A stretch of 54,001 nucleotides of DNA, counting the filler, from Catajapyx aquilonaris (Eukaryota), in the NCBI GenBank assembly GCA_000934665.2. It is 2 parts of 2 records of this genome, joined end to end, with 100 filler letters (N's around TTAATTAATTAA, not from the genome) between each part and the next. Parts side by side here need not be neighbours in the genome. Positions count along the whole stretch, not along the records: positions 27,006 to 54,001 come from JYFJ02005140.1; 1 more part is not named here. One strand, written 5' to 3'. Shown piece by piece: positions 1-54,001 of the stretch. The position numbers were made by a program, and so were the translations under genes. How positions within the stretch are numbered: position 1 is the stretch's first letter; each line of letters begins with the position of its first letter. The notes under the pieces were generated by a model. That model searched no databases and was not told where the DNA came from. It saw nothing but the letters and a program-made list of their open reading frames with translations.

Positions 1-14269: not shown

Positions 14270-16330
14270 GCTGTGCTTCCAACCCAGAGGGCAGTGGTTG
14301 ATCACCCGAATGCGTGCCAATGTGGAAGAATATTATGTAGTGTTGGCATTACCTTTACACCTTTACACATGGTCACATCTACACATCAGGCATTGCAGCA
14401 ATACGTTCTAAGGAAATTGCGTCGAGACAAAGTTGATGAAGAGAGAAGAGGAGGCAAACGTGGACCAGAGCCGCACTATGGTCATTGGCATAACGGTTCG
14501 CATGTCCACACAAGTCACCTCTTAAGTGACGACGACGACCTCCAATCGTGCTCAGGTCAGTAAGAATAATATTATACTCGCCCATTCGTCACACCTGGTC
14601 AGGGTGAGCCCGCCGAAATTATGGTCCGCGGGCAAGTTGACCACAACCATTGTTGGAAGTCGTCGCTCCAAGAGGGTTTTCTCATAAATATCCTACTGTA
14701 GGAGAGGGAGGAATATTATGCAGGAGGAGGTCAAGTGTAGAGACTCTTCAAATGCGTCAAATATCCTGGATAACCCACACTCGGTCTGGCCATATAGAGT
14801 CGTCACTCCTCTTTCGTTTCTCGCCATCAAAATAATCACTTCTCTCTTCCTTTCCTCCTATCACTTCTAGTTATTGTTGAGGAGCATTATTAGAACAAAA
14901 TTAGAGATAGACCTGTGGAGTCGACTCTGAAAAGGCAGCAGGGTGAGTACTATTGTCAATTGGCGTTCTACATGCGGAATGCACCCTTCTTAAATATAGT
15001 CATGTTGGTCCTGGTGACCATATAGACCAGACATAACATTAAAAACCTCCCAAAAATCTGTCTATACCATTTACCAGCTGGGGATTACTGGGACAAACAT
15101 GCGCCGTGATGCTCCATATGGAAGACGGAGGACAGCAGCATGCTGCAGCCATAATAGCGACAATGAGGATACAGTGGAGGAAGGACATAATACTGCGGCA
15201 ATCCATATGAATAAGGGGAAGGCCCGCAAGGGATGCCCCTACCACAAGATTTGCAACTATTTGGATAAGCATCAGTTGCTCACTGCATAGTTCGTCTCGG
15301 ATGAGGAGTCAATGCACCGCCTGAAGGAGGCCCTAGCCTATAGCGTTATTATATAGAGAGGATAGACATCAATAATCATGATTACTCGTGCTGGAAGTAC
15401 TAAGGCCACTCATCGCCATTATTAAACCTCAAAAAGTGTGATATTCTTCTGAGGAATATGTTCAAAATTATTGGTGATTGAATTATTTAATGATATATGG
15501 CCTATACCTTATTTTAATAACCTTGAAGAGAGGTGAAACTATATATTTCAAAACTTATGGGAGGGCCACACGGGCAATAATATATAATATTTCCAACAAT
15601 AATAATTATTTTGACAGCGGTCTGATTTTGGCAACAACGCCATTCATCAGATAAGGCTCATAATATGTCACATTTTGTCATAAAGAATGGGAGACATCTG
15701 TCCAATGTTCTTGTGCAATTGAGACTCCTGCTGAAACCGACAACTCCTGTTCAGCTCATTGTTTTGAGAAATATTCCGGAGATGACCAGTGCTGAGTGTT
15801 CCGGTCATTACTGATATGTCCAAAGGCTACGATCCGGAGCTTTGAAGCAGGACTGGTGCTTACGAATTAGAGGACCACGAAGCATACATCGAACCAAGCA
15901 TGCTCACCTTGCTCTCGGAACACAGGGGGGGAAAATCGTGAATGTAACTCTACTGTATAAAGTCCTGCACATCACAACGATCAGCTCAGGAATAATATCT
16001 CCACAGCAGACCTGTTCCAAGCCCAAGCAGACGAGAACGAAGTCTGATCATTCTGGAAATTAATGTGAAGGCCGCGCCACACATTTGAGTTTGTACAAGA
16101 GACCTTCAACCACAGGGAAGACCATGCTGAGGTCAATATGGAATACATTATTAAGAACTCTAAGTAGGACGGAGGGCAATTCTGCGAGCAGGTAGGCCTA
16201 CACGGCTACACCAAACTTAGGGCTTTGCTTGTTACACATTCCGAAGACCATGGAGCAATAATAGCAGATCATGGTGGAGTGCCCGGTTGCGAACACCTCC
16301 AATATACTTTCTCACTCGCCGAACTTGGTT
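14270..16330 (+). mobile_element. Decayed R2/RLE-type non-LTR retrotransposon remnant
   Basis: Ordered motifs: CQCGR zinc-finger-like (~14315), KRWT-like Myb start across a frameshift (~14455), TAAIHMNKGKARKGCP (~15190, RT GVRQGCP), LRSIWNTL..R..R then C(R)AG ... TMEQ..IMVECP (~16125-16285, CCHC knuckle). All degenerate. Confidence 0.4.
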
Positions 16331-16499
16331 CCTGCTTCTAATGCACAAGTAATAGGTTTACAGGTCAGAGGCAATTACGTTACTTTGACAGAAAAGGCTG
16401 GTAGAGTGTGAATAACGATGATTTATTGGACCTGCGAGATTCGCACATTAAAGAAGTGATTGAAAACCCTTTCGTTCAAGAGAACAGACAGGTGGTTAT

Positions 16500-16785
16500 C
16501 TCCTTCGTTTTTGGAAAAAAAAGTGGGAGAGACGTTCTGCCAGAGAAATTAATGTTTCCCTCCTCCTGATCTCCTGAACTTGGTTATAAATAAATTAATC
16601 GGCACCACATCCTAAACGACCCCATGAGCAAAACACTCATTACTCATGTTCTTTGGAACAAGAATATATGACCTCAATTCTTCAGTTAATCAGGTCTCAT
16701 TTCACGGATGAGGGAATGTACTGAATTTGAACCCATACCAGTATGTATTCAATTTCCAAGACGTGTCCTGAGTTCAGCTATGACC
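16500..16785 (+). repeat. Old dispersed repeat, copy 1 (homologous to 21885-22035)
   Basis: Shared blocks ttttggaaaa..gagaga..tctgccagagaaat.aat.tttccctcct and ttcca(a)gacgtgtcct..agttcag. Confidence 0.6.
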
Positions 16786-17365
16786 CAAATTTTAAGCAAC
16801 ACAGTAATGAAAATGGTGAATAACTGAGTCAGAATCCACTCACTGGAAACCTGGTCTATGAAAATAATGGAGACATATATAGCTACCCACATCGTCAAGT
16901 TACATTATTTTGTCACCATTCAAGCTGAAGGCAAACCGATTTGTATATACGTATAGGCCTACTCTATACACAAGTTGGAGGCACAAACAAAGGACAAGCG
17001 AATTGGCGTTGTCAAAAATGATACATCGAGTGGTGCTCTTGGAGGGAGTCAAGGAGGGAGTTGAGATCATGCTGGCGTCGTTGTGGCCAGTGTAGTGGCT
17101 TGAATTGCCATATCAACAGAATTTTCTTGTGCCGGCGCGGCGGCGCATGGCACTCTCACTGTAGTTGTACAGAAACGGACTCATCGTGCCAAGCAAGTAC
17201 GGAAACGCCACAAAAACTCGGCATTGTCAACACTGCTGGTCATGCACTGTTCAAATCGATGCTTCAAAATTGGACATTTTTTTTTTGTTAAGAATGTCTT
17301 TCAAGCGTGTCCAACACTCGTGAAACTGTATTCAGACATCACATTCACATGATTCAGCGCCTTAA

Positions 17366-17872
17366 AGGGACACTCCACTCAAAATGCAAGTTGGGCTCTA
17401 AGAATCGGGCAAAAAATCCTGATTCCGAAGGTGCAATCGGTTTTTTTCTACGCGGAACAGAAAAGCCAGGACGAGGCGTTAAAGACTCAGAATTTGCGTC
17501 GTCTGCTAATGAGCTGCCCCGCCAGCCCAGTCCGCCACCGCCGTGAGCGCCGCCACCGGGCACTAGGCGAAAGTGATACAGTGCTGAAAGTCGGGTCGGG
17601 TCAAGAGGTGGCGGGATAAACTTGTGGGACGGACCAAAGATGGCGCGGACCATGGCGTGGATCTAGATGGCGCAAGAATTTCCAAATTTCTGCCCAGTCC
17701 CGGGCAGTCCCGGAGGAGGCGCTGCTGTTTTGCGCCAGATTCGAATTGCCTAACTTTGACGGCTCGCTCTGGCCTTACCGTTCGTCTCTCAGAAAAACTG
17801 CTGATACACTCGGAATCAGGATTTCTTGCCCGATTTTTAGAGCCCAACTTGCATTTTGAGTGGAGTGTCCCT
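17366..17872. mobile_element. Kolobok-like non-autonomous element (507 bp, TTAA TSD)
   Basis: TTAA|AGGGACACTCCACTCAAAATGCAAGTTGGGCTCTAA ... TTAGAGCCCAACTTGCATTTTGAGTGGAGTGTCCCT|TTAA. AG..CT termini with a TTAA TSD fit Kolobok better than piggyBac (CC..GG). Confidence 0.85.
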
Positions 17873-20199
17873 TTAACGTTGCTTGCAAAATGACTCCATA
17901 ACCGTCAATTGCAGGCAAAAATTCAAATTTTGTATATAGTACCTGTAATTGGCGACCATTCATTTCAGTGGTAGCCGTATTGAATCAACACTGTTGCAAT
18001 GAATAAATATGTGGCAGCTGTGCCAAAGGAAATCCTTGTATTATCATCATCATCAAGTAAAGTAAGCAATACATTGAAGAGCCACCGAGATGTCAGGGCA
18101 ATTCCTGCCCATTTCCTTCCCTGAAGCCCATCCATTCGAGAACCATAACTGAGAGCGATAAGAAGCTAAGCATGACAGAATTGCCATCAGGAACCAGGAG
18201 TGACATCCTACGCTATGTCGTATGAAGAGAGAGCATTGTCCATTGTTCATTTGTCCATATCCCGTAAAAAGGCAAACATAATTATTTTCAACTACACAAC
18301 CCGCCACGAGGCGAGTGGTCAACAACATTCAGAGGTCAATGGGCGCCTTTTGTTACCAGTGGAAGACACCGACTGCGGCGAGAACCCGACAGAACTGGAT
18401 GGTCATTAACCGCAATGGACGCAATGACGTAGTAATTCTGCCATGACAATTAAGCACTCTATTAAAACGAAGCAAGAGTCACAACAAAATCTCACGTGGC
18501 TGATCCTGAATTGGATTGACACAGTCGAATGCCACAGACCACCCCACCGTCCTCTATCTCCTGCCTCTTCCACCAGACTGTTTGGAACAGTTTTTATTTT
18601 TTTAATGAAAAAAATATTAAGGTCGTCATGCTAAGTCAACAACTCTTCAGTGTTGCCAACCGAGTGGATACAAAATAATGTGGTTGATCTGCATTGTTGT
18701 AGCGACCATTGAATCCCAGCATGTTTTTAAGGAGGGTGAATATATTATAAAGTTGGCAGTTCGTATGATGTGACTTTTGCCAAGAGACAAACTATGAGGG
18801 AAAAAGTAGAATCTTCAGTTTTGCCAACTTACAGGGTCAGCTGGTTTTAAGGCGGATTGACTAGCCCATAAGAGCTCATAAACCCTCCATATTTGCCAAC
18901 GTATACAGTCAGAGCGCGACGAACACACAATTGAGACCTACGGGACCTATACGTATACCACACTGGCGCCCTAACATCAGACCAATTGGAAACAGAGCTA
19001 GCCGCGCCCATCAACAGCGAGGGAAGTCATCGAACTATTCGCCCATAACCATAACCGTACCCATCGTTGACGACACATTGTTGAGGGATTATATTGTTGC
19101 AATGCTATCAGATGGCCTGCATCAGGTGTGAACGAAGGGCCATATATACTGTACGTCGGAATAGCTCAAGCGGGGACGTGGTGGAAGAGGCGTCGCAGAG
19201 AAAAGGGACGCCGCGCCGCGCCGCGCCGTCGCGTCGCTGAGATATACATCGCAGTGGACAACTCGCGGCGGATTTTTCGGTGACTCTGCAATACATCTGG
19301 AATATTATAAATTATTATAAATTAATAGCGTGGATGAGCTACCTTTTTAATTATTGTGAGGAACGGCCGGACCACGAGTAGCAGAGATTAGGAAAATAAG
19401 CTTCCTATTTCAACAATGCACCACTCTTATAAATAACCAGCCAATGTGTGAATGGCCCACCAGGCACTCGATCACGATTCGGCGAAATACGAGCTATTTT
19501 ACGAAGCATATAGTCATGGAGTAAACTGGATCACTTTAGACCTTAATGCCTTATTTACTCCGAATGGAAAGGCGAGAAGATGAATCTTCATTATCCAGGT
19601 GTATATGAGGGCCATTCACCGTCGCATGGAAACTTAGACCTAGGCTATAATAATTCTGAAAAGCATTTCTCAAGGCACTTGTTACTTCAACGGGCATGTC
19701 AGAGATTGAGGGTAACATAATTATCTATAGTTTACGCAGCAATATTCACATCTCCCGTGACCTGATTATTACAAAATAAATGCCACAACATACTGTGGTG
19801 GTTCCTCACGACCCTTGCCGTGATGAAGGAATTGATAAAAAGAGCCGGACCGAGAGCCGGACTGTCCCATCAAAGGCACCGAACCTATCGTGACCATGTT
19901 TACGACTAGTAGTTTGTTAACCGTTAACCGTTCACTTTGCAGTTTTTGTGATAATTTAACCTCCCTTCATACTATTCTGCCCTCGATGCTCAGCAGGTCA
20001 TCAGTAATCAGGGAAGTCACAAATGCGGCAAAACTGAAAATAACCCAACACACAGCTTCTGTCTGCTAAATTCTCACTCCACAGTGCACATGTGTGGAAG
20101 GAAGATCTATGTACAGTACATGACAGAAGCGTTTGTTACACTCTTTACTATACTGTCGACCCGAAATACATAATATATATTATTGGCTCTGCATTTATT

Positions 20200-20475
20200 A
20201 TAATAATAATTCATACCCCCATTATCAGCCGGCGGCTCTTTAGGGGGGGTTTTGACTGGAACTCTTTGCTTTCATTTACTTTGCTTTTTGGGATAGGATA
20301 GGGGCGGAAGGAAGCGGCTGTGGCCTATTATTTAGGGAGCAATCCCGGAATTTTTCTGGGGGGACCGTGGGAAACCACAGAAAACCACGGTTAGGATTTC
20401 CGGCCCCGGGACTCGAACCCAGGACCTCCCGATTAGCAGTTGAACACCTTATCCACTCCATCAAACTGCTTCGGT
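20200..20475 (-). mobile_element. tRNA-derived SINE, family A, copy 2
   Basis: Homologous to 6072-6372 (same 5' start ACCGAAGCAG, B box GGTTCGAGTCC, (TTA)n tail); TSD ATTGGCTCTG[C/T]ATTTATT at 20182-20199 and 20476-20493. Confidence 0.9.
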
Positions 20476-21884
20476 ATTGGCTCTGTATTTATTGTATACG
20501 TACTGTATACGCACTACATTGTAATGTGTGTGTGGTACGGTGTGATGTAACAACATCACTTTATTTGTCAAGTAATTTATATCTAATGAAGCTCAAAGCG
20601 TGACGAACCCACGACATGGGGGGAAGCGAGCACAATTATTTATTGACAAAATAGCCTGATAAGATAATCTGCTGAATCATTTTCTGGAACGTGTTTCTCC
20701 AGTATAAGAGATTGATTCTATTACTTCAATCCCGAAAACACTGCGCAAAGGCTGCACATCCCGCCTGGAAAGTGGTGCTGGGAATCACAGTAATTCACGC
20801 CAATGAAATCCATCATGGACTTCATGGTACTTTGCTCTATAGGTGCCAGTTAACAAAGAGCTCACACATCAGTAGCGACACGCAGTCAAACCTGCAGGAA
20901 GTTCTGCCTGAGATGGACAGCGCCTCTCAAAGTGCACTATGGAAAGAACTTCGTAAATAGGTGGAGCCTGTCTCATTGGGAATGTATATATGAATACGGG
21001 ACAACCGATTACTTCTAAGAGTATTGTTCGGACAAGTGTACCCTTCATTACATGCCTTTCATTAATTAACTAACAATTTATTTTATTACAGTAGGTCACA
21101 TCATTTCCTGCATCGGGCGAAAACATCAAACTGAACGCGTAATGTTCAGCCGAATGTCCCAGAGATCAGTAGTGTTCATACGCTGCTTATGCGCAGTACT
21201 GAATATATGGCCCAATGGCATAATTAGTCATATTGGCATCTAAAGGTAGTAGTTACAAAACCTCCTTTTTCGCAAACCAGATTCCTTTCAAACGATCAGC
21301 AGAATCAGGCGCTGCAACTAATATTAAAAGGTAATATCTTTGATAAACGTGACGTTAACAACGCAACTGGCGAAGGAGAAAGAAATATTCCGCCACACAC
21401 GTAAAACCACACATTATTGCTATCACACAACTTCATTTCTTATAGGTTGGCTGCAATCCAATTCCCTTATAGGTGCACCTTCTGACACCGTATACCGCCG
21501 TATACATGCCGTTGACGTTTCTTTCGCTCGTTACGGCTCGGCGTCAAAATACACGTATGTTCTGCAACCTTTGAATGACTGGATGCAGTCAATCACTAAC
21601 ATTCCAGATGGATACGAAACCCCATGATAAGGAAGGCGGACAATACTCAGGCAGTAAGGCCTGATGAGCATTCTATCAGACGGACGTTGTTACTTGATAT
21701 AGAGACGCAAGCTACGTTTCGTTATAGGCCGGGCGCAACTAGGGGGGAATATTAGGCACGGCGATCTAGAAGAACTGAATAATTATAACCCACACATCGC
21801 CGGTTGTTACACTACGTTATAACGACGCGACGTAGCAAGATAGGCAACATCGACAAAAAGCTATCCCCACAGTAATATGATTGT

Positions 21885-22035
21885 GTCCTTTGATTTTGGA
21901 AAAGGTGTGAGAGACTAACTTATCTGCCAGAGAAATGAATCTTTCCCTCCTTTTCTTAAATGCGGTCGCATTTCAACGAGGAAGGGAAATACATTTCGCA
22001 CATCTTCCAGACGTGTCCTTGCAGTTCAGTGTGGC
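21885..22035 (+). repeat. Old dispersed repeat, copy 2
   Basis: See 16500-16785; this copy lacks about 130 bp of internal sequence. Confidence 0.55.
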
Positions 22036-23090
22036 CTTGCTATCATTAAGCATGGTTAAGCATCATCTCCATGAACGCGTCAGGTGATTCCCTTGAAAAC
22101 ACCTTTAGTATTAGTCGATATGTGCAGAAAGGGCTTTGCTCCAAACGAAATGTTGATAGTGTGGCAGAACCTGCTCAAGATTACAGCTCAACCAATCCAG
22201 ACTGCTCTATATAGACCTTTCTCTATAGACTCTAGAGTTTACTACGAGTTACTCAGACCATCCAAGCCTGCATGGCCCTCAAAATGGCGGCAGTTTACAA
22301 ACACTCTGATTTTTACATTTTGTTCTCTAAATAGTCACAATATTGAGAAAATATGCCTCATTCCGGCCCCAAGCGAATTGCAAGTACCTTGCATGTTTGC
22401 AACCAGTTGGCGCCTTTTCATTTCAACACTGGTTTTATTCATCATGGAAAAAAAGCAGTGGTCTATACTTTATTAAGGATGGCAGAAAATGAGCCATACA
22501 TAACGCCATTTATTGTGCATGCACACACAGTATTAATGTGCACAGGGGGATGTTGCGCGTTGACCTCCGACCTCCGACCTGTGTGACCACCATAATCATG
22601 CTAATGCTTCCTCCAGACTGTTCCAAAGAGTCTGTTAAGTTAATTGTTTTTTCGGTCGTCTTACCCACCCTTACGAGTCACTTTCCTGTGTCTCACCTGA
22701 CCCATATATTTGCACCAAGCAAATTCGACTCATTGCTGCACCACAAACCACCATCAGTAATGCCGAGTCATGCAATCAGTGATATGGGACAGTGCTGATG
22801 ACAACAGCATGATATAGCTGAAGTGGGAGGAGAATATGGATTGTGCTGGAAACATATTGCGCTAAGGTAAAACCGACCTTAACCTTATATGAAACTCATA
22901 GTTTATCACGGAAAAAGTGTAAGTTCATCATCGTTCCGTCAGTCATCAACAAAGGTCAGAAACCGTATTTACACGTTAAAATACGTAATATATTAAGCAG
23001 AATTTTGCCATTTGGGGGGAAGACATGAGGTTGTTGGTTTGTGAATGGGGTAGGCCTAGACGTGCATCTCTTGGAACGGTTCCGTCACAC

Positions 23091-23235
23091 TTCGTCCGAA
23101 ACAAACTAGCCCGACAAAACTTTTGTCGGGCTAGTTTGTTTCGGACGAACGTAACATAGCCGCTCGACGACAGCTACTACGGCGGGCGAGTCACTCGCCC
23201 GCCGTAGTAGCTGTCGTCGAGCGGCTGTGTTACGT
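23091..23235. repeat. Two back-to-back palindromes
   Basis: 23091-23149: perfect 29-bp arms around a single C. 23149-23235: 43-bp arms with one mismatch around a single C. Confidence 0.95.
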
Positions 23236-24414
23236 CGGGCTAGTTCGCATCGGGCGAATTGGTATGATACCCCTTGAAACAGAAGGACATTTTAGGCTAT
23301 TTGATGATGAACTTGCAGTACATACATACGAAACTCCACGAAACTGCATCACACGCCTGTCATTTGTGCACCTTATATCAGCTAGCAACAGAGGAGACGT
23401 AAGAGGCCACGCGACGGCCTGGTTTACTTTCTGATACCATTGTCGGCAGTATAATATTATTTTACTGTGCAAACTTGAATTTGATCCTCTCCCGTATATA
23501 GAATTAAGGTTCCGCTTTTTGTTGGAGACCTCTAACCTTCGATCCCCTCGCCTCCTGTCAACAGTGCATCTGAAGCCATCGTCCTATTCACTGTCTTTTA
23601 TGTTTTGTGCTCCATATAATGCGAGGTAATCGCATCAGCGATTCTTATAAACATTGATGAGACACACTATAATGCGAAACAGAAAAGAGTTCATTCAGTC
23701 TTTTGTTTGAGACTATATTCACATGAGCAGCCAGAAGCTTCTTGTTACATTTGTTTTTGAGTAATACAGTCTGCTGGTATAGTTGGGCGCTTGGCCTATA
23801 TAAGCTGAAGATGTTCTTTGCATCCGAGTTGAAAATAGTGCGGATTATGACGCTACGTCTGCTGACGTCAGACATCCAAATATTGCTGAATTAATTTAAA
23901 TGAAGAATCAAGCATAACAATAAGTGTCCCGCTTACTCCTGCCGGAGAGAGTCAGATGGTTTCCACTTGACCTTCCCGTGTCAAAATCACTATGAGAGAC
24001 CGAGAGAATTATTGAGGATCGCATTTTGACTATTACTAGTCAACACCAAAACCTCTTTCTCAGGATGAGGTCAATGTGGCAGGAGCCATCCTGAGATCGT
24101 TGCATATAACTGCTTATATACATATGCGATTCTGAATGTGATCGTATGGTATAGCTGCAGAATCTATTATTGCAGACAGCATTACACACGTCTTAATGCT
24201 CATTGCGAGATATGGTGTATGCCTATCATATATCGTCATCATCAGATATCTTATACGACGTAATAATTATTATTATGCACTCTATGTCTATAGCAATAGT
24301 TCAATCTTTCATGTTTTGAATCACTCGTATTATTAGAAGAGTAAAAAACGGAAGATATTCATTCCTGCTGTGCCCGCCACACAGCACCTGCTTACAACTT
24401 ACAACTCTTCGCCT

Positions 24415-25078
24415 ATAGGACCTTTTAGCCGTGACGTATTTGTTTACCTTTTTTTTCGCGGCGGCCATGTTGGTTGGGCAGAACCAGCAATGGCGGCATG
24501 CTGAGCGGGTTATTTCCGCAACAATATCTCGAGTAAGTAAGCCACACCGGGCTTTTTTTCGGTTCCAAATTGATGTGGAGGGGAGGGCCAGATTGTTGGC
24601 CGCCGTCAGGAGAGTGGAGAAGGTCGAGAAAAGTTGGTAACCCACCAAACATCGACGGATTTGCGGAGCTCGCACTTTGCACAAAGTAACCATTTCCCGT
24701 GTTTATTTCCCTGCTGGAAGTTGCAGTGTGACTAATTAACCCCGGCGAACCTCACACACCGGCACAAACACTGCCAACAACACGAGCAGGAGCGATCATT
24801 TACCCACGAGAGTATCGTATCGAGTATCGTATCGCCTCGCCTCGCCTCTTTGTTTCTCCCGTAGTAAGACTTTTCGCGTAGTGCGGCAGTGGTTCCAAAG
24901 GGCGGGCCATGTCGGGGAGCCCCGTATGTAGGCCACGGGCCAACCACGGGCCACAGCAGAGCTCATAAACCCCGGCAGACCTCAAAAACCCTGCCAACAA
25001 CACGGGTGGGATAGGGGTTTTACCCAACCAACATGGCGGCCGCCTTTGTTGTGATGACGTAGCGTTAAAAGGTCCATT
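24415..25078 (+). mobile_element. Non-autonomous DNA transposon carrying a decayed THAP domain (ISL2EU/Harbinger-like)
   Basis: Imperfect TIRs ATAGGACCTTTTAGC / GTTAAAAGGTCCATT plus inverted GCCATGTTGGTTGGG / CCCAACCAACATGGC; internal THAP pseudo-ORF. Confidence 0.65.
24490..24690 (+). pseudogene. THAP zinc-finger pseudo-ORF
   Basis: MAAC*AGYFRNN (frameshift) KPHRAFFRFQIDVEGRARLLAAVRRVEKVEKSW*PTKHRRICG(frameshift)HF matches the THAP pattern C..C...FxFP...W...R...P...xCxxHF. Confidence 0.75.
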
Positions 25079-26905
25079 GAGACGCCTGCCAGAGAGACAG
25101 AGGAAATCATGCCATCTAGCGAGGAACAGACAACATGCAAAATCAACCAAACACCACGGCTAATCACTCCACCAGTGATACTATTGCCATGTGGCATCAT
25201 CTTTGAGGATGTGGAAACTTGTTGGAGACAATAAGCTGCACTTGCTCTCACTGTCAGTATACGCGTGTATACGCCTATAAGCAGACAGTTTCTAATTACG
25301 CAGAGCCGAAGCCGTAGCATGGAGTGAAAATCAATTATCCCGCTGCAATGGACACCTAAGTCATGTACGTAGAGCATCAGGAATTGGCACCTGGAGGAAC
25401 GACGATCGTTTAATCTCTCTCCATGAAGAAGCTATACATAACAATTATACCCAATGCATCTTTATGGTATAGTCTATGTTACATCAAAGGGATGGTTAGA
25501 CTCACCTTCCACTCATCCATAAGCCTGCACTCTATATACCGAGTCATATGAACACAAGACCATGTGGCATCGATCTACAATAAGTATACCGTATTTGTTT
25601 CAAATAAATAATAATTGATGGATCACGCTTAAATCTTAATCGACCCCGCGACGGGACCTGACACAATAATTGGCGTGGCCAATGATTGACTAGAGCAGTC
25701 GATAGCAGTGAGGAAGTGACACTATAATAAAAATACCCCTTGAAAGGAATATAATTATATGCTATTTCATTCGAATAAGTAGCACAAATAGTCAAATAAA
25801 CGACTCTCACGTGGCAGTCGCGCATCGATGTCTCCTTCATTCTATAAATACGAGTACGATTAGGGAATTCTGGTCGCGTGTTTTAGCCTATACTGCATTA
25901 TGTAGGAAAGGCACTATGCAATATTTATGAGTAGGCCTACATGTTACATCAACATAATTTAATGGCGTGCATTTATCCCACTTCACCATAATGGCGTTAT
26001 TTTGTCATTCATCTACCCAATAACAGGCCTTTCGTTTCTTATAGGATTCAGACATGATGGCATCATGTTTCCCATCAGTATTCTGATGGAGCTCTGGACC
26101 TCACTGCTTACTGTAGAGCAGGCCACTTTGTACACATTCCAGATTATAAGTGAAATGCAATAACCAGACCATAACCAAGAACACGACGCTGGCTCACTTT
26201 TAACTGCTGCTCACATGCACGTTGTTGCCAGCAATAATTACGATTCTCCCCAAACCCGGTAGGCCTACATTTCCTGCTTCGATTTATCTACATTTCCTAC
26301 AACAATTTCCGGCTTCGATTTACGTAGCCTATATCTATACTATAGAGCCCCCTTCCTATATACCACGTTCATCTTTCCCCGGACTCACATTATTATATAT
26401 AAGAAGGCGACTATTGCTCTGTCGGGCAGAATGGAAAGGATGGGTTATTCCTCTTTCCGACGTCAAACATTGATTGATATCACAAATACCGTCTCTCCGA
26501 ATGTCCGGTCCAGAGAAGTGTAAGAGTCGGAGGAAAGGAGGTGAATAGGAGGAGCAGCCTCGGCCGATCACACTCTCAACAACTTCCCATATCACATGAA
26601 CCCCCCCGCTAGTTGGAGTCTACATTTTCTTCCTTTGCTTGGCCAGAGTCTGATGAAAGCAAGTATAGGCCCAATGTATAGGCCTATCGATACCTGTATG
26701 TGAATGACCCAGAGACAAAATTTTACAGGGGAGACAAAAAACTGAAATGCGGCATTGTAAATTCGTCAAGGTGGTCGGACTTGCGGGAATGTTAATCTTA
26801 GTCGACATTGGCATCTTGTTGAGCAGAGTTCGGTGGAAAACGCGTCATGACAGATTCGTGAGAGCGATTTAAAGGGACGGGACTTACGTCCTTTTACTTC
26901 AACAT

Positions 26906-27005
26906 NNNNNNNNNNNNNNNNNNNNNNNNNNNNNNNNNNNNNNNNNNNNTTAATTAATTAANNNNNNNNNNNNNNNNNNNNNNNNNNNNNNNNNNNNNNN
27001 NNNNN
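26906..27005. other. Artificial contig joint (N44-TTAATTAATTAA-N44)
   Basis: Exactly 100 bp, symmetric, with a six-frame stop linker at 26950-26961. Confidence 0.95.
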
Positions 27006-27515
27006 GGGGGCATACACATATTACATCATCATCGAGGGGGGTTCACTACCTGGTGACCAAGGATGATGAGAGGGGGAGGGGTCCAGGTTGTAATGACGTC
27101 ACTTTTTACCCTTAAAAATTACACCGATTTTCTCTGTAGACGCAGTAAAAATGTTGAAGAAAATATAGTGTGCCAACTGCCAAATATAAGGGACAATATT
27201 GTCAGAAACAGACACCCTTAATAACTGTGTTTCGCATATGTCTTAATTACAATTAAACTATTGTGATTAATTAGATTATAAAATCATATTCCGACGCGAT
27301 TCAAGTGTTGGCACGATCAATGATTTAAAAGGGTTTAATTTTTTTTAAAGATTGAGCAGTTTGATACTCCCCCAAAAATATACGTATTGCAAAATAAGCG
27401 CCATCGCTCACGGCCATCATTTGTCACTTTTTTATCTTCCTTCTCCGATAAAAAGTAGGCATATCGAATTAAAGCCCAAGTGGCCTGGCAGTCACATACA
27501 CAGACGACAGACGTA

Positions 27516-28423
27516 CAGGGGTTGGACATAATAATAGGGCCCCCTGCAAAAAGCGGTTGAAATTTCGCGTCTGTTTTATTCGAAAACTGGAAAGGTTACA
27601 AAGATGACGTTTACCTGGATTGGAAGCTCTGTCGATGTACTATATCGATATAGTACATTTGTCAAGTTATGCAGAGGAGGCAAAAATCACAAGAGGTGGA
27701 GAGAAACAAAAAACGAACGATATCCCCAGACCCCATTGTTGACCCACCCTTTTCATTTGAAAACGAAAACAGTTACAGATATTGACTTTACTGGGTTTTG
27801 AAGCTCTATCGATGTCACTTTGTGCGGTATAGAGATGGACCCAAATTACCAACAGGGGAAGGGGGGAAAAAATAGAAACGACACCCCCCCCCCCCCNCCC
27901 CCCCCCATCCCCGGCACTGCTTGAATGCAAACAATGGAAAATTTTCGTCCCACTGCTAGTTAATGCTAACCTAGCAGTACCAGTGCCTAATATGGTACTG
28001 GTAAGGTAACTACGAGTATAGCAGTGGGACTAAAATTGGACCCAAATTTACAGTACATTATTTTGTCCAACCTCTTCTCAGATTTAGAGCCGGGGAAATG
28101 GGGTGTCGTTTCTATTCCCCGCTGCCCCTGTCGATAATTCTGGTCCTTCTCTATACGACCACACAAAGTGACATCGATAGACCTTCAAAACCCAGTAAAG
28201 TTCATATCTGTAACTGCTTTCGTTTTCAAATGAAAAGGGTGGGACACTGTTGTCAAACATGGGGCATGGGGGGTATCGTTTGTCTTTTGTTTCTCTTCCC
28301 TTGACAAATGTACATCGGACAGAGCTTCAAAACTAGGTAAAAGTCATATTTCTAACTTTTCTAGTTTTCGAATAAAACAGACGCTTTTCGCAGGGGGCCC
28401 TATTATTCTGTCCACAACCCCTG
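27516..28423. mobile_element. Long-TIR Tc1/mariner-type non-autonomous element (908 bp, TA TSD)
   Basis: TA|CAGGGGTTGGACATAATAATAGGGCCCCCTGC ... GCAGGGGGCCCTATTATTCTGTCCACAACCCCTG|TA; arms align for about 350 bp; the mirrored ORFs 27667 (-) and 28098 (+) reflect this. Confidence 0.85.
27940..28037. mobile_element. Small hairpin MITE in the centre of 27516-28423, related to 35493-35745
   Basis: AATTTTCGTCCCACTGCTA ... TAGCAGTGGGACTAAAATT. Confidence 0.6.
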
Positions 28424-28429
28424 TATATA

Positions 28430-28746
28430 CAGGGTGTCTCATCTTTTTTGTCCGACCAGTTATCGGAAAATTGCGCGTAGATGCTACTTTTTAAGCAGGG
28501 ACTTGCAAACGGTGATTTTTCGGAGGAACGGGGAATATTCCCTGCGAATCGTAGGTTGAAGTGGCGTACGTGCTGCCCGCTGAAAATTGAGGGTCAAGCC
28601 TAGAAAAATCAGGGTCACACATGCCATTGGATGTGTGACCCTCTTTTTCCACATTCCCCATTCCTCCGACAAATCACCGGTTGCAAGTCACTGCTTAAAA
28701 AGTAGCAGCTACGTGCAATTTTCCGATAACTGTTCGCACAAAAAAG
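28430..28746. mobile_element. Tc1/mariner-type MITE with a degraded right tip
   Basis: TA|CAGGGTGTCTCATCTTTTTTGTCCGACCAGTTATCGGAAAATTGC mirrored by GCAATTTTCCGATAACTGTTCGCACAAAAAAG; the right end runs into a (GACA)n-like tract. Confidence 0.7.
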
Positions 28747-29264
28747 GGCGAACAGCCAGACAGATGGAAAGACAGACAGAAAGACAGAAAGACTCACATC
28801 CGTTTTTATTGATATAGATAGATTGTCTTCTGAGAGAATTTTCTACCGTGAATTCTACAAATGAATGTAAAAAACATTGTTTGGAGGTTAGAGCACTATG
28901 TGAGTGATCAATTGAGTGGCATGTAACTTTTCAACATTTATCCGTTCTTTTTTTGTAGCAGGAATTGAGTCCTAATGTTCTCATTGGTTGTTTGTCATTA
29001 TTTATTTCAATATTTTAGAATTATATTTTTTTTCTCGTTTCTTATCATGGGAAAATGTTCAGAAAATGCAAGAGGACTGACATTGCGTTACTCAATTCTT
29101 CTCGGGTCTCAGGAGGATACAGTTATTTTATCTTTTAGTATTTAAATCATTTATACTGTAAGACTGTTGTAGCTTGTAGGCATAGGCATAGAAGATATAG
29201 GAGGGGTCTCAGTGTCAGATCAAAGGCGTCCATTTTTGGGAGGTGTAACATTAATACGTCCAAC

Positions 29265-29638
29265 GGGGAGGTGCGGTGACCGAGATGGTATAACGTCTCG
29301 GCTTGCTGAGTGAAAGGTCCCAGGTTCAATCCCCACCTGGGAGCTACCTTTCGCCTGCGTTGGGAGGGTCTCTGACCTGTACCTTGGAGGTGTCTGGCAA
29401 GTGGAAACCTAACCTCCTGGGGAACAGCACACATGACCCATAGCTAAGACATTGCACCTTGCACCCATGTTCCCTCCCCAACAATCCCTATCCTTTCCCA
29501 ATGTCCCTGTTTCCTGGCACTGGAGAATGAAGCTGGAAAAATAATAGAACACTGATGGTGGTGTGCCACGCTCCTATAGATCCCGTAAGGGACATCACGG
29601 GGCTCTTGACGGGGTAAATAAAATAAAATAAATGAATA
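29265..29638 (+). mobile_element. tRNA-derived SINE, family B
   Basis: A-box-like GGTGACCGAGATGG, B box GGTTCAATCCC, (TAAAA)n tail; TSD AATACGTCCA[A/G]C at 29253-29264 and 29639-29650. Confidence 0.85.
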
Positions 29639-30003
29639 AATACGTCCAGCAATAATGCATATTTTATTTCCTTATTATGTCATTAGGTATTAATTGCACA
29701 TTTGCGTATGTGACTGAGCCGCGGCAACATATGAATGCAAAAAGGTTCAGGATTGTACCAGTGAAAGTTAAGTAGGCCTCATCATCAGTTTTCGCTCATT
29801 TTACGACCAGTTTTTTTTTACTTAGCCGCCTTTGATCTGAGACCCCTCATTTGATTAGAATGTTAATGCTTTTTGAACTGAAGTTCCATTAGCGTTGCTG
29901 TTCCTTCATATTGGTCTGTTATTACAGGGGCAAAAGCTATCTGCATTTGTGCTTCGTAAGACGTTCTGGATGCGAGGCCATCAATAAGAATGGAGCAGCA
30001 GCC

Positions 30004-33000
30004 ATGAAGGGGGTTGCAGATGAAGCCCCCAAGACAACTACTCCGTTGTCAGCCACCGTTGCTGTTGCGACAGCAGCATTAGGAACTGTAGCTACAGCAT
30101 CGACAGTTGCCAGTGCGACTCAACAGCCCCCTCCAAGTCCAACATACCAACGGGTCCGTACCTACCCTGGGAACAGGCTGGGTAGCACCACTACACATGC
30201 ATCATCAACAACGTCAGCACTAATGCAGCAGGGAAGTGTTTCTGCAACTTCGCATAGTGTAGCAACCCTTGCCAACCAACAGCATGCCTTGCATCAGCAA
30301 CAGGCCAGGCACAAGGTTGCTACTGCTGCTGTTGCAGCTGCTGCATCTGCAACACCTACCACACCAGCCAACACAGGCAATGGCAGCAATGTAAGCAGCA
30401 CCAGCCAGCAGCAACAGTTCCAACACTTGAAAGAGGTTGCAGTATCGTATTTGAACGAGGTCAAATACAAGTTTGGCAGCCAACCACAGGTGTATGCGGA
30501 CTTTTTGGACATTATGAGACAGTTCAAGTCACAGTCCATTAATACACTAGGGGTTATTACCCATGTCTCAAGCCTCTTTAGAGGACATCCTGAGTTGATT
30601 GTTGGCCTCAACAGGTTCCTGCCACCTGGTTACAAGATAGAAGTGCAGCCTGGTGAACAGGTGTCAGTCAGCATGCCTGGTCAGACCACAATGGTGCACA
30701 TTCCAGCAGGGGCCACACTGACCAACTACACCCAGCTGACCACTTTGGCTCCAGTTGCTGCTGCCACCCCACCAGCACCAGTTGATGTAACAGTCAAATC
30801 CACGGCTCACCCTGTACACAACAATGTTCCTGTTGTAACCCCTGTTGCAATACCACCAGCTGCAGCAGCACCCCCTCCTGTGTTTGCAACAGCTCAACCT
30901 GTGGTGATGGCAACAGTACCACCACCTGCCCGTTCAGTGCCACCACCACCACCGCCACCTCCACCAGCTACAATTTCACAAGGCCGACCTGTTGAATTCA
31001 ACCATGCCATCAACTACATTAACAAAATCAAAAACCGGTTTCAGGGGCAGCTAGACAAGTACAAGCAGTTTCTCGAGATACTCCACACATACCATAAGGA
31101 GCAGCGCAATCTGAAGGAAGGTGCATCTGCAATTGCAGCTCCAGGAAAGCATCTGACAGAGGCAGAAGTGTACTCACAGGTTGCCAAGTTGTTTGAAAAT
31201 CAGGAAGATTTACTGCAGGAATTTGGCCAGTTCTTGCCAGATGCCACAAGCCATCAGGCATTTGCCGGAAAGAGTGTCAACAATGATCACGCTTCCATTG
31301 TGAAAAAGCCAGTGGTTACTGTTGCAAAACCACCAGTTGTTACCACTGTAGCTACTTCCATGCCTAAGTTTGGACCCACTAAGAGACCAGGATCCGCAGC
31401 AGTCATATTATCACAGGGACCTGCTATGAAAAATCCAAGGATGACCTCAACAGAAGTGTCAATGGCTGAATCTGGCTCGTTAATTGATGACACCTTTGAT
31501 AAGGTACATCGTGCATTCAAGTCTGCAGAGGTGTATGAGGATTTTCAGAGGTGTTTGGTGCTCTACAAAGAAGAGATTATGTCATGCCCACAATTGGTAC
31601 AACTGGTGACTCCTTTTCTGGGCAAATTTCCAGAGCTGTTTAAGTGGTTGAAGGACTCCCTGGGTTACCACAGTGATGGCATCCTGACATTTGATCCAAT
31701 ACCTGCTGCAGTCCCTAAGAATGAACAACCTGCTGGTGATCTTTCTATGGAGATTGACTACTCCACATGTAAGCGCCTTGGCGCCAGCTACTGTGCTTTG
31801 CCAAAAAGCTACATTCAACCCAAGTGTTCGGGCCGTACCAGCGTTTGCAAAGAGGTACTCAATGACACTTGGGTTTCCTTCCCGGCATGGTCTGAGGATC
31901 CCACTTCAGTGAGTTCTCATAAGACGCAGTATGAAGCTTACGTATATCAATGTGAAGGTGAAAGATTTGAGCTGGATATTGTCATTGAGACTAATGCAGC
32001 AGCTCTTCGCTCCCTGGAGGCAGTGCAGAAGAAGATGTCACGTATGCCTGCAGAGGAGGCTGCTCGGTTCCGACTTGATGATTGTCTTGGAGGCACCTCA
32101 CCAACTGTGAACCAGCGTGCCATACGTCGTATCTATGGTGATAAAGCCCCTGACATTATTGATGGACTAAAGAAGATTCCATCTGTTGCAGTTCCGATTG
32201 TCTTGCGGCGCCTAAAGGCCAAGGAGAAGGAGTGGCGTGAAGCGCAAAAGGGATTCAACAAGGTGTGGCATGTGCAGAATGAGAAGTACTATCTGAAGTC
32301 ACTTGATCATCAAGGGATAAACTTCAAGCAGAATGACGTGAAGGCCCTACAGAGCGAGAGCCTGTTAAATGAAGTAGAGGCATTGTACAATGAAAGACAT
32401 GAACAGCCTGAGGAAGGTGGGGAAGTGCCACAAGGTCCTCATCTTGTGTTGCATTATCGAGGCAAGAGTGTGCTTGATGATGCTGCCAACCTTCTCATTC
32501 ATCATGTGAAGTGGCAGACAGAAATACACAAGGGAGACAAGCAGAAAATCAAACGCCTGCTGCGACAGTTTGTGCCAGATATGTTCTTTTATCCACGCCA
32601 GGAACTCAGTGAAGATGAACGCGATGACGACGATGACAAGGAAAATGAGGCCAAGGATGAGCTTGACAGGCGGAGGCGATTTCGGTATGCTCCAATTCGG
32701 GACACCCCACCAACAGATGAGAGCTACACATTGTTGATGGGTAACAACAACTGGTACCTCTTGCTTCGCCTCCATCACATATTATGTGAGAGGCTGACAC
32801 GCATGTACGAACGTGCACTCCAGATAGCATCAGAAGAGGCTCATGAGCGTAAGGACCGACGTGAATCAACTGCTGTTGCTTTGCGATTGAAGCCCAAGAG
32901 TGAAATACATGTTGAAGACTACTATCCTGCATTTCTTGACATGGTAAAAAATGTACTTGATGGAAACATGGAAGCTAATGCTTACGAAGACACATTACGT

Positions 33001-33522
33001 GAGATGTTTGGCATCCATGCATACATTGCCTTCACCTTAGACAAAGTTGTTGGAAATGCTGTCCGCCAACTTCAGCACATTGTCACTGATGAGACGTGTT
33101 TGAGATGCATGGATGCATTCTTACAAGGACGGGGTGGTAGTGAGGCAGCATACCAACGTCGTGCTGAGCAGATGCTGGCTGAAGAAAACTGCTTTCGCAT
33201 TGCAGTATACAACCGTGACTGTCGCATGACGATGGAGCTATTGAGCACAGAAGTTGAGGAACCAGAACCAGTTGGTAAGGTTTCAAAATGGTCTTTGTAT
33301 GTTGAACGCTTCATAATGATTAATGACACTTTTCCACATGACTTGAAGGAAATGATGATGCCCAAGCCAGTATTTTTGCCACGCAACCTGCACTCTCGGG
33401 GTGCTGCAACAAAAGCGGAGGACTCTGAAAATGCATCCAAGGCAGCTGAGGGGGGGGGGGGGGGGGGGGGGNAGTTTTTGAGCACAACTATATCCACTCT
33501 TACCCTAAGAAATGCAAGATAG
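30004..33522 (+). CDS. Sin3A: Paired amphipathic helix protein Sin3A-like corepressor; intronless, diverged copy (probable retrogene); C-terminus uncertain
   Basis: Uninterrupted ORF (open from 29911, TTG; first in-frame ATG gccATGaag at 30004). PAH1 (SYLNEVKYKF..FLDIM..FKSQSI..FLPPGY), PAH2 (PVEFNHAINYINKIKNRF..EFGQFLPD), PAH3 (FLGKFPELF), HDAC-interaction region (CKRLGASY..CSGRT..VLNDTWVSFP..ERFELD..YYLKSLDHQGINFKQND) and C-terminal region (YEDTLREMFGIHAYIAFTLDK..PVFLPRN). Last residues cross a G22+N run. Confidence 0.93.
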   Translation: MKGVADEAPKTTTPLSATVAVATAALGTVATASTVASATQQPPPSPTYQRVRTYPGNRLGSTTTHASSTTSALMQQGSVSATSHSVATLANQQHALHQQQARHKVATAAVAAAASATPTTPANTGNGSNVSSTSQQQQFQHLKEVAVSYLNEVKYKFGSQPQVYADFLDIMRQFKSQSINTLGVITHVSSLFRGHPELIVGLNRFLPPGYKIEVQPGEQVSVSMPGQTTMVHIPAGATLTNYTQLTTLAPVAAATPPAPVDVTVKSTAHPVHNNVPVVTPVAIPPAAAAPPPVFATAQPVVMATVPPPARSVPPPPPPPPPATISQGRPVEFNHAINYINKIKNRFQGQLDKYKQFLEILHTYHKEQRNLKEGASAIAAPGKHLTEAEVYSQVAKLFENQEDLLQEFGQFLPDATSHQAFAGKSVNNDHASIVKKPVVTVAKPPVVTTVATSMPKFGPTKRPGSAAVILSQGPAMKNPRMTSTEVSMAESGSLIDDTFDKVHRAFKSAEVYEDFQRCLVLYKEEIMSCPQLVQLVTPFLGKFPELFKWLKDSLGYHSDGILTFDPIPAAVPKNEQPAGDLSMEIDYSTCKRLGASYCALPKSYIQPKCSGRTSVCKEVLNDTWVSFPAWSEDPTSVSSHKTQYEAYVYQCEGERFELDIVIETNAAALRSLEAVQKKMSRMPAEEAARFRLDDCLGGTSPTVNQRAIRRIYGDKAPDIIDGLKKIPSVAVPIVLRRLKAKEKEWREAQKGFNKVWHVQNEKYYLKSLDHQGINFKQNDVKALQSESLLNEVEALYNERHEQPEEGGEVPQGPHLVLHYRGKSVLDDAANLLIHHVKWQTEIHKGDKQKIKRLLRQFVPDMFFYPRQELSEDERDDDDDKENEAKDELDRRRRFRYAPIRDTPPTDESYTLLMGNNNWYLLLRLHHILCERLTRMYERALQIASEEAHERKDRRESTAVALRLKPKSEIHVEDYYPAFLDMVKNVLDGNMEANAYEDTLREMFGIHAYIAFTLDKVVGNAVRQLQHIVTDETCLRCMDAFLQGRGGSEAAYQRRAEQMLAEENCFRIAVYNRDCRMTMELLSTEVEEPEPVGKVSKWSLYVERFIMINDTFPHDLKEMMMPKPVFLPRNLHSRGAATKAEDSENASKAAEGGGGGGGXFLSTTISTLTLRNAR

Positions 33523-33759
33523 TTGGCCCAAGTAGAGTTGGACCAGGTTTGGAAAGGAGAAAAGAAGGGCTGGCCTTGATTGGGAATTTCAATATATTAT
33601 GACCACCCTTTGCAAGTGAAAGGGTTGAATGTAAAACACATGAATCTCCACTTGAAGTAATTTAGAAAAAAAAGTGTAGTCTTGCAATGGTAGGACATTG
33701 TAAATTTTTATTTATACGGAAAGTCAAAGATACCATTCGGTGAAGCTTATTTTCATTCA

Positions 33760-34908
33760 GGGCCGATTTCTCGAACAGTGGTTCAAATGTAAACAAGGTT
33801 CAAATCCGGTTTGAACCCAGTTCAGAGAAATTTCCATTTCTCGAGGCAAAAGTAGTAAACCCTGGATACGGTTTAAACTCGATTCACATCTGACGGTCCG
33901 ATTGCCGGCCGTTATCGGAAATAAACCGGGTTTGGAATGCCGGGAACAACAATGAAATGCGTCATTTTTTGACTAGTTGCCGACGTTACTCCGCAAAATG
34001 AGTTTTTATGGCACTTTTCGGAGGCCAAAAAATTCCCCCTGTGAACCATAGATAGTGCAAATCTTTGTCTTTCTAATGATGTATTTGAAACTTAGAAATC
34101 GCAACTATGTGTAATCATAATTAAGTTAATTGCACACCTCAGTTATCTCGGCCGTTTCTCATCCGAATTACTTCGCGAATGTATCGACGGCAAGCCAGAA
34201 ATGTGCGTGATAAAATTACATTGTGTTCTATTACACTAAAATTTTTAAAAGTATTGTTTTAGTAAGTTTAATAGACAAGTACTCAGCCCGATTTCTGGCG
34301 GGAATAGACGGCGATACTTTTAAATACGTTTAAAATTTTTAGTGTAGCACTATGTAATTTTATCACGCACATTTCTGGATTTCCGTCGGTACATTCGCGA
34401 AGTAATTCGGATTATAAGCGGCCGAGATAACAGATGTGTGTAATTAACTTAATGATGATTACAGAAATGGCGATTTCCGAGTTTCAAATATATCATTAGA
34501 AAGACAAAGATTTGCACTATCCAGGGTCCACAGCGTGAATTTTTTGGCCTCCGAGAAGTGTCATAAAAATTTCATTTTGCGGCGTAACGTCGGCAACTAG
34601 TCAAAAAATGTCACTTTCAAATGCTCTGTCCCTGTCCCTCACTCCACCGTCTAGACTTGCTGACTAGAGTTTGTTTACAAGCCGGTCAAGACTCGCGCTG
34701 AAGCTCAGACCGGTTCGGGGAACTGGGGACGACGCGACATGTGGCAACGGCGCAATTCTAACTGAGGCTTGTCGTTCACATAGTAACCGAGGGTTTGTTT
34801 ACGCTCGAGAAATGCTCACACTCGGAAGGGGAGTTTAAACTGCATCCAGCGTGTAGACGCAAACTCACAGTTCAAACTGACTTGAACCACTGTTCGAGAA
34901 ACCGGCCC
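33760..34908. mobile_element. PIF/Harbinger-like non-autonomous element (TSD TCA) with a nested foldback
   Basis: TCA|GGGCCGATTTCTCGAACAGTGGTTCAA ... TTGAACCACTGTTCGAGAAACCGGCCC|TCA. Confidence 0.85.
33954..34618. mobile_element. Foldback element with ~300-bp TIRs, nested in 33760-34908
   Basis: CATTTTTTGACTAGTTGCCGACGTTAC ... GTAACGTCGGCAACTAGTCAAAAAATG; an independent half-copy lies at 47719-47968. Confidence 0.8.
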
Positions 34909-35492
34909 TCAGAAGTTGAGAGGAAACCTAACATCAGATTATTTTAATTTTTAATATTTTGCTTTCTACCTACTATGTTTGTTATGTCCCCCCTCCCCCC
35001 CCCAGTTATAAATGATTTGTTTCTTGTACCAGTGTTTATGCAGCGACTTTTTGTTTTTAAACCTGTTTAAAGTGGTTGTTAATGTGGACCCAATGTAGTT
35101 ATCATTTAGTTTCTTGAAAGAGATAGGTCGGTCCAACCTGTAAGGAAAGTACCGGAAATAAATTGTGGCCATTAGGGAACACACTTTTTTTTATTGTGAA
35201 TGATCAATTCTCAGGGCCCTGTTCCATCCACCCCTGTTGTCCATCTACCCACGCCGCGCCGGGTTCTAATCATGGTGACCTCATAACAGGGGAGTAGGAG
35301 CGGNNNNNNNNNGGGGGGGGGGGGGGGGGGGGGGGGGGACGTGGTAAACAAACCGAACATCGAGAGAACTATCTGACATCTCGTTTAATTTACAGACTCC
35401 TATAGTCAACGGAAATCTGCCAAACTCAAATTAGTGCCTATTAGTATAGTGTGATGTTCATGTGATATCAGATCGTTCTTTTTTGTTGACAC

Positions 35493-35745
35493 GGGTGGAA
35501 TTTTCGTCCCACTGATAGTCACTGCTAACTTAGCAGCGAGGGGTTATTCACTAAGGGTATAGTGATAATCCGTGTACACCTTCGTAGGTAGTCCGAGGGG
35601 TAGTCCGAAGGTAGTCCGGGTAGTCCGTGTACGCAAAAAATGTAAGTGAATAATATATCCCTTGCTTAGCGGTACCATAAGTGTTGGCAATGGTTCTGAT
35701 ATTGATAAGTTAGCAGTGACAATCAGTGAGACGAAAATTCCACCC
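35493..35745. mobile_element. MITE nested in 35345-35905
   Basis: GGGTGGAATTTTCGTCCCACTGATAGTCACTGCTAACTTA ... TAAGTTAGCAGTGACAATCAGTGAGACGAAAATTCCACCC. Confidence 0.8.
35537..35664. mobile_element. P-element/hAT-like MITE (8-bp TSD), innermost of the nest
   Basis: CTTAGCAG|CGAGGGGTTATTCACT ... AGTGAATAATATATCCCTTG|CTTAGCGG; internal GGTAGTCC repeats; related to 50617-50763. Confidence 0.7.
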
Positions 35746-36031
35746 CTAGTTTACTCTTATTGTTGCATGAGGGCATTTCCATGGAAACTTGAAAAGTGTG
35801 AGGTTCCCGAGGAGCGTTTGGCAGATTTCCGTTGCCTAGGAGTCGGTAAACAAAAAGATGACGTCAGACAGTTCTTTCGTTTTACGCATACTCTTTGGTT
35901 TTACGGACTTTACCTGTTGTTTTATCAGAGGTGCAAACTCCAAGACCGTTTATAAACAAAGTAAAATAGTTTCAGTTTTTTTAAACGATGTCCTTACTGC
36001 CCCGCGAGTTTGTAAGCGCAAGATTGGGATA

Positions 36032-36229
36032 AGGTGAAGTGGGGTAAGTGCATACACGGGGTAAGTGCATAAACTGGCCGCCATATTGGAATGAAAATGA
36101 CTGACATGCTCACCTCTTGTGGGGATGTGATGTGCAGCTACACAAAAGAGTGCCTGACGTGTTTTGGTGTCGTCAGCCATTTTCATTCCAATGTGGCGGC
36201 CCCGTGTATGCACTTACCCCACTTCACCT
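36032..36229. mobile_element. pogo/Tc1-mariner-type MITE (198 bp, TA TSD)
   Basis: TA|AGGTGAAGTGGGGTAAGTGCATACACGGGG ... CCCCGTGTATGCACTTACCCCACTTCACCT|TA. Confidence 0.85.
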
Positions 36230-37574
36230 TAGTTATTTTCAACACTGAACTCTGGGATAGGCCGAGTACATCAAAACACCCTACACCGTGGTCAAAAGGA
36301 AGAGTTGGGAAGTTGGGAAGATCGAATTAAACTCAGTTTTTTATCATCTAATACAAACACTGCAGAGTTCCGTGGAAGTTCATAATGAAGGGGAGTTATA
36401 AGCAGTTAGAAAAACGTGGTCGGAAAGTTAGATACATAATATATGCGAGTGCATGCAGGTATAGATGCGGTAGAGGTTTGTGAATTTCCGTTCATACAAT
36501 AATTGGGGTAAAATCAAATTCAAAAGGTATATGGCGATATATTATTGAGGTGGGCAAATTCTTATTTCCCAGCCAATGCAAAGGTGGGATTTCAGATGGG
36601 TCGCAGGGTAGGGAATCACAGATACAGTATGTGAATTCACGGAGGAACGGGTGGGGGTAGGGGGTATGCATATGACTGGGGGATGGGCATCATCACTGGC
36701 TATAATTCCCTATGTCCGAAGCCATTAAAAATACGGTATGCACCACACTATATTAAAAACCCTATTCATAGTGTATATTGTTATCCCCTCTGATTTGTCC
36801 GCCGCATATTGTTGCTGCCACCTTCCGACTGGCCCCCATTCATTGTTGTTAACGCCTCTTTCCATTGGCCCGCGTCCAGCGCATGAGCAATGGGTGGAAG
36901 AACGCCACAGTCGCCTGCTGGACGTCAACTAGGAGTGATTGAACTCCCCAATTTTTCTACTCTTCCTCCCTGCCAGTTGCCCAGCGAAGCTGGGCAACTG
37001 GCAGGCAGGGCCCGGCAACTCCACCTGCCGGTTGCGCCGCGAAGCGGCGCCCGCCTAAAACGAATAGTAGGGAATCGCTACGATCCCAATGCTAATTTCC
37101 CGACTTCATAACTCGCGATCGGGTTAATCGATTTCAAATCGGAAACAAGATTTACACTCCGCTCCCTCCAGTTTCAAACTTTAGATCGATAAACAACAAC
37201 TAGGGCCATTACCGGGGGCACTATCCGGGGTCAAAGTTCACAATTCTGTCGTTACTTCGACATGGGTACAGCCTAAACGGTGCGTCGTAGAGGGTCATAC
37301 AATGCTTCATTAGAACCGCAATGTTCCAAGGAGGGGCGCTTCTGCCTACCTTCTTTTGAGAAAAACTTTTACTTTTTGAGTTTCGAGGCGATTTCTAAAG
37401 TGTCAGTTTTGTGGCTCTCGCTCTCTTTCTGTAACGAGACCGGATATACTTGGGAGGGGGGGTCCCAGTCTGGAGCCCACTTCCCCCACAGGGGGTTGAA
37501 GGGGGGAAACATTTTGGGACGAAAGGGGGGGCATCAGCAGGTTTTCACTTTATTTTGATGATGAAAAGAATTAA

Positions 37575-37937
37575 ATAAAAATAGGCAGTAAAACTGCAGA
37601 AAACTATTCTTCCTCTGGGTGAGATTAAAAGTAAGAAACAAGTCCATAGGTGGGGGTTGGTTCGTGTCACAGGGATGTGTGATAATTAAATTTAATTCAA
37701 AACATTCGTGCTTTGGGGCTGGGAAGAATTAGGCAGATATCGCTTTTATGTACGTACTCCTCCGACTCTAATACTCTGCCTAATTCTTCTCAGCCCCAAA
37801 GCACGAATGTTTTGAATTAAATTTGATTATCACACATCCCTATGCCACGAACCAACCCCCACCTATGGACTTGTTTCTTACTTTTAATCTCACCCAGAAG
37901 AAGAATAGTTTTCTGCAGTTTTACTGCCTATTTTTAT
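37575..37937. repeat. Palindrome with ~163-bp arms and a 37-bp spacer
   Basis: 37575-37737 is the near-exact reverse complement of 37775-37937 (a few substitutions). Confidence 0.9.
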
Positions 37938-39192
37938 AGACTGATATTAAAGATGGACCGCTATATCTCACGGTCAGCACAACCTTCCCTTACAACAACT
38001 GGGAGAGAAGAGATGAACCGGCGTGAAACTGGTAGTAGACTACGTGTGTCTAATAATAATTGCATAATGAATGTATCGTAACAACTTCAGACCTGTGGCA
38101 TCTTTTAGTTGAGCATTTTAATGTGCGGATGAAGAAGTTCCAGAATTGGATGGATCAAATGCTCGTAAGCCCTGCCACTGCGTCAAAGTAGATGCCTCGA
38201 CAGGGTTATCTTTTTTTACAGGCAAAGAAAAACAAACTCAGGCAGGTCTGATTAAATTATGCCATGTGAGACACTGACCAAGTAGAGCGTAAGATGGTCA
38301 TGCTGCATAATTCGTTGTCTTGTGTCTCAGATGTCATGATTTTAAAACCCGAGGTTGCAGAGAAGCCTTTTCTACATAAGGGTTCACATAATAACTTCAA
38401 CAAATTACAAGAGAGGCTAGGAAGAAACCACTAGTGTTCTATTAACCAAATCATGGGGTTTATCATGGGAATTGCCGAGTTACGGATGGTAATTTGGCAA
38501 TATTCCGGAATCCACAACACTTTGACCCATTAGTGCATGACACGGTCCAATATTCCCTCCACTATCAATCACTTCTGTGTACGTTGACTGACACCAAGTT
38601 CAACATATGTACCAGACACTACACACGGGTTTGCTGCTATAAATTAATTAAGAAATAACATATTTTGATAATCTACGTATGTATGTAAGGCAAAAAATAA
38701 CAATTTTTCGCCTGTGGCAACAGAATTTTGATGGTGATTACCATAGAAACAGGCCTGTAAATGGTTTCAAATTTTGCACTTCCCCGAATTTTTTTTATCC
38801 CAATTTTTGAAGTCCCCTCCCCCATATGTATCTCCACCTTGCCGTGGTGGTGGGCTTTCGTTTTCCCATGATCCTGAAGAGCTATGCCGGCGGTAGTTTC
38901 GTCTACTGGTAAGGGCCGCCCAAGTTGGACAGGTCTTTGAGATAGGAGACAGACTAAGACAGATGCCAGACTTTCCTCTGTTCTTTTTCCTCTCTGTTTC
39001 TCTCTCCATCTGTCCCTCCTTTTTGTATTCTGATAACCACATGGCCATAGTTGCGTGGCTCTTTATTACGCAAACAAACCAGAATTTTTACACCCTTCCA
39101 GTGCCTACATATGCAAGGGAATGAGCAGTTTTGCATTTGATATCGCTTGAGGTCTAAGAAGATTTCGGTGTAATTATCCACGCTCTTCTTTT

Positions 39193-39222
39193 CCCCGTGC
39201 GAAGAACGGGTACCGCTGCTAG
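39193..39222 (+). mobile_element. Helitron-type 3' terminus
   Basis: Hairpin CCCGTgcgaagaACGGG followed 8 nt later by CTAG|T. Similar CGAAG-loop hairpins at ~36980 and ~37034. 5' end not located. Confidence 0.6.
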
Positions 39223-39232
39223 TATTCTTATA

Positions 39233-40006
39233 TAACGGGCCCAGTGCAGTGGTTGAAGACCAACTATTTGCAGGGGAGAAAATTCACCAACCATTTAGCG
39301 CAAATACTGCCTAGCAACACCACAATAATACTCTCTCAATGTTAATCAATATAATCATCATTAACGGGCCCAGTGCTAGGGTTGAAGACCAACTATTTGC
39401 AGGGGAGGAAATTCACCAACTATCTAGCGCAAATACTAGCTGCCTAGTAGCACCACAATAATACTCTCTCAATGTTAATCAATATAATCATCATTAACGG
39501 GCCCAGTGCTAGGGTTGAAGACCAACTATTTGCAGGGGAGAAAATTCACCAACTATCTAGCGCAAATACTAGCTGCCTAGTAGCACCANCATCATTAACG
39601 GGCCCAGTGCAGTGGTTGAAGACCAACTATTTGCAGGGGAGGAAATTCACCAACCATCTAGCGCAAATACTGCCTAGTAACACCACAATAATACTCTCTC
39701 AATGTTAATCAATATAATCATCATTAACGGGCCCAGTGCAGTGGTTGAAGACCAACTATTTGCAGGGGAGAAAATTCACCAACTATCTAGCGCAAATACT
39801 GCCTAGTAACACCACAATAATACTCTCTCAATGTTAATCAATATAATCATCATTAACGGGCCCAGTGCAGTGGTTGAAGACCAACTATTTGCAGGGGAGA
39901 AAATTCACCAACCATCTAGCGCAAATACTGCCTAGCAACACCACAATAATACTCCCTCAATGTTAATCAATATAATCAACATTAACTGGCCCAGTGCAGT
40001 GGTTGA
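39233..40006. repeat. Tandem satellite, 129-bp unit, about 6 copies
   Basis: Unit starts TAACGGGCCCAGTG at 39233, 39362, 39495, 39596 (after an N), 39725, 39854, with a partial at 39983. Confidence 0.95.
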
Positions 40007-40013
40007 GAGCAAG

Positions 40014-40558
40014 GGCATTGCACTTCTTTTATTCACTTTTTGTGAGTACTTTCCTGCACTCTGTAAAAACCAACACTGAAGCCATGATTTTTTTAAAAAA
40101 ACTAGTGCTACTATGTGCAGGGGAGCAAGTTCACCAAACACCTAGCTCAAATACTGACTAGAGCAACATGCAAACCGCTTTTTCATATTGGATTATTGAT
40201 AATTATACTTTTTATATACTCATTACCAATATGTAATGGCATTGCACTTCTTTTATTCACTTTTTGTGAGCACTTTCCTGCACTCTGTAAAAACCAACAC
40301 TGAAGCCATGATTTTTTTTTTAAAAACTAGTGCTACTATGTGCAGGGGAGCAAGTTCACCAAACACCTAGCTCAAATACTGACTAGAGCAACATGCAAAC
40401 CGCTTTTTCATATTGGATTATTGATAATTATACTTTTTATATACTCATTACCAATATGTAATGGCATTGCACTTCTTTTATTCACTTTTTGTGAGCACTT
40501 TCCTGCACTCTGTAAAAACCAACACTGAAGCCAGGATTTTTTTTAAAAAAAACCTAGT
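40014..40558. repeat. Tandem repeat, 225-bp unit, about 2.4 copies
   Basis: Identical translated ORFs at 40115 and 40340; GGCATTGCACTTCTTTTATTCAC recurs three times. Confidence 0.93.
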
Positions 40559-40879
40559 GTTTACCATGTAATTCTCGAGGATTTTGGAAGTTTTGTAATC
40601 CACAAAAGGCCATGTTTTGTTCAGGCAACTGCAACTGCAGTTCTGCAGGCTGATCCTTTCGGGTTAACACTAGCAACACCATAATAATACTCTCTCAATG
40701 TTAATCAATCTAATCAATATTACCTCTCTATAATTAGCACCGGTATAGTATCCGCAGGTACCTAGAACCAAATGATATGTACATAATAATTGTTATACAC
40801 AGTAGGACATGATACTGCTGCTGGTGATGATAAGGAAGATAACGGGATAGAAGTTCTGATTGAAAATCTCACCATCTCC

Positions 40880-40979
40880 CAGGACACTCAGGACCATAAT
40901 ATGGTCCTGAGTGTCCTGACTAGTCCTTTTTCGGTTCCTCGTCAGCATAATATGCTGACGAGGAACCGAAAAAGGACTA
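40880..40979. repeat. Two back-to-back perfect palindromes sharing the centre CATAATATG
   Basis: 40880-40918 (19-bp arms, 1-nt centre) and 40921-40979 (29-bp arms, 1-nt centre), 2 nt apart. Confidence 0.95.
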
Positions 40980-41062
40980 ACCTGGATTCACTGAAAACAT
41001 TGGATTGCAACATTTTCCATTCCCCATGAGCACGTTTCTAATGTTGCCCCCCTTTCATTTAT

Positions 41063-44000
41063 GGGTGGTTCCATTTCAGATCAGCCAGTGAGTGAAAAAA
41101 GGTGTTAGGTTAGAGTCATCGATTTTTTTGAAAAAAATATATGTGAAACCCACATCCAATTGAACTCCTATGGAGCAATCACTTTTACTAAATTAAATTT
41201 AGTTATCGAGATATTAATATTTCTTTGAAGGGGTACCAAAATCAAAATCACGCGAAGACGCACTTTTTCCCGCTTTTTCCATTGCTTTCAATGAGGATAT
41301 CTCGGGAACTGTTCTGAGAACCAACATGAAATTTTAAACTCATGCTTTTGGAATAACACACTGTCATTTCATTCATAAATTTACCTCATTTTATGGTACA
41401 GTCACCTGCAAAAAAAATCACCAATCTTGCAAATTTTGGTCAAAATGCGCATATTTCGCAATTTATTACGCCGTTATGGTAAGCGTGACGGTTGTGCTGA
41501 TTATATTTTGGGATATACTCGGTGACCCCCTCCAGGTTATAAAATAAAACCTTCGTTAGCTCCGCGTGTAGTTGAGATATGCGGGGTGAAATTATGGCAA
41601 CAAGCGAAAACATACATATTTCAAAAATTATTTTCTCAAAAACGCCATTTTAAATATTTTATTTTTATTTTTTATTTTACAAGGACGGACATGTTATAAA
41701 ATGAACTGGTGTCAAAACCCGGTATATATGTTTTTTATACGTGAGATACAAATTTTTGTAAAGTCACAACTTTCGTAATTGTGCTACAAAATGCCCAATT
41801 CAAATAAATATTTTCTCGAAGAAGCCATTTTATTTATTTTTTTAATTTTTAATTTTGCAAAGACGGACATGTTATAATATCAAGTAGTGTCAAAACCCGG
41901 TGTATATATCTTATACGTGGGATATATATTTTTGTAAAGTGACAACTTTATGCTACAATATGCACACTTCAAATAAATATTTTCTCGAAGAAGCCATTTT
42001 GAAAATTTAATCATTATTTTTTGTATAACAAAGTAGCATGAGTTCGATTATAAAATTATATCAAAATTCGGTATATATTTGTATTCAGTGAGATACGAAT
42101 TTTTTTCACAGGGGTGATTTTTGATTCTATGCAACAACATGCACATTTCAAAAATTAATATATGGAAAACGCCATTTTTAATATGCAATATTCTTTTATA
42201 TTTAATAAAGGAAAGACCGGTTCTGTCATAAAATAATATAAAAACCTGGTATAGATTCTTGATGATACGAATTTATGAAAAGTGGTATTTTTGCTTTCAT
42301 TTAGTGTCTTTCAACATCCTTGCAGTTAGCTACTTCTAAAGTCATATTCGATATAAAAAATAAATGTCAACAACTAATCTGGAAACCTTCCATAATGGTC
42401 AACAGAGGGCAAGGGGGAATTAAATGTAAAATGGACCCACTTTCGTGACCATCTTCATGAGTCATGGAATTCATGAAATTATACATCTATATAAAACTGT
42501 AAAACATCGTGAAACCCTCCCCATTATTGTATCAGACTATGCATACATGGGACAGTGTGTGTTGGTTACACCATCGGGAAATTAATATGTATACATATTT
42601 GCTGATGATGTCGATGGTGTCGAGACACCTGGAATGTATTTTTATGGTGGTGGTGGGGGACCTTTCCATAGCCATAGCTATAGCTATATGGAAAGGTCGA
42701 AGTCCCCCCCGCCCACCACCATAAAAATACATTCCAGGTGTCTCGACTACATCGACACCATCAGCAAATATGTATACATATTAATTTGCCGATGGTGTAA
42801 CCAACACACACTGTCCCATGTATGCATAGTCTGATACAATAATGGGGAGGGTTTCACGATGTTTTACAGTTTTATATAGATGTATAATTTCATGCATTCC
42901 ATAACTCATGAAGATGGTCACGAAAGTGGGTCCATTTTACATTTAATTCCATCTTGCCCTCTGTTGACCATTATGGAAGGTTTCCAGATTAGTTGTTGAC
43001 ATTTATTTTTTATGTCGAATATGACTTTAACTGCAAGGATGTTGAAAGACACTAAACGAAAGCAAAAATACCACTTTTCATAAATTCGTATCATCAAGAA
43101 TCTATACCAGGTTTTTATATTATTTTATGACAGAACCGGTCTTTCCTTTATTAAATATAAAAGAATATTGCATATTAAAAATGGCGTTTTCCATATATTA
43201 ATTTTTGAAATGTGCATGTTGTTGCATAGAATCAAAAATCACCCCTGTGAAAAAAATTCGTATCTCACTGAATACAAATATATACCGAATTTTGATATAA
43301 TTTTATAATCGAACTCATGCTACTTTGTTATACAGAAAATAACGATTAAATTTTCAAAATGGCTTCTTCGAGAAAATATTTATTTGAAGTGTGCATATTG
43401 TAGCATAAAGCTATCACTGTACAAAAAATTATATCTCACGTATAAGAAATATACACCGGGTTTTGACACTACTTAATTTTATAACATGTCCGTCTTTGTA
43501 AAATAAAAAATAAAAAATAAAAAATTTAAAATGGCTTCTTCGACAAAATATTTATTTGAATTGTGCATTTTGTAGCACAATTACGAAAGTTGTGACTTTA
43601 CAAAAATTTGTATCTCACGTATAAAAAACATATACCGGGTTTTGACACCAGTTCATTTTATAACATGTCCGTCCTTGTAAAATAAAAAATTAAAATGAAA
43701 TATTAAAAATGGCTTTTTTGAGAAAATAATGTTTGAAATATGCATGTTTTCACTTGTTGCCATATTTTCACCCCGCATATCTCAACTACACGCGGAGCTA
43801 ACGAAGGTTTTATTTTATAACCTGGAGGGGGTCACCGAGTATATCCCAAAATATAATCAGCACAACCGTCACGCTTACCATAACGGCGTAATAAATTGCG
43901 AAATATGCGCATTTTGACCAAAATATGCAAGATTGGTGATTTTTTTGCAGGTGAGTGTACCATAAAATGAGGTAAATTTATGCATTAAATGACAGTGTGT

Positions 44001-44299
44001 TATTCCAAAAGCATGAGTTTAAAATTTCATGTTGGTTCTCAGAACAGTTCCCGAGATATAGGCCTACTCATTGAAAGCAATGGAAAAAGCGGGAAAAAGT
44101 GCGTCTTCGCGTGATTGTGATTTTGGTACCCCTTGAAAGAAATATTAATATCTCGATAACTAAATTTAATCTGGTAAAACTGATTGCTCCGTATGAGTTC
44201 AATTGGATGTGGGTTTCACATAATTTTTTTTCAAAAAAATCAATGACTATGACCTGACACCTTTTTTCACTCACTGGCGGATCTGAAATGGAACCACCC
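41063..44299. mobile_element. ~3.24-kb spacer-less palindromic foldback element
   Basis: GGGTGGTTCCATTTCAGATC ... GATCTGAAATGGAACCACCC; ~1.62-kb arms align up to the centre ATAGCTA|TAGCTAT (42680/42681); ~175-bp subrepeats in each arm; no coding capacity seen. Confidence 0.9.
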
Positions 44300-45186
44300 A
44301 ATATGAATATTAATATATTCTTATATAACGGGCCCAGTGGTTGAAGACCAACTATTTGCAGGTCTGCAACTGTAGGCAGCGATCAGATGTCAATTTAGGG
44401 CAATTAAGGACACAGTCCGACAGGCAGGGCTGATCCTAAGTATTTGTTTCAATAACAACATGTTAAATGCTAATTATTATATCAGTACGTAGATGGAACA
44501 TGCCTGTACAAATATACATGTATCTACGATGATCCTCGTCTATTTCCACAGACCTCTCAACAGGTTTGTTCCTCTCGACCAGTGAAAGAGGAAGTCATGA
44601 TGGATGTTGAGCAACACAATCCGACAGGCAGGGGTCCAATAGCAATCCACAATATTAATATTAATAATAATATATTCTAATATTAATATTAGTTGCATAA
44701 TGGTGTGTTATGCCTGATGGTGTGGTATGACTGATGGTATCGAAGATGTGTCTTTCCAAGAAGCCGCAAACCATGAGATTGACCATCAAGGGTTAAGATG
44801 ATGTCAGACAGTACACAGTATACAGTTCAACACATATGGTATAGTTGTTGCTGTTATACATGGATGAAACAGTGGGATTATCTTTCTGCTGGGAGAAAAC
44901 ATTTTGAACAAAATAATTGTAATGGTTCATCCCATCATCCGCTATAAACTTTTTAGGGGGGGGGGGAACACAATGGCATGATATTTGCCTTATTTATATT
45001 GTTCCAGTTATCATTTTTATTTTCTAAATAATGTCCAGGTTATATTGTAGAGTTTCTTGACTGGCATAGCCTACTAGGAAATAATATTATTGGTGCGACC
45101 ATTATGAGACGTCGATCACAACACTGATGACTCTCACTTGATAATTACAAGCAAATGTTCTCCGGATGACTAACCATCAGGAACTG

Positions 45187-47223
45187 AGATTATATAGGGC
45201 CTATATTTAAAACCGGCCACAGAGTAAATTCATATCACACGACCAACATTATAATAAGCTTGAATGACTGTGAACATGAATTATTGTGCGACTATGCCAC
45301 CCATTATGGCAAGTGTCGATGACAACTAAGATAATTACCATCAATTGATGACTCACCTCTAGAGTATACTGTTATTGGTGTGAAGATGCCACCCATCATG
45401 TAAAATCATGTAGATGGTAACTGACAACTCTTACAAGATTATTGCAACAAACTGACGTCTGGGTGACTTACCATGAGGATATTAAGCACTCTTATTACAG
45501 AAAGCAAGGAAATAATTACTGCAATGATGGGACTGTAACACTATACATCTGTCCCACACAAAATTATTATATTTCCAAACATGAATTATGTTATTGGTGT
45601 GACGATGCCACCCATTACATGAAGTCGGATTGACTAAAGAAGTGAAAACTCACGACCACTGACGACTGTCACAAGATAATTACGGTAAGCTTATAAGCAA
45701 AAAATATTGTCTGGATGACTTACCAGCAGGATATGCCCTCTTTTTTAAAGAAAGCTAGTTGTATTCTACATTAACTGTACAAAACAACCGAAGACTCATA
45801 ACATGTTGTCTGCATCATGATTACCATCAGGGTATATATGATTGTATTATATGCCTTCATATTAAGGATATAAGGAAAGCTACGAATAAACCATTAGTGT
45901 AATGTATTGTAGAACTATAGTACTGTCATCCTGTCGCAGAGCAGATTTGTACTGTATAAGTTTATACCAAAGTATGTAGAAATTTCGATAAGATGTAGCG
46001 CGATGTAGCTACTCGTACAGTACTGTAGTGGAAAGGTACGGCCCTAAGTATGAAAAGAAGCATTATCATACTCTACAGGTTGCGTCGTAGTGACCACTTC
46101 AAACTCTTCCGCTCTGGAACCCCATTGGTTCCAAAAGTCACCCAAGAACCCTGCCTGGCCGCCATTGGCCGCGATGTGGGTCGCTATGCTACCACTGGCG
46201 GCCGCAATCTTTGTGCTCTCAATGACGTCATTTTGGAACAATATTATTGAATTTCAATCCCTCGGCCCGGAATCGTTCGAAATGTGTCCACCATCCTGAG
46301 GTTATTTAGAACCGAATTCTCGCCCGTATTTTGACCATTTTGTAGTCTAAATTAATTTTAAAACAAAATATTAAAATTTTGTCAGGCGACTTTCAGAACA
46401 CAGTGGTTCCGTCGTCGGTCCGTCCGAACAATAATGATCCCAGACAGGTACCGCCCCCTGGCAGTCGATCGAGGCTTGCTCGGCCAGATTCGAACGTTCA
46501 AAATCCAAATTTTAAGTTGCTTGACACTTTAAAAAACGGCTGCATAATGAGAGCTCATACCTTCATCATAAATTCCGTGCCCCAAGATTCATCCGTGGTG
46601 AAATATGCACGCAAATCCGTCACTTCCAACAAGAGTAACGAGAAGTATCTGGCCCTTGTGCCCGTTTTGTACCGGTACCATTGAAGTACACCGGTACGCG
46701 TAACATTGGACACCCTTCCCCTCCCCCCACTCGTCCCCAATCTGACCTTCTTTGCCTTACGGTCTGGTAGTTGTGGACGAGACAACGGGGTTGGCATTGT
46801 TTGCGTGCCTGTTTGACGAGATGCCATCATCTCCTCTTTCTCGTCTTCGTGGGTCCATCTCGTCCTCCCGGGAGACATTACATACTTGATCCTTCTGCTT
46901 GATGTACAGAGTAAAAAAAGCAGGGAGCCGATGATGTGGACAAAACGCCGAACTGACCAACTCACACCCGCCGACAGACACGTCCATACAGCGAGCGCGT
47001 TCCAAATGGAATGGGCTAGCAACCATAGCAACCGCTTCTGTGGCCTGGGTCAACAGGGGGTCAACGACCGCTCCAATGGTGCCAACATCGCGTTCGAACA
47101 TTATTGCAATAACATTTCGGCCCGAATTCGAATCCAAATGCGATTTAAATGCTACTAAATAGCAAAAAAATATATTATAATTCTATGATATATTTAAACC
47201 TATTTAAACCTATTTATAGCTTC
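45187..47223 (+). repeat. ~2-kb duplicated segment, copy 1
   Basis: Collinear with 48603-50538; paralogous short ORFs 46050/49404, 46379/49713, 46886/50106. Confidence 0.88.
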
Positions 47224-47718
47224 TGCCCTCTGTTCGATTAAGATACGCCCGTAGATGCGAATACTATAGGCCTACACAAGAACTTAACGAAAATATACGA
47301 AAAATTAAATAGTGGATATTTCCTTAGAAGTAGGGCCTATTCATTGTAGGCCTGCTCAAAGGTGGGCACAGTTCTCTAACAGCTGATCAGCTAACTACAA
47401 AAAATTGGATTTGCTAAATAGCTATTGCTAAATGGCTAGAAAATTAGTTAAAGCTAATGCTAACTGCTAACAGCTAACTTCCCTTTTATTTTGCTCCATG
47501 ACCCTTAAAAAACAGACCTAAGCTGATAAAGCCTACTATCCGTTTATTTAATATAGCGCCCTGTGTTTGACTCTAAACAACTCCCAGGCAAATTATGCAA
47601 AAAAATAATAGTATGCATCGTGAGAAAGCTTCTTTAAATCCACGTTACATAATTATATACGTGAGTTCAGTGTTTTCCAATCGTCAGTCTCTAATCTTTT
47701 ATCGTAGAAAGAAGGCGG

Positions 47719-47968
47719 AAAAGTGTCATTTTTTGACTAGTTGCCGATGTTACACCGCAAAGTGAATTTTTTATGACACTTTGAGGAGGCCAAAAAATCC
47801 CCTTGTGAACCCTGGATAGTGCACATCTTTGTCTATCTAATGATATTATTTGAAACATTGAGATCGCCATTTCTGTAATCATAATTAAGTTAATTCCACG
47901 CCTCTGTTATCTCGGATGTTTTTAATCCGAATTACTTCGCGAATGTATCGACGGCAAGCCAGAAATGT
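47719..47968 (+). mobile_element. Single arm of the 33954-34618 foldback family
   Basis: AAAGTGTCATTTTTTGACTAGTTGCCGATGTTAC ... GAATGTATCGACGGCAAGCCAGAAATGT. Confidence 0.8.
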
Positions 47969-48517
47969 TCATAATGAACTGTCCCTGACCAAATTAGATT
48001 ATTCACCAACATGAACTATGTTATCCGTGGTACGATGCCACTCATGATATGGAGATGGATTGTTCATAACATCATGAGGCAAGAACATATGAGACAAAAA
48101 TGACCACTGGCAACGACTCTCTCAAGATAATCACGGTACAAGGAAATATTGTCTGGACAACTACTATCAGAATAATATGCCCTCTTTTTCCAAAATGATG
48201 GTGAAATATAGTTAGTGTCATTGCGGGATAATATTCATAATGAACTGTCCCTGACCAAATTATATTATTCACCAACATGAACTTTGTTATCGGTGGGACC
48301 ATGCCACTCATGATATGGCTCCAGATGGATTGTCCATGAGGCAGGAACATATTATGAGACAAAAATGACCACTGGCAACGACTCTCTCAAGATAATCTCT
48401 GTACAAGCAAATATTGTCTGGATGACAACTATCAGGTTAATATGCCCTCATTTTAAAGTTAGCTAGTTAAAAATAATTAGTGTCATTGCGGGATAATATT
48501 CATAATGAACTGTCCCT
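47968..48517. repeat. Tandem ~266-bp units of an old satellite
   Basis: TTCATAATGAACTGTCCCT at 47968, 48234 and 48499; more diverged relatives at about 45070-45750. Confidence 0.85.
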
Positions 48518-48602
48518 CTCTCTTATTATCTCTTATTAAAGGAAGCTAAGAAAAATCATGGGTATAATTGCGGGACTATAACACTCAGCAACTGAAAGAC
48601 AG

Positions 48603-50538
48603 GAGATTATTGGGCCTCTATTTACAACTGGATACAGAGTAAATTCATATCACACGACCAACATAATTATAATAAGCTTGAATGACTGTGAACATGAATT
48701 ATTGTGCAAATATGCCACCCATCATGGCAAAGTGTCGATGACAACTAAGATACGCGTACTTATCACCAAATGATGGCTCACCTTTAGAGTATTATTCTGT
48801 CAAATTGCAAGAGAACTTGGAAAAATAATCATGTTGTAATTATTGTGTGACTATAATTCTATACACCCATAGCACTGAAGCTTGATTACAGGTTTACAAC
48901 GTGCCAGAGGTTCACATCAGATGAGCATAATTATATTATGCTTATATAGGGCTGTGAACGTTAATTACTGAGCAAATTCTAGCAAATGTCCAACACATCT
49001 CATCAATGTAGAAGACACCGAAGATTCTCACATGATGTTGTCTGCATGTTTTACCATCAGGGTATTATGCCCTCATTAAAGAAAGCTAGGAAAAATCCTT
49101 AGTGTAATGTATTGTGGAACTCTAATACTATGAAACTGTCCCACAGCAGATATATACTGTATAAGTTTATACCAAGTATGTAGAAATCTCGGTAAGAAGA
49201 TGTAGCGCGATGTAGCTACTCGTATAGTACTGTACATTACTGTAAAGAGGTACTAGCCTAAGCGAGCCTAAGGGCCGGTTTCACCGAGCTCAGTATATGA
49301 TAAAACCAGGGTATTTCTCAAAATCCCTATCTATTTGTATGGATTTTCCTAAAGAAACCTGGTTTTATCATACACCAAGCTCGGTGAAACCGGCCCTAAG
49401 TGTATGAAAAGAAGCATTATCGTACTCTACAGCTTGCGTTGTAATGACCTCTTCAAACTCTTCCGCTCTGGAACCCAATTGGTTCCAAAAGTCACCCCAG
49501 AACACTGTCTGACTGCCATTGGTCGCGATCTGGGTCGCCAGGGCCGCCATCTTTGTCCTCTCAATGACGTCATTTTGGAACAATATTATTGACTTTCATT
49601 CCCTGGGCCCGGGATCGTTCGAAATGTGTCCACCATCCTGAGATTACTTAGAACCGAATTCTCGCCCAATTTTTGACCATTTTGTAATTAGTTGTAGAAC
49701 AAAATATTACAATTGCGTCAGGCGACTTATTTCAGAACACAGTGGTTCCGAACAATAATGATCCCAGACAGGTATATGCCCCCTGGCAGGCGATCGAGGC
49801 TTGCTCGGCCAGATTCGAACGTTCAAAATCCAAATTTTAAGTTGCTTGACACTTTAAAAAACGGCTGCATAATGAGAGCTCATATACCTTCATCATAAAT
49901 TCCGCGCCACAAGATTCATCCGTGGTGAAAGATGCACGCAAATCCGTCACTTCTAACAAGAGTAACGAGACGTATCTGGCCCTTATTGTGCCGAATTACG
50001 GTCGTTTTGTACCATTGAAGTACACCGGTACACTCAACATTCGACACACCCCCCCCCCCCCCCCNNNNCCCCCCCCCCCCCCACTCCTCCCCAATCTGAC
50101 CTTCTTTGCCTTACGGCCTGTTTGACGAGATGCCATCATCTCTTCTTTCTCGCCTTCGTGGGTCCATCTCGTCCTCCCGGGAGACATGCGATACATGCTT
50201 GATCCTTCTGCTTGATGTACACAGTAAAAAAAGCAGGGAGCCGATGATGTGGATAAAACGCAGAACTGACCAACTCACACCCGCCGACAGACACGTCCAT
50301 ACAGCGAGCGCGTTCCAAATGGAATGGGCTAGCAACCATAGCAACCGCTTTTGTGGCCGGGGTCAACAGGAGGTCAACGACCGCTCCAATGGTGCCACCA
50401 TTGCGTTTGAACATTATTGCAATAACATTTCGGCTCCGAATTCGAATCCAAATGCGATTTAAATGCTACTAAATAGCAAAAAATATATATTATAATTCTA
50501 TGATATATTTAAACCGATATAAACCTATTTATAGCTTC
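48603..50538 (+). repeat. ~2-kb duplicated segment, copy 2
   Basis: See 45187-47223; this copy carries an extra MITE. Confidence 0.88.
49272..49396. mobile_element. Tourist/Harbinger-like MITE (125 bp, TAA TSD)
   Basis: TAA|GGGCCGGTTTCACCGAGCT ... AGCTCGGTGAAACCGGCCC|TAA; absent from the paralogous site near 46040. Confidence 0.9.
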
Positions 50539-50616
50539 GAATCCTGTCGAAATAAATCTGTGGGACGACTTGGAACAAAAAGTAAAACTCAGACACAGAC
50601 ATTCCACCATCTCGCC

Positions 50617-50763
50617 CAAGGGGTAATCACTCGACTGAAAAGTGTACACTGGAGTACCAAATTCAAGGAGTACCAAGGAGTAATAAAGAGTGAGGTGCCT
50701 GAGGAGTACCAGGGAGTACCACTCCCAGGTGTACACCGGAGTACCGAAGTGATTACCCCCTTG
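50617..50763. mobile_element. P-element/hAT-like MITE (147 bp, 8-bp TSD ATCTCGCC)
   Basis: ATCTCGCC|CAAGGGGTAATCACT ... AGTGATTACCCCCTTG|ATCTCGCC; internal GGAGTACC repeats. Confidence 0.85.
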
Positions 50764-51370
50764 ATCTCGCCGAACTTTGGGAACAGCTTATTACCTATAG
50801 TGACTTCACATTGATGTCATATCCGTAGGCTGCCCTATACTTGTGGAGCCCATGTCGAAGAGAATAAAATTATTACTGAGCAATTATTCGGTCGAAGCAA
50901 GGAATAACACGATATTAGGTAAGCTGTGCTAGTGAGGTCTCATTTTTTCCCCCTTTGTGTCAATTTCCTAATAAGTATGTGCTCAGATTAAGAACTAATG
51001 CCTTTGTACCGCTATTATTTTCATCGTAGGCTATAATCGCTATATTATATTTGCACCGATTTGCACCGGGGAGTAGGCCTGTTTTCACGGACATTTCCGA
51101 GTGAGAGTGAGAGGTAGGAGTAAGCAAGGTGCATGTAGCATTTGAGTTTCTCCGTGATCAAATTCATCCCTCACTTAATAATATGTTCACAGCACTGGAC
51201 CACGAAGCGGGTGGGCGGTTTTTTCAGCGAACAATGGCGATGATCCCTTTAGTCTTTCGTTGGAAGAAGGAGACTGAAGGAAGGTACTGCACAGGGTGAC
51301 ATGCATGCTGACGAGATCCTCACCGAAGCCTCTGCAGGACCAGGTACCAGGTACTATATCGCTCAAAAAG

Positions 51371-51478
51371 ATATATAATAATAATAATTATAATATTAAT
51401 AATATTATAATAATATATATATAAATATATAAATATATAAATATATAAATATTAATAATAATAATAATAATAAATAAT
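51371..51478. repeat. AT-only low-complexity/microsatellite tract
   Basis: Mixed AAT and ATATAAAT units. Confidence 0.9.
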
Positions 51479-51542
51479 AGAGACGATTGGCATTTGATTC
51501 AAGTGCAAATTGCACTTGAGTAAAATGCAAAATCGTCTCTAT
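51477..51542. repeat. 66-bp imperfect hairpin (possible tiny MITE)
   Basis: ATAGAGACGATT..TCAAGTGCAA-A-TTGCACTTGA..AATCGTCTCTAT. Confidence 0.7.
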
Positions 51543-51989
51543 CCTTTTGGGCGACATAGTACGTTTGTGCCATGGAGGCAGTGGCGGATCGAGAAAATTT
51601 TCGGGGGGGGGNACAGGCGTCTTTGGGCCCACATTTGTAGCTGTTAGTGGTGCATGCAGAAATTACTCCGGGGGGGGGGGAGGGGGGATTTTTTCCAGTT
51701 CAAGGTCAAGGCAAAACGAAAAAGAACCCATATATAGAACAGTGCAATTTTTACAGTGCAAAAATTGCACTGTTCTTTTCGATGCAGCCTAGTCTCGTCA
51801 CCAGCAGGATGTAGTAGGTAGTCAAATGCGACCGAGGTGCCCATCGCACGCATGCCAATGCTAATGATAGCCTAATATTCCGTACTGCCAACCGTCCAGT
51901 ATGGCCTGTACTCTATAGGCCAGGATTTCTCAAAATGTGGCAAACTGGCAACACACCATACCAGTGCGCTGCCTCTACGTAGGCGGCAG

Positions 51990-52277
51990 AGCACCGGTTT
52001 CCGTACCCGAAATGAAACCGCTTACCCAGGTTCCGATATGTTTTGTTCCCGAAACGATTACCCTTATCCGCCGGAACGAAACTAAAACAGAATGAGAAGG
52101 AGATTCGTTACGGACTGCCTTTCAGTTCCTAAGAATCGTTTAGTTTCCGTAACAAAACAGAACGTGGTCCGGCTAATATAGTTTCGTTTCCGAACCGACA
52201 TGGTATAGCTAACATGTTTGGTTTCGTTTCCGACGGAACGAAACTTTTCTTTCGTTTAGTTTAGTATTGCAGTCCTG
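51990..52277. mobile_element. hAT-like end fragment with GAAAC/GTTTC subterminal motifs
   Basis: Dense gaaac, gtttc and gttcc motifs ending in GCAGTCCTG (CAGGACTGC on the minus strand). Confidence 0.35.
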
Positions 52278-52519
52278 GTATTATTGATAGCCTCTGAGCA
52301 AAATACAGGGTGTTTCACTGTATAGTCCCCCCAAAGAAACGGATATATTTTTCTTCCTACTCTACCTATAAACGTGATGTTTGGTTTAAAAGTTACCTTA
52401 GTTCATGGGAATGTAACATCATTCCCAATAAATGCTGGGATTGACCTTCAACAACCTCAATACGCACTCAAACGCGACTCGACGCTCCTTATTATCGAAG
52501 ATCCTCCGCAGCATATCGA

Positions 52520-52520
<1 letters not shown>

Positions 52521-52563
<43 letters not shown>
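52521..52563. repeat. (ATT)n microsatellite
   Basis: Directly visible. Confidence 0.95.
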
Positions 52564-52564
<1 letters not shown>

Positions 52565-53560
52565 TAGCGGACCCGTAGCCAAAATTTGGCAAAACCTGCA
52601 ATGAGGACAATGGGAATGAAACAAATGGGATGAGAGGCCTCTCGGAGTGACAACTAAGAAATAGCGTATATCTGGTCGTAAGACGGGGTTGAAAATTTTA
52701 GTGGCATTGAATCAGTGGACATACTGTAGGCTATACTTCTTGAGTCGGACATGAGAAATGTCTTTTTCATAAAACCTCGCGATATACAACATTCTGTGTA
52801 AAGACTCTGTTGATGGAGAGCAATGTTCCTTGTTGAGCAGTAGGAGTAGTGAATACTTTGACCTGACTTGGGTTGCGAGACCGGGACAGTGCCACATACA
52901 GCTCGCCATGTGACTCGGACCTCCAGAAAATGAATAGCTTCGTCGGGAATGGATTGGGTTAGAGGATGGCGTGCTAAGCGATGAGCTGCAGCGTCTGCCT
53001 GACGAATTATGTCCAGGGACTCCTGACTTTGCTTTGCTAGCCATCTAGCCTCGCGTCCCTTAGCCATCCGACGCTTTCTAGCAATGGGATCCTCCTCCTC
53101 GTCCATTGTGCAGGTTGTGAGGATATGAGGCACTGAGCAGGTTGTGAGGACGTAAGGTACTGACCACCGACAGAAATAAAGCGACCATACTCTCCAAGCT
53201 GCGCAGTGAGAAGTGAGCCACTGACCCACCCCACCCAACCCACAACCCGCCGCGCCGCCCCCTACCCCCGGCCTGATGATTTAGTGCCGTGATGAGAAGG
53301 TGGCGGCACTCACCCGGGGCCTGTATTGGCGGGAAAGGAAATAGGTGGCAGTTAGGACTTTTGGCGGGAAGGGGAACAGGCGGCCAGATGAATTAGTGCC
53401 GTGATGAGAAGGTGGCAGCACTCACCCGGGGCCTGTATTGGCGGGAAAGGAATTAGGTGGTAGTTAGGACTTTTGGGCTGGAAGGGGAAAAGGCGGCCAG
53501 ATGAATTAGTGCCGTGACTTAGTGCCGTGACTTAGTCGTGACTTAGTGCCGTGATTAGTG
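52564..53560 (-). mobile_element. Helitron-like element remnant with a charged N-terminal ORF fragment
   Basis: Minus-strand 3' end CGGGTCCGCTAG|T at 52564. Minus ORF MDEEEDPIARKRRMAKGREARWLAKQSQESL..AAAHRLAR followed by Cys motifs (ECC..RG) resembles RepHel N-termini. 5' end unresolved. Confidence 0.5.
53281..53560. repeat. ~112-bp tandem duplication plus TTAGTGCCGTGA mini-array
   Basis: TTAGTGCCGTGA at 53281, 53393 and 53506, then several short repeats to about 53560. Confidence 0.9.
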
Positions 53561-54001
53561 TCGGATCCGTGAAGTGGCATGGACGCCAAAGATCACGTGA
53601 CCTTTACGGCCTCTACCTGATTCTATCTCGTTGGGCGGACGGTAAAATTATTTAGTGCGGAAGGGTGGCGGTAGATGGCAGCAGTCACAGTCACGACAGT
53701 TCCTAAGCGCTTTCCGCCAAGACCGGTAGGTGGCGTAGGTGGCAGCACTGGCGTAAGGTGACTAGATAGAAAAGGTGGCGTCAACCTTTGAAGTGAGCTG
53801 TGCCGCCAACGGGGCTCTCTGATTGGTCCAGCCCGTTTCCTTTCCCGCCACCGGCCATTTTGGGTCGAAACTCCTTCGCCCTCTTCGCGGGAAAGCATGT
53901 CGGTAGCAGTGCGCTGGTGTGGTCAGTGAGCTCCCAGGCAAGAATAATAATTCATTATGCTCGGGTGTTGCGCGGTGGGCTGCACTAACAGTACCGAAAA
54001 G

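What the first reader, a model, noticed from the sequence alone, without database searches (positions are those of the whole stretch)
30004..33522. Intron-free, still-open but diverged Sin3A copy alone in a transposon desert
Seen: a 3.5-kb uninterrupted ORF covering PAH1 to the C-terminal region, with no other gene in the window. Known: animal Sin3A genes are normally multi-exon and very conserved. Inference: a retrogene or young processed pseudogene. It carries many substitutions at usually fixed positions (recalled consensus VEDALSYLDQVK becomes EVAVSYLNEVK, GFNTFLPP becomes GLNRFLPP, CEDERFE becomes CEGERFE, LKKNP becomes LKKIP, HHVKRQTG becomes HHVKWQTE) yet has no stop or frameshift, which hints at a functional lineage-specific paralog of an HDAC scaffold.
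Basis: partly seen in the sequence, partly recalled or inferred. Interest (0 to 1): 0.75.

Follow-up and report, generated by a model that had tools for sequence, protein, structure and literature searches.

The report
Intronless, decaying-yet-open extra Sin3 copy
An arthropod-type genome piece carries an intron-free copy of the Sin3 gene-silencing scaffold that has changed many normally fixed residues and lost its tail yet still reads without a break, so it is probably a retroposed spare copy that is either weakly kept or only recently dead.

Summary
An uninterrupted frame (ATG 30004, 1156 codons) encodes PAH1-3, the HDAC-interaction domain and most of Sin3a_C.

- **3' end.** The frame stops being Sin3 at a poly-G tract with an N (33450-33472). 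The last 150-210 residues of Sin3 are nowhere in the window.
- **No introns.** It crosses every recurrent intron site found in multi-exon Sin3 loci from metagenomes; 42 of 80 loci show introns.
- **Abnormal divergence.** It differs at 49 of 378 near-invariant columns (median of 121 proteins 0.8%). It differs at 21 of 185 columns that are invariant in all 120 other proteins. Twelve uninterrupted Sin3 frames used as controls reach only 0.5-3%. The excess is nearly flat across conservation classes and rich in CpG transitions, as under relaxed constraint.
- **Signs of residual selection.** Neutral simulation expects 4-7 stops, with P(open) 0.0007-0.016. Decay is uneven: PAH2, HID and Sin3a_C are spared, PAH1 and PAH3 are hit (p=0.0016).

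My reading is a retroposed secondary Sin3 copy under relaxed, domain-uneven constraint. I put about 50% on it still being coding and about 33% on a plain pseudogene. No genome is held, so parent gene, dN/dS and expression could not be tested. The scan holds no earlier Sin3 note.

The parts
29893..30003 (+). In-frame open leader upstream of the ATG. It holds an AG (29926-29927) behind a pyrimidine run, which could be a 3' splice site, and a 5-codon upstream ORF (29990-30007) whose stop overlaps the ATG.
   Evidence: Read directly from the sequence. No function was tested.
30004..33449 (+). Uninterrupted Sin3 coding frame, 1148 codons up to the G tract.
   Evidence: All tblastn matches of five homologues lie in frame +1 between 30433 and 33435. 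CpG observed/expected is 0.40 here against 0.82-0.85 in the flanks.
30421..30648 (+). PAH1 (residues ~140-215, limits set by me from the alignment). Decayed: 12 of 62 near-invariant positions changed, plus a one-residue deletion in the first helix.
   Evidence: The 119 background proteins depart at 0.23% per column here.
31009..31263 (+). PAH2 (residues ~336-420). Best preserved: 3 of 52 near-invariant positions changed.
   Evidence: PAH2 against PAH1+PAH3, Fisher p=0.009.
31483..31671 (+). PAH3 (residues ~494-556). Most decayed: 8 of 24 near-invariant positions changed, plus a one-residue deletion.
31759..32403 (+). HDAC-interaction region (residues ~586-800; Pfam Sin3_corepress core 590-685). 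13 of 126 near-invariant positions changed.
   Evidence: Matches PDB 2n2h chain B (Sin3a) over residues 646-766.
32737..33438 (+). Sin3a_C domain (residues 912-1145). It is cut short at profile position 244 of 281 and carries a ~15-residue in-frame deletion. 4 of 63 near-invariant positions changed.
33450..33472 (+). G22 tract followed by one N. This is where Sin3 homology ends. The tract's true length, and so the downstream frame, is unknown.
   Evidence: Similar G/C tracts with N lie at 27884-27906, 35304-35338, 50049-50082 and 51603-51612. A sibling repeat copy has an imperfect C-rich run at the same spot.
33473..33522 (+). Non-Sin3 tail up to the first stop in the frame as assembled. By my reading of the sequence, the other two frames also stop, one within 3 codons and one after about 44.
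   Evidence: Read from the sequence. tblastn with ten C-terminal queries found no Sin3 match beyond 33465.
34003..34569 (.). Palindromic MITE-like element about 530 bp downstream of the G tract, with a partial copy at 47718-47978. It is context only, not part of the gene.
   Evidence: inverted repeats I10 and I14, direct repeats D14 and D17.

Best explanation
This is a secondary copy of the arthropod Sin3 HDAC-scaffold gene. It was most likely made by reverse transcription of a spliced mRNA, and its 3' end is lost at, or hidden by, a G tract. I put about 85% on this part.

Since its origin the copy has evolved under strongly relaxed constraint. About 11% of otherwise invariant residues are replaced, almost regardless of how conserved the column is, and many replacements are CpG transitions.

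I commit, at about 50%, to the reading that it is still translated, or was until very recently. Selection would then act mainly against truncation, and on the PAH2 and HDAC-interaction core. PAH1 and PAH3 have been released from constraint.

If made, the protein would be a Sin3 lacking its C-terminal 150-210 residues. It could still dock PAH2 clients and the deacetylase module but not the full partner set, so it would act as a variant scaffold or a competitor.

Shown: the anatomy, the lack of introns, the decay pattern, and the improbability of an open frame. Inferred: retroposition, the existence of a parent gene, translation, and which partners bind.
For: **Family and anatomy.**

**Intron loss.** 42 of 80 metagenome Sin3 loci show introns. 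21 site clusters seen in at least 2 loci fall inside the window frame; six are seen in 6-29 loci. None interrupts the window frame.

**Relaxed constraint.**
- 49 of 378 near-invariant columns are changed, against a median of 0.8% over 121 proteins.
- 21 of 185 strictly invariant columns are changed, against 0-7 in 119 others, median 0 over all 121.
- Twelve uninterrupted control frames change 0.5-3.0%, against 11.1% for the window on the same columns.
- By conservation class the window runs 13/16/26/54/77%. An ordinary insect such as the mayfly runs 3/10/30/43/77%.
- Strictly invariant columns change at 11.4% and columns with 1-2 departures at 9.7%. Strictly invariant against all other near-invariant columns gives Fisher p=0.44.
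- 44 of the 49 changes are single-step. Eight are Arg CGN to CAN.

**Residual selection.**
- There is no stop in 1148 codons, where simulation expects about 4-7. P(no stop) is 0.016-0.0007 for 7-11% residue change under four mutation models.
- Three deletions inside conserved blocks are all in frame.
- Decay is uneven between domains: chi-square p=0.0016. It runs against the background pattern, since PAH1 is the most conserved domain elsewhere.
- At Arg CpG codons there are 8 mild outcomes (His, Gln) against 1 harsh outcome (Trp), p=0.044.

**Possible sign of germline activity.** CpG depletion is confined to 30000-33600, and CpG decay continued after the copy arose. In insects methylation is described as largely restricted to transcribed genes (PMC7343188; I saw only the abstract start in the search listing).

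**Context.** Unchecked earlier notes report other retrocopies in this genome.
Against: **What could not be examined.** No parent gene could be looked for. As a result, the neutral distance is inferred from protein invariants only, and part of the 11% could belong to a fast host lineage.

**Ascertainment.** The frame was chosen because it is open. With many retrocopies per genome, a P near 0.01 is not decisive. The in-frame state of the deletions follows automatically from that choice.

**Weak filtering.** Replacements are only weakly milder than random: mean BLOSUM62 is -0.10 against -0.32 to -0.55 expected, P 0.04-0.2. The near-flat profile across conservation classes is what a dead gene gives.

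**Missing retrocopy marks.** There is no poly-A, no target-site duplication, and the 3' end is missing.

**Other caveats.**
- A conserved uninterrupted Sin3 frame exists in a 12-kb metagenome contig (L001). Lack of introns alone therefore does not prove retroposition.
- Low CpG could be inherited wholly from the parent mRNA.
Confidence: 0.5

Rival explanations
1. It is a plain processed pseudogene: a dead retrocopy drifting neutrally that has escaped stops and frameshifts by luck or relative youth.
For: - The change rate is nearly the same at strictly invariant columns (11.4%) and at columns with 1-2 departures (9.7%). Strictly invariant against all other near-invariant columns gives p=0.44.
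- Replacements are close to random in kind.
- There is a CpG-transition signature.
- There are deletions inside PAH1, PAH3 and Sin3a_C.
- The C-terminus, poly-A and target-site duplication are all missing.
- The frame was selected for being open.
- A broken fasciclin-3 retrocopy is reported in the same genome in an unchecked note.
Against: - P(no stop) is 0.0007-0.016 at the inferred divergence, before counting frameshifts.
- Decay differs between domains (p=0.0016), and PAH2 is spared among equally CpG-poor neighbours.
- Arg CpG outcomes are skewed towards mild replacements, 8 to 1 (p=0.044).
Confidence: 0.33
2. It is the genome's only Sin3 gene. The host lineage would have lost the coding introns and evolve fast, and the C-terminal exons would lie beyond the G tract, in a gap or outside the window.
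For: - Uninterrupted, conserved Sin3 frames exist elsewhere, for example L001 in a 12-kb contig.
- Unchecked earlier notes say this genome has several genes without coding introns.
- Drosophila Sin3A isoforms differ at the C-terminus through alternative splicing (PMC5902990, passages read).
- The window's branch length is 0.63; by my sum of the branch lengths, that is within the root-to-tip range of ordinary insect Sin3.
- A possible splice acceptor lies at 29926-29927.
Against: - 21 changes fall at columns invariant in 120 other bilaterian Sin3 proteins. Far more distant lineages with uninterrupted frames change at most 3% of them.
- PAH1, the most conserved domain elsewhere, is among the most damaged here.
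- There are deletions inside three conserved domains.
- No C-terminal exon lies in the 20 kb downstream.
- Sin3 is essential in the animals studied (recalled, not from a call).
Confidence: 0.1
3. It is an assembly artefact or foreign DNA: a cDNA-like or contaminant contig placed in a pseudo-scaffold, with errors inflating the divergence.
For: - The window holds an artificial-looking spacer, 44 N + TTAATTAATTAA + 44 N, at 26906-27005.
- It also holds several G/C homopolymers with N. The Sin3 segment lies between two of them, at 27897 and 33472.
- No near relative of the protein exists in 5.8 billion clusters.
Against: - 2.1 kb of ordinary non-coding DNA runs without an N into the frame.
- The changes are single-step substitutions with a biological spectrum, not random error, and the frame is kept.
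- A sibling repeat shows the homopolymer sits at a real C-rich run.
- The tree places the protein within Pancrustacea next to winged insects, in keeping with the arthropod nature reported for the genome in unchecked notes.
Confidence: 0.04

Closest known systems
Canonical arthropod Sin3A (for example P0003 Periplaneta americana; the Drosophila Sin3A gene)
   Same: It has the same domain order: PAH1, PAH2, PAH3, HDAC-interaction domain, Sin3a_C. It is colinear with homologues over window residues ~140-1128 and has the same start. Identity is 51-65% in long matches.
   Different: - It has no introns where canonical loci have 10 or more.
- It changes 13% of near-invariant positions, against a median of 0.8%.
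- It has three in-frame deletions in conserved blocks.
- It lacks the last 150-210 residues.
Animal retrocopies: processed pseudogenes and functional retrogenes
   Same: It is an intron-free copy of a multi-exon gene, standing alone, with relaxed constraint. Its long open frame is as in retrogenes. Reviews of the class turned up in search listings only (PMC5470649, PMC4772013).
   Different: It has no poly-A tract and no target-site duplication. It is cut at the 3' end rather than the usual 5' end. The parent gene has not been seen.
Natural Sin3 variants: Drosophila SIN3 187/190/220 C-terminal isoforms, the short mammalian SIN3B(293), and the vertebrate SIN3A/SIN3B paralogues (review PMC5902990, passages read)
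   Same: Sin3 proteins with altered or missing C-terminal parts, and extra Sin3 paralogues with distinct partner sets, exist and are not redundant.
   Different: Those arise by alternative splicing or by DNA or whole-genome duplication, and they keep the invariant residues. This one is a separate intron-free locus with near-random residue decay.
Other lineage-specific arthropod Sin3 duplicates: Schistocerca cancellata 'Sin3a-like' (P0020) and 'Sin3b-like' (P0119)
   Same: There are two Sin3 proteins in one insect, on different chromosome-size contigs, with one on a long branch of 0.51.
   Different: Both locust proteins keep the invariants; 16 of 386 and 10 of 387 are changed. Their gene structures were not examined.

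Membership tests
Sin3 co-repressor family | Three paired amphipathic helix (PAH) repeats | tested here: met
   Pfam PF02671, 3 stretches, E 8.4e-38. PDB PAH1, PAH2 and PAH3 chains match residues 144-209, 322-416 and 497-556.
Sin3 co-repressor family | HDAC-interaction domain (Sin3_corepress) | tested here: met
   PF08295, residues 590-685, full profile 1-98 of 98, E 8.9e-34.
Sin3 co-repressor family | Complete Sin3a_C domain and conserved C-terminal tail | tested here: not met
   PF16879 matches only profile positions 2-244 of 281. The last 150-210 residues of five homologues have no match in the window. There is a ~15-residue deletion inside the domain.
Sin3 co-repressor family | Retention of the family's invariant residues, as expected of a working orthologue | tested here: not met
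   49 of 378 near-invariant and 21 of 185 strictly invariant columns are changed. Controls change 0.5-3% of the strictly invariant columns.
Retrocopy (retrogene or processed pseudogene) | No introns at positions where the source gene family has them | tested here: met
   The frame crosses 21 recurrent intron sites (each seen in at least 2 loci) inferred from 42 intron-bearing loci out of 80. Some of those loci are near-duplicates of each other.
Retrocopy (retrogene or processed pseudogene) | 3' poly-A tract | tested here: not met
   There is no A or T run of 12 or more anywhere in the window. Homology ends at G22+N.
Retrocopy (retrogene or processed pseudogene) | Flanking target-site duplication | tested here: not met
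   Only one 9-mer is shared between 29300-30003 and 33440-34100, against 1.8 expected by chance. The true 3' end is unknown, so the test is weak.
Retrocopy (retrogene or processed pseudogene) | An intron-containing parent gene elsewhere in the same genome | not testable with these tools
   No genome is held. No near relative is in the protein collection.
Processed pseudogene (non-functional) | Disabling stops or frameshifts | tested here: not met
   There are 1148 codons without a stop, and the frame is colinear with homologues in frame +1 throughout. The only loss is at the 3' end.
Functional retrogene | Purifying selection (dN/dS below 1) and expression | tested here: inconclusive
   Indirect signs only: P(no stop) 0.0007-0.016, uneven decay between domains at p=0.0016, and the Arg CpG skew at p=0.044. 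dN/dS and RNA were not testable.

The most novel reading that the evidence does not exclude
The copy is a living, germline-methylated and therefore germline-transcribed Sin3 retrogene. Selection keeps its PAH2 and HDAC-docking core and forbids truncation, because a truncated scaffold would be a harmful decoy. PAH1, PAH3 and the C-terminal tail have been shed. The result would be a lineage-specific stripped-down deacetylase scaffold, or a built-in competitor of the canonical Sin3 complex.
Probability: 0.3. Interest if true: 0.55.

Novelty: new member of a known kind. Interest (0 to 1): 0.3.

Why it matters
Sin3 is a single-copy, highly conserved hub of histone deacetylase complexes in the insects studied. 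Drosophila has one gene (PMC5902990, passages read). An extra, stripped-down copy that is still translated would be a natural experiment showing which Sin3 modules can be lost. It would also be a possible tissue-specific modulator of repression.

If it is merely a slowly dying retrocopy, it is ordinary. Its only use would then be as a neutral yardstick for mutation spectra, for example CpG decay, in this genome.

Two literature searches found no paper on a Sin3 retrogene among the results listed. That says little, because most retrocopies are never described one by one.

Tried and rejected
- **Whole-genome search for a parent gene.** No genome is held, so the step was dropped.
- **Protein searches for a same-species or sister-species relative.** None of the three succeeded.
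  - Whole length: best long match 59% identity.
  - Shorter proteins over residues 560-1150: at most 77%, and only on the HID core.
  - The lineage-specific tail 1066-1150: 12 candidates, none scored.
- **Metagenome scan.** It gave 80 loci, none closer than 63% over long matches. They were useful only for intron positions and as controls.
- **Missing C-terminus.** tblastn with the last 230 residues of ten homologues at E up to 50 found only chance-level matches outside the frame.
- **Other features in the window.** No Rfam family and no tRNA. No Pfam family reached its cut-off in 127 other frames.
- **Target-site duplication.** None found.
- **Host identity.** The tree puts the protein as sister to all winged insects (support 96) on a long branch. 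An AU test weakly rejects a place inside Polyneoptera (p=0.029). Variable columns favour no taxon, 25-34% identity to all. The host is therefore not identified.
- **G>A excess as an editing signature.** 12 of 14 against 61.5% expected, p=0.05. This is too weak to claim.
- **Earlier findings.** There are no Sin3 notes by sequence, place or words.
Full report
**Observation.**
The + strand is open from 29893 to a TAG at 33520-33522. The ATG at 30004 aligns with the family's start codon. Positions 30004-33471 translate to 1156 residues without a stop (P0001).

Pfam finds three PAH repeats (E 8.4e-38) and the complete Sin3_corepress / HDAC-interaction domain (residues 590-685, E 8.9e-34). It also finds Sin3a_C (residues 912-1145, E 6e-59), but only profile positions 2-244 of 281. 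Five arthropod homologues match the window only in frame +1 between 30433 and 33435, colinearly.

**The 3' end.**
Homology stops at a run of 22 G followed by one N (33450-33472). The 16 codons that follow are unrelated to Sin3. By my reading of the sequence, all three frames stop within about 44 codons.

Homologues continue for 150-210 more residues: P0003 is matched to residue 1353 of 1544, P0020 to 1093 of 1268, P0002 to 1277 of 1427, P0012 to 1213 of 1379, and P0119 to 1257 of 1466. A permissive tblastn with the last 230 residues of ten homologues found nothing credible elsewhere in the window.

G/C homopolymers with an N inside or beside them also occur at 27884-27906, 35304-35338, 50049-50082 and 51603-51612. 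For one of them, a sibling repeat copy carries an imperfect C-rich run at the same place. The tracts therefore look like real, poorly resolved homopolymers rather than large gaps. Even so, the true 3' end of this gene is unresolved.

**Surroundings.**
- Of 130 other frames of at least 75 codons, 127 were scanned against Pfam and none reached a family cut-off. Three ATA-repeat frames were not scanned.
- There is no Rfam family and no tRNA.
- The window holds palindromic MITE-like elements, satellites and segmental repeats, but no transposon protein domain. 'Gene-poor and repeat-rich' is shown; 'transposon desert' is not.
- Positions 26906-27005 read 44 N, TTAATTAATTAA, 44 N. This looks like an artificial spacer between concatenated contigs, so only 27006 onward is safely contiguous with the gene.

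**Is the lack of introns unusual?**
A scan of metagenome contigs with an 11-protein alignment returned 80 Sin3 loci. Mapping the Periplaneta protein on them, 42 of 80 show at least one inferred intron. The sites recur at Periplaneta residues ~166 (29 loci), ~419 (8), ~604 (9), ~917 (6), ~1146 (6), ~1260 (6) and ~1464 (6). In all, 21 site clusters seen in at least two loci fall inside the part the window covers. Some of these loci are near-duplicates of one another.

The window frame runs through every one of those positions. One caveat: twelve loci carry long uninterrupted Sin3 frames. Most sit on contigs about as long as a transcript, but L001 lies in a 12-kb contig. An intron-free canonical Sin3 therefore exists in some organism.

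**Is it abnormally diverged?**
Yes. The evidence is as follows.
- In a leave-one-out count over 121 proteins, the window protein departs at 49 of 378 near-invariant columns (13.0%). The median is 0.8%. Only one other row is higher: P0059, at 82 of 374, which may be a faulty gene model.
- At columns invariant in all 120 others it departs at 21 of 185. The other rows, apart from P0059, show 0-7, and the median over all 121 is 0.
- The twelve uninterrupted control frames are more distant from insects overall (44-54% identity to Periplaneta). They change only 0.5-3.0% of strictly invariant columns, against 11.1% (23 of 208) for the window on the same column set.
- By conservation class the window reads 13/16/26/54/77% changed. 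A mayfly reads 3/10/30/43/77% and a whitefly 3/13/26/44/79%. The window thus looks like an ordinary insect Sin3 plus a roughly flat extra 10%.
- Within the near-invariant set, the rate is 11.4% at strictly invariant columns and 9.7% at columns with one or two departures. Strictly invariant against all other near-invariant columns gives Fisher p=0.44.
- 44 of the 49 changes need one nucleotide step. Ten of 30 invariant arginines are changed. Eight of those went CGN to CAN (five His, three Gln) and one went to TGG, which is the mark of CpG deamination.
- Replacements are only slightly milder than random single-base changes: mean BLOSUM62 is -0.10 against -0.32 to -0.55 expected, P 0.04-0.2.

This is the pattern of strongly relaxed constraint.

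**Is it simply dead?**
Several results say not simply.
- I mutated the frame at random under four spectra. When 7-11% of residues are changed, 4-7 stops are expected, and the frame stays open in 0.07-1.6% of runs. Frameshifts are not counted in that figure.
- The exact 95% interval for 21 of 185 is 7.2-16.8%.
- Decay is uneven across domains (chi-square p=0.0016):

| Domain | Near-invariant positions changed |
|---|---|
| PAH1 | 12 of 62 |
| PAH2 | 3 of 52 |
| PAH3 | 8 of 24 |
| HID | 13 of 126 |
| Sin3a_C | 4 of 63 |

- PAH2 against PAH1+PAH3 gives p=0.009. PAH2 lies in the same strongly CpG-depleted stretch as its neighbours. PAH1 is the most conserved domain in the other 119 proteins, at 0.23% departures per column.
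- At arginine CpG codons, the mild outcomes (His, Gln) outnumber the harsh ones (Cys, Trp) 8 to 1, p=0.044.

Against this, three points weigh.
- The frame was picked because it is open. A probability near 0.01 is weakened by the unknown number of retrocopies scanned, and the in-frame state of the three deletions seen inside conserved blocks follows from that choice.
- Without the parent gene, I cannot separate decay of the copy from divergence of the host lineage.
- The statistical hints other than the stop count are modest.

**CpG pattern.**
CpG observed/expected is 0.40 in the frame against 0.82-0.85 in the flanks. The depletion is confined to about 30000-33600 and is deepest in the 5' half. 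By my hand estimate, CpG transitions at invariant Arg codons ran about five times the non-CpG transition rate.

In insects, methylation is described as largely restricted to transcribed genes (PMC7343188; I saw only the abstract start in the search listing). Continued CpG decay in the copy would then hint at germline transcription. This is an inference. The low CpG level itself could be inherited from the parent mRNA.

**Retrocopy marks.**
The usual marks are missing.
- There is no A or T run of 12 or more in the window.
- There is no flanking direct repeat beyond chance: one 9-mer against 1.8 expected.
- The loss is at the 3' end, whereas 5' loss is the usual case (recalled, not from a call).

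Retroposition therefore rests on three things: the simultaneous absence of all ancient introns, the isolated position, and the relaxed constraint. Unchecked earlier notes of other retrocopies in this genome add context.

**Relatives and host.**
- No near relative exists in the protein collection or among the metagenome loci.
- A 60-row tree places the protein within Pancrustacea as sister to all winged insects (support 96), on an end branch of 0.63 against a median of 0.15.
- An AU test weakly rejects a place inside Polyneoptera (p=0.029). Long-branch effects apply to both results.

The host is not identified.

**Known comparisons.**
Drosophila has a single Sin3A gene whose isoforms differ at the C-terminus. 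Vertebrates have SIN3A and SIN3B, and a 293-residue SIN3B form lacks the HID (PMC5902990, passages read). Schistocerca cancellata has two Sin3 proteins on different large contigs, and both keep the invariants. Two literature searches showed no paper on a Sin3 retrogene among those listed: one search listed 15 of 20 papers and one search listed 12 of 424.

**Verdict.**
This is a real, intron-free, secondary Sin3 copy under relaxed and domain-uneven constraint, cut at its 3' end. It is most likely a retrocopy. Whether it is a weakly selected variant scaffold (about 50%) or a young pseudogene (about 33%) needs the parent gene, RNA data and sister species. It is a new member of a known kind, of modest interest.

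Noticed in passing
window 26906-27005: This stretch reads 44 N + TTAATTAATTAA + 44 N, exactly 100 bases. It looks like an artificial six-frame-stop spacer joining separate contigs, so the two sides may not be neighbours in the genome.
   Followed up: partly
window 27884-27906, 33450-33472, 35304-35338, 50049-50082, 51603-51612: Long G or C homopolymers with N inside or beside them occur five times in 54 kb. One has a sibling repeat copy with an imperfect C-rich run at the same site. They may be real expanded tracts or a polishing artefact.
   Followed up: partly
window 41062-44300: A large nested palindrome with arms 94-98% complementary, centred near 42683, in an AT-rich stretch of 32-35% GC.
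   Followed up: no
window 34003-34569 and 47718-47978: A palindromic MITE-like element just downstream of the Sin3 frame, with a partial second copy 13.7 kb away.
   Followed up: no
window 46048-47223 and 49402-50538: Two copies of a repeat of at least 1.2 kb, 3.3 kb apart, 91-99% identical in blocks. There are also satellites with 129-133-bp and 225-bp units at 39233-40537.
   Followed up: no
window 29926-30007: An AG behind a pyrimidine run at 29926-29927 is a possible 3' splice site 76 bases before the ATG. A 5-codon upstream ORF (29990-30007) has a stop that overlaps the Sin3 ATG.
   Followed up: no
locus L001 5812-9708: An uninterrupted 1299-codon Sin3 frame with only 1 of 210 strictly invariant positions changed, inside a 12-kb metagenome contig. 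A conserved intron-free Sin3 gene therefore exists in some organism.
   Followed up: partly
proteins P0020 and P0119 (Schistocerca cancellata): This locust has two Sin3 proteins on different chromosome-size contigs. They group together in the tree, and one sits on a long branch of 0.51. This is a lineage-specific Sin3 duplication in an insect.
   Followed up: no
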